From the NCBI GenBank assembly GCA_040217195.1, contig JAVJNR010000003.1, positions 768,001-832,000 of the forward strand: a stretch of 64,000 bases of DNA, given 5' to 3'. This DNA is from Leptospiraceae bacterium (GTDB taxonomy: Bacteria; Spirochaetota; Leptospiria; Leptospirales; Leptonemataceae). Of the stretch, positions 1 to 64,000 are shown piece after piece. The translations under genes were made by a program, and so were the position numbers. Numbering within the stretch: position 1 is the stretch's first letter; every line of letters begins with the position of its first letter. Under the pieces are notes generated by a model. The model had not been told where the DNA came from and ran no database searches. It saw only the letters and a list, made by a program, of their open reading frames with translations.

Positions 1-2
1 TC

Positions 3-164
3 CGTCAGCATATCATACTGCAGGTACTGGGAATGAGCTTTTCTTTAATTGTGCTTCCGGAATTGCCGTGGAGACCAGCTTCAGAGCTAATCGATGAAAC
101 CGTAAAAAGCCTGTTTCTCTGGCTAAGAAATAAGTTGGAACAAGATAGAATCCGCCCGGCTTAG
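3..164 (+). CDS. 3' end of a gene entering from the left edge (hypothetical)
   Basis: Frame open from base 3 to TAG at 162-164 (RQHIILQVLGMSFSLIVLPELPW...RIRPA*); converges on the stop of 161..934. Confidence 0.4.
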   Translation, partial: RQHIILQVLGMSFSLIVLPELPWRPASELIDETVKSLFLWLRNKLEQDRIRPA

Positions 165-934
165 TTCAGAAATGGATAAGGCTCAGCGCGATAGGGATAC
201 CAGACCCAGGGTTCCAGTCCCCAGCGAAAGTCAGAAGGCCAGAGGATGGACTCTGAGTCTTCTGAACGGATCACTTCTTCCAGAATAAACCCATTTTCTT
301 CCAGAGTTTGCCTGTAAACAGTGACCTGGCATTCCTGCGGTGAATACCAGGTAAAGTCCAGAAGATAGATTTCCCCTGGATGAACATTCAATAGCACTTC
401 GGTTTTACATCCTGACTTTCGCTCAACAGAGACCCGAGTGACTCGTAGCCTCCAACTATATCCATCGAAATAAGTTACCTGTTCCATCCTGCTTTCTTGC
501 CACCGAACGTACATCTGCGTTGTTAACTTTGACTCACCGGGAGCAATCCTTCCAGCGTCCATTGCCAGGCGGGGGATATTCCTCGAGTTCTGTTTTCCTT
601 TTACAGGCCGATCGATGCCTGTATAATCGTGGAGCGCCTCATGGAAGACTCCTGCTGTTCCACCCTGGATACTAACTTCGGTATGAATCGTTGACTCAGG
701 AATTTGATTTAATGTATGGAATTTTAGCTTGAGAATGGCAGACGGTTCATTCGCTAACGGAAAACGATAGGCAGAACTATGAAAGAAGCAGGATGTTCCG
801 CCGGTATAAGCATACAGTAAGACGAAGCCACATAGCAACCCTCTGAGGGCTTTTGCACAATGGAGATACGAAAGAACTGGACTGCTATATTTCTGATCAG
901 GACTGAATAACATTAGCGAAAGTCTTCCTCGCAT
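161..934 (-). CDS. hypothetical protein, possible lipoprotein (start uncertain)
   Basis: 257-aa ORF; hydrophobic stretch LLCGFVLLYAYTGGTSC ending in Cys. Confidence 0.6.
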   Translation of the reverse strand: MRGRLSLMLFSPDQKYSSPVLSYLHCAKALRGLLCGFVLLYAYTGGTSCFFHSSAYRFPLANEPSAILKLKFHTLNQIPESTIHTEVSIQGGTAGVFHEALHDYTGIDRPVKGKQNSRNIPRLAMDAGRIAPGESKLTTQMYVRWQESRMEQVTYFDGYSWRLRVTRVSVERKSGCKTEVLLNVHPGEIYLLDFTWYSPQECQVTVYRQTLEENGFILEEVIRSEDSESILWPSDFRWGLEPWVWYPYRAEPYPFLN

Positions 935-1149
935 TTAAGGATGCATCTTGCCAGGGTTTCCTTACATTGATCAATATTCGCAGAGGTTCGGGCCTGCAGC
1001 ATACATATGTTTTGATATTCAACGCAGTTTCTCTTACAGGGAAGAAGCCCGGGATTTTCCCTGAAGGTTTCGCAATGCATGTATGCCAGGCCAAAAACCA
1101 GAAAAAGAGTCATTCCCATCCGTTTTGCTGCCTTTTTACCCTTTCGCAT
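913..1149 (-). CDS. small Cys-rich putative lipoprotein (78 aa)
   Basis: Internal ATG at 1149 gives a basic N-terminus, hydrophobic core and AYMHC lipobox-like Cys, followed by CX3CX6C-X12-CX6CX3C. Confidence 0.65.
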   Translation of the reverse strand: MRKGKKAAKRMGMTLFLVFGLAYMHCETFRENPGLLPCKRNCVEYQNICMLQARTSANIDQCKETLARCILKCEEDFR

Positions 1150-1465
1150 CTCTAGCCTCGATTTTTCTTTGCCATAATTCAGTATCGCATACTCTGCTGC
1201 CGTTGGCTTCCACAAAATAGCTATACAGTGCCCCTGGCGGCCAGGCAAATCCAGAAAGCAAAGAGTCGTATGCATTCCTGATCCAAATTTCCCGGCGCTC
1301 AAGATTTCTCGAAACACCCGCCTATCATACTTGGGGGAGCCAAACATTATATCCGGAAAGATGGCCCGGTGAAAAGCTCCGCAACGCTTTCGAAGTATAA
1401 GCTGGATAAACCAGAGTAGAATACAAAAAAACTATACTGATAGAACCGTTCAGCCACCATCGATT

Positions 1466-1891
1466 ATGGAACCTAGAATCAGCATGATCACTCTTGGAGT
1501 AGACGATGTGCAACGCTCCGTTCAATTCTATGAATCCGGGCTGAAATTGCCCCGATTGGATTTCGAATCCCCGGAGGTGGCTTTCTTTACTCTGAACGGC
1601 ACCTGGCTGGGAATCTTTGGAAAAAAGGATCTCGCAAAAGATGCCGGAGTGGAATTCTCAGAGAGTCAATTTCCTGGTTTTTCCCTGGCGCATAACCTGA
1701 GCAGTGAAGCAGAAGTGGATGAAGTTATGGATACTGTGGTAGCCGCCGGGGCCCGGCTGATCAAAAAACCGCAGAAGGTGTTCTGGGGTGGCTACAGTGG
1801 ATATTTCGCAGACCCGGATGGATATCTATGGGAACTGGCATACAATCCCATGATGTGGATAGGCCCCCCTTCTTCCAGCGAAAAGACCTGA
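1466..1891 (+). CDS. VOC/glyoxalase family protein
   Basis: RISMITLGVDD...FY and FWGGYSGYFADPDGYLWE motifs. Confidence 0.92.
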   Translation: MEPRISMITLGVDDVQRSVQFYESGLKLPRLDFESPEVAFFTLNGTWLGIFGKKDLAKDAGVEFSESQFPGFSLAHNLSSEAEVDEVMDTVVAAGARLIKKPQKVFWGGYSGYFADPDGYLWELAYNPMMWIGPPSSSEKT

Positions 1892-2142
1892 CACTGAATA
1901 TTCCACTAGAACATTAAAGACAGACGGCGTTGCCAGAGTACACAGATGCCCTTGCCATAGCATCGGGCGAAATTACATCTGAGCTCCTGCTCGGCCGGGT
2001 GCACAGTGGCATCCGGAGTTCCACTGATTTGATCAGTAATCAATGTCATTCTGCCCACTAAATCAGTTTCTCCGGTGAATTTAAAATTGCAGAGTCTGTT
2101 GAGTTGGCGCGAAAAATCAAGGCAGCCTGGACTTGCGCCCAA

Positions 2143-2979
2143 CTACTTTCCGTTTAAAGACCAATCATAATCTAAATACTGAACATCCCAGGATCGGAGA
2201 GCATTCTCCGGGCTTTCCATGGACTCCTGCCAGGAAAAGGGAAAGTATTTCCACAATACATTGATTAGTGGTGTTTTGCCCCCGGTAAAATCCTTCTCGA
2301 ACCATTTAAAAATACGCGAAAGATAGATGGTTCGAGTTTTCGGATCTATGCGATTGCGAATCTCAGAAGCCAGAAATTCTTTCAGTTGCTCGTCCAGCTG
2401 TTCGTCGATTCGCTCCGGCGTAAACGCTTCAGTAAGAAGAAGAGGACAACTAACACTGGCGCATACTATTCCTGCATGAATTCGGTAGTCATTGTAATCT
2501 GGTCGCAATATCTGATGCTCTATTCCGTCTAGAGTGTATTGATTGTTTCCAACAGGAAATTTATGAATCTTCCAGATGGTCTGGCCCAGAGCCGTGGAGG
2601 TGTACAGTCCTCCGGCCCCATGAAGATCATTGATGGACTCCACTGGATAACCCAGGCAGATCAAATCCAGGGTAAATGCATTGTATGCATTGATCCAGAA
2701 TGCCAGGCCCTGTTCTCTGGTTTCTATGGTTGTGGTATCCACGGATCTAAATCCCTGCATTACCTTCTCCAGCCGAGGATCTTTGCACATTCCTGCATAG
2801 TCCACATTTCCGTTTTCAACATAATCGGTGAGCAGATTCGTATAACTACTATACAGAGGATCCAGATTGGTTACTGATATCATTCCAACCGGTGGCTCAT
2901 ATGTGCGATCTGGAAGTCCGGAACAATACGAATAGCCCAGGATAAGACCAGCCAACATTAGAATCGGAAAAGGCTTCAT
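2143..2979 (-). CDS. DUF547 domain lipoprotein
   Basis: LAFWINAYNA, TLDGIEHQILR, RIHAGIVCASVSCP, LSRIFKWF and YDWSLN motifs; signal peptide with Cys. Confidence 0.88.
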   Translation of the reverse strand: MKPFPILMLAGLILGYSYCSGLPDRTYEPPVGMISVTNLDPLYSSYTNLLTDYVENGNVDYAGMCKDPRLEKVMQGFRSVDTTTIETREQGLAFWINAYNAFTLDLICLGYPVESINDLHGAGGLYTSTALGQTIWKIHKFPVGNNQYTLDGIEHQILRPDYNDYRIHAGIVCASVSCPLLLTEAFTPERIDEQLDEQLKEFLASEIRNRIDPKTRTIYLSRIFKWFEKDFTGGKTPLINVLWKYFPFSWQESMESPENALRSWDVQYLDYDWSLNGK

Positions 2980-3043
2980 GTAGATTTGTTCGAACTGCGA
3001 ACCGTTCGGTTACTTTTTTAGAGTGTTTCCAGTAGGATAAGAA

Positions 3044-3946
3044 TTAGAGCAACGACCATACGATGGCACCAAGCACCAGGATTCCAAGAAGTAGTCCGCC
3101 AAAGATGGCAAATTGCATGACTGAAATATCGCCTGCAATACCCGCATGATGGCCACCCATGGCCGATGCATCCTGCTTTTTGGAGGAAGGAGTGTATGTT
3201 CGTACCTTGATATTCGTATTTTCTTCCAGGATGTAGCCTTCCCCTTTCCCTGGAAGCTGGATTCGAATCATTGTTTCTTTGCTGTCGGACATTCGCTTCA
3301 TGGAAAGAATTCTTCCCACAGCCTCTGCCCTTCCGTCTTTAACTTCGATCCCCTGATTCTTGAGGTATTTCTCTGTTCCCGGTGCATTTACATCCTTGAA
3401 GCGAACATGAACCCTTTGATCTATTTGTAATCGGAAAAGTGGAATTCCCTGGAATGGAGAAATAATAAAGTTTAATGGCATCCCGGCAGCATCCAGTTCT
3501 GCAGCTTCGGTACGTTTGTTTTCTTCATCCAGATCGCTAATAAGCAATTCGATTTCCGGACTGTGAAGTCCAAGGGAAACCTCCAGATCCTGGGCCCACT
3601 CATATTCCAGTGTTGTAAGATCTCCCGAGTTTAGAAGCTCCACCATACGGTCCGCTTTGACGATGTTTTCGCTATGCGATTGGAGGAAGCGCTGAATGTC
3701 CTGAGTGGCTCCTGGATCCACCTGCCCTTGAAACTCCCTTGTGCGAAGCCAACCGCCAAATTCCTTCCAGGGTGCATCCAGAGGAATGCTCATATATTCG
3801 CTGCCGCTGCCAGCATTACCGCTCCATTCCATTACCTGGGAGCGATCCAAATCTATGAGCAAGAATCCAGTATATATCAACTGGTCACCGGGTATCCTGA
3901 ATTTCAAGACCCGCTTCTGCCCTGAGCTGTCCTTTTTGCCTGCCAC
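3044..3946 (-). CDS. hypothetical protein with C-terminal membrane anchor
   Basis: 300-aa ORF, GTG start, terminal TM helix FAIFGGLLLGILVLGAIVWSLL. Confidence 0.75.
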   Translation of the reverse strand: MAGKKDSSGQKRVLKFRIPGDQLIYTGFLLIDLDRSQVMEWSGNAGSGSEYMSIPLDAPWKEFGGWLRTREFQGQVDPGATQDIQRFLQSHSENIVKADRMVELLNSGDLTTLEYEWAQDLEVSLGLHSPEIELLISDLDEENKRTEAAELDAAGMPLNFIISPFQGIPLFRLQIDQRVHVRFKDVNAPGTEKYLKNQGIEVKDGRAEAVGRILSMKRMSDSKETMIRIQLPGKGEGYILEENTNIKVRTYTPSSKKQDASAMGGHHAGIAGDISVMQFAIFGGLLLGILVLGAIVWSLL

Positions 3947-4094
3947 AATCTTCCTCGGTATGGTTCAGCGTTTTCCAGTGGATCGGACCAGGCCACATCT
4001 TTTTTGTAGAAATCCTGCCCTCGGGCAGAACTTTGGAGCCAGCAATCAGCCCGGGCTTTCTATGGAAGATAGAAGGTCCTTAATGGAGAATGGA

Positions 4095-5381
4095 ATGAAT
4101 CGCGAACGATCCGAGCAGCTATACAAAAGAGCGCTGGAAGTACTTCCAGGCGGGGTTAACAGTCCAGTGCGTGCCTTTCGTTCTGTGGGAGGTACTCCGG
4201 TATTTATGGAATCCGGTGAAGGCTGTGAAGTAGTAGATGTGGATGGCAATCGGTATCTGGACTTCTGTAATTCCTGGGGTCCGCTGATATGCGGCCACCG
4301 ACACCCGGACATAGTGAAGGCTATTCGTGAACAGCTGGATAAGTCTCTTACTCTGGGAATTCCCACTGAAAGCGAAGTGAAGCTGGCGGAATACATTCTG
4401 GATGGATTTCGCAAAGCATTACCGTCGGTTCGAAAAATTCGCTTCGTAAGCTCCGGAACGGAAGCTGTCATGAGCGCGGTGAGGCTGGCCCGTGGCTTCA
4501 CAGGTCGTAATAAGATTATCAAGTTTGATGGATGTTACCACGGCCATTCCGATGCACTTCTGGTAAAAGCTGGTTCCGGCCTGGCTACGGCAGGTATTCC
4601 CGACTCAAGCGGAGTACCGGAAGCCATGACCAGCGATATCATCGTACTGCCACTGGACGACGAAGAAGCCGTAAAGCAGGCTTTCCAATCCCATGGATCG
4701 GAAATTGCTGCCATTATTCTTGAGCCAGTTCCGGCCAACAATGGACTATTGATTCAACGACCAGAATTCCTGCAGTACCTTCGCGACATTACACAGCAGA
4801 ACGGATCGCTATTGATATTTGATGAAGTGATCAACGGCTTTCGCCTGGCCTTTGCCGGTGCTGCCGAGTATCTGGGCATAGAACCGGATCTAATTACTTA
4901 CGGTAAAATTATAGGTGGAGGAATGCCTGTTGGTGCTTTCGCAGGTAGAGATGACATATTCAAGTTGCTGGCACCGGATGGACCGGTGTATCAGGCAGGC
5001 ACATTGAGCGGTAATCCAGTGGCCATGGAAGCCGGTCTTGCACAGATGAAGCTATTGACTCCGGAACTATATAAGAATCTTGAATCAAATCGAAATCAGA
5101 TGCAAGAAGCGTTTAATTCCAGGGACTTCGATTTTAAAATGACCGGAATTGGCTCCATATTCTGGTTCCATTCGGGTGAGGCACCGCGAACATCTGCTGC
5201 CATTGATCGTGATTCTATGAAAACCTATGCGGCTTTATTTCATCATTGTCTGGATCATGGTATTTATATGGCTCCCTCCGGCTATGAAGTTGGATTCTTG
5301 AGCTCTGCCATGCAGCAAAAGGATCTGGATTACTTTCTGGATACTATATTCGCATTCTTCAAGAATGCGCCCGGAGTCTGA
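4095..5381 (+). CDS. hemL: glutamate-1-semialdehyde 2,1-aminomutase
   Basis: PGGVNSPVRAF, SSGTEA, GCYHGH, FDEV, YGKIIGGGMP and YQAGTLSGNP motifs; ATG 4095 with GGAG upstream. Confidence 0.97.
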   Translation: MNRERSEQLYKRALEVLPGGVNSPVRAFRSVGGTPVFMESGEGCEVVDVDGNRYLDFCNSWGPLICGHRHPDIVKAIREQLDKSLTLGIPTESEVKLAEYILDGFRKALPSVRKIRFVSSGTEAVMSAVRLARGFTGRNKIIKFDGCYHGHSDALLVKAGSGLATAGIPDSSGVPEAMTSDIIVLPLDDEEAVKQAFQSHGSEIAAIILEPVPANNGLLIQRPEFLQYLRDITQQNGSLLIFDEVINGFRLAFAGAAEYLGIEPDLITYGKIIGGGMPVGAFAGRDDIFKLLAPDGPVYQAGTLSGNPVAMEAGLAQMKLLTPELYKNLESNRNQMQEAFNSRDFDFKMTGIGSIFWFHSGEAPRTSAAIDRDSMKTYAALFHHCLDHGIYMAPSGYEVGFLSSAMQQKDLDYFLDTIFAFFKNAPGV

Positions 5382-6429
5382 CATGCCAGCGAGAAGACGT
5401 AGTTTTATTCCCACATTTCTGCTACCGGTGCTCTTTCTGGTTATCATTGGACAGCTCATCTGGTGGATGGTCTTCTTTCGCATGCAGGATCAGAAAATGG
5501 CACAAATGCAGCAAGAGCTGGATGCATTACATCTGGAAAGGCTAGATCAGATTTCCCCGGATCAGCCTGACCTCCAGGAAACCGAGATGGCCATTCGCAC
5601 AGAAACTGGCTGGAAGATGAAAGACCAGGTCATTGAAGAGCGAGAAAACGAAAGTCAGCGAAAACGATGGATGCTACTTTCTGAAAGTCTATTTGCTTTT
5701 GCCGTAATGGGAGCAGGTTCTTACTATGTGATCAACGCATTTCGCAAAGAAAAGGAGCTCCTGAAGGAAAAGGAGCTTTTTCTAAATTCCGTCAGCCATG
5801 AATTAAAAACACCCATTGCAGGATTGCAACTAAACCTACAGACTCTACAAAAAAGAAATCTGAATGAATCCAAGCGAGAAGAGATCCTGGATGATACCAT
5901 TTCACAGATTCGCAACCTCAATTCCACGGTGGCCCAGTTGCTACCGGGGGAATTAACATCCGATGCAGGAGGCAAACGTACCGCGGATCTGGAATCAGCT
6001 CTGCGCCTGGGTATTGAAAACCAAAGGGCACTAATAGACAGCAAGAAGGCTAAAATTCATCAAAGCATACCCGAGGTGCATCTGGCCATTCCGGAAGTGC
6101 TTCTGGGAAGGGCTCTGGGGCATATTATCGAAAACAGTTTAATGTACGGACCGGAAGGTGTACAGATCTGGATTCGAACGGAAGAGCATCCAGAACACTG
6201 TCATCTGGTCATCGAAGATAATGGGCCTGGAGTTCCGCCATCGGATTTGAGCCACATTTTCGATCCACTGGTTCGCCTGAATAATCACAAAGGTTATATC
6301 AAAGGCACCGGCATGGGGCTTTACATCGTTCAGGAGATTTTGCATCAATGGTCCGCCGGAATACAGGCAGAGGTGCGAGAAGGAGGCGGCCTGAGAATGA
6401 ACCTGGAAATTCCCCGCCTATCAACCTGA
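5365..6429 (+). CDS. membrane sensor histidine kinase (heme-locus kinase)
   Basis: Two TM segments, SHELKTP H-box, ENSLMY N-box, DNGPG and GTGMGL boxes; lies between hemL and a response regulator. Confidence 0.93.
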   Translation: MRPESDMPARRRSFIPTFLLPVLFLVIIGQLIWWMVFFRMQDQKMAQMQQELDALHLERLDQISPDQPDLQETEMAIRTETGWKMKDQVIEERENESQRKRWMLLSESLFAFAVMGAGSYYVINAFRKEKELLKEKELFLNSVSHELKTPIAGLQLNLQTLQKRNLNESKREEILDDTISQIRNLNSTVAQLLPGELTSDAGGKRTADLESALRLGIENQRALIDSKKAKIHQSIPEVHLAIPEVLLGRALGHIIENSLMYGPEGVQIWIRTEEHPEHCHLVIEDNGPGVPPSDLSHIFDPLVRLNNHKGYIKGTGMGLYIVQEILHQWSAGIQAEVREGGGLRMNLEIPRLST

Positions 6430-6432
6430 TTT

Positions 6433-7128
6433 ATGTCCGGTTCTTCAATTACAACCATACTTCTGGTAGAAGATGAACCATTCCTGCGAAAAGGAATCCG
6501 TCTGAACCTGGAAGCAGAGGGATATCAGGTCATTGACTTTGAAAGAGCCGACCAGGTTCTGGAGCAGCAAAGTTCCTTCTCGGATATCGCTCTTGGGATT
6601 TTCGATATTATGCTTCCGGGGGAACTGGATGGCCTGGAACTTTGCCGTCGAATACGGGCCCGGTCTGATTTTCCAGTGATCTTTCTGACCGCGCGAAGTG
6701 GTCTGGATGATAAACTAGAAGCCTTTCGGTCCGGAGCGGACGACTACTTAACCAAACCTTTTGAACTGGAAGAATTGCTGGTACGGGTACAGGCAAGATT
6801 GAAGAACCGCCCTGCCTCTCAGGTATCCGAGACCATTGGAGAATACAAACTGGAACTGGAATCAGGGGTCGCCACCTCCCCGTCCGATGAGATGATTCGG
6901 TTTAATGAGCGTGAAATCAAGATACTGAGATTATTGGTTCAGAACCGAGGCAGGCCAGTGCATCGAAATGAAATCCTGGACCATGCCTGGTCCAGCGCGG
7001 AAAGTCCCACAAATCGCACAGTAGACAATTACATAGTTAAGTTCCGAAAGATTTTTGAGGATGATCCAACTAACCCTCGCTGGTTCATTACACGCCATGG
7101 ACAGGGATATGAACTGGCTCGCCCCTGA
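6433..7128 (+). CDS. hemR: OmpR/PhoB-family response regulator, HemR-like by context
   Basis: LLVEDE, DIMLPG, FLTA and DDYLTKPF receiver motifs plus winged helix RTVDNYIVKFR; position matches the leptospiral hem locus. Confidence 0.85.
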   Translation: MSGSSITTILLVEDEPFLRKGIRLNLEAEGYQVIDFERADQVLEQQSSFSDIALGIFDIMLPGELDGLELCRRIRARSDFPVIFLTARSGLDDKLEAFRSGADDYLTKPFELEELLVRVQARLKNRPASQVSETIGEYKLELESGVATSPSDEMIRFNEREIKILRLLVQNRGRPVHRNEILDHAWSSAESPTNRTVDNYIVKFRKIFEDDPTNPRWFITRHGQGYELARP

Positions 7129-7288
7129 CCGGTTACCGAGGATACTCCAGGTAAAACCATTCAGTTATTCCCGGAGAGTCGGAGTGTCTTACTTTTTCCT
7201 GCGCAGTCCAGGTCTGCTTGCGCCATGCAGTCTAGCATTCACCTAAATTTGAATCGACTACCTACCCCTGGCCGGACTTTCTTTCCTC

Positions 7289-8335
7289 ATGTCTGACTAT
7301 CCGCTAATTCAAGCATTCTCCGAAAGAAATCATAATTATCTGCCTCTGTGGTACATGCGACAGGCTGGACGCTATCTACCGGAGTACAATGAAATTCGCA
7401 AAGGAAAAACTTTTCTGGATCTAAGTATGAACCCAGAACTCTCCATTGAAGTTAGCCTGCAGCCACATAGACGCTATGGAATGGATGGCATCATAATGTT
7501 TTCCGACATTCTAACCCCTGTTCATGCAGCAGGAATACCGCTGCACTTTGAGGAAGGTAGGGGCCCGGTTCTGGAAAAGACCATTCGCAGCGAAAATGAG
7601 CTCAAACTAATAGACAACTACGATCCAGCCCGGGATAATTCCTATGTAGGCGAAACCTTGCAGGGCATTCAATCATACATTCAGGAATTAAAATCGGAAG
7701 CAAGGCCCGCATTGCTAGGATTTGCAGGGGCTCCCTTTACCCTGGCAAGCTATATCGTAGAAGGATCCACAACCAGAAAATTCGAATTAACCAAGACAGC
7801 CGCCTTTCGTGACACGGATTTCTTTTTGAAGCTGCTGGGAAGGCTGGCAGAGATCACAGCGGATTATCTGGTGTATCAAATTGAAAGTGGTGCGCAGATA
7901 GTGCAGCTATTTGACTCCTGGGGCGGAATCTTACAGTCAGAGGATTATGAAGAATTCTCCGGTCAGTTTAACAGACAGATTCTAAAAACCGTCAGACAAA
8001 AAGCAAAGAAGCCCTTCCGATTTATAATGTTTACCGGTAACTCCGCTCATTTGATGGATCAAATCGCAGCTATGGAGCCGGATGGAATCAGCATAGACTG
8101 GAGAACGCCGGATGAAACCATTCAGCAATTGCCCCCGGAACTAACGCTGCAGGGCAATCTGGATCCGCTCATACTCTACGGTAGTAAAGAAAGAGTCATG
8201 GACGCTACTCAAAAGACTATCCGGCGATTCGCAGGAAAGAAGCATATATTCAATCTAGGACATGGAATTCATCCTTCCACTCCTCTGGAAAATGTTCAGA
8301 CTATGATCGATACGGTGCGAGCCCATAAAGACTGA
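7289..8335 (+). CDS. hemE: uroporphyrinogen decarboxylase
   Basis: WYMRQAGRYLPEY, FSDIL, GFAGAPFTLASY, QLFDSW, QGNLDP and FNLGHGI motifs. Confidence 0.97.
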   Translation: MSDYPLIQAFSERNHNYLPLWYMRQAGRYLPEYNEIRKGKTFLDLSMNPELSIEVSLQPHRRYGMDGIIMFSDILTPVHAAGIPLHFEEGRGPVLEKTIRSENELKLIDNYDPARDNSYVGETLQGIQSYIQELKSEARPALLGFAGAPFTLASYIVEGSTTRKFELTKTAAFRDTDFFLKLLGRLAEITADYLVYQIESGAQIVQLFDSWGGILQSEDYEEFSGQFNRQILKTVRQKAKKPFRFIMFTGNSAHLMDQIAAMEPDGISIDWRTPDETIQQLPPELTLQGNLDPLILYGSKERVMDATQKTIRRFAGKKHIFNLGHGIHPSTPLENVQTMIDTVRAHKD

Positions 8336-8485
8336 ATCTAAAAGTATCTATTGAGAGTTGGGCCAGATGGGTCTGGATTTGAGTGCCGTTTATAGATTCG
8401 GCTGCCGGGTTGGTTCAGCTCCGGTGGCATTCTTACTGATCATACTATTTTGATTACAATCAGACCTGGACCGAATTACACCAAT

Positions 8486-9118
8486 CTAGAGCCCCTGGGA
8501 TGGCCGATCCGCAGGATCATAGATCCATTCTTCGGTATCCCAGCCTTCTTCGTTTTCAATGGGAGACCGCTTTCGATTTTCATAGGCTGTGTCTCCGGTG
8601 CTGTAATAAAGCAATGGATCAAAGCCCTCTTCCTCGGCCGATTCACTGTCCGCATATTGCCAGGGATCTGGTTCAGGCAGTACCTGGAATTCCACCTGAT
8701 CAAAGGGAATGGATTCATAGGCTATTTTTAGAATGTAGGAACCGGGATCCAGAGGTTCGTAATACTGCCGAAATACAACTCCTCCAGCGCCGGACTCAAG
8801 TTCCAATCTTCGAAGGTCAATTTCCACCGGTTCTGGACTTTCGCCGGTAGTGTATAATGCGGCCAGAAATTTCTCTTGATCGAAAGAGCCAGAATCAATG
8901 CGGTAAATCCAGAAGATAGTTTGTGATTCAGAAAAGAAAAGCCGATCTCGCCTAATGCGATAATCCCTGGGATGAAGGAGCCTCTCTTCAATTTCGCCCA
9001 TTCCTTCTTTATTCAAGGCAGCCCAGCCAAAATCACCGGGCTCGGGCTTGCCGCAGTGCAGGGCCAGCAGAATAAAGAACAGGATGCCCGGCAGTCTTCC
9101 GATTGAACGGGAAAGCAT
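8486..9118 (-). CDS. hypothetical lipoprotein
   Basis: ATG 9118 immediately after the upstream gene's stop; ILFFILLALHC lipobox-like signal. Confidence 0.75.
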   Translation of the reverse strand: MLSRSIGRLPGILFFILLALHCGKPEPGDFGWAALNKEGMGEIEERLLHPRDYRIRRDRLFFSESQTIFWIYRIDSGSFDQEKFLAALYTTGESPEPVEIDLRRLELESGAGGVVFRQYYEPLDPGSYILKIAYESIPFDQVEFQVLPEPDPWQYADSESAEEEGFDPLLYYSTGDTAYENRKRSPIENEEGWDTEEWIYDPADRPSQGL

Positions 9119-9119
9119 C

Positions 9120-10583
9120 TTACTTACCCATATCTCCCGCTGAATAGGTCTGCAAAAGAACCTGGGCCTGCCAGCGAGCAATGGCAAAGAATCTGGATAG
9201 AGCGTAAACCTGCATGCTTTCGCTTCCGTATTCCTTTTTTACGTTCCTAAGTACAGCATTCAATGAACCAGGAACATTGATTCCTTTACCCATAAGCTCC
9301 AGAGCCTTTTCCTCCTTGATTCCGTAGTACTTCATGTAGGAACGTCTGAAGAACTGGGAAGACTCTGTATTCGACTCTGCATAGGATCTGAATGAATTAT
9401 GAATCTGCCCCATCAGGTTTCGAGCCGATTCGCTTCCCAGATTCTCGCTCATGATCTGGCTTAGAAGACCAACATATCTTTTAGATTGTGCCTCGGTGTA
9501 TGGAAGCCTGGAATAATTTCCCGGACGTATTCTTGTAACAGTGGGCTTCTTCTGGGGACGAGGCTGGGGACGAACTCTTGGCTCGGTATCAACGGCCACT
9601 TCAGGTTCCTTTTTCTCTTCGCGCTTGGGCTCTTTTGAGGCCTCGTCTTTCAACTCTTCCAGCAAAGCCTGAGGCTCCATATCTCGCATACGGGCCATGG
9701 CAACGATGGCTGCGGCCTGAGTTTCTGTTCCGTCAACGTTCAGAAATACTTTCTTCAGCGCATTATAGCTTTCATCGGAGTATTCTGTTTCGCCCAGAGA
9801 TTCCATTGCCTGATGCAGGACTTCTGAATTTTCATTTCTGTAATTCAGGACTATGGAACGCAGAACAGGCACTACCAGATCATTATCATTCAACTGAGTT
9901 AGATAACGAATGGCGAACAGTCGTGTAGGATGATTCGCATCGGCGGCGGATTGCAGCATATACTCTGCTGCGCCGCCAGTCTTGATTCTGGACATTGCAT
10001 CGAACGCAGCAGCCGGATCGATACTGTTTTCAGCCATATATTTCAATTGAGGGACAGATTCTTCCAGGCCATGCTCGGCGAAAATCCGGGCCATATCGCC
10101 GTTTAGAATGGTTCGATCCTTTTCAGCCATGGATAGCAGGAACTGGGCTGAAGGCTTATCGCCTTGCTGAATCATGTATTTTCCCACAACGGAGTTATAC
10201 AACCCGGGGTCCTGATTCACCCGGCTTCGAATAAAATCTGCAGTTATGGAATCATTTCGTTTGAGTAATCGGGCAATGATGGCTTCTTTCTGTGGCTTCT
10301 CGGAAAATCCGCCGGAGCCATAAAGTTTCATCAGTGCATCCCGTCCGGACTCCGGGCCCATAGAATCGAGTAATGAAATAGAACGGTCCTTCTGGCTTTC
10401 CGGAATCTGGGAGCTGTTCTCCAGAATCTGCCGGGCCACCTCATCTCCACCGCCTTCCTCAATGAGCTGCTGCGCCCTGTCATAGAATTCCGGTTCTTGA
10501 ACCGATGGACCGGAACATTGCACAATAAGTAGAGTCAGAGAGACTACGGCATAGATAGCCCAGTTTTTAAGATTATAGTTCAT
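9120..10583 (-). CDS. lipoprotein with HEAT/ARM-like helical repeats
   Basis: LLIVQC lipobox; repeated helices such as RLFAIRYL, HQAMESLGE and AAAIVAMARM; Pro/Lys/Glu linker. Confidence 0.72.
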   Translation of the reverse strand: MNYNLKNWAIYAVVSLTLLIVQCSGPSVQEPEFYDRAQQLIEEGGGDEVARQILENSSQIPESQKDRSISLLDSMGPESGRDALMKLYGSGGFSEKPQKEAIIARLLKRNDSITADFIRSRVNQDPGLYNSVVGKYMIQQGDKPSAQFLLSMAEKDRTILNGDMARIFAEHGLEESVPQLKYMAENSIDPAAAFDAMSRIKTGGAAEYMLQSAADANHPTRLFAIRYLTQLNDNDLVVPVLRSIVLNYRNENSEVLHQAMESLGETEYSDESYNALKKVFLNVDGTETQAAAIVAMARMRDMEPQALLEELKDEASKEPKREEKKEPEVAVDTEPRVRPQPRPQKKPTVTRIRPGNYSRLPYTEAQSKRYVGLLSQIMSENLGSESARNLMGQIHNSFRSYAESNTESSQFFRRSYMKYYGIKEEKALELMGKGINVPGSLNAVLRNVKKEYGSESMQVYALSRFFAIARWQAQVLLQTYSAGDMGK

Positions 10584-10706
10584 CCCATTAGAATTATCGG
10601 ACCGGTGACTGGAATTCATGGAAAAAATAGGGAAAGGTCCGGCTCTTTAGAAATCCGGAAAATAACCTGGAGAAAACCGGAATGGACTTTCTTCCGTGGG
10701 CTGTAG

Positions 10707-10895
10707 CTAATCGTCCAGAACCCTGGAGCGGTCGGTGACATCCTTTTCTCTGGAACCAGAGAAGGATGACCAGCGGCTCTCTTTACCAGAAAACCGCGGC
10801 TGCTCCTCCTGGTGGCCCCCGGATGATTTCAGGAGCCAGGATTTGATCAATCGATAGCCAATGTATAGCAGTACAGCGTAGAGAATAAGCCTCAT
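10707..10895 (-). CDS. small membrane protein
   Basis: 62 aa, N-terminal TM; start overlaps the stop of the caspase gene. Confidence 0.65.
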   Translation of the reverse strand: MRLILYAVLLYIGYRLIKSWLLKSSGGHQEEQPRFSGKESRWSSFSGSREKDVTDRSRVLDD

Positions 10896-12634
10896 CTATC
10901 CCTAACGCTTTTTCGTGTCAGTACCACGTCAAGCTTGGTTATGCCCCCCGGTCTCACCTCAAATCGATTGTTTTCGATCGGAGAATTCTCCAGAAAGGAT
11001 ACCATCAGCTGATAGTTCGCGCTGGCGGGCAGATTTAAGAACCAGAAGGATCCATCAGACAGGGTTTTGAATTTATGAATTTGATTCACCCCTGTAACGG
11101 TAGGCATCCAGATTTCATGACCGGCCATGGGCTGCTCATAGTTCTTATAGAATACCTTTCCTTCGATGGAACCTCTTCCTGTGATACTGGCAACCACCAG
11201 CTCTTTTGCAACCTGATTCTTTTCTACACCAACTCTTCGTTTCAGAGCTGGATAACCATCTGCTTCAATGGTAACTTCATGAACCCCTGCGGGAACATCA
11301 GAAATGACGATCAGGGCTACCTGATTTCTTTTGACTACACCGTTGAAGGAATAGACACCCAGAGGAATTTGCTCACCCGTAATCTGGCGCAGCTGATATT
11401 CGTTAACCCATTGAAGTTTAACTGGGAATTCCTTCCCTGACACGGTGGCTTTCACCCGGCGATCTTCATCTTTCCTGGGTTCGCGGTTCTTTCCTTCACC
11501 CGGCTTTCGCTTATAAGGGCTGGTTTCACCGATTATGGCATGTGGATCGTTTTCTCCAATGATTTCATTGGGATTCATGGAACTCACAGCATACTTGCTT
11601 TTCAGGATGGTCGTGGCCAGAATGATTTTTCCCTGCTCTCCATGATTTACCACTTCTGGCTCAGTGGGTCCTACTGGATCTACCGGATCCACCGGATTGG
11701 GTGGTGGACCCACAGGCGAAGGGTTGGGATTGGGCTGAGGATCCACCACATTGGGTCCTGGCTGTGGAGCCGGTGGCGTAGGCTTGAACTGACCTGCAAT
11801 TTGAATTCCTGATCCATCGCCAATCAGCTGGGGAGTTTGCTTATGATTATATTTCTTCGCGCTATCGGTAACCCTCTTGCGGGTCCATTCAAAGGCTTCA
11901 AATATTGTAACCGTCCGGTCCTTATTCAGGTCTCCGTTGGCTGGATTCAATGCCTGGGCGAAATAGTAGGTAAAGATTCCATGATTAATGCCGCCTCTGA
12001 TTTCAATAGAAGTCTCATTTGCATCGCTGGAGGCAACTACTACTTTGTTATCAAAGTAACGTGTAGCATTTCGGTTCTGCAGTACGATTCCGGAGCTGCC
12101 ATCGCCTACGGGTACATCCCCGGTTCCGCGCTGCTTCTTGTTCTGTCGTCCAATACCACCGGCATGGCAACAATCGAATACAAATACGGTTTTTGTAGAT
12201 TCAACATCTTCGAGCCATTCGTTTAGCTGAAGCTCGCTAATGTGCGGCCGGTTGAACATTACAATAACATTGTCCAGTCCATCCGGAGCATTTTTATTCC
12301 TCTGGTAAGTTCCATGACCGGAAAAGTAAAAGACTACGGTATCGTCTTCATCGGTTTCATCCGCCACTTCTTCGATGGCCTTCTCAACATTGGTGGCCGT
12401 AACCATGCGACCCAGGTACACCTTGACATCATCGAATCGGCCGTGGGACTTCAGGGTTTGTTCCATGAGAGCGGCATCCTTCTCACAGAGTTCCAGGGGT
12501 GGAATGCCCGCAGAATTACCTGTGTAGTTGGTGCCAAAAAGCACAGCTACTCGCTTCGCCTGCACCGAGCCCAGGGCAGCAAACAGGCCCACTACCATCA
12601 CCAGCCATCGCATCTTTCGTATCATAGAATCCAT
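10892..12634 (-). CDS. secreted caspase-family (peptidase C14) protein with Pro-rich linker and C-terminal beta-sandwich domains
   Basis: Signal peptide ending VQA; YFSGHG and VFDCCH catalytic dyad; HGIFTYYF and QTPQL motifs. Confidence 0.88.
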   Translation of the reverse strand: MDSMIRKMRWLVMVVGLFAALGSVQAKRVAVLFGTNYTGNSAGIPPLELCEKDAALMEQTLKSHGRFDDVKVYLGRMVTATNVEKAIEEVADETDEDDTVVFYFSGHGTYQRNKNAPDGLDNVIVMFNRPHISELQLNEWLEDVESTKTVFVFDCCHAGGIGRQNKKQRGTGDVPVGDGSSGIVLQNRNATRYFDNKVVVASSDANETSIEIRGGINHGIFTYYFAQALNPANGDLNKDRTVTIFEAFEWTRKRVTDSAKKYNHKQTPQLIGDGSGIQIAGQFKPTPPAPQPGPNVVDPQPNPNPSPVGPPPNPVDPVDPVGPTEPEVVNHGEQGKIILATTILKSKYAVSSMNPNEIIGENDPHAIIGETSPYKRKPGEGKNREPRKDEDRRVKATVSGKEFPVKLQWVNEYQLRQITGEQIPLGVYSFNGVVKRNQVALIVISDVPAGVHEVTIEADGYPALKRRVGVEKNQVAKELVVASITGRGSIEGKVFYKNYEQPMAGHEIWMPTVTGVNQIHKFKTLSDGSFWFLNLPASANYQLMVSFLENSPIENNRFEVRPGGITKLDVVLTRKSVRDR

Positions 12635-12757
12635 CCGTATTGGTAATCTCCCAGAAAGAATCTGCTTTCCGGGTACTGTATTTCGAGATCTACCATCCTC
12701 TGGTTTTTGGACGAGGACTGTCCAACCTGGTTCGGCCTTTTTGGGCCTGAATCTGGA

Positions 12758-13132
12758 TCAGTGGTCCTTTCCTTTCAGAAATAGGCGAATGTGATCACCC
12801 ACATGTTTCTGAAATACATCCTTGAGGGCCCGATCTTTTAGCTGCTTTAGATTTCTGTCAACTGCATCCAGCAGCAGTAGGCTATGGCGCAGGTAGGTTT
12901 TCTCGTAAACTTGAGATTCAGGGATTGGGTTGGCACCGTAGGTTTGATCCAGTAACTGCTGGACTTCGGTGCTGACCGAGTCTATATCATAGAACAGGTG
13001 CTCATAATTCTCGCCGATGAATTCTGCCTGAGAGTCCGGGTTTTCCGATTTCAACGCATCCCGCAGCAAGGTATGGGCCTTCCAGAGAAGGCCACGATAC
13101 CGTTTGAGCAGGAAACGTAAAAAAGAAGTCAA
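12758..13132 (-). CDS. hypothetical helical protein translationally coupled to fliS
   Basis: TTG at 13132 overlaps the fliS TGA (TTGA); 124 aa, helical composition. Confidence 0.6.
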   Translation of the reverse strand: MTSFLRFLLKRYRGLLWKAHTLLRDALKSENPDSQAEFIGENYEHLFYDIDSVSTEVQQLLDQTYGANPIPESQVYEKTYLRHSLLLLDAVDRNLKQLKDRALKDVFQKHVGDHIRLFLKGKDH

Positions 13133-13575
13133 CCCTGGATGTTCAATCCAGCGCCTTCCGGTCGACCGGTGGCTGGACGAGGGGCGGATGTGCCGGATCC
13201 CTCTCGGCTCAGGACTTCTTCCCATGCGGCTTTTAGCGGTTCGATGAGTTTAATAACCTCATCGATGACTGCTCCTTCTTTGGCCATATTGGCTTCCAGC
13301 AGCCGCTTTTTCATGTAGGCATACAGGTTAAACAGGTTCTGGGCCACCTCGCCTCCCTCCATGTTCAGAGAGAGCATTAGCTCGGTGATAATATCCTGGG
13401 CTTTAATGATGTTTGCATTTGCTACATCATACGTCCTGGGATTCAGATTATCCTGTGCAATTCTGAGAAAGCGGATAGCACCATCGTATAGCATGACTAT
13501 CAGCTTGCCTTGATTGGCTGTCTGGATCTCGGTATCTTTGTAGGCGTCGTACTGGCTTTTTCTGGCTAGGGCCAT
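13129..13575 (-). CDS. fliS: flagellin export chaperone FliS
   Basis: LIVMLYDGAIRFL, KAQDIITEL, NLFNLYAYM and LKAAWEE motifs. Confidence 0.95.
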   Translation of the reverse strand: MALARKSQYDAYKDTEIQTANQGKLIVMLYDGAIRFLRIAQDNLNPRTYDVANANIIKAQDIITELMLSLNMEGGEVAQNLFNLYAYMKKRLLEANMAKEGAVIDEVIKLIEPLKAAWEEVLSREGSGTSAPRPATGRPEGAGLNIQG

Positions 13576-13715
13576 TGAATCACTCCCGTGCTTTGCCTAT
13601 CGGCGGTATGGCAATTCGGCTTAATAGTTGTAATCATTCCAGGCACCGAATTTCCGCACCTCGGCCCGACGGGCCTCCGGAGCCTCAGATCCGACCTGAA
13701 ACCTCCGAGCCGGAC

Positions 13716-14579
13716 TTACTGGGCCGGATTGTCAATCATCCAGCCTGCGCCCAGAAGCACCAGAATCAGTATACCCAGCAGGATTCGGTAGGCAACAAAA
13801 ATGAGAGTGCTATGAGTCCTTAAATAGCGGAGTAAACCGGCCACAGCAATGTAGCCGGACAGACCAGCCACTATTGTACCCAGCAAAAGCCCTTCCAGAC
13901 CCAGGGTTTTCAGCTCATCAAAGTCTTTGATAAGCTCATAAACTCCAGAAAGCCCGATGGCAGGAATCGAAAGCAGAAAAGAAAATCGCATGGAGCCCTG
14001 ACGAGTGAGCCCCAGGAACAATCCCATCATCAAAGTTGTACCTGATCGGGATGCGCCCGGAACCAGAGCCAGTGCCTGCGCCATACCAATCCAGAAAGCA
14101 TCCATCATAGTAATGCTGTTAACGAGCCGCTCTTTTTTGCCGGTGCGGTCCGCCCACCAGAGAAATACAGCCAGGATAATTAAACTGCCAGCGATCACAT
14201 AGAGTGATCGAAACGGACCCACTATGTAATCTTTAAGTATGAGACCGAAAACGGAAACTGGAATGGTTCCAACAATCAGATAGTAGGGCATCCTGGCGTC
14301 CAGGTCCCAGTCTCGAAACTGGGCAAACTGAAGCCTCTGTCCCTGGGCCGGGAACAATGAACGATAGGTTGCCACAATGAATTCGCCCAGGTCTTTGCGA
14401 AAATAGACAACCAGAGATAATAGAGTCCCGAGTTGCAGCACAGCCGAATAGGCCGCACCGGGATCCTTGAGCTGCATGAAGGCAGGAATGATTCGAAGAT
14501 GCGCCGTGCTGGAAATCGGAATAAATTCCGCCAGGCCCTGTACAAGCCCCAGAATGACAGCTGTCTGATTGTCGATCAT
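13716..14579 (-). CDS. uppP: undecaprenyl-diphosphate phosphatase
   Basis: GLVQGLAEFIPISSTAH, QALALVPGASRSGTT and FSFLLSIP motifs. Confidence 0.96.
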   Translation of the reverse strand: MIDNQTAVILGLVQGLAEFIPISSTAHLRIIPAFMQLKDPGAAYSAVLQLGTLLSLVVYFRKDLGEFIVATYRSLFPAQGQRLQFAQFRDWDLDARMPYYLIVGTIPVSVFGLILKDYIVGPFRSLYVIAGSLIILAVFLWWADRTGKKERLVNSITMMDAFWIGMAQALALVPGASRSGTTLMMGLFLGLTRQGSMRFSFLLSIPAIGLSGVYELIKDFDELKTLGLEGLLLGTIVAGLSGYIAVAGLLRYLRTHSTLIFVAYRILLGILILVLLGAGWMIDNPAQ

Positions 14580-14745
14580 GAACCAGGATTGAAAGCCATT
14601 TAGGCCGGTCCAGTGAGTATTTGCTCAGATCTGGCCCAATGTCCGTGTCCCTGCTTCCCATTGGGCTCAGGTACATATTAATTCGCCGCGGTAGGAGTGT
14701 TCCAGGCCCATCCCCGGTGAAGTGTGCCGAAAGCCCTACCCTGGC

Positions 14746-15150
14746 CTAGTATTTCACCATGGGCTTCAGTCTCTTGGCCGTTGTAACCCAGCGCTTCACC
14801 TGAACCATACCAGGCACTCTTTCCACAAAGTTCTTCTTCTTGTTCATCTCCAGTAATGATTCATAGAGATTGTCCGGCCTTCTTTTGGACAGTTCCTTAA
14901 TGGTATCTACGCCTGCAGCCTCCAGCAATTCGGCCTTCAGACCTGCAATTCCTTTGATACGAAACAGATCTGCATGATTGACCCATTTAAGCAGTTGTTT
15001 TTCGCTTATCCTGGCTTCCTTTGAAATCTGCTTTCTGTCCTGCGGCCTGCTGGCCTGCTCCAGAAGCTTCTCAATTGTAGTAATGCCAACTGATTTCAGC
15101 TTCTGCGCTGCCCTGTCATCGATTCCTTCTATACGATTAAGCTTTGCCAT
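14746..15150 (-). CDS. DUF4332 (helix-hairpin-helix) protein
   Basis: IEGID...LKSVGITT, WVNHADLFRIKGI and ELLEAAGVDTIKELS motifs; ATG 15150 with GGAGAGG upstream. Confidence 0.88.
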   Translation of the reverse strand: MAKLNRIEGIDDRAAQKLKSVGITTIEKLLEQASRPQDRKQISKEARISEKQLLKWVNHADLFRIKGIAGLKAELLEAAGVDTIKELSKRRPDNLYESLLEMNKKKNFVERVPGMVQVKRWVTTAKRLKPMVKY

Positions 15151-15630
15151 GATTTTCCTCTCCCCAAATGACGCGGCAGATGCAGATGCTTTCTGTGCCG
15201 CGAATGTAAAATAGAACCCGGGATAACTCAGACTTTCGCGTGGGATCTTCGGGCGAAGCCTCCTAAGACCCAATGGTTTCGCCTTTCTGACTGAGCTGGC
15301 CTATCTCCCCCATGTATAGTGTACGTTATACTTGGGATCAAGTATTTTATAAATCTAAAGCAAATTTTTTCAACCATTCGGCCAGGTCCAGGGATACATT
15401 CTCAAGCAGATAGGGTATAGTTGCAGGCCAAGATTCTAATGCTGCAAGCTTAGGTTAGTCGCCGGTGGACATTCAAAGGATGATTATACCATCAGGCGAT
15501 TTTCGCCGCCACCTGCCTAAATGGTGGGCTGCCAGACTTAATCTGATTTAGCTGGGGGTAGAAGATCTTAAAAGAAGAATGATTCAGTATTTGCATGGAG
15601 AAATCCATGGGTTCCAAAAAATCAGTGAAT

Positions 15631-16146
15631 ATGCCGGGCGAAAGATACATTCGATCCTATTTCTATAAAATCGATGGCAAGGGATTACTTTACCATGATG
15701 GCACCTTGCAGGATGATGCGAAGTTCCTGGATTTCTTTTTCAAGCGTCTCAAGCCCAACGATACGGGGGAAAATCCAGATTATCCATACATTTCACCTTG
15801 CGGCAAAGAGATGAATTTCATCAGAAGCGAAGGGGCTCCCTTTGTTTTCAGGAAGCTAAACGACCAGCGTAAGGTTTTGATTTTTGCAGCATCCCTGGAG
15901 TTTAACTGGAGGCCGGAACAACTAGTATTTGGATCCGACGGACAGCTGTATCATCCGGCGCCGTTTGAGCTTGGTCGCATATCTCCTGAACTACTACTTG
16001 AATGGCAGAACTATCTGGACTTCGATAGCAGCTGGAAAATTCGACCGGAGGGACCCTTCGCAAGCCTGAGCAAAACTCAGATTCTATCTCCTATGGAGGA
16101 AGACCTGGATAAAAGGATGAGGTTACCCGAGCATTTCCCTGCCTGA
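15631..16146 (+). CDS. DUF4505 (UPF0598/C8orf82-like) protein
   Basis: RSYFYKID, FLDFFFKRL, YPYISPCGKEMNF and GQLYHP motifs; start between 15595 and 15631. Confidence 0.75.
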   Translation: MPGERYIRSYFYKIDGKGLLYHDGTLQDDAKFLDFFFKRLKPNDTGENPDYPYISPCGKEMNFIRSEGAPFVFRKLNDQRKVLIFAASLEFNWRPEQLVFGSDGQLYHPAPFELGRISPELLLEWQNYLDFDSSWKIRPEGPFASLSKTQILSPMEEDLDKRMRLPEHFPA

Positions 16147-16235
16147 TTGGGAACTGATTCCGAGTCAAATTTGCCAGAGAGACAGGCCCGCCAGGAATGG
16201 CCGGACAATACGACCATCCGAACGGACCTTAATTC

Positions 16236-16775
16236 TTAGTATCTTGGAATGGAGTCGTCTATTTCTTCAGACCAACGGTCAATTCCACCACGCAGACTTT
16301 TTACGTTTGGAAGACCATGACCTTTAAAATAGCTGGCCGCTTCCAGGGATCGCTGACCCACATGGCAATAGAATGCGATGTTAGTATCTTTTTCCCATTT
16401 GTTGAGAATTTCGTAGGCCATTTCCCGGGTAAGCATTTCTGAGCCGGGAATCTCTGCCATTTGCGCCTCGAAAGGCTCTCGAACATCGATGATTCTCCAG
16501 TTCTCGCCGGCATCCAGTTTGGACTTCAGTTCCTGGGGATCGATTTGCATCTCTTCATCCACTCGAGCGCTTTCATAGATATGATCGATGGCCTCGCCCA
16601 CTGAATTTGGACGGTTATGATTGATGAAGACCTCTTCCAGAGTGTCGCTGGGAGCGAATCCGCAGCTGGAACAGCCGCCAATATGGTATTTTTGAAAAAG
16701 TGCTCTCTTGGCGCTGGGATAAATATCCATGATCTCCATCATAGACATATCAGGAGTAATATCTTTTGTAAGCAT
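16236..16775 (-). CDS. rhodanese-domain protein with N-terminal CxxC (DUF1858-like) domain
   Basis: IIDVREPFE, FYCHVGQRS and LRGGIDRW rhodanese motifs; N-terminal HIGGCSSCG. Confidence 0.85.
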   Translation of the reverse strand: MLTKDITPDMSMMEIMDIYPSAKRALFQKYHIGGCSSCGFAPSDTLEEVFINHNRPNSVGEAIDHIYESARVDEEMQIDPQELKSKLDAGENWRIIDVREPFEAQMAEIPGSEMLTREMAYEILNKWEKDTNIAFYCHVGQRSLEAASYFKGHGLPNVKSLRGGIDRWSEEIDDSIPRY

Positions 16776-16940
16776 CAAATCCTCTCCATTGGAAGTATTA
16801 AGGGCCCAGATTGGCCCGGGATGACCATGTCGACTCAAGCGCGGTACAGGTCCATCTCTCAGAGGAAAAAAACAAAACTGGCAGGAATGGAAAGCCTTTT
16901 CCTTCTTGCGGAGCAGCAGGGTAATGGGAAATCGACTTAA

Positions 16941-17531
16941 GTGGACCCGCTTTCTAGAATTCCATCCGGCCGAATTGGTCGAACCTTATTGTCTGTAATA
17001 CTGGCTGCCTTTCTAGGCGGCTGTAGCACACCGGACTTCATTCAGGAACTCTACGGGGTTAATCCAGAACCTCAGGTGCATCTGACCTATCACCGGGCAG
17101 CCTATCGCTGCAGTATCCTGGTGGAAGACATGAAGGTACCGGTAAAGATACTGCCCCGGGCTCCCATTCCCTATTCCGATCAAGCCTTTGCTGGCATCCG
17201 GGTAGGCTACAATTTCCCTTTTGAGCATTTCAAGGAAATCATGACCTGGGCCCGGAACTACTATAAAGAAGCCCGGTATATTATGCTAACTGATCCGGCC
17301 CAGGGTGGGAACCGAGTATCCCATTATACCATGCATCTGGGTGTGCGCACCGACGAAGCCTTCCAGGGAGGATGGAAACCCTGGAGCAATGAAGATTTCA
17401 ATCGGATTCGTTCCCTATCGTCCCAGGAAGAAATGCATCAGCTTCTGCGTTCCTTCAAGCAGGAGCCCAATCCATTACCATACCAGTCTGACGATAACAA
17501 TTGGTGGAACCTGGAATTCTGGTCCTTGTAG
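16941..17531 (+). CDS. hypothetical lipoprotein
   Basis: LLSVILAAFLGGC lipobox. Confidence 0.75.
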   Translation: MDPLSRIPSGRIGRTLLSVILAAFLGGCSTPDFIQELYGVNPEPQVHLTYHRAAYRCSILVEDMKVPVKILPRAPIPYSDQAFAGIRVGYNFPFEHFKEIMTWARNYYKEARYIMLTDPAQGGNRVSHYTMHLGVRTDEAFQGGWKPWSNEDFNRIRSLSSQEEMHQLLRSFKQEPNPLPYQSDDNNWWNLEFWSL

Positions 17532-17673
17532 GTTTCGGCAGATTCATATAGACAGACGCTACTGGCGCAAACCGATGCTTGATTCGCAATCCTCATCGAT
17601 ATTCTCATCCCAATCCCTCTGGAACAGAGGATTCCAGTCGAATCCAAATAACCAGAACCCATCCAGACAAAGA

Positions 17674-18324
17674 ATGACCAATAAGCGAGATGCTGTTGAG
17701 GCAGGAATCATCCCATATCTGGCCTGCGTTTTGTTTCTTCTGATTTTTCATTGTAGCCCAGGTAGCGAGCCCTATACCTTTTTGCTTCCGGAATCCAGAA
17801 ACTATTTAATCATTGGAGACTCGCTCACCGAGCGTTCGGATGGATTTTACCTGGAAAACCTCAGTCCAGATCCATTAACGGTGTACATCCGGGGCGTGGA
17901 CGGCTATGATTACAGGGACTGGTATCTTAGAATGGATCAGGCATTTGCAGGGATTCCATCACCGGATCGAATCATTACGGTTCTGGGTTCCAACGATGCG
18001 GCGCGTTTCAGCGGACAGGACTTTCTGGACAATGTGAATCAATTTCATGAGGCCATCCGGCAACGTAGCAGTGCCACTGTATTCTATACCCAGGTGCCCC
18101 GAAGTCGCTATCTGCCTATTCAAAACGGAATACTTTCCAACAATGCATTACTGGAGAGTAACCTCCCTGCAGAATCCAGGTTAATCGACCTGGACACACC
18201 GTTTGAAACCCATTTAAGTACCGGAGGAGCTCCCCTGTATCCGCAGGATGATGCCATTCATCCCAATCGGACAGGCTATACTTTAATGGGTACTATCATT
18301 CTGGAAGCTCTGTACAGAGATTAG
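17674..18324 (+). CDS. SGNH/GDSL hydrolase lipoprotein
   Basis: IIGDSLT, LGSND and DAIHPN blocks; LLIFHC lipobox. Confidence 0.88.
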   Translation: MTNKRDAVEAGIIPYLACVLFLLIFHCSPGSEPYTFLLPESRNYLIIGDSLTERSDGFYLENLSPDPLTVYIRGVDGYDYRDWYLRMDQAFAGIPSPDRIITVLGSNDAARFSGQDFLDNVNQFHEAIRQRSSATVFYTQVPRSRYLPIQNGILSNNALLESNLPAESRLIDLDTPFETHLSTGGAPLYPQDDAIHPNRTGYTLMGTIILEALYRD

Positions 18325-18326
18325 AT

Positions 18327-19589
18327 TCAGACTCTCAGGGAATCCGCAACGCTACTCATTTCAGCCAGGAGCAGATAACTGGCTACCCGCCCCATTCCTT
18401 TTAGCTCCACAAAGCCCCTTTCTTCGAACTGAAACTTGCCCTTGAGTAGAGAGTAAGTAGATTCGGTAACCTGAACTTTACCTGGCACCCCGCTGGATTC
18501 CATTCTAGACGCAGTGTTTACGCTTTTGCCCCAGAGGTCATAGACGAATTTCTTTTTTCCAATTACCCCGGCCACCGCATCGCCGGATGCCATGCCGATG
18601 CGAATCTCCAGTGGTAGCTCCTCTACCTCACGGTATCTCCGCACCACTTCCAACATATCCAGGGCAAATCTGGCTACACTCTCTGCATGCTTCTGGTCTG
18701 GTTCTGGTAATCCGCCAACCACCATATAAGCATCGCCTATGGTTTTGATTTTCTCCAGACCATGCTTTTCTGCCAGGTCATCAAACTCAGAGAAGATGCG
18801 ATTTAGCAGATCCACAACATCCACAGGACTCATGGAATGCGACATTTCAGTAAATCCCACAATGTCAGAAAACAAAATAGTACATTCTTCGAACCGCTCC
18901 GCAATGGTATCCGGGCTTTCGCGAAGCTTATCCACAATGGAAGCGGGTAAAATGTTCAGCAGCAATTTCTCTGATTTGGATCTCTCCAGGTGTAAATAGG
19001 TCTCCGCCACTTCATAGATTCGACTGATATAGGCCGCAAGTCCCAGGGTCAGGACCCCTGCACCCAGCAAATTGGCCCTTGAGATGGATAGCATATCCTG
19101 CTGGGTCCAGTTCAGATTGCGCCCCATCTCCGGTAAGTAAATGTGCAGAGCTGCCAGTTCCAGAAGAGCGGCAAAGCCAGTGAAGTTCATCCAGCTACGC
19201 TGTCTGGCCGGAAAAATGAAGAATTGAGCCAGTATGACGGGAAACAGAAAGAAGTGAAAGTTGGACTCCGCCCCCATAAGAAAGCTCATCAAACCCATGA
19301 AGATCATGCCGCTCAGAGAAAAGTATAGCCGGGCCAGCAGTCTGTATCCTTTTCCGTTTAGAAACAGCACACCAAGTAATAGAAGACTGTATACGAGTGG
19401 GATTTTGGGCAGGAGCTGCAGATTATCTGGAAGAATGGCAACGGAGATGCCGGTAAATATCAGAGTAAAAAGTAGCATCAAAACGGCCAGGGTATTAACC
19501 AGCAGCACATTCTTCTGCTCTGCTTCATCTTTTACCCCCGTCATCCCACTATAGGCGATGGTATTCCAGATCAGCTGAAGCATAGACAC
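18327..19589 (-). CDS. membrane class III adenylate/guanylate cyclase
   Basis: About 6 TM helices; ILFSDIVGFT, KIKTIGDAYM and YDLWGKSVNTASRMES motifs. Confidence 0.94.
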   Translation of the reverse strand: MSMLQLIWNTIAYSGMTGVKDEAEQKNVLLVNTLAVLMLLFTLIFTGISVAILPDNLQLLPKIPLVYSLLLLGVLFLNGKGYRLLARLYFSLSGMIFMGLMSFLMGAESNFHFFLFPVILAQFFIFPARQRSWMNFTGFAALLELAALHIYLPEMGRNLNWTQQDMLSISRANLLGAGVLTLGLAAYISRIYEVAETYLHLERSKSEKLLLNILPASIVDKLRESPDTIAERFEECTILFSDIVGFTEMSHSMSPVDVVDLLNRIFSEFDDLAEKHGLEKIKTIGDAYMVVGGLPEPDQKHAESVARFALDMLEVVRRYREVEELPLEIRIGMASGDAVAGVIGKKKFVYDLWGKSVNTASRMESSGVPGKVQVTESTYSLLKGKFQFEERGFVELKGMGRVASYLLLAEMSSVADSLRV

Positions 19590-19675
19590 AGATAGTCAAA
19601 AAGTCCTTACTACGGCGCAACCATTTTGTCTGGGGTTCAGCAAAATGACTTAAAAAGTCCCCGTTGCAGCCCACT

Positions 19676-20122
19676 CAAGGCTCGCAGAGCCGCCACTCTT
19701 CCCGGAGCTCACAAGCAAGGAGGCCTTGCCACAGACCGCCGTTCCGGAGCAACGGCCGGACAGGAAGTCCGCAAGGTCCGAAGGACCGCCATTCTTCCCG
19801 GAGCTCACAAGCAAGGAGGCCTTGCCACAGACCACCGTTCCGGAGCAACGGGCGGACAGGAAGTCCGCAAGGTCCGAAGGACCGCCACTTTTCCCGGAGC
19901 TCACAAGCCAGGAGGCCTTGCCACAGACCACCGTTCCGGCGCAACGGGCGGACAGGAAGTCCGCAAGGCTCGCAGAGCCGCCACTCTTCCCGGAGCTCAA
20001 AAGCAAGGAGGCCTTGCGGCAGACCACCGTTCCGGAGGAACGGGCGGACAGGAAGTCCGCAAGGTCCGAAGGACCGCCATTCTTCCGGGAGGTCGCAAGC
20101 CAGGAGGGCTTGCGAAAGACCA
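19676..20122. repeat. tandem array of 96-bp multi-hairpin units (4 full + 1 partial)
   Basis: Units start at 19676, 19772, 19868, 19964 and 20060, exactly 96 bp apart; each holds four short inverted repeats. Confidence 0.95.
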
Positions 20123-20141
20123 ACTCTAAAAAAGACTTCCC

Positions 20142-20726
20142 ATGCTTGCCGAGCTCTTGAATTGTCACGCTGTGCGCCCCCTACCTGAAGTGCATAGCAC
20201 AGAATCGATTTCGGCTTTGTTAGAACAGTGCGAGTCCATTCAAAAGGCTGTGGAGACCTTTATCCGAGAGATACCTCTGGAGTATTTGAATGAGCAGGGT
20301 TATCCTGAAGGATGGAGTCCGGCTCGCAACATCAAACATGTAGGCAACAGCCTGACTCTATTTTCCAAGTTCATAGGGGCCCCGGCCTGGTTTATAGCTC
20401 TATTCGGAAAGGCGAAAGCCTCCATGCCACCCATTGAATCAGTGCGGCCCACCAATCGTCCGCCCAGGTACGATTACGGAACCTATAAGCCCGGCAAGCC
20501 CTGCACGGAAGAAAAGAGGGAGGCCCTAATCCAGGGGCTGGCCCGAAGTTTCGAACGGTTCAAAAAATCCCTGCAGAAGCGCAATGAAGAAGAAATGGAC
20601 CGCCGAAAAGGGCTCTTTGGGGGCATGAGCCTGCGACTATTTGCTCATTTTGTGCTCAAACATACGGTTTTTCATCTTCAGGTGGTCCGGACCCGCCTTC
20701 AGACAGCCTCAGAATTGGCCGGCTGA
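20142..20726 (+). CDS. DinB/YfiT-family protein
   Basis: GWSPARNIKHV and FVLKHTVFHL His motifs of the DinB four-helix fold. Confidence 0.8.
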   Translation: MLAELLNCHAVRPLPEVHSTESISALLEQCESIQKAVETFIREIPLEYLNEQGYPEGWSPARNIKHVGNSLTLFSKFIGAPAWFIALFGKAKASMPPIESVRPTNRPPRYDYGTYKPGKPCTEEKREALIQGLARSFERFKKSLQKRNEEEMDRRKGLFGGMSLRLFAHFVLKHTVFHLQVVRTRLQTASELAG

Positions 20727-20812
20727 GGCCCGAATTCAGATCAGATTCTTCATCTTAAATAGTACTTGCCCGAGCCCGGCCTGAGTTCGTTCTTTCTGGA
20801 TAGGGAGCGGAT

Positions 20813-22264
20813 ATGTCGACAGAATTAATAGATAGAACCGATCAGAATGAACCAGCTTTTTACGAGGCCGATGGGTTTCCCCGAGGTCTGAACCGAAAGG
20901 TGGTAGAATCCATTTCCCACATCAAGAATGAACCGGGATGGCTTACCGAATTCAGGCTTCAGGCCCTGGAAACATTTCAGTCCAAACCCATGCCAACCTG
21001 GGGCTTTATTCCTCAGTTCAACATCAACCTGGAAGACTACATTCACTACGTAGGCTCGAATAAGAAAAAGAAAAAGTCCTGGGATGAAGTGGATCCGGAT
21101 GTACTGGAAAGTTTTGAAAGACTGGGCATTCCAGAACATGAACGAAGATACCTGGCCGGCCTGGAAGCGATGAACGATTCAGAGACGGTCTATGCCAACG
21201 TTAAGAAAGAACTGGAAGACCTGGATATTATCTTCTGCGATATAGATACAGCCATCCGGGAGTATCCTGAACTTGTTAAGAAGTACCTTGGCTCAGTAGT
21301 AACTCCAGATGATAACAAATTTGCTGCATTGAATAGTGCCGTTTTTAGTGGAGGCTCTTTTGCTTACTGTCCTCCAGGAGTAAAAACTCCCATGCCCTTG
21401 CAGGCCTATTTCAAGGTTACGGCTGCCAGCTCGGGACAATATGAGCGAACTCTATTGATTGCAGATGAAGGAGCGGAAATCGTCTACAGCGAAGGATGCA
21501 CCTCATTGCAAGATGCAGGTACGAACTTCCATACGGCTGTCGTAGAACTTGTAGCTCTTGAGAAATCTAGAATCCATTATACAACAATCCAGAACTGGAA
21601 AAAGAATATGTATAACTGGACTGTGAAGCGTGGCCTGGCAGAAAAGGAAGCGCATATCACATGGACTGATGTCAACATTGGCGCTCAGACTATGAAGTAT
21701 CCGGGAATTATTCTCAAGGGAGATAGATCCACCGGTGACATTCTATCCCTGGCTTTTGCAGGCTCCAATCAAATCCAGGACACAGGTGCCAGGGTAATTC
21801 ATGTTGGAAAAGATACCAGGTCCAATGTACTGGCCAAAGGCGTTTCCCTGGACGGAGGAATCAACTCCTACAGAGGCCTTGTAAAGTTTGACAAATCAGC
21901 CACCGGAGCCTTCAGTCATGTTAAATGCGATGGCTTGATGATGGATGATAGAAGTCAGTCCCATGCATATCCTTACAATGATGTGGCCGGCGCCGATGGT
22001 TCTTTGAACTACGAGGCTACCGTTTCCAAGATCGATGAGGACATGCTCTTTTATCTGCAATGTCGAGGTCTCAACGAAGATGAAGCGAAGCTTCTTATCG
22101 TAAACGGTTTCTGCGACGGTGTGGTCAGGGATCTTAACGTTGAATACTCGGTAGAAATGAGTCGGCTTATTCGAATGATTCTTGAGGATGGAAAAGCCAT
22201 CGAAAGAAAGGATCAGAAAAAACAGGAAGTGCCTCAGGCCTCCGTGTCCGGGCCAGCCTGTTAA
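20813..22264 (+). CDS. sufB: Fe-S cluster assembly protein SufB
   Basis: [44 protein letters not shown] and EATVSKI motifs. Confidence 0.97.
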
Positions 22265-22375
22265 AGCGTTTCTATTCCGGTCAGTACCGTGACCGGATCA
22301 TACTTGCAGACGCTAAATGCATAAAATCAGCCGGTACAGCCATGCTGGCCGGCGAATTATTTTAAGGAAAAAAAT

Positions 22376-23137
22376 ATGACTGCAATCATAGAGATTAAAG
22401 ACCTTCATGTTGAGGTCGAAGAGACAGAAATTTTAAAAGGTGTAAACCTTTCTATCCCTGCCGGGGAGATTCATGCTATAATGGGGCCCAATGGTTCAGG
22501 CAAGAGTACTCTTTCCAATGCAATCATGGGGCATCCCAACTATAAGATTACTGGCGGAGACATCCTATTCAAAGGAGAATCCATTCTAGGATGGTCCACC
22601 GATGAAAGAGCTCGTAAAGGTCTTTTCCTTTGTTTCCAGTATCCCACGGCCATCCCCGGCGTTACAGTGACTAACTTCCTTCGTAATGTCTTGAAGAATG
22701 TTCGAGGCAAGGATGTGCCGGTTCGGGAATTTCGCACGGAAGTCAAGCAGGCCATGGAAGAACTGCAGATGGATTCCAATTTCATGGGACGATATGTAAA
22801 CGATGGATTCTCCGGCGGGGAGAAAAAGAGAAATGAAATCCTGCAAATGAGCCTGATGAAACCAGGGCTGGCCATTCTAGATGAGGTGGACTCCGGACTT
22901 GATATTGATGCACTACGAATCATCGCCCAGAATATTGAGAAACAGAACAACCAGGATCGATCCATGCTGGTAATCACCCACTATCAGAGAATCCTGAACT
23001 ATTTATCCCTGGATAAGGTACATATCTTTCTGGATGGACGGGTGCAGACCAGCGGTGGTCCTGAACTCGCCGAGCGTCTGGAAAAAGAAGGTTATGACTG
23101 GGTAAGCAAAGCCGCTGCTGCCGGAGGCAATGCATGA
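22376..23137 (+). CDS. sufC: Fe-S assembly ATPase SufC
   Basis: [33 protein letters not shown] and ITHYQR motifs. Confidence 0.97.
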
Positions 23138-24339
23138 GCGGGGTCGCCCAGATCCAGAACGAAGCCATAAATGCATTAAAAGCCGGTACGGAGAATTTGC
23201 CCGATCGGTCCAGCGAGCAATGGCGCAAGGTTCGCCTGGATGGAGTTGATGTTTTCTCTCGAAAGCCTGGAGAATTCAGCTTTGACCTGGCCTACAGCAA
23301 GGAATCCGGCGTTCCTCTGAATAGCTACAGCGAATTGCCCTCCCCGGCAAAGGGAGCGCAGACAAGCTACGAACAGGCAGGAATGAAGATTCTTGAGCCC
23401 GGCGAAGGAACCTTTGGTCAACATTGGTCCTGGCTAATAAATCGTGCTCGAGACACCAGAGATCCATTCGAATTAACTACACTTGGCTATGGACAGCCAG
23501 TGGGATTGCACATCCAGCAGGACATTGCATTACGAATTCGCTATGAGGCCGGCCAAGGTAATCTGTACCTACCATCCATTTACATAAAGGTGGACCCGGA
23601 CAAAGAACTGGATTTGTACATTGAATATTCCGATCCCAACGGGAACTCCGAAGAGCTGGGACGTATGTGGAGCAGCACTACTTTTATTGATGCCGGGAAC
23701 AATGCTCGAGTGCGAATTGTAGACAGCAGAAAACATGATGATCTTAGCTTTCACTTTCATCGACTGGATGTAGTTGAAGGTCGGGACAGCAATGTGCACT
23801 ATTGTGCCGTACATCGCGGTGGATTGACCGGAAAGGGCTTTGTTCGCACTAGAGCGATAGAAAAAGGAGCCTTCTTTCGCGGAATAGGATTGTACACCGG
23901 ACGTTCCGCTCAGCTGCATGATATGGAAATGGAAATCAGCCATGAGGCAGACCATTGCGTCAGCACTTTGCTCTACAAGACAGTGCTCCGCGACAGAGCT
24001 CACAGTATTTTCAATGGTTCCCTGGTGGCGCCGCCTCATATCAAACAGGTAGACTCCCATCAGACCAACAATAACATACTACTAAGCAAGAAGGCAAGGG
24101 CTGAGTCCATGCCAAGATTGATTATTCAATCGGAAGATGTTTCCTGCGAACACGGAGCTACAGTGGGTGACCTGGATGAACAGGCACTATTCTTTCTGCA
24201 GTGCAGAGGAATTCCTCTGGAGGAAGCTAGACGCATCCTGATTGAAGGATTCATGGAAGAAATTCTCTCCGAATTACGAATGACCGAAGAAGATCTTGCC
24301 AGCATGCGCGATGAACTGTTTCCAATACTCCAGAGTTAA
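23134..24339 (+). CDS. sufD: Fe-S assembly protein SufD
   Basis: C-terminal [39 protein letters not shown] overlap with sufC. Confidence 0.92.
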
Positions 24340-24455
24340 ATCCACAGAACTCGAATTTTCCGTGCTGAGCTCAGGCCGGTTGGGCCGTCGTCCATACCGG
24401 CCACTTGCCTGGTCGCTACGGGAATAGAAGAAACAATTCCGCAACAGGAGAGAAC

Positions 24456-24764
24456 ATGGCTGAAAAACTGGCCTCAGAATCAGAAATCAAAGAAGGTGAA
24501 GTGTTCACCTGTAATACCAGGATTGGCAGGGTGGCCCTGACTCGGTTGAACGGTAAGATCTGCGCCTTTGAGAACACCTGCACTCATGATGGAGGCCCCT
24601 TGAATGGGGGCACTCTGGACGGAAATGAAATCGTATGCCCCAGGCATGGAGCCAGGTTTAACGTTGAATCCGGGGAGGCCACCCGGATGCCGGCCACGGA
24701 AAGTATTGAGATTTATCCTGTGGAAGTGGAGAACGGAGAGGTCATGGTAGATTTGGACGCCTAG
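24456..24764 (+). CDS. Rieske-type ferredoxin
   Basis: CTHDG and CPRHGARF Rieske ligands; AGGAG RBS. Confidence 0.93.
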   Translation: MAEKLASESEIKEGEVFTCNTRIGRVALTRLNGKICAFENTCTHDGGPLNGGTLDGNEIVCPRHGARFNVESGEATRMPATESIEIYPVEVENGEVMVDLDA

Positions 24765-24915
24765 AAGGCCTGGAACCAGACCAGATTACCACTCAAATCC
24801 AGCCCGAAAGGCCGGAGGCTCAGGTCAGTAGCTTTGCCGACAAAAACACTGGCAAGGCAGGGTGCTGGCTATTTTTTTACCGGAGAAAGGTTTCGTACCG
24901 GGAGATTGGCATTCC

Positions 24916-26187
24916 ATGTCGGGAAAATTACTGGATTATCAAAAAATTAAAGAGGACTTCCCCATTCTGTCCAGCAAGATGAATGGGCAGCCGCTGGTAT
25001 TTCTGGATAGCGCCGCCAGCTCCCAGAAACCACGGCGAGTCATTGAAGCCTTTGAAGATTATTACCGCTGCAGAAATGCAAACATCCACCGAGGTGCCTA
25101 TCGACTGAGTTATGAGGCCACAGACCTCTATGATCGAACAAGGGCCAGACTGGCCAAATTCATAGGCGCATCGGATCCAGACACAGTAATCTTCACACGA
25201 AACACTACCGAAGGACTTAACATTGTAGCCTATAGCTGGGCCATGAATGAACTAAAGCCCGGCGATGAGATACTGGTAAGCGAATTGGAACATCATTCCA
25301 ATCTGGTACCCTGGATGATGGCCGCCCGAAAAACCGGGGCTGTGATTCGTCATATTCCATTGACTGAAGATGCACGCTACGATCTGACTCGGCTACCTGA
25401 AGTAATTAGCAATCGCACTCGAATCGTATCCGTTGCCCATATGTCCAATGCAGTGGGTACCATTCATGACCTGCAGGCTATTGGCAAGGCCGCCAGAGCA
25501 GCCGGAGCGTTGTTTGTTGTAGATGGTGCTCAGGGCGCCTGTCATTTGAATGTAAATGTAGAAGAGCTTGATTGTGATTTCTATGCATTGAGTGCGCATA
25601 AGATGCTGGGGCCCACAGGTGTGGGAGCGCTATACGGCAAGCGCGATATCCTGGAGAATATGGAACCCTTTCTGGGCGGCGGCGATATGATCCTTACGGT
25701 TTCTGCGGATTCCTTCAAGCCTGCACCCCTGCCCATGAAATTCGAAGCAGGTACACCGAACATCGCAGGCGTGGTTGCTTTTTCGGTGGCTCTGGACTAT
25801 TTAAGTCAGGTAGGTCTGGAGAATATTCACAATCATGAAGTGGCTCTTCTGGAATATGGCCTGGATGCAATGAAGAAGATTCCCGGCATCCGGCTGTTCG
25901 GTAGCCAGGAGTTAGAACATCGAGGGGGAGTCATAAGCTTTCTTCTGGAGGGTGTGCATCCCCACGATATAGGCAGTATCCTGGATGAAGAAGGGGTAGC
26001 GGTCCGGGCAGGTCATCATTGCTGCGAACCATTCATGAAAAAAGAAGGCATATCCGGTACAGTGCGAGCCAGCTTTTATCTATACAATGGACCGGAGGAT
26101 GTGGATGCACTGGTGAATGCACTACTCAAGGTGCGAAGCATCTTCAAAATGCCTGCGAACAAAGTGCCTGGACCGGCACAGAGGTAA
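24916..26187 (+). CDS. sufS: cysteine desulfurase SufS
   Basis: FLDSAASSQKP, EHHSN, SAHKMLGPTG, FEAGTP and VRAGHHC motifs. Confidence 0.96.
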   Translation: MSGKLLDYQKIKEDFPILSSKMNGQPLVFLDSAASSQKPRRVIEAFEDYYRCRNANIHRGAYRLSYEATDLYDRTRARLAKFIGASDPDTVIFTRNTTEGLNIVAYSWAMNELKPGDEILVSELEHHSNLVPWMMAARKTGAVIRHIPLTEDARYDLTRLPEVISNRTRIVSVAHMSNAVGTIHDLQAIGKAARAAGALFVVDGAQGACHLNVNVEELDCDFYALSAHKMLGPTGVGALYGKRDILENMEPFLGGGDMILTVSADSFKPAPLPMKFEAGTPNIAGVVAFSVALDYLSQVGLENIHNHEVALLEYGLDAMKKIPGIRLFGSQELEHRGGVISFLLEGVHPHDIGSILDEEGVAVRAGHHCCEPFMKKEGISGTVRASFYLYNGPEDVDALVNALLKVRSIFKMPANKVPGPAQR

Positions 26188-26190
26188 AAA

Positions 26191-26628
26191 ATGTCCCTGA
26201 GCGAAGATCTATACAAAGAGTTAATAATTGAACACAGCCAGGAACCATCCCACCGGGATATTCCTGCAGACCATAATTTACACGAATCTGGAGTAAATCG
26301 TAGCTGCGGTGATGAGGTTGAGGTATATCTCAAAGTAGAAGATGGGGTGATCAAATCCATCGGCATGGGAGGGCATGGCTGCAGCATCTCCACAGCATCT
26401 GGATCCATGATGGCCGATGCAGTGGACGGTATGACCGTGGAGCAGGCCGAAGATCTGATTGAGAAATTCAAATCCATGATCGTGGAAAAGCATCAGATAG
26501 ATTTTCCCGATGGACTGGAAGATCTGGAAGCACTTCGCGGAGTACAGCAATACCCAATCCGAGTCAAATGTGCCACTCTTGCCTGGAATGCCCTGGAGCA
26601 AGCCCTCCAGAACGCCGGTAAATTGTAA
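26191..26628 (+). CDS. sufU: SUF sulfur-transfer protein SufU
   Basis: NRSCGD, GCSIS and RVKCATLAW motifs; follows sufS. Confidence 0.94.
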   Translation: MSLSEDLYKELIIEHSQEPSHRDIPADHNLHESGVNRSCGDEVEVYLKVEDGVIKSIGMGGHGCSISTASGSMMADAVDGMTVEQAEDLIEKFKSMIVEKHQIDFPDGLEDLEALRGVQQYPIRVKCATLAWNALEQALQNAGKL

Positions 26629-26728
26629 TACTGTACCTGGAGACTGGCATCGCAGCCATTGGCTTTGAATTCGGGCACCGTTGGGCTTTGCACTTGCATT
26701 TACAGCCCGGATACCGAAAACTCGCAGG

Positions 26729-27802
26729 ATGTTAAGACGGGCAGGCCTGGGACTGGCAGTAACGCTGGTACTATATTTCTCTCATTGCGCAACCACCACA
26801 ACTCTACCGGAAGGCCGAGTATTTCATCCGGTTACGGAAGACGGTTATCCGCTCACTCTGGAGCATTTTCCGGCCAGTGCTCAGGCACCTTCTCGCAAGT
26901 TTCCCGTAATCCTCTGTCATGGTTTCATGGCCAGCCGTAAATACTTCAAGATGAATGGAAGCCGGTCTCTGGCAATGGAGCTTCAAAAGCAGGGCTATGA
27001 TGTCTGGTTGCTGGATTTAAGGGGCCGTCCGGACGCTGGCTCCCCTTCTGTCTTTTTTGGTGATTACACCTACGACTATAATATGGATGATTACATTCAT
27101 CGCGATATGGATACGGCCATCTCATTCGTCCTGGAACAAACCGGCCGCAACGGAGTGAACTGGATAGGTCATAGCATGGGCGGTATGATTGCCTATGCAA
27201 GAATCGGTACCCTGAACGAAAGTAGAATCAAGAATCTAATAACCCTGGGCTCTCCTTTTCTTTTTCAGACTCCCACCAAGAATCTTAACACCTGGAATAC
27301 ACTTGGTATGTGCTCCTTCATGCTTCCTGTACTTCCCATGGGAAACCTGGCACGAATGGAAAGGCATAGTTGCATATCCCTTTCACCCGATAAATATCTG
27401 ATGAATATGTTCTGGTATCCGGAGAATTTACCAGAAGGCATGCTGGACGATATGAAAGTGCATGTTGCCAATAACATTGCCATTGGCGTAGCAGACCAAT
27501 TTGCAGATGCCGTAGAAACCGGCGATGTGCGAAGCGAAGATGGACAATTGAATTATACCCAGAACCTGAAAAGAATTCGCATACCCGTGATGATTGTCGG
27601 TGGCCGACGGGATCACCTGGGGTCTCCCTATATGCTGCGAAGAATCTATGAATCTCTGGGCAGCTCCGATAAGACTTTGTTTATCGCTGCTCGCTCCAAT
27701 GGCCAGCAGGAGGATTATGGTCATACGGATCTATTCGTAGGAATCAACGCTCATGAAGATGTGATCCCCGCAGTAACGGAGTGGCTCAATGAAAGAAATT
27801 AG
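26729..27802 (+). CDS. alpha/beta hydrolase (lipase-like) lipoprotein
   Basis: ILCHGF, GYDVWLLDLRG, GHSMGG nucleophile elbow, DYGHTDL; YFSHC lipobox. Confidence 0.88.
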   Translation: MLRRAGLGLAVTLVLYFSHCATTTTLPEGRVFHPVTEDGYPLTLEHFPASAQAPSRKFPVILCHGFMASRKYFKMNGSRSLAMELQKQGYDVWLLDLRGRPDAGSPSVFFGDYTYDYNMDDYIHRDMDTAISFVLEQTGRNGVNWIGHSMGGMIAYARIGTLNESRIKNLITLGSPFLFQTPTKNLNTWNTLGMCSFMLPVLPMGNLARMERHSCISLSPDKYLMNMFWYPENLPEGMLDDMKVHVANNIAIGVADQFADAVETGDVRSEDGQLNYTQNLKRIRIPVMIVGGRRDHLGSPYMLRRIYESLGSSDKTLFIAARSNGQQEDYGHTDLFVGINAHEDVIPAVTEWLNERN

Positions 27803-28823
27803 AGGCTGGTTTTCAGTGAAAACTCAACAAATAATCATACCTCTGCTTCTATTCCTCAGCGCTGCACCTGTGATCGCAGAAAGAAATCCAATGGGCTTTC
27901 CCGAAGATGGAATTACAGCCACTCGAATCGCAGAAACCGATAAGCTCACCGTCTTTCGCCTGGGTGCTCTGCAAAAAGGTCAGGACTCAGTGGCATTGCT
28001 CGACCCCATGCTCTTTCAACCGGGCATCCTTGCCAGAGAAGACGGATTGATTCAATCTCTACTGGATGATGATCTGAATGTATATCTACTTATGTGGAAA
28101 TCTCCCGGTGATAGTATCCAGACTGTATTAATGGGAGCAGAGATCGAAAAGGCCGTTTCCATGGCACGAACAGACTGCGAATGTTCGGATTTTGTTGCCG
28201 GAGGAATCTCTCTGGGTGGTCAGCGCTGGTTACCCTATCTGGAGCGATTGGAGAGTTCCGACGATATAATGGTCGATAACAGAGGAACTCGAATCCGCTC
28301 TGTATTTTTTCTGGGAGCCGGGCTGGATTATTCCTATCCAGGTTCCCTTTACACAGGAAACCGATATCCCATAAATACGGATCTCTCCCAGAATTGCATG
28401 GATCTGGGAGCGCCCTGTCTGGGCTTCATTCCAGGCAGGCACTTTAAGGCCGGACTGAGGCTCAGAGCCATTCCCCCTGCCCTGGCCCCGGGAGATCTAA
28501 GTACCGCTCGAATGTTTCCCTCAATACGAAGGATGACCATTCCTGTTGCATTTATCTACGGAAAGATCGATGGATTCAGCCCGGAGGAGACCCTGTTTCC
28601 CATCTTTGAAATCTGGGGAGAGACGACCTACTTACAGGAGGTTCGCAAGGAGTACGATCCCTATGATACGGAAAATCCGGTTATGTGGCTGGAAGGTAGT
28701 GAGGCAAACCGACTGAATGATTACGATCACTTCGATCTTTTCTTGCATCCGGATGCAGATGCTGAATTATACGGTGAATTAACCGATTGGATTGAAGATG
28801 CGGAGCGGAAATCAGATCATTAG
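27789..28823 (+). CDS. exported alpha/beta hydrolase-fold protein
   Basis: Signal peptide; GISLGG elbow, GKIDG, YDHFDLF. Confidence 0.75.
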   Translation: MKEIRGWFSVKTQQIIIPLLLFLSAAPVIAERNPMGFPEDGITATRIAETDKLTVFRLGALQKGQDSVALLDPMLFQPGILAREDGLIQSLLDDDLNVYLLMWKSPGDSIQTVLMGAEIEKAVSMARTDCECSDFVAGGISLGGQRWLPYLERLESSDDIMVDNRGTRIRSVFFLGAGLDYSYPGSLYTGNRYPINTDLSQNCMDLGAPCLGFIPGRHFKAGLRLRAIPPALAPGDLSTARMFPSIRRMTIPVAFIYGKIDGFSPEETLFPIFEIWGETTYLQEVRKEYDPYDTENPVMWLEGSEANRLNDYDHFDLFLHPDADAELYGELTDWIEDAERKSDH

Positions 28824-29589
28824 AGATGCTTTAAAGTCTGCGGAACTGGATGAGCAGCTTCAACAGCTAGTGTTTTCCAGTTCTCTGGAAGAAAAAGATC
28901 GCAATACCGTGCTCTCCTGGATTCGGGCGGTTAGAGATGAATGTTCGGCCGCACTGCGCAAAGCCCAGGATTACCAGGACCTGGTCAGCCGAATGAGCGA
29001 ATTCCAGCTTCGGGCCGGACTATTCGAACTTCTGGCCATTCGAGAACCTGGAAGGGCCAGAAAGCAGAAGCTACAGGGCGAACTGCTGGCCCATCTACAA
29101 TCCTACATACAGGAGCTGGTACAGACCGGAGAGGAATCATCCGAGCTCATGGGCTCTTTGCGAAAGCAGATGATGGCACTGATTCCAGCACTGAATTTCG
29201 CAGACCCGGTTGAAAATCCCAATGGACCTTTGCTGGTTGTAGAAACTGATTACAAACAGGACAGGTATCAGCTCTCCGAAGATGGAACGGTCTTACAGGA
29301 AACCAATCTGCAATCAGCCGATTCCGGCGAAGAGGATAAGGATGCACATGATTCGGATTCCATGGCAACCGTTGCCACTGAGAGCTCTGAAAGCCCTCAA
29401 ACTTCCGATTCGGATTCTGCAGATCATGAATTGCTTAAACTCAGGGCTGAGAATCAGGAGTTGAAGCAGAAACTGAACGATTTTCTGGAAGAATGGGGTG
29501 AAGGCATTCGCATTGACGGCAAGACAGTGAGTATTCTCACCCATCGAAAAATCATAGTAAAGAAATCATCCCGGGAACCCTCTGAGTGA
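28792..29589 (+). CDS. hypothetical coiled-coil protein
   Basis: 265-aa ORF with helical and acidic low-complexity segments; overlaps both neighbours. Confidence 0.7.
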   Translation: MKMRSGNQIIRDALKSAELDEQLQQLVFSSSLEEKDRNTVLSWIRAVRDECSAALRKAQDYQDLVSRMSEFQLRAGLFELLAIREPGRARKQKLQGELLAHLQSYIQELVQTGEESSELMGSLRKQMMALIPALNFADPVENPNGPLLVVETDYKQDRYQLSEDGTVLQETNLQSADSGEEDKDAHDSDSMATVATESSESPQTSDSDSADHELLKLRAENQELKQKLNDFLEEWGEGIRIDGKTVSILTHRKIIVKKSSREPSE

Positions 29590-30401
29590 ATCCAGATCTA
29601 CCGCCTCTCCTGCCACATCCTACCGAGAATCAAAGGAATCTTTACGTATTTCTTTCCAGTATGTTCGTTACCATGCTGGTGCTCACGAACATGCTGGGTA
29701 CCAAGCTATTCATTCTGTTTCCGAATTATGATCCTCTTTCCGTTGTTCTAACCTCAGGAATTGTCACATATCCTTTTACTTTCTGGCTCACCGATATAGT
29801 CTCTGAAACATTCGGAAAGAGAAAAGCGGATTTGATGGTTGTATACGGATTTGTGGCCAGCATGCTAATGCTTCTCATCCTGCAGATTGTACAGTCTTTG
29901 CCCCCGGCCGAAATATGGAGAATACCCCCTGAATTCGCAGAGACATTCGCAGACGAATTTCATTTAATAGGCCGCGACGGTCAGCTCCTTGGGGCCAGTT
30001 CCACTGCTGCTCAAACTGCATTCACTTTTACCTTCGATGCACCGGGATTGTTGCTTTTCGCTTCCATGCTTGCCTATCTGGCAGCGCAACTAACGGATAA
30101 TTACATGTTTCATTTCTGGCGGCGCTTGACCAAAGGGAAGCATCTATGGCTGCGAAATAATGGATCCACAGCTGTTTCTCAGCTACTGGATACCATCATA
30201 GTAAATAGTATTTTTTTGACTTTTTACTGGAAGATGCCCTACCTGGTCCCTACGGAAGATCAGCCAGTTACGGTGGTGCAAGTCATTATGACCACATACC
30301 TGGTGAAACTTGCACTGGCCCTTCTGGACACTCCTCTGATCTACGGAGGGATAATTTTCATTAAGAAGGCCTTTGGCCTGGCTCCCACGGCTCAGTCCTG
30401 A
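29586..30401 (+). CDS. queuosine precursor transporter (YhhQ/Vut_1 family)
   Basis: YPFTFWLTDIVSE, ASMLAYLAAQ, WLRNNGSTAVSQLLDT and ALLDTP motifs. Confidence 0.92.
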   Translation: MNPDLPPLLPHPTENQRNLYVFLSSMFVTMLVLTNMLGTKLFILFPNYDPLSVVLTSGIVTYPFTFWLTDIVSETFGKRKADLMVVYGFVASMLMLLILQIVQSLPPAEIWRIPPEFAETFADEFHLIGRDGQLLGASSTAAQTAFTFTFDAPGLLLFASMLAYLAAQLTDNYMFHFWRRLTKGKHLWLRNNGSTAVSQLLDTIIVNSIFLTFYWKMPYLVPTEDQPVTVVQVIMTTYLVKLALALLDTPLIYGGIIFIKKAFGLAPTAQS

Positions 30402-30512
30402 ATTTCATTCAGACTCATTCACCGGTCAGGTCCTGTTGCCAGCCCACCTCGGCATTGAAGTCTTAGCCTCAATGCCATCCGCTATGCTGGTCTCAGTTCC
30501 CGGGCTTTATTT

Positions 30513-30732
30513 CCGTCCGCTCCACTGGTTTCAGGTTCGGGATTTTTGCCATCCGCGCCACTGATTTCAGATCCGGGATTTTTTGCCGTCCGCACCGCTG
30601 ATTTCAGGTCCGGGATTTTTTGCCGTCCGCACCGCTGATTTCAGGTCCCGCTCTCTTTGCCATCCGCGCCGCTCATTTCAGATCCGGGATTTTTTGCCAT
30701 GCGCGCCGCTCATTTCAGATCCGGGATTTTTA
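30513..30732. repeat. tandem array of 36-37-bp units (6 copies, plus a degenerate copy from about 30475)
   Basis: Consensus about CCRTCCGCRCCGCTSATTTCAGRTCCGGGATTTTTTG; starts at 30513, 30549, 30586, 30623, 30660 and 30697; no spacers. Confidence 0.92.
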
Positions 30733-30754
30733 CCGGCCGGAGAGATCAGCGATT

Positions 30755-31528
30755 CTAAGCAGGACTTTGATACAGTTTATGTTTTAAGATGTACGTATGA
30801 ACGGAAGGTAAAAGACAGTCCATAGCCTGCTGGAAAATCGGGTTTGAGCTTTCCCCGGTAGCATTGAAATCCTGTGCTGATTGCTTGAGCTGCAAAGCCT
30901 TTCGAATCTCGGTGCTGGAACAACCGGGAGGACAGATATCTAGAACCCTCAGGCTGCGAAGATCGAATTGACGGGCCAGTGTCTGCCTTTCCTGCTCAAC
31001 TCCTTCCTGTTGACCTTCCCGGCGAAAGACTAGAATTGATAACTTTTCCAGAAGGTAAGAATGTTCTTTCCATTTTCTCAGCGTGAATAGATTGTCCGCT
31101 CCAATTACCAGAACTGGATCCAGGCCTTCTGATTGTAGGTGCTGCACCGTTTTGAATGTATAGCTAAGTCCGCCCTGCTCCATCTCAAATGGATCGATTA
31201 CGATGGATATACCGGCAGCGCGAAAGAATCTTGGCTTCAGCTTCCCGGGGAGTTCCCTCTCGTCCTGCCTGGTATTGGCCGTATGCTCATCCACTGCTAT
31301 TTCTGAGCCCACCTTGAATTCGCGAATCATGAGCTCCAGCATTTGCAGCCGATGATGACTGGCTGCATGACGACGATCTTCTTTGAAGGGAGAAATGGCT
31401 GCCGGAACAATTCGAATTTCCTTTACACCGTCGGAATTCGCATTCTGTACCAGAGCCTCAATTAGAACCTGATGCCCCCTGTGGGGAGGATCGAATGAAC
31501 CTCCAAAGAGATAGGCCGGAGCGCTCAT
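30755..31528 (-). CDS. nadD: nicotinate-nucleotide adenylyltransferase
   Basis: FGGSFDPPHRGH, SPFK, SYT, IGADN and SSTEIR motifs. Confidence 0.92.
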   Translation of the reverse strand: MSAPAYLFGGSFDPPHRGHQVLIEALVQNANSDGVKEIRIVPAAISPFKEDRRHAASHHRLQMLELMIREFKVGSEIAVDEHTANTRQDERELPGKLKPRFFRAAGISIVIDPFEMEQGGLSYTFKTVQHLQSEGLDPVLVIGADNLFTLRKWKEHSYLLEKLSILVFRREGQQEGVEQERQTLARQFDLRSLRVLDICPPGCSSTEIRKALQLKQSAQDFNATGESSNPIFQQAMDCLLPSVHTYILKHKLYQSPA

Positions 31529-31556
31529 GAAATACGAATAAGCCTATATCTCAGAT

Positions 31557-32840
31557 TCAGGAGCGAATCTGTCCTTCCCCTTCAAGAACATATGTAGTGG
31601 TAGTGAGATCCTTGACTCCCATAGGACCACGAACATGCATTCTACCTGTGGAAATTCCAACTTCAGCACCCATACCCATCTGCCCTCCATCGTGAAATCT
31701 TGTGGAACAGTTGACCAGAATGGCTGCCGTATCTACAGATTCGCGAAATACAGAGATGGATTGCTGACTGTCGGAAATGATAGCTTCGGAATGACCGCTT
31801 CCATAGCGATCGATGAACTGAATTGCTTCTTCCGTAGAGTCCACTATCTTTACTGAAAGCCTTTGATCCAGATACTCGGTGGAATACTCTTCGTCCGGGT
31901 TATCAATCCTGCCCGCCTCGGGAAAGAATTCCCGGGTTCGCTCGCAGCCCAGAAGGATAGCTCCCGCTTCCTTTATCTTCTCCAGCAGCGCGGGAATATG
32001 GTTAAAACTACTATGGATAAGCAGATTCTCGATTGCATTGCAAACGGAAGGTCTTTGCAGCTTGGCATTGACGGCAATTCTGGCCGCGGTTTCTAGATCC
32101 GCTGATTCATCTATAAATAGATTACAGACTCCCTTATCATGCTTAACCACAGCAATGGAAGTGTTATCGCTCACAGCCTTGATCAGACCGGCTCCTCCCC
32201 GGGGAACCACCAGGTCTATGGTATCGCTTTGTTTGAGTAATTCAAACATGAAGTTCCGGTCCGTATCGGAAACAAATTGTAAGCAGTTTCGCGGTAAACC
32301 ATGGCGCTCCACAGCGCTCACCAGGATCGTATGAAGTGCAATGTTGGAATGAATCGCTTCCTTTCCGCCGCGAAGAATGGCCGCATTGCCGCTCTTAATA
32401 CAGAGCGCACCCACATCGATGGTTACGTTTGGTCTCGATTCATAAACGGTGAATACAACACCCAGAGGCACTCGCTTCTGAACCATCTTTACTCCATTGC
32501 TCAGCGTACGCCCGAGAATTACTTCGCCCACCGGGTCCGGAAAAGCGGCAATCTCTCGCAGGGAGTCTGCCATGGACTGAATCCTGGAAGTGGTCAGAGT
32601 GAGTCTTTCCTTCAAGGCATCGCTAATGCCCATGGCATCCGCCTGGATTAGATCCTTTTCATTTGCCTCCAGCAATTCCTGCTGCACCCGGGGTTGCTCA
32701 AGAGAGGCAGCCGCATCCAGAAGGATTTGATTGCGTATTGCTGTAGATACCTTGCGTATTTCCCGGAAGGATAGTCTGGCATCCTGGCCAAATTGCTCGG
32801 CGCTTTTTTCTATGCTCTTATGTTGCGTTGCCGTTTCCAC
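31557..32840 (-). CDS. proA: gamma-glutamyl phosphate reductase
   Basis: VPLGV, YESRPNVT, ILRGGKEA, PSVCNA, GHSEAI and STRFHDGG motifs. Confidence 0.97.
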   Translation of the reverse strand: METATQHKSIEKSAEQFGQDARLSFREIRKVSTAIRNQILLDAAASLEQPRVQQELLEANEKDLIQADAMGISDALKERLTLTTSRIQSMADSLREIAAFPDPVGEVILGRTLSNGVKMVQKRVPLGVVFTVYESRPNVTIDVGALCIKSGNAAILRGGKEAIHSNIALHTILVSAVERHGLPRNCLQFVSDTDRNFMFELLKQSDTIDLVVPRGGAGLIKAVSDNTSIAVVKHDKGVCNLFIDESADLETAARIAVNAKLQRPSVCNAIENLLIHSSFNHIPALLEKIKEAGAILLGCERTREFFPEAGRIDNPDEEYSTEYLDQRLSVKIVDSTEEAIQFIDRYGSGHSEAIISDSQQSISVFRESVDTAAILVNCSTRFHDGGQMGMGAEVGISTGRMHVRGPMGVKDLTTTTYVLEGEGQIRS

Positions 32841-32932
32841 CCTTACGAATAAGTAAGCCAGAACCGACCCGTCAATCCTTTATGCCCTGTAAATGGCTTT
32901 ACTACCGACCTCCGACCGGTCAGGCTGGAAGT

Positions 32933-33379
32933 ATGATCCTGGAAAAGCGAAGCGTGGCCATGGTAATCGTTCTAAGCCTGGTCACCTGTGGTTTCTATTT
33001 ACTGTACTGGTACTACAAGGTATATCAGGAGCTCACTTTCCTCACAGGCAAATCACCCACGGATAATGACTATGGCCTGGACCTGCTCCTGGTCATTATT
33101 ACCTGCGGCGTCTGGGGTGTGTATGTGGACTATAAGATTTCACTGCAAATCTTTGAGTATCAGAAGAACCAGGGATTGTTCGCTCAGGACAGCTCCATGG
33201 TGGCTGTAGTTCTGGATGTGGTTGGTTATATTTCAGGCTACTTCACAGGTATTGTATCCAGCGCCATTCATCAAGATCTCATCAACGGATTGATTGATCA
33301 TGCCTCAGGAAAACCGCCTAGCCGTCCAACAGAGGGAATGAAGCCTTCAGACCAGTCACCACCATCTCCATGGCAATAG
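32933..33379 (+). CDS. DUF4234-like membrane protein
   Basis: KRSVAMVIVLSLVTCGFYLLYWYYK and IITCGVW repeats. Confidence 0.82.
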   Translation: MILEKRSVAMVIVLSLVTCGFYLLYWYYKVYQELTFLTGKSPTDNDYGLDLLLVIITCGVWGVYVDYKISLQIFEYQKNQGLFAQDSSMVAVVLDVVGYISGYFTGIVSSAIHQDLINGLIDHASGKPPSRPTEGMKPSDQSPPSPWQ

Positions 33380-33932
33380 CACCAATAAACAATGCATTGG
33401 TACGCATGAGAATGGCGAAATACTTACCCAGACGAGTCTCTTTCATTCCAGAGACTCGCTCGAAGATAAGGCAGATCAAGATCACAAATAGAAAGTTCAC
33501 GGCCAGAACTGCCATGATAATCAGCATGGAAATGTACGGAGCGTAAATCTCTCCTAGAAGGATGGAAATCCAGATCGTTCCAGGACCAACCATATAAGGC
33601 AATGAAATCTGAGGAGCCATTTCTGAAATATCGCCCCGGAATAAAAGGTTCGATCCAGGACCCTGGGAAATGTATCGAAAAGCTATAAAGAGCATGATAA
33701 TTCCACCGAACACCTGGAGCGAAGCCAGCTGTACCTGGAAGACATGCTGAAGCAGAGTCCTGCCGAAGAATGCGAAGATCAGAAAGATTGCCACGCTAAT
33801 CAACGTCGCTCTCCAGTGAACTCGAACAAAGTCCTTGAAGGATAGCTCGTTCATTAATTCAGACAGGTACAGCACCTGAGCAAATGGATTAATCATTACT
33901 AGCATTAAGAGAAATTGGTCCAACGGATTCAC
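33318..33932 (-). CDS. MarC family integral membrane protein
   Basis: MINPF, LQVFGGII, PYMVGPGTI motifs; about 6 TMs; GTG start likely at 33932. Confidence 0.88.
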   Translation of the reverse strand: MNPLDQFLLMLVMINPFAQVLYLSELMNELSFKDFVRVHWRATLISVAIFLIFAFFGRTLLQHVFQVQLASLQVFGGIIMLFIAFRYISQGPGSNLLFRGDISEMAPQISLPYMVGPGTIWISILLGEIYAPYISMLIIMAVLAVNFLFVILICLIFERVSGMKETRLGKYFAILMRTNALFIGAIAMEMVVTGLKASFPLLDG

Positions 33933-34039
33933 CCTGAAATGTTCTCTGGTCCATATCAGGAAACCCCACAATCAGGGCTTTCCTTTCTCTGGCCAGGGCC
34001 TGTCTAAAACCGGAAAGGTCGAAGGGAAGGAATTTTGAG

Positions 34040-35365
34040 CTACTGGCTGGAAGGCAAGCCAAATTGAACCTGATTTCCGCCCCTGGACTTGGCTGCGTAC
34101 ATAGCCTCATCTGCCGCATCGTTCAATTCCTGAGCTCCGGGATGATCCGGAAAAAAAGTCAGACCGCAACTGAAGCTGCACTGGAACTGATAATTATGAT
34201 AGCTGTGTACAACGTTGGAGAAATCCTCCCGGATTTCATCCAGCCGGTGACGAATTTCATCTTTTGATAATCCGGTGATAATAACTGCAAACTCTTCACC
34301 ACCATATCGGCCCACAACATCGACTCTTCGAACACGTTGTTTGAGTAGTCTGGCCAGGTTCTGAATGACTCGATCACCGGCTGAATGCCCATAGGAATCG
34401 TTCACATGTTTGAACTTATCGATGTCTATCATGGCAAATCCCATCTGCTCGGCTTGCCGCTGACATCTTAGAACTTCGAGCTCCAGTTTCTTTCTAGTCG
34501 TTGTATGATTAAAAAGACCGGTAAGGCTATCACGAACGGTTTGAGAGATAACTGTACGATAACGCTCCACTCGCAATGCAATGGATCTATATAGATCCCC
34601 TGGATCTATGGAAGAAGAAAGGATTTCATCCCCTCCGCGCTTTAGCGCTGCCTGAGTCTTGACTGGATCGGTCTCGGTGGACTGAAATAGAATCGGAAGT
34701 CCACCATAACCATCTTGCTGACGAATGACGGCTGAAAGCTCCATTCCCAGGCATTCCGGATAATATAGATCCAGAAGGACCAGCTCTGGATCAAATTCCA
34801 GCAAAGCATCAAATATCTGATCTGGATGCTTCAATCGGTAAATACTAACGTCTGGAGAATCATCCAGTACCTGCACTGAAGCATTGTTTGTGGCAGGACC
34901 GGTCACTACCATCACTCTGTAAGGATCAGGGACCAGGGAATCGGTCAGCCGATCCAAAACTTCCACAATACTAAATAAATCCACTGGTTTTTGAAAATAA
35001 AAATCCCCACCGAACCGGACAGCCTGTAACCTTGAAAGGAATCCATTTTCATTGGATACAATCAAAACTGGAACAGCCTGTTGCCTAAATAGCTTGAGTT
35101 CTGCAAGGGTCATTGGATTTTCATCATGAGCTTCTGAAAGGTCAGCAATGATGGCCAGTGGAACTTTGGCCTGCATAGCAACTCTGGCAGCGTCCAGGTC
35201 TGGAAAAGGCAGGATATCAAAGCCATAGTTGGCTAACTGATCAGAAAGATCGTTTCTGAGTTCATTATCCAGGGAAATCAGGAAAACCAGTCGGTTGGTA
35301 GACTCGTCTATTGGCTGCATGCCTGAGGTTTCCGAATGATCGCTCTTTTGCTCAAGTGAATCCAT
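34040..35365 (-). CDS. REC-REC-GGDEF diguanylate cyclase
   Basis: Two receiver-like domains; DSLTGLFN, DIDKFKHVNDSYGH; RRVD I-site and RYGGEEF active site; alternative start at 35320. Confidence 0.93.
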   Translation of the reverse strand: MDSLEQKSDHSETSGMQPIDESTNRLVFLISLDNELRNDLSDQLANYGFDILPFPDLDAARVAMQAKVPLAIIADLSEAHDENPMTLAELKLFRQQAVPVLIVSNENGFLSRLQAVRFGGDFYFQKPVDLFSIVEVLDRLTDSLVPDPYRVMVVTGPATNNASVQVLDDSPDVSIYRLKHPDQIFDALLEFDPELVLLDLYYPECLGMELSAVIRQQDGYGGLPILFQSTETDPVKTQAALKRGGDEILSSSIDPGDLYRSIALRVERYRTVISQTVRDSLTGLFNHTTTRKKLELEVLRCQRQAEQMGFAMIDIDKFKHVNDSYGHSAGDRVIQNLARLLKQRVRRVDVVGRYGGEEFAVIITGLSKDEIRHRLDEIREDFSNVVHSYHNYQFQCSFSCGLTFFPDHPGAQELNDAADEAMYAAKSRGGNQVQFGLPSSQ

Positions 35366-38300
35366 GAGATTGGTATACTACATTCTATTTGCAGCGGTCT
35401 CAGCCGCAATCGTTTCTCCTTTACAGGCCCGGGAGGACTGGTCGGACCTTCATCCAGAACCAGAGACCTATTACGGGTCGGAAAAAGCCCGGAAAGTACC
35501 GGTGGATGCAATTCTCTGGGTTCAGGAAGACTGGGAAGGACATTATTCGAATAAGCTTTTCTGGTTGTATAAGCATACAGATTATCCACGCTTTCGATCC
35601 ACCAGACTCTTTCCTTTCTATTACAGCCTGGACAGCAAGATCGATGAACGCGAGAGCCTTTTTGTTATGCCCTTTCCGGGACTCTTCTATCATCGAAGAT
35701 TTGATTCGGATGAGACCAGAATCAATACTACCTTCTGGTTTTCCAGAATAGACCGTAGATCCAACAAGATATGGGATCTATACTTATTCCTTTTCTATTC
35801 CTCGGAGGAAGGTCCCAGGTCCGACCGAGACTTTGATCATGCCTTCTTCCCTCTTTATTATGGAGGGTCCAATCCTGCCAGAGGAGAAAGCTACAGCACA
35901 CTCTTACCACTCTATTACTATGAGTCAAGGTCCCACTCCGGGCAGGATTATTTCTCGATCATTCTTCCGCTACTCTACTACGAAAGCGACGATGGCCCCG
36001 GTCGAGAATCAAGCACACATTTTAGCCCCTTACATTACCATGATGCAGACCGCGCAACGAATGCTAACGGAACTGAAAGCTATTCCGTGAGCACCGGTTT
36101 TCCGATTCTTCCCTTTCTGTATGCCACCGAGCAAACCGAAAACTCCAGCGATACGAACTACCTGACTATTTTTAATGCCACCAGTGATGAAGACAGCTCT
36201 TCCTATTCATCGCCCTTTTATTACCTGGAGAGTAATCCTGACTACAGTGTGCGATGGCTACCCTTCTATTTCGAGGACACGCGCGAAGATGGGTACTTTC
36301 ATTTACCCCCTCTCTGGTTTAGCGACCGAGAACCAGAAGGAGATACTAATTTCAGCGCACTGCATTATTATAGCGAGGATGGAGATTCTTCCATTCTCGG
36401 ATTTCCGATAATACCTGTAATCTATGCTTCTAAATCGGAGCCCGGTTATAGCCGCCACAACGTTCTCACTGTTTTTTACTGGGATAGCAGTCCGGATAGT
36501 AGCACGACCTTCGTTCCTCCGTATTATCACTCCAGGGAAAAGCTAAGTTCTGCAGGCCTGGAAGCCGTGGCCGCCGTTTCGCGAAAGGATGAGCTACCAC
36601 CGTTTCGTTCCATAAGGAATCCTGGCGATAGTCCAGTGGTTGGGAGCCGGAGTCAGGACTCCGATGCAGGTTTCGTGGATCATTACAATCTGGCTCTATT
36701 GCTGGATTGGGAAAGCTCCAATGGGTCCATGGATCGCTTCTTCTTCCTTCCATTATATTTTCAGGGATTTGCGAACCCAGGCAACAACCAGGAATCCTAC
36801 GCCTATTTCATCCCTTTGTATTTTCAGAATAGCACACCGAACTCCTTTAACACCTGGGGCCCCTTGCACTATTATAATGAGGAACCAGAAGAGAAATCCT
36901 TCTTCTTGCCTCTTCTTCCCGTTCTATATGCCTACAGAACCGATGGAAACACAACAAAGCGGAACTATCTTACCTTTTTCTACACTCGCGATGGAGAAGA
37001 TGGCTATCTTCGATTCTTACCTCCGTATTACCACTCGCATGATATAGAGTCTGAGTCCACAGGCCTGGTTCGAAAGGATCATTACAATATCTTGCTTATA
37101 ACTAACTGGAATAGCAAAAACGATGAACTTCAAGACTTCTTTCTGGCCCCTCTGTATTTCTGGAAAGACGGGGAAAAAGGTTACACTCATGTAGTCCCAT
37201 TTTATTTTGAAGATCGCAGCCCGGAAAGGGAACTGAACTTTGGGCCGGCGCACTTTTTTCGAAAGGATGAAACTACAGAGTATCTATGGGTCCTTCCTTA
37301 TTACTCCTGGATTAACAAGGAAGAATCCGCTTCTAGCGGAAATGTTCTGATTCCATTGTACTTCAACTATGAAGATCCAGTAAAAAATTATCACGTTAAC
37401 CTGGGTGGTATATCTCTCTCCGAAGAAAGCCTGGATGTCCGAGTAAACACTGTAACAGGGGAAACGAAAGCTGTGTCGGTGCTGGATACTGACATTGGGT
37501 GGCTCTACAATTTATTCAGCTATTCGGCCCGTATTCCATTACAGGAGACCGACGATACCCGCGTACGAACTTCAGAAACAGTACAGGATATACCTGAAGG
37601 ATCGCAGATACTTTCTGTGGACACGTTTGATCCAGATGAAGTGGGTACCGAGCAGCCAGAACTAATTGAAACAGAGCAAGGAGTGGCCATCAAGAAGGAT
37701 ACTTCCATCAATCGAGAGAATTCAATTCGATTCTCCGGCTGGAGCGTTCTATTTGGACTGTTCGCTCGGGAAACTGCAGATACAAGACATCATGCAAGGG
37801 CTTTACCTCTGTTCTGGTTAAGCTGGGACGATGCTTCGGCCGACCAGGTAACTGTTATTCCAGGGGCCTATATGAGCTACGATGAGGCACCGGAGCATTA
37901 TTTCGTTTTATTTCCTCTATTTATTCCGGTGTACGCTTCCCAGGAAACTCCTGACTACATTCTACATTCCTATGGCCTGTTCCTGTATCTGGATGAGGAG
38001 GACAAGATTGCAAAAAGGACAGAAACCAGTATTGTCTGGCCACTTTATAATGAGTACGATTCACCGGATGAATCCGGTAGTCGACTATTACCAGTCTATT
38101 ATAACAAGAGAGAGAAGTACGAAGACGGCAAGAGCTACTCTGAGTATAGCATAACTCCCATTTCCTACTCCAGCGAAGCCCAGTATTATGAGGGGAACTC
38201 AAACACACCGGATAGAATAACCAGTTCTTTCTATTCGCCTCTTTATTTGTCATCGAGTCTGCACTACAGAAAGTACGATGAAAGCTGGTCCTTCTTTCCC

Positions 38301-39932
38301 ATTCCAATGTACTATTCCGGCGTAGAAGGAAACCAGAAGACTCAGAACCTTCTATTACTGGCCCATCGAGAGAGTACTGTGGAATCAGATGAAAGCACTA
38401 CCACTCAGCATGCCCGCCTGTTTCCTATTTTCTTTTACGGATCGGATTATCACTCGGTTTTTCCTCTGTACTATTATGGCGAAAGTGGACCCCGGGACTC
38501 CACGTTTATCTCTCCTATCTATTGGAATGATTCTTATGGAGGAAGCACAGATCACCGTTTGCTCTGGCTAATCAGCTGGCAAAGTGGAGATAGTGCCTCC
38601 AACGATGCCACAGTTTTTCCAGTCTTCTACTACGAGGAAAACGACCATCTGGTACTGTTTCCTCTTTATTTCGGCTTTGGACCTTCCGGATCCAGGACCC
38701 ACTGGGGGCCTCTGTACTACTACGAAAACACTTCAAACTCTGTGGACTGGCTGGTAGGGCCGGTATATTATTCTAACGAGAAAAATGCAGGCGACGATTC
38801 CAGCTTTCATCTACTTCCTCTGGTATTCAACTGGTGGGAGGGAGACTCCTATACCGGTTTCTACGGAATCTTCTACTACAATTCGTCTCCGGATTACAGC
38901 AAACAATACATCCCCCTTCTTTACGAAAATGAATGGAGTGGCTCCGGCAAAAGACGATCCGTTTCATTCCTGCTCAATAGTTTCTACTACGAGAATGATC
39001 CCTACAAAACGGACTTTGGCATTCTGTATCGCATCTTGATGGGATACGAATCCGGCAACTATCCACAGTCCAGCAGTCGGCCCGGAGGGTCCTCAGACTG
39101 GAATTTCAATCTGCTTTCGTTTGTAATCGCAGATGGAGGTAACGACTACCACAATAGCTTTTTGCCTCTGTACTGGTATGAAAGCGATACAAACTCCACG
39201 TCCTTTCATTTCATTCCTCTGCTAACATTCAACAACTGGGAAGGGGAACGATACACTGGCTTCCAGGGACCCGTTTATATTGAAAAAGACGGAGAAAATT
39301 ACGATAGGTATTATACCCCTCTTCTATTCGAGTCTGAATGGTATACCGGCTCGGGCAGCACAGACCATGGAAAAACGGATTTTCTTCTGGGTTCCATGTA
39401 TTATGAGAAAACCAGAGATTATACAGAAACCGCTTTGTTATGGCGCGCTCTGGGAGGCTACCAATCCTACAGTGGAAGCGATCGATGGAATGCAAACCTA
39501 CTCACTTTCGTAATGGCGGACCGGGATCAGGGATGGCATCATAGCTTCCTACCGCTCTACTATATGGATACGGATGGATCTAATATGGATGCATGGATAC
39601 CTCCATTGCTGGGCTGGTCCTTCTCCTCTCCGTCTGAAACGTCCGAAGGCCTGGGCCTGGGTTTACTCTGGTACCGATCCAGAGATGTGGCGGAAAGAAA
39701 ACACTTTAGAAGTATTCTATTGGGTGGTCTGGTTTACTACGACCGCTATCGAGGGCGTCAAAACGAATTCCGGGAATGGGGAAGCGTCTATGGATTTCTA
39801 TGGGACTACGAAACAGAGCCCGGAGCCGGATACGAAAAATTCTCAATTCTAAAATTCATTTTCTCTCGAACTCGTAATGAGGGGAAAATCACCTATCGAG
39901 TACTATTCGTTCCCATTGAATTCGATGAGTAA
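35364..39932 (+). CDS. large exported protein built of aromatic 'hhP(L/F)YY' repeats
   Basis: 1522-aa ORF, signal peptide ending LQA, roughly 40 Pro-x-aromatic-aromatic motifs. Confidence 0.85.
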   Translation: MRLVYYILFAAVSAAIVSPLQAREDWSDLHPEPETYYGSEKARKVPVDAILWVQEDWEGHYSNKLFWLYKHTDYPRFRSTRLFPFYYSLDSKIDERESLFVMPFPGLFYHRRFDSDETRINTTFWFSRIDRRSNKIWDLYLFLFYSSEEGPRSDRDFDHAFFPLYYGGSNPARGESYSTLLPLYYYESRSHSGQDYFSIILPLLYYESDDGPGRESSTHFSPLHYHDADRATNANGTESYSVSTGFPILPFLYATEQTENSSDTNYLTIFNATSDEDSSSYSSPFYYLESNPDYSVRWLPFYFEDTREDGYFHLPPLWFSDREPEGDTNFSALHYYSEDGDSSILGFPIIPVIYASKSEPGYSRHNVLTVFYWDSSPDSSTTFVPPYYHSREKLSSAGLEAVAAVSRKDELPPFRSIRNPGDSPVVGSRSQDSDAGFVDHYNLALLLDWESSNGSMDRFFFLPLYFQGFANPGNNQESYAYFIPLYFQNSTPNSFNTWGPLHYYNEEPEEKSFFLPLLPVLYAYRTDGNTTKRNYLTFFYTRDGEDGYLRFLPPYYHSHDIESESTGLVRKDHYNILLITNWNSKNDELQDFFLAPLYFWKDGEKGYTHVVPFYFEDRSPERELNFGPAHFFRKDETTEYLWVLPYYSWINKEESASSGNVLIPLYFNYEDPVKNYHVNLGGISLSEESLDVRVNTVTGETKAVSVLDTDIGWLYNLFSYSARIPLQETDDTRVRTSETVQDIPEGSQILSVDTFDPDEVGTEQPELIETEQGVAIKKDTSINRENSIRFSGWSVLFGLFARETADTRHHARALPLFWLSWDDASADQVTVIPGAYMSYDEAPEHYFVLFPLFIPVYASQETPDYILHSYGLFLYLDEEDKIAKRTETSIVWPLYNEYDSPDESGSRLLPVYYNKREKYEDGKSYSEYSITPISYSSEAQYYEGNSNTPDRITSSFYSPLYLSSSLHYRKYDESWSFFPIPMYYSGVEGNQKTQNLLLLAHRESTVESDESTTTQHARLFPIFFYGSDYHSVFPLYYYGESGPRDSTFISPIYWNDSYGGSTDHRLLWLISWQSGDSASNDATVFPVFYYEENDHLVLFPLYFGFGPSGSRTHWGPLYYYENTSNSVDWLVGPVYYSNEKNAGDDSSFHLLPLVFNWWEGDSYTGFYGIFYYNSSPDYSKQYIPLLYENEWSGSGKRRSVSFLLNSFYYENDPYKTDFGILYRILMGYESGNYPQSSSRPGGSSDWNFNLLSFVIADGGNDYHNSFLPLYWYESDTNSTSFHFIPLLTFNNWEGERYTGFQGPVYIEKDGENYDRYYTPLLFESEWYTGSGSTDHGKTDFLLGSMYYEKTRDYTETALLWRALGGYQSYSGSDRWNANLLTFVMADRDQGWHHSFLPLYYMDTDGSNMDAWIPPLLGWSFSSPSETSEGLGLGLLWYRSRDVAERKHFRSILLGGLVYYDRYRGRQNEFREWGSVYGFLWDYETEPGAGYEKFSILKFIFSRTRNEGKITYRVLFVPIEFDE

Positions 39933-40250
39933 GGAAGCAAAATAAATCCATAGATCGGCGAACTCTACTCTACATGTTTGTTCGAAGACAGAAATCCAAT
40001 CAGCCCGAGGAACAAAATGGGTAGCGAAGACTGGACAGATTCCAGGCAACGCTACCCTGTAATCAGATTGCGAATCTACTGGCAACCTTTGTGTCTCTGA
40101 ACTCTTTACGGGGATCTTTCTGGCAGACTAGATCCAATCCTGGCTATCGATTGTTCTACAATTTACCACCGGGCCACTTGCTCGCTGGCTGGCGCACTTG
40201 AGCTTTCGGTTTCAGCTCATTGCGTTGCCGTGCTATGTGGACAGCAGATT

Positions 40251-40281
40251 AAAAAAAGCAACGACGGGCTCCCGGGAGCCC
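40251..40281 (-). terminator. possible intrinsic terminator after the ACT gene
   Basis: Palindrome GGGCTCCC-GGGAGCCC (40266-40281) followed on the minus strand by GTCGTTGC then T7. Confidence 0.45.
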
Positions 40282-40286
40282 TGCAA

Positions 40287-40922
40287 TTAGATCAAATACC
40301 GAAGCTCTTCGGTCAATCGGGTTCTAAACTCTCGATTGCGAAATCGAATATCAGAGCTATCAATCAGAAACAGATTATGCACCTGAGCTTTCTCATCTGT
40401 AAAGATGGATGCTTCCAAAATACTGATGTCCATTAGATAGAATGCCTGAGAAAGAGCCAGCAGCAGACCGGCTTTGTCCTGACCTCGAACCTCAATAACA
40501 ACCTCTTCATCTAGATCGCGAATAAATACCTGACCTTCACCGTAGCCGATTTCAGGTCTGGGAGCTTCTCTGGCATGCTCGGTTAAATATCCAAGAACAG
40601 ACACTCCATCGAAGAGTAACCTTTCCAGGTCATCGATCATCATCTTCAATGCATTCTCATCCAGCTCCTGGCCAGACTCCCCTGCACGAATTAAAAATTC
40701 ATCGCTAATCAATGCGCGCTCAGGAGTATTAATTTTGGCCTCCATTACGCTCCAATTATGACAATAGAGCACCGCTGCCAGGCGAAACAATACGCCCACT
40801 TCATTTCCGTCGGATTCAATTTTTACCCTGTACCCGGCGGGCTCCTTCAGAACTCCCACGTCCAGTCGATGACCCGATCGACCGGCAACGCGAGAGAAAA
40901 TGGCTCTCTCTGAGGATTCCAT
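40287..40922 (-). CDS. stand-alone tandem ACT-domain protein (like the GlnD C-terminus)
   Basis: GVLFRLAAVL...EAKINT and DKAGLLLALSQAF...EASIFT ACT signatures; start at 40922 or 40943. Confidence 0.75.
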   Translation of the reverse strand: MESSERAIFSRVAGRSGHRLDVGVLKEPAGYRVKIESDGNEVGVLFRLAAVLYCHNWSVMEAKINTPERALISDEFLIRAGESGQELDENALKMMIDDLERLLFDGVSVLGYLTEHAREAPRPEIGYGEGQVFIRDLDEEVVIEVRGQDKAGLLLALSQAFYLMDISILEASIFTDEKAQVHNLFLIDSSDIRFRNREFRTRLTEELRYLI

Positions 40923-41257
40923 GACACTACGACTTCCTTCCATATTCCTAACATTCGTTATAGCTAGATCCATCTGCACAATGTGAATGAATCCGCATGC
41001 GAATATCTGCAATTGCTGTGCCAGGCCGCCCCGGAGATATACTGAAGAAACTGCAAGTTTTACGGGCATTCGGAGAAAAAGTTTTATAAATCTACTTAAT
41101 GAATGCCACTTTTTGTGGCACCTTGCCCGGTGAGAGTTTTGACGCACTGCAACATGGACCAGGATTTCCGGACGTCAGGTAACCAGCCTTTCGAATTTGC
41201 GTCTGCGTGTGTAACTCTAAAATCTCTGGAAAGCTACAGAATCATCCCGGCGCAATT

Positions 41258-42571
41258 TCATTTATAGGGGTTTTCTTCAGAGGCACCGGAGCCTCCAGGA
41301 GACCGAGGGGGAAGCAATCCATCGGGATCGGCATTGCCAGACTCTGTTTTTCTATCTGCAGTTGGCAATTTTCCAGAACCGCCACCCATTCGAATCTTTT
41401 CATAGCGAATACCAAATGCTGTGGTATTCGTGAGAAGATAGTCAGAAAGGGCCGTCAGATCATCATCGTTGCAGATGAATGCCAGCCCCAGACCAGGTTT
41501 ACCTTTTGCATCTTTTCTCTGATAGAGTCTCACTTCCGATGCACCTTGCTTCTCCAGCTCATCTAGAATGCCCGCCATCTTTTCCGGAGACGTGGGGCTC
41601 AACCCACATCGTACATCGTATTGAATGGAAACGTAGCCCTCTGGCTCTCGGCGAGACTCACTGTACAGTCCTGGATCAGTGGTTTTATCCAGCAGCACTA
41701 CGCGAAACAAGTTGGCGAATTCATCGGAATCAAACTTCCCTCCTCCAACGCCCATGTACCTGACTCGTCCTTCAGGCCAGGTAGGCAGGAATTGAGGATC
41801 TGTGGCTCTCAATATAGACAGCCCGGTGGGTGTGGAAAGCTCCCTCAAAGCATCCGAAAGATTGGCCTTTAAATTTTGTACGGGCAATCCCCTGAACAAT
41901 TCAGCTGTAGGGTGAACCGGATGTCTTTCTCCGTCATGCAACCCTCCTCCAGAACGCACCGGGGAAGCGTAGAAGGAGGTGGCTTCGCTTCGACGAAGGC
42001 AGTGGGCTGCAAAGACCGCATCAATAAGCAGGTCCACCACTTCCTCCGCTTCATAGAGGGATTGCAATGCTGGATCGTTTGGGTCGATGGCATCCTGCAG
42101 GGAATCTGGTTGTTTATATCCGGAGGGCTGAGCGGTTCCGATAGAATTCGCTTCGCTGGATACCACTGAAGAATTCTCTTCATTGACTCTGGCGGCCACT
42201 CCACGACCGGAATAGGGCTTTCCCATTCGCATGGAAGCATGGATTAAGAGCACTTCTCGGGCCAGTCGCAGGGTCTGGCTTTCCAGTGTCAGGCCTGCAA
42301 TGTATTCAATCATTTCGTACATTCGCAATCGACCATCGGCTCTGAAATGAAATCTCTGCTTCCAGGCATCGGAGGCTACATTAACTTCAAGATAAGAGCA
42401 GGGGATGCCCCTTCTTCGTGTTTCCTGAACTGCTATGGACACATCTGGAAGATTCAGTATCTCCAGAATATTATTCATTTCTCGCAAATCTACAATACCA
42501 GCATTCAAGAATGCTGCAGTAAACATGTCGCCGGCAATTCCACCAACGCTTTCCAGGTATAGGGTTTTCAT
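41258..42571 (-). CDS. LarC/DUF111-like protein, divergent
   Basis: GGIAGDM, ELSTPTG, GVGGG, NLFRV and TTAFGIR motifs of the LarC family. Confidence 0.78.
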   Translation of the reverse strand: MKTLYLESVGGIAGDMFTAAFLNAGIVDLREMNNILEILNLPDVSIAVQETRRRGIPCSYLEVNVASDAWKQRFHFRADGRLRMYEMIEYIAGLTLESQTLRLAREVLLIHASMRMGKPYSGRGVAARVNEENSSVVSSEANSIGTAQPSGYKQPDSLQDAIDPNDPALQSLYEAEEVVDLLIDAVFAAHCLRRSEATSFYASPVRSGGGLHDGERHPVHPTAELFRGLPVQNLKANLSDALRELSTPTGLSILRATDPQFLPTWPEGRVRYMGVGGGKFDSDEFANLFRVVLLDKTTDPGLYSESRREPEGYVSIQYDVRCGLSPTSPEKMAGILDELEKQGASEVRLYQRKDAKGKPGLGLAFICNDDDLTALSDYLLTNTTAFGIRYEKIRMGGGSGKLPTADRKTESGNADPDGLLPPRSPGGSGASEENPYK

Positions 42572-42629
42572 TAGCTGCTCCAGGCTGTGGCAGCATATTC
42601 CGGGATACCCGGACGAAGGCAAAGAGAAT

Positions 42630-43739
42630 TTAGCTTCGAATCCCGGGATGCGGATCCAGTATCAAGTTGTCACGATGGATTAATTCTATGCTTTCGGAAG
42701 TGGATTGGACCAGGGCTTCTGAAGGTATTGAGGCCAGCCCCCGGGCAATGACCATTCCGGTGGAATCCAGAACTTCCACAACATCGCCCTGACGAAAGCG
42801 ACCCTGCACATCGGTAACCCCGGCCGATAACAGCGAAGCACCTCTTTCCATTAATGCACTTCGGGCTCCGCCATCAATTATGAGTTTCCCTTCTCCGGGC
42901 ACGTACAGAATCCATTTTTTTCGAGCGGCCAGTCTTCTCTGCAAGTTCTGGGAAAAAGGAGGAATCAGAGTTCCCAGGTCTCTGCCTTCCATCAAAGAAC
43001 GAATTGGATGTTCCTGTTTGCCAGGAAGGATAGCTGTGAAATGACCTACCCTTTGACCCAATCGAGCCGCTTCCATTTTAGTTCTCATTCCTCCGCTGCC
43101 AGGCCCTGTGGGTCCGCCGGCATGAGAGAGTACTTCCTGGTCTACGTTTTCAATAAATGGAATTCTCTGCCCGTCTTTGAGAAATCCTTCAACGGTAGTC
43201 AGTATTATTAGACAGTCGGCATGAAATAATCCGGCGCAGGCTGCACTCAATAGATCATTATCACCAAATTTAAGCTCTTCTGTGGAAACCGTATCGTTTT
43301 CATTAATGATAGGAACAACATCCAGGGCCAGTAATTCATTGAGAGTATGGCCAATGTTTAAATAGGCCCGGCGATCACGAAAGTCCCTGGCTGAAAAAAG
43401 CAACTGGGCAATGTGAATTCCCGATTCTGCGAAAATCCTGGAATACTCCGAGATCAAATGCACCTGACCAATGGCAGCCAGGGCCTGTTTACGGGAAATG
43501 CCGGGTTCTGCCAGAGGAGCAAAATCCTTTCTTCTCTTGAGTACTTCGCGACCTGCTCCCACAGCTCCGGAAGAAACCAGGATCACCTGAACTCCGGACC
43601 TCTTAAGATACAACACTTCGCGGGCCAGTTTCTGGATCATATCCGGCCTGAAGCCTGACTCATCTGCCAGTAGGCCAGTGCCTATCTTAATGACAATACG
43701 ACGGCAATCATTCAGAGCTTTCAACTGATTCTGGCGCAT
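42630..43739 (-). CDS. proB: glutamate 5-kinase with PUA domain
   Basis: IVIKIGT, VSSGAV, AAIGQ, INEND, FGDNDLLSA and GSGGMRTK motifs. Confidence 0.97.
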   Translation of the reverse strand: MRQNQLKALNDCRRIVIKIGTGLLADESGFRPDMIQKLAREVLYLKRSGVQVILVSSGAVGAGREVLKRRKDFAPLAEPGISRKQALAAIGQVHLISEYSRIFAESGIHIAQLLFSARDFRDRRAYLNIGHTLNELLALDVVPIINENDTVSTEELKFGDNDLLSAACAGLFHADCLIILTTVEGFLKDGQRIPFIENVDQEVLSHAGGPTGPGSGGMRTKMEAARLGQRVGHFTAILPGKQEHPIRSLMEGRDLGTLIPPFSQNLQRRLAARKKWILYVPGEGKLIIDGGARSALMERGASLLSAGVTDVQGRFRQGDVVEVLDSTGMVIARGLASIPSEALVQSTSESIELIHRDNLILDPHPGIRS

Positions 43740-44772
43740 TCAGCGATATCATCCTTTCGGCCTGAGTGATCTGGGGAAAGCAGGCAAATAGCTTCTCCTG
43801 GAATTCCTTTAGACCGGATTCTTCCTTTGCAGAAATAAAAACAATATCTTCAGCCAGACCCTGCATTTCTTCTCGAAGAGCCTCCGCCAACTCCGATGCG
43901 AAATCCTCATCGTAGTTGATTTCATCCAGCTTGTTTAGAATAATAAATCCGGGGCGTTCAGTAAGCTCTGGATTGTAATGCTTGAGTTCCATCCGCAGCA
44001 TTCTCAGATCCGCAGCCGGATCTACTGAAGTTAGATCCAGTATGTAGATTATTACTCGAACTCGTTCAATATGCCTTAGAAAGGACAGACCCAGACCGGC
44101 CCCCTTCGAGGCGCCCTCTATAATACCAGGGATGTCTGCCATTAGAATTCGGCGGTGCTCATCGTTTTCCAGTACACCCAGATTCGGATTCAGGGTTGTA
44201 AATGCATAGGCACCAACCTTTGCTTGATTGGCCGTAACTTTAGATAATAGAGTGGACTTTCCAGCGTTGGGTAATCCAACCAGCCCTGCATCTGCGATGA
44301 GCTTAAGGTTTAACTGAATGCGTTTTTCTTCGCCAGGTAAGCCTGGCTGAGCATATTCCGGGGCCTGGTTAATGGAGTTGGCAAAACGAGCGTTTCCCTG
44401 GCCTCCCAGGCCTCCCCGGGCTGCGATGACGCTGGATTCGGGCAGATTTAGATCCGCTATGATCTCATCTGTGTCTGCATCGGTAACTACGGTGCCCACC
44501 GGAACCTGTAGAGTTAGATGTTCACCATCGGAGCCACTACGATTCCTTTTTTGCCCGGCTTGTCCCGGACGAGCTGAATAGACTTTTTTACTTCTATATT
44601 TGCCTAGAGTGGATACTCGATTAGTGGCAATGAATTGAACAGAGCCTCCGTGACCACCATCGCCGCCATCAGGGCCGCCTTTGGGTACGTACTTAGCTCT
44701 ATGAAAACTGACTGCGCCGGCTCCGCCATGCCCACCTCGAATGAGGATCTCTATCGAGTCGATGAATTTCAA
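43708..44772 (-). CDS. obgE: GTPase Obg
   Basis: PKGGPDGGDGG, GLPNAGKST, FTTLNPNLG, DIPGIIEGAS, NKLD motifs. Confidence 0.97.
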   Translation of the reverse strand: MKFIDSIEILIRGGHGGAGAVSFHRAKYVPKGGPDGGDGGHGGSVQFIATNRVSTLGKYRSKKVYSARPGQAGQKRNRSGSDGEHLTLQVPVGTVVTDADTDEIIADLNLPESSVIAARGGLGGQGNARFANSINQAPEYAQPGLPGEEKRIQLNLKLIADAGLVGLPNAGKSTLLSKVTANQAKVGAYAFTTLNPNLGVLENDEHRRILMADIPGIIEGASKGAGLGLSFLRHIERVRVIIYILDLTSVDPAADLRMLRMELKHYNPELTERPGFIILNKLDEINYDEDFASELAEALREEMQGLAEDIVFISAKEESGLKEFQEKLFACFPQITQAERMISLNAPESVESSE

Positions 44773-44798
44773 GGGTCACGGAGCCAGCTTGGGCTGCT

Positions 44799-45056
44799 TC
44801 AGGAAGCAGGAACGATGGATACTTTTTTTCTGGAACGATTGATGTGTGCGAACTGCACTCTACCATCAACCAGAGCAAAAAGAGTATGATCTCGGCCCAG
44901 GCCTACGCCCTCACCGGGATGAATTCTGGTGCCGCGCTGACGAACAATAATGTTACCTGCACGAACTACCTGACCACCGAAGATTTTTGTGCCCAGCCTC
45001 TGGGAGTTACTGTCTCTACCGTTTTTTGTGGAACCGCCACCTTTCTTATGCGCCAT
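44799..45056 (-). CDS. rpmA: 50S ribosomal protein L27
   Basis: [30 protein letters not shown]. Confidence 0.98.
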
Positions 45057-45372
45057 CTTCTTTTCTCCTGATCTGTAGCCGGTCCGGATATTGCCGGGAC
45101 AATTTACTCAAAGTATGCATCACCGTGGCAAAAATTAGCTCGGTGTTTGCATTCCCTTCGGACCTGAGCTCCAGAAAAAAGTCGCCATCTTCCTGGCTTG
45201 AGCGAGTCTCCTGATTCAGAATCTCCTGAATCCCATCTCGCAATGTGTAGGTTAGAGCACTTACAGCTGCACAGAGCACATCCGCTCCCTTGCTTGCCAG
45301 GCCTGCATGACCTGTTATGTGAACGGCTCGAACCTTTTGATTATCATCTGTCCAGAATTGGACTTCAATCAA
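45046..45372 (-). CDS. prp: ribosomal-processing cysteine protease Prp family
   Basis: GHAG...DVLCAAVS His/Cys dyad; located between rplU and rpmA. Confidence 0.9.
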
Positions 45373-45680
45373 TTCTTAATCTCGACCACCTGCAGTTTTT
45401 GAAGATCCTGACGATGTCCCCAGGATTTTCTGTAGGTAGTTTTGGCCTTGTATTTGAACCCTTTAATCTTAGGTCCTCGAATATCTTCCAGAACCTTCAG
45501 CTTTACAGAAGCTCCAGAAACGAAAGGCTGACCTACTTTTAGATCAGAACCTTCTCCAACGGCCAGAATGGACTCGCAGGAAAGATCTTTTCCAGGCTCA
45601 GTTCCGGTACGTTCCGAAACGAATACCTGATCTTTACTCACTCGGTGCTGTTTTCCTGCCAGTTCAATAATTGCATACAT
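45369..45680 (-). CDS. rplU: 50S ribosomal protein L21
   Basis: MYAIIELAGKQHRV and GHRQ motifs; GAGG RBS. Confidence 0.97.
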   Translation of the reverse strand: MYAIIELAGKQHRVSKDQVFVSERTGTEPGKDLSCESILAVGEGSDLKVGQPFVSGASVKLKVLEDIRGPKIKGFKYKAKTTYRKSWGHRQDLQKLQVVEIKN

Positions 45681-46036
45681 GATGGCTACCTCGCAAAGTG
45701 CAGGTTCCGGGGCGCCTGTACCGGGTCAACCAGAAATACCGAAAAGTGCCTGAATCAGGCTCTGAGAGCGGTCTGACGGCCTTATGGAAGTCGGGAAGAT
45801 GCCTTCAAAAGTGCAGGCACCCACTGAAAGCCACGGGACTCACCCTAAAGAAAGCTGGCTACGCAGAGGCGGCTTTCGAAAAAACGATGGCGACCCAGAC
45901 TATGGATCCAAACGGATAAACCAGCCCGGAAAATGGATCTGCAGGAAAATCGGACCAACCCTCCCCCCCAGGACCGTGGACTCATCAGACCCATCCCGGG
46001 ATTTCAGCATTAAGAATGAGAACCAGGTCCCGGCAA

Positions 46037-46660
46037 TCAGTCCTGAGGAACCGGAACTTGCAGAGAGGTTTTCAGATACGGAGCTTCTGGACTGGAAAAA
46101 ATGTCATTCAATTCCATCTCCTTCAATCTCTCAATATCCTTATCATCCAGGCTGTAATTCAAGACTGAATGCCTCTTATTGGCGGGCACCATAAATACCA
46201 CATACACCGCAACACTCTGTCCTGGCTCCAGTTCGCGGTAATGATTGCCGGAACCATTTCCCGAGGAAATACTTGTGCCGTTAGCGATGTCGAACCAGAA
46301 TGCAGACAAACCGCAGCAGGGATCAAAGCCCTTTGCAGAAGGCGGTAGCTTCCCGGGTTCACCATCAAGTGTGGCTTCCATCAGCGGCTCCCCAATAAAC
46401 TGCATTAGAGATACGGCTACCGGGGCGGAGGATTCGTTCTTGAATACAACCTGGTACTGAACGTAGTGAACGGATGGATCTTTAGTAGTATAGGTTCCTA
46501 CTTCAGTGGTATAGCTACGCCCCAGGTCCTCTACGGAAGCGATTCCAATAGTCAAGGATTGGGATTTTGCCTCTGTCTTTAGTTTTTCCGGTACCGAAGC
46601 GCACTGTATAGAAAAAACACTAATTATCGATAATAGTAACAATCTATAAGTCATAACCAA
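46037..46660 (-). CDS. lipoprotein, DUF4352-like Ig fold
   Basis: VFSIQC lipobox; VVFKNES...ELEPGQS.AVYVVFMVP pattern. Confidence 0.65.
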   Translation of the reverse strand: MVMTYRLLLLSIISVFSIQCASVPEKLKTEAKSQSLTIGIASVEDLGRSYTTEVGTYTTKDPSVHYVQYQVVFKNESSAPVAVSLMQFIGEPLMEATLDGEPGKLPPSAKGFDPCCGLSAFWFDIANGTSISSGNGSGNHYRELEPGQSVAVYVVFMVPANKRHSVLNYSLDDKDIERLKEMELNDIFSSPEAPYLKTSLQVPVPQD

Positions 46661-46772
46661 TGGAAATCAGTCACTAACCGAGTGTAAAGTGAAAATAATC
46701 TCATGCAGAGTCTGTGTCCAGGAAGGAAGCGAGACACTGTAAGATCCAAGGGATTGGCGAAATTCTAACAGA

Positions 46773-46793
46773 GGCCGCTCGGTTTGAGCGGCC
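46773..46793 (-). terminator. probable terminator hairpin
   Basis: GGCCGCTC-GGTTT-GAGCGGCC, 13 nt past the stop at 46807; weak U tract. Confidence 0.5.
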
Positions 46794-46806
46794 CGTTAAG
46801 ACAGTA

Positions 46807-47034
46807 TTAATCGTCGTGTTTTGCGAAGGTTTCGGGACAAATCTCCAGCATGGTATCTTCATCCTCTTCCAGAATCGCAGTGGCTACTCGCTCAGCGAAT
46901 GCATCACTTTCAATGTCATAGCCACGGCCGTTAGCCTCGATAAGACACTCTTCGAGAATCTTTTCTCCTTCATCGGCGTACAGGCCACTAGTAATTATCA
47001 GAGCCATTAAGGCTACTGTCAGGATACGTTTCAT
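46807..47034 (-). CDS. small acidic secreted protein (75 aa)
   Basis: AGGAG RBS, MKRILTVALMALIITSGLYA signal peptide, two Cys. Confidence 0.75.
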   Translation of the reverse strand: MKRILTVALMALIITSGLYADEGEKILEECLIEANGRGYDIESDAFAERVATAILEEDEDTMLEICPETFAKHDD

Positions 47035-47285
47035 TTTGTATCTCCTACCCGGTCTCTTTGAATGGAGGCCGCCCGGGCGCGCGGCCTGACTATATGGACG
47101 CAGAACTGTCTGGCCGGGATACTTTTTTTCTAGTACTCGGTGATGCATTTTAGCGACCATCGATCCCACTTCCATGCGGTAACTGGCTTGATTCGAAACG
47201 AGGTGGTTTCGGGACGGTTAAATTCCAAAAACTCCCCGGGGGCAATCGTTACCCGTCGGCCTTCCTGATCCCCCCCTGACTCGGT

Positions 47286-48279
47286 TTATGGACTCCAGAG
47301 GTCATTATCTGCAGCCCACTTCTGCCATAAATTCAGGTCCGAACCCAGGTCCTTCCCAGAAATGGCCTTCAAGGCCTCAATGGCCTCGACTCTCCCATCG
47401 TAAGTCTTCTTCGGGTAGCGCTGGTCCATTCGTTCCATAAACCGCAGTATATGCGGAACCGATTCCACTTTCTTGAAGTGCTTGAATGCTTTCATTGCAA
47501 CAAAAACCATCTTGTAGTCTTGTATCATGTTTATACGAGGCATTAGTTTGTGCAGCGGCTGCAACACTCGTTCATCGTTCCACCGTAGCAATAATCGGGC
47601 CTGATCGCTAGAGGGAAGCGGAGTTTCCAGCTGACGTAGCAAATAGGGGGCACTACTACGAATATCCTTCTTATCGATAAAGCGAAGAATAGCAGCCTGC
47701 CAGTATCTGTCTTGAACCTGGACAAGCGAAACAAAATTCTCTTCCGGTACACGATTCCAGAGTAATGAGATCCAGGCATCGTAGTAAGCACCAGTTGGAG
47801 AGAAGGTACTGGCGAAGGGAGCGTCCTTTTCTTCATAGCCGCCCAACACACCATCGTCCCGGAACGCGATTCGAGACGGCTCCCGAAGGTGCTGAAATCG
47901 TAGAATCATTGCCGGTTGCCCGGCCAAATCGACCCTCAATCGTCCGCTGGTTTCGGCACCGGTGTATTTATAAAAACTGCCGCTTCCATCCATGGACGAA
48001 TAGGTGGCTCCGATGGGCCTGGATGTAGTAAATACCTTAATGCGATAATCGCTATCGTCGCAACTTACTACTTCAATACCTAGCTGGTTCATGATTTCCC
48101 GGGGAACCTGAAGATAGGGAATCCCCTCCACACCGGCGAAGTCCCGGCTTTCCGTCCGTTCAATGCAAATCCTGCTGATACCGTTGCAACGCTTCCGGTG
48201 GCAACGGGTTTTCGATTCGGGCAGATGCACATGACAGGGCGAACAAACTGCACATCATTAATATAATGCAGTATCTCAT
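47286..48279 (-). pseudogene. frameshifted lipoprotein gene with C-terminal HEAT-like helices
   Basis: Signal-peptide frame 48279..48160 (MRYCIILMMCSLFALSC...QQDLH*) stops; the body continues in another frame to 47286 and ends EAIEALKAISGKDLGSDLNLWQKW. Confidence 0.6.
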
Positions 48280-48426
48280 TTAACTGACATACAATTTCCT
48301 TACACTATAGCAAGCCTTTTACCCGATGCACTCTGGCGGGTTTAACGCCAGAAAGACTCAGTTCACCGTCATTTGGAGGATACTTTTTTTGTTTGCCAGC
48401 AATGCCCATGGATCAGGCTGGATATT

Positions 48427-49452
48427 ATGCGTGTCCATCCCTACGAATCCGTGCCTGAGTTCGAAGATCTGGGGGAAGGGATATTTAGAGCGAAGATTCC
48501 GCAGCCTTTTTACGAAGATAACAACATCTACCTTATTGATTCCGGGGAGCCAGTTCTAATCGATAGCGGTTACGTTCAGAACCTGGGATTGCTACAGAGA
48601 GCTCTGCGGAGGATAGGATACAGCCTACACCATATTAAGAAAATCTTCTACACTCATGACCACATAGACCATATCAGCGCCGCGCTAGTAATGCGTAGCT
48701 ATTCAAATGCCAGACTCTATGGCATGGTAGGTATGGCCGCTCACGTAGGAGACTATCGCGACCATATGCTTCGATTTCAGAGAGCCAACAATAGGCTCAT
48801 CTACAAATCCCAGGCAGACCACGATCAAAGAAGAACCCTTGCTCGAAAGTCGGAGAATTCATTCATTCGTTTTCTAGATGCTGTGGAAATGGACCATAAA
48901 GTGGATCCAGTACTTCACATGGATGTGGAACTGCAGGAAGGGGATGTTATTCCCATCGGGGACCGGGAACTGGGTTTCCTTTACACCCCGGGCCACAACC
49001 AATGGCATCTAACTCCGTATCTGGTGGGCGAAGGTATCTATTTCACCGGGGACCTTGTATTGCAAAATGTCTCTGCAGTGTATGCTGAGCTCGATGGAAA
49101 TCTGAGTCATTATCAAGAATCCCTGAATCGTCTTTTAAACCTTCCCATTCGCAGGCTCATGCCCGCCCATTTTGATGAGCCAGATAAACCTCAAAGAGCC
49201 ATCAAGCTACTGATTCGCACAATTGGAATACTGGAGAGGGGCGTAAAAAATCGACTGAAAGAGGGATTCATTGATTTACGAGATTTGACCATCCAGGCTA
49301 TGGGCGAAAAGATCGAAGAACGTGGACACTATGCTACAGCCCTGGCAGTGATGCATTCATTCATCGACAAGTTCAATCGCGAAGGGCACATCCAGATCCA
49401 GGAAATGGACCCTCCCTATGAGAAGTACGCCTGGGTGGATTCGAAGGATTAG
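48427..49452 (+). CDS. metallo-beta-lactamase-fold hydrolase
   Basis: LIDSG, THDHIDH, TPGH, FTGD and MPAH motifs. Confidence 0.92.
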   Translation: MRVHPYESVPEFEDLGEGIFRAKIPQPFYEDNNIYLIDSGEPVLIDSGYVQNLGLLQRALRRIGYSLHHIKKIFYTHDHIDHISAALVMRSYSNARLYGMVGMAAHVGDYRDHMLRFQRANNRLIYKSQADHDQRRTLARKSENSFIRFLDAVEMDHKVDPVLHMDVELQEGDVIPIGDRELGFLYTPGHNQWHLTPYLVGEGIYFTGDLVLQNVSAVYAELDGNLSHYQESLNRLLNLPIRRLMPAHFDEPDKPQRAIKLLIRTIGILERGVKNRLKEGFIDLRDLTIQAMGEKIEERGHYATALAVMHSFIDKFNREGHIQIQEMDPPYEKYAWVDSKD

Positions 49453-49579
49453 CCGAAAACCAGAGACAAAATGATGCGAAATAACCTGTATACCGAAGAA
49501 TAGGCCGCAAGAATTCTTCATTTTGGACCAGGTTCTTCGATTTTGCTTGCCAGCCCACCTTTCTCCCTATTATAGATGC

Positions 49580-49987
49580 ATGGCTTTTCTTGAAAATGTA
49601 CTTGGTGAACTTTCCGGCGGAGGCGCAGATCTTGGTGGTCTCGACGTTGGATCTGTTGCCAAATCACTTCTTTCTTCCGGCGGAGGCAATTCTCGCATAG
49701 ATACCATTGTCTCCGTATTAAAACAAAATGGCATGGAGGACAAAGTTTCCTCATGGATAAGCAATGGTGCCAATGCAAGTGTAGATCCCTCAGAGATTGA
49801 AGGAGCACTGGATAGCGGTACCATATCCGACCTTTCCAGCGAACTAGGTATTGATACTTCGAAGGTAGCACCTATTCTTGCAATGCTTCTTCCGGTTATC
49901 ATTAATCAGCTCACGCCAGATGGACAGCAGTCCGCAGACGGATCCCTACTAAAGACCGGGATGAGTGTGCTGAAAGGCTTCATGTAA
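49580..49987 (+). CDS. YidB/DUF937 family protein
   Basis: GMEDKVSSWISNGAN and LPVIINQLTPDG motifs. Confidence 0.88.
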   Translation: MAFLENVLGELSGGGADLGGLDVGSVAKSLLSSGGGNSRIDTIVSVLKQNGMEDKVSSWISNGANASVDPSEIEGALDSGTISDLSSELGIDTSKVAPILAMLLPVIINQLTPDGQQSADGSLLKTGMSVLKGFM

Positions 49988-49994
49988 AATCGCT

Positions 49995-50016
49995 TGAGGC
50001 CGAGAGATCGGCCTCA
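49995..50016. terminator. hairpin between convergent genes
   Basis: TGAGGCCGA-GAGA-TCGGCCTCA, a 9-bp stem just after the yidB-like stop; no strong U tract. Confidence 0.45.
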
Positions 50017-50134
50017 GCAACTTTCCTGGCTGGCTCTTCGCTCTTGCTCCTTTATGGCCGGGTGCGATTTCGCCGAATTTCTGACTTGATTCGCATTGAT
50101 TCGCATTCGTCGCGAATGCACATTTCTGCGTCGC

Positions 50135-52753
50135 CTACCAGGAAGAAAGCAGACCGTCGATGCAATCCAGCAATTCTTCCAGCTCCACGGGCTTACAAAC
50201 ATAACCGGAGAAACCCGCAGCAAGGGCTGCCTGAATATGCCCTTCCATGGCATCCGCCGATACGGCAATCCTGGGAATGCCATCCAGACCCGGTAATTGT
50301 TGTAGTTTCTGAAGTACATCGTAGCCAGTACAATCAGCGAGATGCATATCAATGAGTATTACGTTCGGTGCTTCTTTTTGTACTTCCAGGATTCCGTCCC
50401 TTGCATTGTCCACACCCCGAAATTTAGCTCCATCCACAGTGCGAAATAGAGACTCCATTACTTTTAGATTCACCGGATTATCTTCTATATACAGGATGTC
50501 CAGATCTCTGTCTGTCCTATGGGAGCGCCGGGATGGTTCCTGTTCCATCTCTTCTGGTAATCCTCGGGGCAACTCCAACCAGAAATCCGAGCCTGCACCT
50601 TCCGTGGAGTTGACGCCCAGATTACCACGCATCTTCTGGGCCAGCACTCGAGACAAATAAAGTCCAAGTCCCACACCGGTGCGGTCTCCATCGCCCAATC
50701 GTTCAAATGGCAAGAATAACCGTTGCATGTTTGATTCGGATATTCCCGGGCCTGTATCCTGCACATGAATCCTGATACTTTCCGGGAGCTTCGTTGCAAA
50801 AATTGAGATCTTGCCACCGGGAGGTGTATATTTACTGGCATTGCTCAATAGATTAATTAGCACTTGAACGATGCGGGTTTTATCTCCCAGAACCCATAAA
50901 TCTGAATCCGAACCAATAACCATTTCCTGGGATTTTCTACCGGCTCGATTGGTTAAATAGCGACTGGCCCGACTGATTAAGCGGTCTACTGATAAATTCT
51001 CAGAAGCTATTGCCAGCTGATCTGTTTCCACTCGCGAAATGTCCAGAAGGTCATCCATGAGAGAAAGTAAATGCTGTCCTGCATCCTTTACTTCCTTGAG
51101 ATCATCCTGGTGTTCCGCTCCTAGCTTACGAATCAATACCTGAACAAAGCCAAGTATAGCATTCAACGGGGTTCGTAGCTCATGGGAAATTCTGGCAGTG
51201 AACTCGGATTTGGCTCGGTTCGCTCTGTCCGCTTTTTCTCGAGAGGCAACAAGCTCCATTCGATCTCGCACTGCATCTGTAATGTCTTCGGCAACTCCCG
51301 CCACCTCCGGCTCGGCCGATCCAGGCAGATGAAAAGTGCGCAGACGAATCCATCGCTCCTGTTCATCCAATCTCTTTATTCTAAACCCTAGCTGGAAAGG
51401 ACTATCATCCAGTACGCTTCGATTCACAGCCTCCTGAACACGACTGCGATCCGCCGGATGTACTCTGCGAACTAAACTTGCATCATGATTCAAATAGGAT
51501 TGCGGAGATTCTCCCCAGAGATCTTCAAATGATGGGCTCAAGTATCGAATGCCAGTCAAATCTGGTTTTGCAAGAAAGAATACATCCCTGACATTCTCTG
51601 CGATCTGTCGAAACCGATCTTCACTTTCTTCCAGGTCCTTGGTGCGCAAAAGTACACGGGTCTCTAATTCCCGGTTTAGCTGCTGAACCCTGCGTTCCGA
51701 AGCTTTCCGATGCGTTACATCAAAACCTACACCGGTAACTCTAAACCTGGAACTCTCCTCATCGGTGGAAGGAATCACAGTTAATTCGAATATTCGACCT
51801 CCTATTTCAGCTTCAACGGTAGTTCTAGCACCGTTCATAGCTTTCTCAGTAGCATTCTTCCAGACAGAGAATCCGGCAAAAACCTCATCAATGCCTTTTC
51901 CGATTAGATCTTCAGGTGGGCCCAGAAAATGCCAGGCATCTCCCTGACAGTTAATCATTCTTCCCAGAGAATCCACAACAAATAGAACGATGGGCGCACC
52001 AGATACAACTTCCTCAAGGGTGGCCTGGGCTCTCCGGGCCGAATCTTCCGCCTGACGTCTTTCAGTGATATCGGTTCCAAAGCCAACAATGGCTTCGATT
52101 GCTCCATTTCGCAGAATGGGAGCAAAGGCCCCGGCAACGATTCTTTCATTATTTCCAAACCGAAGAGTAAAATCATCGGTGGCGGTCCTACCGCTGAGGG
52201 CCAATTCGAAAAGTCTTCGAAATCTATGTTTTTCCGTATCCTTTTCAAGCCAGGGTTGATCAATGAATGGACGACCAACAACATCAGAATGCCTGACTCC
52301 AGCAGAGTCCAGGGGAAGTGCATTGATTTCCATAATTCTGGCATCCCGGTCCAGAAGTACGATGTTGGCAGGTAGACTATCCAGAATCTCTTTAAACCTG
52401 GAAGGCTCATTTCTGGCGGCCTTAAGCTCATAGCCAATCAGCGTCACATTTCCTGAAGCGGCGGGCGCCCCGCACCATTCCACTACAATCAAGTCTCCAT
52501 TCGCCGTCAGGGTAGGGCCGGTTTTGCGATCTGGAAGATCTTCATTAATGATCTCTCTAAATACCTTTTTTGCCTCTTCGCGGTCGGATTCCAGAACAAG
52601 AAGATTGAAGAAGCTTTGTCCAAGAGCCTGTTTTTCGCTAAAACCGGTAGCTTTGACAAAATGTGGATTTACATAGAGCAGCCGGGCCTCCCGGTCCAGC
52701 AGCATACCAATCACAGGCATTGCATTTAAGATTTCTTTCTCTGGTAATTGCAT
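50135..52753 (-). CDS. multi-PAS hybrid histidine kinase/response regulator
   Basis: Four PAS-like domains, SHELRTPLN, NLLSNASKYT, DTGPGI, GVGLGL; C-terminal receiver LYIEDN/IDMHL/KP. Confidence 0.94.
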   Translation of the reverse strand: MQLPEKEILNAMPVIGMLLDREARLLYVNPHFVKATGFSEKQALGQSFFNLLVLESDREEAKKVFREIINEDLPDRKTGPTLTANGDLIVVEWCGAPAASGNVTLIGYELKAARNEPSRFKEILDSLPANIVLLDRDARIMEINALPLDSAGVRHSDVVGRPFIDQPWLEKDTEKHRFRRLFELALSGRTATDDFTLRFGNNERIVAGAFAPILRNGAIEAIVGFGTDITERRQAEDSARRAQATLEEVVSGAPIVLFVVDSLGRMINCQGDAWHFLGPPEDLIGKGIDEVFAGFSVWKNATEKAMNGARTTVEAEIGGRIFELTVIPSTDEESSRFRVTGVGFDVTHRKASERRVQQLNRELETRVLLRTKDLEESEDRFRQIAENVRDVFFLAKPDLTGIRYLSPSFEDLWGESPQSYLNHDASLVRRVHPADRSRVQEAVNRSVLDDSPFQLGFRIKRLDEQERWIRLRTFHLPGSAEPEVAGVAEDITDAVRDRMELVASREKADRANRAKSEFTARISHELRTPLNAILGFVQVLIRKLGAEHQDDLKEVKDAGQHLLSLMDDLLDISRVETDQLAIASENLSVDRLISRASRYLTNRAGRKSQEMVIGSDSDLWVLGDKTRIVQVLINLLSNASKYTPPGGKISIFATKLPESIRIHVQDTGPGISESNMQRLFLPFERLGDGDRTGVGLGLYLSRVLAQKMRGNLGVNSTEGAGSDFWLELPRGLPEEMEQEPSRRSHRTDRDLDILYIEDNPVNLKVMESLFRTVDGAKFRGVDNARDGILEVQKEAPNVILIDMHLADCTGYDVLQKLQQLPGLDGIPRIAVSADAMEGHIQAALAAGFSGYVCKPVELEELLDCIDGLLSSW

Positions 52754-53045
52754 TGGACTGGAAGTGACTCCCTTTTATTAGACGGATTGTTCCAGCGTTA
52801 AAGGAGGCGTACCTCTTATATTCAAGGGTACCCATTCGACCACAGCCCTGGACAAAAATGCAGATTCCCACATCGATAATTGAGCAGTACCACGAACGTT
52901 AGTCTTTCGTCAGCCGAAAACTGAAGGCTTCCGAATATTTGGGGAATGAACTCGTGGATGAAGGGTGAATGTACGGGTGGATGCAGCAGTGCACCGGGGT
53001 TTCATCTAGAATCCGATACGCGGGTACTGCTCAGGAAATACAATC

Positions 53046-53495
53046 CTACTGCAAGGACACCTGGCATTCCATAGGATGATCTGAGATTGCCCAGTCACCA
53101 AAAGGATGTTCTTGAATATAGTTCCAATCCAATGAGTAACTTTCCTCTATGGATTTACTGAACTTTTTATAGGATGGATAGCGACATTCCACCGAACAAT
53201 CCCCGATGGGTTCCCCCAAACCCTGCCCCCCATATTCGCGCTGCCAGGTTATCTTTATATGATCCCCTTCCTTTTTCCAGGTGCCTCTTCGCATATGTGG
53301 CCTGTAAACAGAGTTCTTGAATTCTACAGTAACAAATTCAGGGCAGAATAGGAAGATCTCTTTTCCCTGGTCCGTTTTATGAACAAGCTTCTTGCCCGCT
53401 GGAGGTTCCAGAAGCGAGGATTCGTCCTGCAGGCTGCAGGAGACTATGCCGGGCAGCAAAACGAATAGAGCAATCAGGAAGCGCAGAAAGGCCAC
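53046..53495 (-). CDS. hypothetical lipoprotein
   Basis: GTG 53495; FLIALFVLLPGIVSC lipobox. Confidence 0.65.
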   Translation of the reverse strand: MAFLRFLIALFVLLPGIVSCSLQDESSLLEPPAGKKLVHKTDQGKEIFLFCPEFVTVEFKNSVYRPHMRRGTWKKEGDHIKITWQREYGGQGLGEPIGDCSVECRYPSYKKFSKSIEESYSLDWNYIQEHPFGDWAISDHPMECQVSLQ

Positions 53496-53672
53496 TCCCT
53501 TTGAGATTTTTTTCGATCCGTACTGTAAAGCAATATTCAAGATCTCTTTGGTGCCCTTCCCGAGCAAATGGTATTGGAGTCCGTTGGGGCCTCCGCTACT
53601 GCAATTCAACATTCCTGGATCAAATATCGAAGAGAGGCCGTCTGGTACTGAATCGATTCCCCTGGTAAGAGA

Positions 53673-54116
53673 CTATTGCTTCAATGTGCGTATCTGCCTT
53701 ATAAGGTCCTTTTCGTAGGGCTCGAAGTCTTCTTTTCGCCCTCCGGCCTCGACTATGAACACATCATCCTCTACGGGGAAAAATGAAGCCATATAACGGT
53801 ACTCACCGTTCATGGTCATGACAGATGTGATAAAGAGCCGGCCCTGCAAACCATCCGCCGTTTCGATAGATTCATTTCTCAGTATTTCATAGCCCAGGGA
53901 TTCAAAATGCAACTCCACTGCACTTTTCAATGTGCTCAAGTTTCCTCTGGGTTGATTGTCTGTGCGATATACCCTTACCCGCACAGCATCCGGAGAAACC
54001 AGTTGAAATGTACCGGAACTACCTTCGTATTCTGCAAACCCGGAAGGAGCCTGAATCATTGGTCCCTGGCATTGAATCAGAAAAAGAAAAACGATCATTA
54101 TTGCTAGCTTCTTCAT
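53673..54116 (-). CDS. lipoprotein homologous to the C-terminal domain of 54736..55920
   Basis: FLIQC lipobox; APSGFAEY...VSPDAVRVR...DNQPRG; ATGA overlap with the upstream gene. Confidence 0.8.
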   Translation of the reverse strand: MKKLAIMIVFLFLIQCQGPMIQAPSGFAEYEGSSGTFQLVSPDAVRVRVYRTDNQPRGNLSTLKSAVELHFESLGYEILRNESIETADGLQGRLFITSVMTMNGEYRYMASFFPVEDDVFIVEAGGRKEDFEPYEKDLIRQIRTLKQ

Positions 54117-54739
54117 TCCAGTCCTCCAAGAACTTGATTCAAAGTAAGTCCTCTGACCCAGGGAATTCTAACCTTCTGCGGGTCGGAGGTTCCGGTAGCT
54201 GAATTAATTTGTATCTTCACCGAGTAAAGGGTGGCAGACTCTTTCAGGTAGCGGATTTCACCTTTGATTTTCTCCACTTCTTCCAGAGAACGATTCAATG
54301 CCCGCTCCAGGTCCAGCAGATCATCCATGCCCGCTTCCCGGGACAAAGCTCTTAGTTTGCTCAGATTGCTTTCCGCTACCCTTAATCTGGCTTTAAGGTC
54401 CACCAGGTCACCGGATACATCCTCGGTGGCCCGCGAAGCTTTATATACATTGGTTCCTGGAACCGATGCGATGCGAGCTTCCACACCATCCCGTCCCAGT
54501 TTTGCCGGTAAACGAATCTCCATGAATCCACTGCGAAGAGTGACCAGGTAACCACCTGATTTTCGGGCAAAGCTCATCATTTCATCTGTAAACCTATCCG
54601 ATGATTCTGTGCGAACTGAGAATTCAAGACTGGTAACTTCCACATCCCGTTCAGGACTCTCGGCGAATGTGACGCTGGCCACAAGTAAGGCCAGGCCTGC
54701 AATCAGCTTATTATTCATACTAACTCCAGTATTTCTCAT
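54113..54739 (-). CDS. DUF4349 domain exported protein
   Basis: GGYL, IRLP, EDVSGDLVDLKARL and EVEKIKGEIRYL...YSVKI motifs. Confidence 0.85.
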   Translation of the reverse strand: MRNTGVSMNNKLIAGLALLVASVTFAESPERDVEVTSLEFSVRTESSDRFTDEMMSFARKSGGYLVTLRSGFMEIRLPAKLGRDGVEARIASVPGTNVYKASRATEDVSGDLVDLKARLRVAESNLSKLRALSREAGMDDLLDLERALNRSLEEVEKIKGEIRYLKESATLYSVKIQINSATGTSDPQKVRIPWVRGLTLNQVLGGLE

Positions 54740-55920
54740 ATTAATGCATCCAGAATCTGCAAAATCAAAGACCTGGGCTCAATCGACTTGAGCACCGGTT
54801 CAACTACTTTCTTTTGCTTGTTGTAGATCTCTTCATTGGGATAGAAAACCTCAATCACATGCAGGTCATCGCCGTCCACAAAGATGACTATGGTATAGAA
54901 AGCTCGGTCATAACCTACCTGTTGTGGTGTTGTCAGACTGATTCTATTTCCGCTGCGATCAGAGCTCATTACCTTTTCAGGATACCGATCCCGTTCATAA
55001 AGCAGGGCCCGCTCAAAGTAGGCTGCATCCGCTCTGGGGTTGTTGTCTATGGTTGCAGCACGAATCTGCACTCCATCCGGACTGGCATAGATGTAGTCCC
55101 CGCTGGAGCCATAGTCTTCCGAGTAATCCAGGAAACCATCGGGCAGAGCGAATTCAAAGTCCGCAGAAAGGTTCAATGTGCGACGATCCGGCCGCAGAGA
55201 ACGAATCCAGGGGATGGCAGATCCCTGGTTTACGCTCATTTTAGCTTCAGCGACAAAAGATAATTCAATGGTAGAAAAGGCGGCTTTACGGGCCATGTAG
55301 TCCCGCCGGGCCTGCATGGATTCCACCTCTTTGTTCAGTCGGGCAATTTCATTTAGTATGCGAATCTTCTGTTTTGTTTCAGTTGTTTTCTTGAGTATTT
55401 CGTAAAGACGATTCAGTAATTGTTTGCGATTTTCCAGACGCTGGGATAGGTCCGCGAAATCCCGGGTTATGTCATCGGCTTTAATGTTTCTGTGAACCAC
55501 TGTACCAATTTTTGACAGGTCTGTTAAAGCATCCGTAAAGTGAACTACAGGAACTCGAATCACAATGAAGGCAGATGTGCTCTGTTTATTCACCTCTTGC
55601 TTTTCAATGTAACCTTTATACCCTTTAACTACATTGGTTGCCTTCTGCAAAGATGGCTCTATTTCATTAACTGAGTTTTTCAGGCCAGCTTCATAGATAA
55701 CCATTCGCTCCTGCGGCTTATCTGCAGAAGCAGGAGAATCTTCCATATCCCGCCGAGAACGCTTGGCCTCTTCTGGCATCATGGAGGTCTCTTCCGCTTC
55801 CTCGTAGCTTCCGGTAGTTCTGTCGTTGAACGCGGCTCCCACGGCACAAGTTCCCAAAACGGAAAGCAACAAAGCACCCAGTATTCGGTAAGTATAAATC
55901 GTAAGACTGCTATTTTTCAT
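54736..55920 (-). CDS. DUF4349 domain lipoprotein with extra C-terminal domain
   Basis: VLGTC lipobox; ERMVIYEA, IRVP, DDITRDFADL and AFSTIEL motifs. Confidence 0.85.
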   Translation of the reverse strand: MKNSSLTIYTYRILGALLLSVLGTCAVGAAFNDRTTGSYEEAEETSMMPEEAKRSRRDMEDSPASADKPQERMVIYEAGLKNSVNEIEPSLQKATNVVKGYKGYIEKQEVNKQSTSAFIVIRVPVVHFTDALTDLSKIGTVVHRNIKADDITRDFADLSQRLENRKQLLNRLYEILKKTTETKQKIRILNEIARLNKEVESMQARRDYMARKAAFSTIELSFVAEAKMSVNQGSAIPWIRSLRPDRRTLNLSADFEFALPDGFLDYSEDYGSSGDYIYASPDGVQIRAATIDNNPRADAAYFERALLYERDRYPEKVMSSDRSGNRISLTTPQQVGYDRAFYTIVIFVDGDDLHVIEVFYPNEEIYNKQKKVVEPVLKSIEPRSLILQILDALI

Positions 55921-56148
55921 ATTCGGGTCCAGGGACAAAACATTGGACGCTACTCGCGCCAATCGGTTCAAGCAGAAATCAAGGGCAATCGCCAGGCAAA
56001 ACCATAATTCCGATACTCTGCAAGTCCCGGGGCGCCAATGCATCTGTCACTGCGGAGCACCGCGGATTCCTAAGATTCACTAATACAGGTACCTGATTGA
56101 GTCAGAAATCCCGATCTTCCTTACCATAATCAATGTTAGATTCAGCCG

Positions 56149-56190
56149 GTATTAAGCCGTTGCGAGATTGTATTAAGCCGACGCGAGATT
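56149..56190. repeat. 21-bp tandem direct repeat (2 copies)
   Basis: GTATTAAGCCGTTGCGAGATT / GTATTAAGCCGACGCGAGATT, 19/21 identical. Confidence 0.8.
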
Positions 56191-56220
56191 CAGTAGAATC
56201 CGGGCATTGCAGGCACTGCA

Positions 56221-56982
56221 CTAACCAGGTTTTGAACCAGTTACCATGCTGGCGCATCCCCAGAACAGACTTGAGTATTCGGTGCTCAGTCCTGCATTTT
56301 TCAACTGCCCGGCAAAATCCTCGCAGTTGCCGAATCTTTCCGTATACACACCCAGCATGCCGTAAGCCACCGGATCTCCACCAAAGAGCCGACCGAGCAC
56401 AGGAATCACCTTCAATAAATAGAAACGGTACAGCGGACCAAGCCACCAGCCCCGGGCACTGGATATTTCCACAAAGGAGTAATGTCCTCCCGGCTTAAGA
56501 TATTTTCGCACCCTGGTCGCAAGCTGACCGCGCTGTTTTGGACTGAGAGTCTTCAATCCAAAACAACAAACCAGAACATCCGCGGATTCCAGGGGAACGG
56601 AACTGCCCAGAGCATCTGCCTGAAGAACTTTAATGGTACTTTTGTACTTGGCTGCATTCCTGGATGCCTTTTCGCACATACGGTCAGACAGATCGATTGC
56701 CAGAACGGAGCCTACCGGGAAGCGAAACAAAGAAGGCCAGGTTTCGCCCATGCCGCTCATTAGATCGTAGACACTGGCGGAGTCTTTATCCTTCATGCCA
56801 GAGAAAGCGCCCTCAACACATTGTTTGCGCCATCGTTCGGAAAACCCAAAGGAAGTGATGTAGTTTAAGATTCCATAGGTGGATGCCATGCGATCAAATA
56901 GATTGGATACGTACTCCGGATCGTGAAAATCGGAACCAGGTCCCAATGGCTTCGCATTATCTTGTTTCAGTGCATCGCTCAT
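56221..56982 (-). CDS. class I SAM-dependent methyltransferase (UbiE/MenG-like)
   Basis: VSNLFDRMASTY, WRK, DLMSGMG, FGLK and LKPGG motifs. Confidence 0.85.
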   Translation of the reverse strand: MSDALKQDNAKPLGPGSDFHDPEYVSNLFDRMASTYGILNYITSFGFSERWRKQCVEGAFSGMKDKDSASVYDLMSGMGETWPSLFRFPVGSVLAIDLSDRMCEKASRNAAKYKSTIKVLQADALGSSVPLESADVLVCCFGLKTLSPKQRGQLATRVRKYLKPGGHYSFVEISSARGWWLGPLYRFYLLKVIPVLGRLFGGDPVAYGMLGVYTERFGNCEDFAGQLKNAGLSTEYSSLFWGCASMVTGSKPG

Positions 56983-56984
56983 TA

Positions 56985-58382
56985 TTATTGAAAGCTGCGG
57001 CGAGAAACTTGATTTCTAAGTCTGTGACGAACAAACAGCAAAAGTCCAAGTAAAGCAATCATGACCGAAAAAACTCCTGTGGAGATGCTCAGAGGGCCCA
57101 GCTCCATAGTCCAGATCGGTAATAGTAAACTGATGATTCCACCGCCAATAAAGGGCGCTGAGAACGGAGCAGCCAGACCATACACAGTGGCCGGCTCTTC
57201 CGGGATGCGATTGCGAAAAGAGCGAAGAAGAAGTAATCCGAGTGCAGTGACCCCGGTAGACATTCCATAGTTGATCAAAGAAAGATCCGGATGCTGATCC
57301 AGAAGCCTCGGTGCAATCCAGAAAAAGCACAGTGCGGTCCAGAGGGCTCCTCCCAGAGTCAGTGCCAGCAAAATGCTCCAGCTTTCCAGAAGCAGACCCA
57401 GGTTTAAAGTAGCAATGGCTGATACAATCAAGAACTCGAGGATCAGACTGTTTAGAATCCTGGCCTTATCAGGATCCAGGAGATTCAATGCTGATAGAAT
57501 CTTTCGCACAGGAAATGCGAATAACAATGCAATAAAAAACAAAGGAAGTTTATCCAGATAGGACGCCGTATCGGGAAAAATTGAACGCAGGAGTTCAGCC
57601 AGCAGGTCCATAAAGAAATAGGCAATAAGCACCGGTAGTATTCCAGCGATCAATGAAACCAGCCAGGAAGCATTGGAGTCAAGCAGTGCTGCATTCCCTG
57701 AATCATTTTCCATGGATGAGGCAGGCGAAAAACGTTTTTCTGATTCTCCATGCGAGTCTTTTTGAGCAAGGTTGCCTGGACTCTGTTCACTTTGCATGGC
57801 AGCATTTGTATGATTGGGAATACCGATTCCCTTTCGTTGCAGTATATTAATTAGCACCATTCCACTAACAGATCCGTAGATAAGTCCGATGGTTGCTGAA
57901 AACAAAGCCAGCTCCGCTGCCTCCCTCTGTCCCAGATCTTCCGAGACTGCAATCAAAGCTGCAGCACTTCCATGGCCGCCCATCCAACCTATCTCTATGA
58001 TATGGCCTGCCACCCACCATCTGGGGTCGAAAAATGAAATGATCAGAAGCCCCACAGCTATTTGCCCCAGGGCCAGCACCCAGACGTATCCGCCCTGAAA
58101 GAAAACGGCTCCCAGTGGCTTACCTCTGGATCCGCCGGCCGGCGCGGCCAGAATCAAAGTAGAAAAAAGAAATGAAATTAGAAATCCAGGCCAGGAGGAC
58201 CAGGCGTCGTAGTTGGCTTTCTCTATCAGGGCCATGCCCTGGGAGCCCATTGCCAGCAGTAGCACGCCGCCAATGAGCGCAGGCTGAATCAAATACCGGC
58301 GAAAAATGCCTACTCTGTAATAGAGCAGCATTCCCACCGCCAGCGCCAGGCAAATAAATCCCAGAGAAGTAAGGGCTATCAT
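56985..58382 (-). CDS. gltS: sodium/glutamate symporter family protein
   Basis: QPALIGG, GWMGGHGSAA, SATIGL and YGMSTGVTALGLLLLR motifs; multi-TM. Confidence 0.8.
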   Translation of the reverse strand: MIALTSLGFICLALAVGMLLYYRVGIFRRYLIQPALIGGVLLLAMGSQGMALIEKANYDAWSSWPGFLISFLFSTLILAAPAGGSRGKPLGAVFFQGGYVWVLALGQIAVGLLIISFFDPRWWVAGHIIEIGWMGGHGSAAALIAVSEDLGQREAAELALFSATIGLIYGSVSGMVLINILQRKGIGIPNHTNAAMQSEQSPGNLAQKDSHGESEKRFSPASSMENDSGNAALLDSNASWLVSLIAGILPVLIAYFFMDLLAELLRSIFPDTASYLDKLPLFFIALLFAFPVRKILSALNLLDPDKARILNSLILEFLIVSAIATLNLGLLLESWSILLALTLGGALWTALCFFWIAPRLLDQHPDLSLINYGMSTGVTALGLLLLRSFRNRIPEEPATVYGLAAPFSAPFIGGGIISLLLPIWTMELGPLSISTGVFSVMIALLGLLLFVRHRLRNQVSRRSFQ

Positions 58383-60511
58383 TCGCTCCGGCTCATCAGG
58401 AATTTCTCCAGGTAATCGGTGATATCTCGAATATTGCGATTGATCATTCTCTTGAATTCTGGAGGAATATTCTGAGATTTAATAACCCTGTAGTAGTTCA
58501 ATGCATTCTTGAGCATCTTACGTCTGGTAAATTCCTGAGCCTTAATTAACATGGGCTTATACTTGTAGTACGCGTACTCCATGGTATGATAATCCCGGCT
58601 CAGCTTAAAAGAGTCCGGTATCTTGGCAAAATCATAGGTCAGGGTCAGGAAAGGAGCATCGTCTTCATCCGGCGGCTTCAATTCCAGAACGCCGCGAATC
58701 TCCTGCACCTGTTGAGGTTCATCCGGTGAAGAGTCCGGGAATTCCGCCGCTTCCACTCCTTCGCCCAGCTCATCCTCTGCCATAGAGGAACGGGTTTCCA
58801 TTGGCTCCGGTTCAGACTGCGGTTGTTCCAGAGGCGAAAGGTCTTCCTCCAGAGGAGAAGGAAATCCCAGTGGTTCCAGATCTGTGGCAGCCACATGATC
58901 GATTTTCTGGGTTTCCGGTTCTCCCTCCCGTTCTGGTTCCGGCTCTGGCTCAGGTTTCTTTTCGGGCTCAGGTTCTGCCTTGACCTCTGGCTCCCGTTTT
59001 CTCTGGGGCTCAGGCTCAGGTTCCGGCCTCTCGCCCGCCGGTCCCGTGGGCCATTCGCCTATTTCAATTCTGGCATTCTCAATTCGAATTACCGCTTCAT
59101 CTTTTTCCGGCTCCGGAACTCCTGCAGCAGGAGCCATCGGATATTTTATTGGCTCCGGGGGTTTCTTTTTTAGTTCGTCTAGTTTTTTCTTGTTTTCGCG
59201 ATGTTGTTCCAGTTTTTTCAGGAATTCATCCCGTTCTTTAAAAAGATCCTTTTTTCTTCTATCTTCGCCCGAACGTCTGTCCGGACGTTTTGGATCCGGT
59301 TTACCTCTGCGATCCGAACCGCTTCGCCTCTCCTTTCCGGACCGCCGATCAAAGGCCGGTAAGTTCTTAAACTTCTCCCATTCTCGCTCGAAGTCTGCAT
59401 CGGTCCATCCATCGGTGCGAACGTTACCACCTGGATCCACGTCCAGTCCATGGTGACCAAAGTCCGCATGCTGCTCCGGCTCATAGCCCTGAACAATCTC
59501 TCCGGCAGGTACAGCAGCCGATGGAACAGCCACATAAGGAATTCCGGGGGGCACTTCCCCTCCAGAATAGGCCACCGGAGAATAAGCAGTGGTACTCGTG
59601 GCTGGAGCAGATCCGGATGGAGCGGATGGAGCGGCACCGGGCTGAGCAGAGAATGCCTGAGCAGCGCCGGGCTGAGAAGTAGGTGCAGGCGCCGGACCGG
59701 GCTGAGCCGGAGTGGCCGCCGGTGCCTCAGCAGTGGGTGCAGAACCGGGACTGCCTGGCGATCTTAACTCGCCGGAGAATTGTCCTTGAATTGGCTGTCT
59801 GGAAAGGGCATGAGCCAGAGCTTCGCCGATCTGTCTTGAAAGAGTATCCGAAAGATTTCGCAGTCCTTCGCTTAGATTTTCAAGAGCCAGAGCCTGCGTT
59901 GTAAGCGGAATAATAATCTCAGGAAATTCAAAACCTTCTTCCTCTTCCAGGTCCAGGCCTTCCTGCCAGCGTTTTATATCTTCGATATTGGTGCTGATTT
60001 TTTCCCGGGGTGCCTCATCCGGGATTCGCTTCATCACACGTTCAAATATTGAAAGTGCTTCATCCGCTTGCTGGTTTTCCACCAGAGATTCAGCACTCTG
60101 GAGCGGCCGACGATGGTGCGCATGTGGCGATGACCTGGGAACTATCTCATCTGTGCCAAAGGTTACTTTCAGAGGCTTTCGTCTCTTCTTTCGCCTTTCC
60201 TCTTTTAATTTATCTACCGTTTCCTGAACCTTATCCGGTTCTCCCTGAAGCAGTTTACCCTGCACCGAATCCGGCGCCCTGTCGAATGCCTGACGAATGG
60301 CTCTGGCCGCCTCTTCCCGACTGCCAGAGCCAATCACCACAGGCTGACCGCGATCTCGATCCCTGCCAGAACCACCGGCCTCTGGCAAATCCGGACTGCT
60401 ACGCGGACCGGTTCCCCGGGGAAGGTCCGAAGTATCCTCTTTCCCCCCGGCAGCCCAGAAGGCTGTGCCCGCGGCCAAACCGCCCAGTAATAGTAGTAGA
60501 ATCCATTCCAT
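58379..60511 (-). CDS. membrane-anchored, largely disordered protein with (D/E)RR repeats and a folded C-terminal domain
   Basis: N-terminal TM; Pro/Ala and Pro/Glu tracts; DRRSGKERRSGSDRR...DRRSGEDRR; helical C-terminus. Confidence 0.8.
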   Translation of the reverse strand: MEWILLLLLGGLAAGTAFWAAGGKEDTSDLPRGTGPRSSPDLPEAGGSGRDRDRGQPVVIGSGSREEAARAIRQAFDRAPDSVQGKLLQGEPDKVQETVDKLKEERRKKRRKPLKVTFGTDEIVPRSSPHAHHRRPLQSAESLVENQQADEALSIFERVMKRIPDEAPREKISTNIEDIKRWQEGLDLEEEEGFEFPEIIIPLTTQALALENLSEGLRNLSDTLSRQIGEALAHALSRQPIQGQFSGELRSPGSPGSAPTAEAPAATPAQPGPAPAPTSQPGAAQAFSAQPGAAPSAPSGSAPATSTTAYSPVAYSGGEVPPGIPYVAVPSAAVPAGEIVQGYEPEQHADFGHHGLDVDPGGNVRTDGWTDADFEREWEKFKNLPAFDRRSGKERRSGSDRRGKPDPKRPDRRSGEDRRKKDLFKERDEFLKKLEQHRENKKKLDELKKKPPEPIKYPMAPAAGVPEPEKDEAVIRIENARIEIGEWPTGPAGERPEPEPEPQRKREPEVKAEPEPEKKPEPEPEPEREGEPETQKIDHVAATDLEPLGFPSPLEEDLSPLEQPQSEPEPMETRSSMAEDELGEGVEAAEFPDSSPDEPQQVQEIRGVLELKPPDEDDAPFLTLTYDFAKIPDSFKLSRDYHTMEYAYYKYKPMLIKAQEFTRRKMLKNALNYYRVIKSQNIPPEFKRMINRNIRDITDYLEKFLMSRSE

Positions 60512-60559
60512 GAATTGTCTTTTCTATAGAATCGTCAGCCAGGGGTGAGAATTTGACGT

Positions 60560-61942
60560 ATGGCGCTCCCAGTTCAGAAGTTAAATGCAAAACTTGAAGG
60601 AGAAATGGAATTCAAGCGGAAGAAATATTCCGTTCCTTTTGCCCTTCCTGGAGATCTGGTTCAGTTCAGATTACTCAGAAAAGGGAGAAAAAGCAAGTTT
60701 CAGGTAGTACATATCGAAAAAGCAGATCAACCTCCCGAAGAGATTATTACAAGTTCGGAGCCTGGATGCCAGCATGCAGGGATTTGCGGCGGTTGCAGAG
60801 CCAGACACCTGGATTACGATTTTCAATGGAGATGGAAATCCGCTCCTATAGTAGAATCCATGCAATCTCAGTACGGTCTGGAGCCAGAACTGCTTTCTGC
60901 GCCGGAGAAAGAGCATTTTCGCAATCGAATGGACTTTGCCGTGGAAGGCACCTCCATTGGACTCAGGCCACCTCAGGACTTCGAAACAGTGCTGGCCCTG
61001 AAGGAATGTCCGGTACTTCGCACTCCGGGCGAGGAACTATTGAACAAAGTGCGCGATCTGCTCGGCCAGTTTCCGGCGGCAGGATGGAATCGATCATCGG
61101 AAACGGGCTGGCTAAAGTATGTAACGCTTAGAATAGGATCCCATTCAGGGGTAATCGTCCTTACCACTTCGGGAGACATGCAGGAAGGCCAGGATTTTCT
61201 GGCAGAACTGAAAATTGCGGTACAGGAACTCAGCGCCAGCCAAAACTATCCGCTCTCCATTGTTGAAACTGTTACAGAGAAAGGCCAGGAGCTATCCTGT
61301 ACACCCGGTGGCATCGCCCTGCACGGAACCCCGGATTACGTCGATGAGCTTCTGGGAATTCCATTTCATGTTCCATACGATTCCTTTTTTCAGCCCAACC
61401 CGGTAGCATTCAGCCGACTATTCCAGAGGATTCTGGAGCTGGCTTCTACAGAACTTGATGCGGCTCTGGTTGCCGATGGGCCCGACACAAAAATTCGAGT
61501 TCTGGATCTTTATTGCGGTGCCGGGGTACTCTCAGCCCTGTTGCTGGAGAAGTGGGCCGGGATCAATAGCGTTCTTGGATATGAATTTGTGCAATCCGCC
61601 GTAGATCAGGCAGGGCAGAGATTTAAGGATTCAAAGGTAGAAGCTAATTTTCACACCCTGGACCTGAACAAGCCGGAGTCCAATGTAGAACTGGATTCCA
61701 CCCTGATCGTTGCCGATCCTCCAAGAGCAGGGCTCTCTCCTCGGCTCTGCAAGCTAATTGCCGAAACCAAGCCAGCCCCGTTCATGCTCTATATTTCGTG
61801 CAATCCGGAAACGCAGCTAAGGGACTTAACTGTACTTGCAGAAAGCTACGAACCCGTGCATGCTGTTCTGGCCGATTGCTTTGCCTATACAGGACATATG
61901 GAGCAGGCTGTATTTTTAAGAAGGAGAGCAGATCCGAAATGA
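60560..61942 (+). CDS. RlmD/TrmA-family RNA m5U methyltransferase
   Basis: FALPGD, CQHAGICGGC Fe-S motif, SFFQPN, LDLYCGAG, DPPRAG, YISCNP and HME motifs. Confidence 0.92.
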   Translation: MALPVQKLNAKLEGEMEFKRKKYSVPFALPGDLVQFRLLRKGRKSKFQVVHIEKADQPPEEIITSSEPGCQHAGICGGCRARHLDYDFQWRWKSAPIVESMQSQYGLEPELLSAPEKEHFRNRMDFAVEGTSIGLRPPQDFETVLALKECPVLRTPGEELLNKVRDLLGQFPAAGWNRSSETGWLKYVTLRIGSHSGVIVLTTSGDMQEGQDFLAELKIAVQELSASQNYPLSIVETVTEKGQELSCTPGGIALHGTPDYVDELLGIPFHVPYDSFFQPNPVAFSRLFQRILELASTELDAALVADGPDTKIRVLDLYCGAGVLSALLLEKWAGINSVLGYEFVQSAVDQAGQRFKDSKVEANFHTLDLNKPESNVELDSTLIVADPPRAGLSPRLCKLIAETKPAPFMLYISCNPETQLRDLTVLAESYEPVHAVLADCFAYTGHMEQAVFLRRRADPK

Positions 61943-61953
61943 TCTGCTAATCT

Positions 61954-64000
61954 ATGCAGGAAAAAACATCACAACCAGCGGGCGAATGGATTTCTCATCT
62001 TTCAGGTAGCGGGGAAACACAATTAACCCGGGCCCTGTTTGAGTCCCTACCGGGCATTTTCTACGTCCTGGACCAGGATGCCAGAGTTCTGGATTTTAAT
62101 TCTAGATTTGCCGCAACCACTGGCTATCGCCCGGAGGAAATGCGCGGACATCATGCTACCTATTTCACGGATCCATCCTACTTTGAACCCATGAAGAAAG
62201 CTATTGTCCGGGCTTTACGTTCTGGAGAAGCCACTTTGCAGGCCCCCATAAAGACGAAGACCGGTGGACTAATTCCATTCTTTCTAACCGGCCGGAAGGT
62301 GGACATTGGTTCAAATTCCTATATCGTGGGGATGGGCATTGATCTTACCAGAGAAATGGATGCGGTCAAGGCTCTGGAAGAAGCTGAGCACAGATATCTA
62401 GGTATCTTTCAGAATTCCACGGACGGATTGTATCTTTTTACCCGGGATGGAATCCTGATCGCTATTAACCCGGCTGCCTGTAGATTTCATGGAGCTGGCC
62501 GGGAAGATTTGATGGATCGCGCGATTCGTGATCTACTGGAACCAGAGAAAGGGCGGCCGGTGGAACTCATTTCCCGGGCTGTCCGAATGGGACGTAAACT
62601 ATCAGGCAACGGTACCGGGATTCGCATAGATGGATCCCATTTCGAAGGAGCTATTTCCGGAGTCCCCATGCAAATGGCCGGACAGAATTTCTACCTGGTA
62701 AGCGTTCGCGATATTAGCGCTCGCATAGCTACCGAGCGACAAATGGAGCGTTTGCAATACGTCGTGGATAATACTACAGACATCATTGCAATCGCCGATG
62801 ACACCGGAAAGCATCTATTCATGAACAAGGCCGGAAGAGAGTTTGTAGGAGCCTCCCAGGACCTGGATCCATCCTTGCTTCAGATTCCGGAGTTTCATTC
62901 GGAAGATGTAACAAAATTCATTCTGGAAGAGGCCATCCCGGCTGCGCGAAAGAATGGGATCTGGAAGGGACGAACCTCTCTGCGAAGCCCGGATGGAAAA
63001 GAAGTTCCCTGCTCTCAGATTATCATATCGCACAGAAAGAACAGTCCGGAAGTATTTAGCACCATTATTAGAGATATTAGTGATCGCGAAAAGATTGTAG
63101 AAGAATTGCAGGCAGCTCGGGAATGGATGGGAATTACTCTGAACTCCATTTCAGAAGGAGTAATATCCGTAGACCGGGACGGACAAATCGAATATATGAA
63201 TCCAGCGGCGCAAAAGCTTACTGGCTGGGATAGCGACCATATTCAGAAACTGGCTCCTCTTTCATCTCTTACAGATCCACTGGAATCGGAGGAAGCCATT
63301 AATAGAGCCAGAAGAAAGGATGGCATTTCGGTTAAAGATGTATTGCGAATTATGGATGAAGAATCCCGGGAATGGCTGGACCTGGCTTCATTACTACCTG
63401 CAGGCGATGGAGCCAGAAGACAGGAAGCAGTATTACTTCGCAAAGATGATACAGAAGTGATTGTGGAAATAACCTCTTCCAGAATGGAAGATCACCGAAA
63501 GCAATGGATTGGAACTACCTACATTTTCAGAAATATTACCCAGCATCGCGAAATCGCCAGGATTCTAGCTCATCAGGCAAATCACGATCCGCTCACAGAG
63601 CTAATAAATCGAAATCGATTCAAAGTATTTCTGGATGATGCGATTCAATCCGCCCGAGCCGGCAAAGGAGTACATGCTTTCGCCTATGTGGATCTGGACC
63701 AGTTCAAAGTAGTAAACGATACAAGCGGACATTCGGCCGGCGATCAGCTGCTCCGACAACTCTCACAGATCATGCGGAAATTAATGCCTGCAGGCGATGT
63801 TCTCGCCAGGCTTGGTGGCGATGAGTTTGGAATTCTGCTGCATGATTCGAACCTGGAAGAATCCATGAAATGCCTGAATGCCATCAAGGATGGAGTTCAG
63901 GAGTTTCGTTTCGTCTGGGAAGATAAGATTTTCACTGTTGGATGTAGCATTGGCGTTGTATTCATCGACGAATTCGCAGAGAATGAAACTCAAATTCTGC
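61954..64000 (+). CDS. multi-PAS diguanylate cyclase (runs off the right edge)
   Basis: Not in the ORF track because it has no stop in the window. ATG 61954 opens MQEKTSQ...LFESLPGIFYVLD (PAS); HDPLTELINR, DLDQFKVVNDTSGH and RLGGDEF lie in the same frame. Confidence 0.9.
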   Translation, partial: MQEKTSQPAGEWISHLSGSGETQLTRALFESLPGIFYVLDQDARVLDFNSRFAATTGYRPEEMRGHHATYFTDPSYFEPMKKAIVRALRSGEATLQAPIKTKTGGLIPFFLTGRKVDIGSNSYIVGMGIDLTREMDAVKALEEAEHRYLGIFQNSTDGLYLFTRDGILIAINPAACRFHGAGREDLMDRAIRDLLEPEKGRPVELISRAVRMGRKLSGNGTGIRIDGSHFEGAISGVPMQMAGQNFYLVSVRDISARIATERQMERLQYVVDNTTDIIAIADDTGKHLFMNKAGREFVGASQDLDPSLLQIPEFHSEDVTKFILEEAIPAARKNGIWKGRTSLRSPDGKEVPCSQIIISHRKNSPEVFSTIIRDISDREKIVEELQAAREWMGITLNSISEGVISVDRDGQIEYMNPAAQKLTGWDSDHIQKLAPLSSLTDPLESEEAINRARRKDGISVKDVLRIMDEESREWLDLASLLPAGDGARRQEAVLLRKDDTEVIVEITSSRMEDHRKQWIGTTYIFRNITQHREIARILAHQANHDPLTELINRNRFKVFLDDAIQSARAGKGVHAFAYVDLDQFKVVNDTSGHSAGDQLLRQLSQIMRKLMPAGDVLARLGGDEFGILLHDSNLEESMKCLNAIKDGVQEFRFVWEDKIFTVGCSIGVVFIDEFAENETQIL

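Follow-up and report, generated by a model that had tools for sequence, protein, structure and literature searches.

The tandem array of short hairpins that separates a cyclase gene from a dinB gene in the stretch of Leptospiraceae DNA analysed here (64,000 nucleotides; the window) is, we conclude with moderate confidence, one of the loci occupied by a genus-level repeat family, whose members are non-autonomous, interspersed hairpin mosaics shaped for single-stranded DNA. Modules of this family are dispersed, their stems covary, they have been gained or lost at orthologous sites, and the identity of their loops is narrowly restricted. The array looks more like a mobile element of folded DNA than like a decoy RNA for CsrA, because the orthologous array of a sister species (G002) keeps the hairpins without GGA loops. 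A sequence-only reading of the window had favoured a CsrA sponge; this does not hold as the main explanation, since GGA is not a conserved feature, the GGA-free array of G002 occurring alongside a CsrA core 98% identical to that of the host genome (G000). In the papers found by a literature search whose coverage stopped short of most subscription journals and of some supplements (PMC2864571 and two preprints), the family is not described, and it is apparently uncatalogued.

The array comprises four full units of 96 bp and a 63-nt partial fifth, with unit starts at 19676, 19772, 19868, 19964 and 20060 (Table 1). TRF reports it as 19690-20122, with a period of 96, 4.5 copies, 90% matches, no indels and a score of 705. 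The extent, period and copy number proposed from the sequence alone are thereby confirmed, as are the placement between a minus-strand cyclase gene and a plus-strand dinB gene (PF00211 and PF12867) and the alternation of hairpin A between one version in copies 1 and 4 and another in copies 2, 3 and 5. The estimate of about 25 GGA on the plus strand, 5-6 per unit, proves exact at 25, with 16 on the minus strand; dinucleotide shuffles of single units contain 2.0-2.9 (P 0.005-0.04 per unit, the units being non-independent). Folding z-scores are -3.2 for the plus strand and -2.3 for the minus strand. For dinB, the start conserved in all five orthologues lies at 20172 (GTG) rather than at 20142 (ATG). 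No long inverted repeat was found around the array, no duplicated flank was detected at its locus, and a simple scan of the array revealed neither a promoter-like site nor a plus-strand terminator-like site. Rfam has no family at cut-off anywhere in the window; weak matches to rsmX, Acido-Lenti-1 and miRNA models were taken as chance. Elsewhere in the window, a suf-type Fe-S cluster operon follows dinB (20813-26628; its first gene matches PF01458/PF19295 and the others were judged from ORF translations), and an unrelated tandem array of seven copies of a 37-bp unit, without a match to the module model, lies at 30473-30731.

Table 1. Features of the array and its flanks, and positions of two further repeat sets. 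Positions refer to the window, except those with a contig label, which refer to contigs of the host genome.
Feature	Position	Strand	Basis or remark
Tandem array of the mosaic hairpin repeat (four complete units of 96 bp, one partial of 63 nt)	19676..20122	+	repeat finding
Head module, truncated: lacks hairpin D but has hairpin A, the linker and hairpin B/X	19669..19742	+	model R1, E 7e-4
Core module 1 (D, A, linker, B/X, tail)	19756..19838	+	model R1, 53.5 bits; model partly built from this sequence
Core module 2	19852..19934	+	model R1, 64.4 bits
Core module 3	19948..20030	+	model R1, 54.5 bits
Core module 4, terminal, best-paired	20044..20126	+	model R1, 76.5 bits
Hairpin A, 5-bp stem, C-GNA-G triloop	19679..19691; again 19775, 19871, 19967, 20063	+	family census, GNA 115/144
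Hairpin C, variable spacer hairpin	19739..19755; again 19835, 19931, 20027	+	full pairing with GGA triloop only at 20027
Hairpin D, 6-bp stem, AGGAA pentaloop (candidate CsrA-type site)	19852..19868; also 19756 (5 bp), 19948, 20044	+	weak rsmX match, E 0.12, far under cut-off
Hairpin B/X of last unit; 9-bp stem 20093-20115, AGGAG pentaloop	20086..20122	+	degenerate in earlier units
Fixed right end (tail) of element, last letters CTA	20118..20128	+	common to G002, G005
Host motif left of array, possibly part of a promoter	19614..19630	.	kept in orthologues with and without array
Membrane adenylate/guanylate cyclase gene, left neighbour	18327..19589	-	PF00211, E 2.9e-64
DinB_2-superfamily gene, right neighbour	20172..20726 (ORF also open from ATG 20142)	+	PF12867, E 6.4e-08
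Second repeat set	C1:3371-3397, C1:18148-18185, C1:41777-41802, C1:44014-44040, C3:89060-89547	mixed	pattern
Second repeat set, more loci	C4:598544-598764, C7:272-1402, C10:290444-290603, C10:532956-533118, C2:499922-500057	mixed	pattern
Third repeat family, examples	C1:37607, C4:241589, C4:312028, C4:325156, C4:552857, C5:523941, C5:605380, C5:613058, C6:25675, C10:318581		

The hairpins proposed by the sequence-only reading exist, but its placing of GGA in their loops survives only in part: in the predicted fold of the array, only 4 of the 25 GGA have all three bases unpaired with a probability above 0.7 (6 above 0.5), whereas 8 are part of the paired arms of A, C or D, and the base of hairpin B accounts for another 5. 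The AGGAG loop ascribed to hairpin B is clean in copy 5, but in copies 1, 2 and 4 the predicted structure is a stem of 6 bp capped by 3 nt, in which the GG is buried. Hairpin C pairs fully in copy 4, but its GGA there forms a C-GNA-G triloop rather than an ANGGA loop, and the GGA is gone in copy 3; the outer pair of hairpin D is broken in copy 1.

The family shares a core of 85 nt, composed of a pentaloop hairpin (D, 6 bp), two bases, a GNA-triloop hairpin (A, 5 bp), a linker, a long pentaloop hairpin (B/X, about 10 bp, plus an internal loop rich in purines and 3 additional pairs) and a fixed tail, and successive modules are connected by the variable fourth hairpin, C. RNAalifold, applied to a core alignment of 30 modules from four genomes, recovered this same fold without guidance, with a covariation of 0.58 as compared with 0.17 in shuffles; the modules had been chosen by a filter that favours pairing in D. 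Among 144 distinct modules, 92.5% of cells pair and changes on both sides of a pair number 903, against 276 in shuffles, while covariation reaches 0.619 against at most 0.084 in slid controls, in an alignment that is model-fitted and contains non-independent kin. The alignment and folding suggested by the sequence-only reading have thus yielded strong covariation. A likeness of the tail to domains 5/6 of group II introns was considered and set aside, as covariation supports a different pairing.

The covariance model of the core identifies 31 modules at 10 loci in the host genome (4.6 Mb, 10 contigs) and 44, 25, 18, 13, 5 and 2 modules in six genus mates. Outside the genus, it gives one match each in 3 of 35 other genomes of the taxonomic family and weak matches in 3 of 150 other genomes of the phylum, and none in the 16 genomes of the sister family. 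Neither plasmid or phage records nor viral contigs hold a match to the family; 15 metagenome matches are listed. The sequence-only reading had offered a REP-like element as its alternative and held that many dispersed copies would favour it. Modules at 10-12 loci agree with that expectation, although the dispersal is visible only at the module level, a blastn search with the whole 96-bp unit finding it at the array locus alone, and although a GTAG tag is lacking and RAYT/TnpA is absent from all five genomes searched. The neighbours of the arrays are unrelated housekeeping genes with no common function, among them gene families of the Leptospira type. Two single modules were seen outside the genus, one abutting the 3′ end of a tmRNA gene on the opposite strand (L156:2575-2659) and one just upstream of an OmpL1 porin gene (L194:2573-2656).

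The loops are conserved in a particular manner. In the host genome, A[G/C]GAN is the commonest type of 5-nt loop closed by C-G, and such loops are clustered at many intergenic sites. Across the family, the second position of the pentaloop is G in 147 cases, C in 61, T in 2 and A in none (n=210), with 61 of the 210 loops reading ACGAN, and 162 of 288 D and X loops contain GGA. If a CsrA site were simply decaying, A or T should also turn up at this position, which is nearly devoid of both; the pattern is not one of simple decay. The triloop of hairpin A is GNA in 115 of 144 modules, all four nucleotides occurring at N. C-GNA-G also closes 35 of 89 C hairpins as opposed to 1 of 67 terminator-like hairpins of the host genome, whereas GNRA or UUCG loops occur in 2 of the 89 and 7 of the 67. 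Such GCGNAGC minihairpins belong to the motifs of DNA, their RNA equivalents being far less stable, and they are present in single-stranded DNA signals, according to the review by Hirao (PMC13037366). Structured RNA usually contains more G-U than the 3% or so found here (86 of 3002 paired cells, the other 2916 being Watson-Crick). G-U cells exceed A-C cells by 86 to 55, an excess that tells no more than which strand folds, namely the one with GGA.

Comparison of orthologous loci reveals both turnover and persistence. Between the cyclase and dinB genes there are 5 modules in G000, 3 in G002 and 6 in G005, and none in G003 or G004; all four hairpins are retained in the relatives with different stems, and the units measure 96, 98 and 97/98 bp, respectively. 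Together with covariation of 0.58-0.62 against about 0.16 in shuffles, these lengths uphold the earlier proposal that secondary structure rather than protein is under selection, or else under repair. The loops of the G002 array are ACGAT and ACGAG, none with GGA (one loop includes an unknown base, its second letter being C), and those of the G005 array mix 7 GGA with 5 CGA loops; 0 of 6 GGA are predicted to be open in the former and 7 of 22 in the latter. Arrays at a transporter locus in G002, G005 and G006 likewise have no GGA loops. Two arrays of G004 correspond to empty sites in G000, and one G004 module lies inside an Rpn-family gene, where it replaces about 30 nt and stops a frame that is intact in the G000 counterpart. 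Module identity is 0.67 at the same locus between genomes, 0.58 between loci of one genome and 0.56 otherwise, and for 64 of 127 modules the nearest outside neighbour occupies the same locus in another genome. Modules are therefore mostly inherited with their locus, and most insertions are old; concerted evolution within genomes, which we also considered, is unsupported by these values. Eleven orthologous sites hold modules in 3-6 genomes, and such long retention suggests selection and is consistent with function. Something has kept the stems paired in place, either selection or a correction of one arm on the other.

Arrays contain 1-6 modules in local head-to-tail copies, some modules are nested in the pentaloops of others, and inverted modules give a mixed orientation in 1 of 66 arrays. 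The tail end, about 9 nt from the stem, is fixed, whereas heads end at variable points. The tail is followed by CTA in 24 and ATA in 14 of the 46 ends scored (CTAC in 2 of the 46), and it lies shortly before the start of a sense gene, often by 3-60 nt, or against the stop of a convergent gene. When an array ends within 17 nt of a convergent ORF, that stop is TAG in 13 of 13 cases (4 orthologous groups; 4 arrays with a more distant antisense ORF were left out of this tally), compared with 643 of 2468 ORFs (26%) in the background; GTAG REP termini likewise abut or supply TAG stops (PMC3733652, available part). At co-directional loci, the GGA strand is the sense strand in 9 of 12 (P 0.15) and antisense to both neighbours in the other 3, by a hand tally on mechanical ORF calls, and no significant replication-strand bias was detected (9/13, P 0.27). 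At an acyl-CoA dehydrogenase locus in G002 and G005, the array opens on an inverted copy of the end of the gene and, on its far side, runs into a direct duplicate of that end. Target duplication is not a general rule, being present in only 2 of 60 arrays; another match in this tally proved to be an internal tail. The acyl-CoA dehydrogenase layout is that of tRNA-linked GGA-hairpin repeats in distant spirochaetes and is reminiscent of the gene-end capture described for BIMEs in the available part of PMC2817692. [quoted passage not shown]

These features can be assembled into a mechanism. The unit is a core of three hairpins plus a variable fourth, whose stems vary by double changes while the loops, the internal loop and one end remain fixed. 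By comparison among genomes, units have been gained or lost at orthologous sites, once within a gene, and have been amplified one- to sixfold head to tail, sometimes inverted or nested. We infer that the GGA strand would fold as single-stranded DNA by way of its C-GNA-G minihairpins, and that a host enzyme, an enzyme formerly present, or template switching at the folded strand might join the fixed end to CTA/TAG-type sites. Gene boundaries would be the main places where such insertions are tolerated, and arrays could arise by slippage or rolling-circle copying; their stems might stay perfect because, in the folded state, one arm is corrected on the other, whether or not selection adds to this. 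Binding of CsrA to transcribed arrays with GGA loops would be a side effect rather than the conserved property of the family. In the present array, if it were transcribed with the dinB leader, the four D loops and the last B loop could bind CsrA in this incidental manner.

Several observations weigh against this element reading. Of the five mobiliser families sought, none furnished a mobiliser in the host genome: PF01797, NF047646 and PF02371 are absent from all five genomes searched (77-94% complete in the case of the first two), the PF00078 reverse transcriptase occurs in one of five, which is not the host, without a module in the 3.4 kb around it, and the search with PF04986 gave no information on a mobiliser. 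Self-comparison of ORFs in the host revealed no multi-copy transposase beyond an IS3-like pair. Copy numbers of 2-44 per genome are low, unlike those of active REPs. Inheritance of modules mostly with their locus, which makes most insertions old, and long retention at the 11 orthologous sites count on the same side. The rarity of target duplication, the sense-strand preponderance of GGA and the absence of replication-strand bias also tell against it, and about two thirds of the pentaloops carry GGA and the excess of G-U over A-C fits RNA as well as DNA.

The competing explanation closest to the original proposal is that the family is kept as an RNA that binds CsrA, either as a dispersed modular decoy or as a CsrA-responsive leader or intercistronic element, and we consider this unlikely. 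As the sequence-only reading had expected, the host encodes CsrA and FliW: fliW and csrA are adjacent, csrA is present in 5/5 relatives tested, and ANGGAG occurs at the ribosome site in 3 of 4 flagellin leaders, so that a canonical CsrA system is present. In sequence, hairpin D of the array is a textbook candidate for a CsrA-type site, aligning to the consensus hairpin of rsmX (E 0.12; 21.8 bits, against a cut-off of 56), and GGA is frequent among the commonest C-G-closed pentaloops and in D and X loops. The available parts of the relevant papers report that Leptospira CsrA binding depends on GGA (PMC8668096) and that three repeats of E. coli, RrA/B/F, are CsrA ligands in vitro and have modest effects in vivo (PMC8144298). 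Against this stand the ACGAN loops, the arrays of G002 and of the transporter locus that have none with GGA, and a CsrA whose core varies little within the genus (92-98% identity) and whose RNA-binding end is ordinary. The combination of ACGA loops and nearly identical CsrA in G002 argues that binding of CsrA is probably not the property that has been conserved in the family, short of an unreported relaxation of the site; a relaxed site is conceivable, in that some other CsrA homologues tolerate a change of GGA to GAA, though not loss of the motif (PMC13443453, available part). The predicted burial of most GGA in the array, the three loci at which the GGA strand is antisense to both neighbours, and the lack of promoter-like and terminator-like sites by simple scan and of any Csr-clan match at cut-off further disfavour the RNA explanation.

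Retention at orthologous sites could instead mean that once-mobile repeats were domesticated and are now read by something other than CsrA, whether as an mRNA-stabilising or processing structure of leaders and intercistronic regions or as a docking site, in RNA or single-stranded DNA, for a protein that recognises C-A[G/C]GAN-G loops. The 11 persistent sites with stems turned over by double changes, the G/C restriction of the loop, which is unlike the decay of a CsrA site, and the fixed end close before sense starts would all fit. We nevertheless give this little credence: two of the five orthologues do without modules at the cyclase-dinB locus at no visible cost, copy number varies freely between 1 and 6, the neighbouring genes share no function, and hairpin-templated repair could keep the palindromes perfect without selection. 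It is highly improbable that the array is a coding repeat of 32 amino acids, the alternative named from the sequence alone. Stop-free stretches cover much or all of the array in all three plus-strand frames and in two minus-strand frames, and 96 is divisible by three, but open frames are expected at 65% G+C and 11% T, the units of the relatives measure 97-98 bp, which rules out such a repeat, variation is compensatory rather than synonymous, and none of the four reading frames scanned has a Pfam match above cut-off.

A bolder scenario, which we regard as quite doubtful, is that folded single-stranded cassettes spread and are maintained independently of a transposase, in a manner common to this family and to the GGA-hairpin and tRNA-linked repeats of other spirochaetes. 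A host protein would read the C-A[G/C]GAN-G loops and GNA minihairpins, join the fixed end at TAG/CTA sites, let modules nest in one another's loops and seed, beside genes, CsrA-compatible sites that the host afterwards retains; the G/C loop position would be the signature of this reader.

Other repeats and genomic irregularities were encountered in the host genome. A second, related repeat set combines ANGGAN hexaloops with A[G/C]GAN pentaloops in mixed orientation, three of its members lying beside tRNA genes; its module is also found nested inside hairpin D of the core family. Of 156 genomes of the order, 4 contain its pattern, and each of these belongs to this genus. Members of this set are apparently inserted in frame in two Hint-domain ORFs (C1:1817-3511 and C1:42619-44148), which presumably resemble bacterial polymorphic toxins, and in C1:41655-42017, which we take to be a helix-turn-helix ORF. 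At least 10 further tandem arrays with units of 41-68 bp share a short motif unlike that of the core family and constitute a third repeat family. Two core-family modules near contig ends (C4:615724-615808 and C1:7124-7210) are flanked by genes that border a single array in three relatives, which may mean that an island bearing an IS3-like element inserted at the repeat. Contig C9 (82 kb) has a G+C content of 53%, as compared with 48-49% elsewhere in the genome, and is possibly an island or a plasmid. For the Acido-Lenti-1 lead, which was rejected, both hairpins are paired in 0 of 21 pattern matches outside spirochaete-titled records and in 20 of 21 in 12 spirochaete-titled stretches.

The array is not the first spirochaete CsrB. 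Its wider interest is that dispersed GGA-hairpin repeats, such as TwoAYGGAY and tRNA-linked repeats, have widely been guessed to be CsrA sponges without proof, and the present family provides a natural control, in which orthologous arrays keep the fold while AGGA is swapped for ACGA and CsrA stays nearly identical. The family also adds a repeat with covarying stems and one fixed end, without a known transposase, to those that bear on how such repeats arise.

Hairpin D of the array bears a loop of the type CAGGA(A/U/C)G, which we take to be the motif of the sponge RNAs. [quoted passage not shown] The family differs from them in not being a single gene with a promoter and terminator, in having most of its GGA paired and not conserved, in scoring far below the Rfam cut-off, and in being dispersed and sometimes antisense. 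The terminal inverted repeats and target-site duplications of MITEs are replaced here by a single fixed end and variable heads, and the arrays have no adjacent reverse transcriptase of the kind that accompanies UG27/RT-templating ncRNA arrays.

TwoAYGGAY (RF01731) is likewise a dispersed, copy-variable structured repeat with two GGA-type loops and signs of a mobile-like spread, proposed as a CsrA ligand without proof in the available parts of PMC2864571, PMC4333381 and bioRxiv 10.64898/2026.09.22.753630. Its AYGGAY hexaloops differ from the A[G/C]GAN pentaloops of the present family, a third of which lack GGA; the two pentaloop hairpins of the present family share no basal stem and have GNA-triloop hairpins between them, and the TwoAYGGAY model gives no match over 43 bits in any of five genomes and none at E<=1 in the host. 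The tRNA-linked repeats of E. coli (RrA/B/F among them), as described in PMC8144298, likewise occupy about ten loci with between one and five structured repeats at each, and a unit of theirs may duplicate the 3′ end of the gene upstream, as at the acyl-CoA dehydrogenase locus. Unlike them, the array lies between protein genes, and the core family is not linked to tRNA or rRNA genes, even though an outlying module abuts a tmRNA end; target duplication is also rare. Closest in architecture are the REP and BIME elements, which are extragenic palindromic modules in head-to-tail arrays, with palindromy maintained by complementary changes and with hybrids (Nunvar et al., 2010, PMC2817692; Di Nocera et al., 2013, PMC3733652; available parts). 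The termini that abut or supply TAG stops and the capture of a neighbouring gene's 3′ end, seen in two cases here, are further points of likeness, and REP families of the CGTC type are also without a known transposase. In contrast to REPs, the present units carry no GTAG/GTGG or CGTC tag by the stem, link three to four hairpins each, are nearly all in the same orientation rather than alternating, number 2-44 rather than hundreds of copies, and occur without RAYT in 5/5 genomes. The family thus works like BIME/REP mosaics and resembles TwoAYGGAY and the tRNA-linked repeats, while belonging to none of them.
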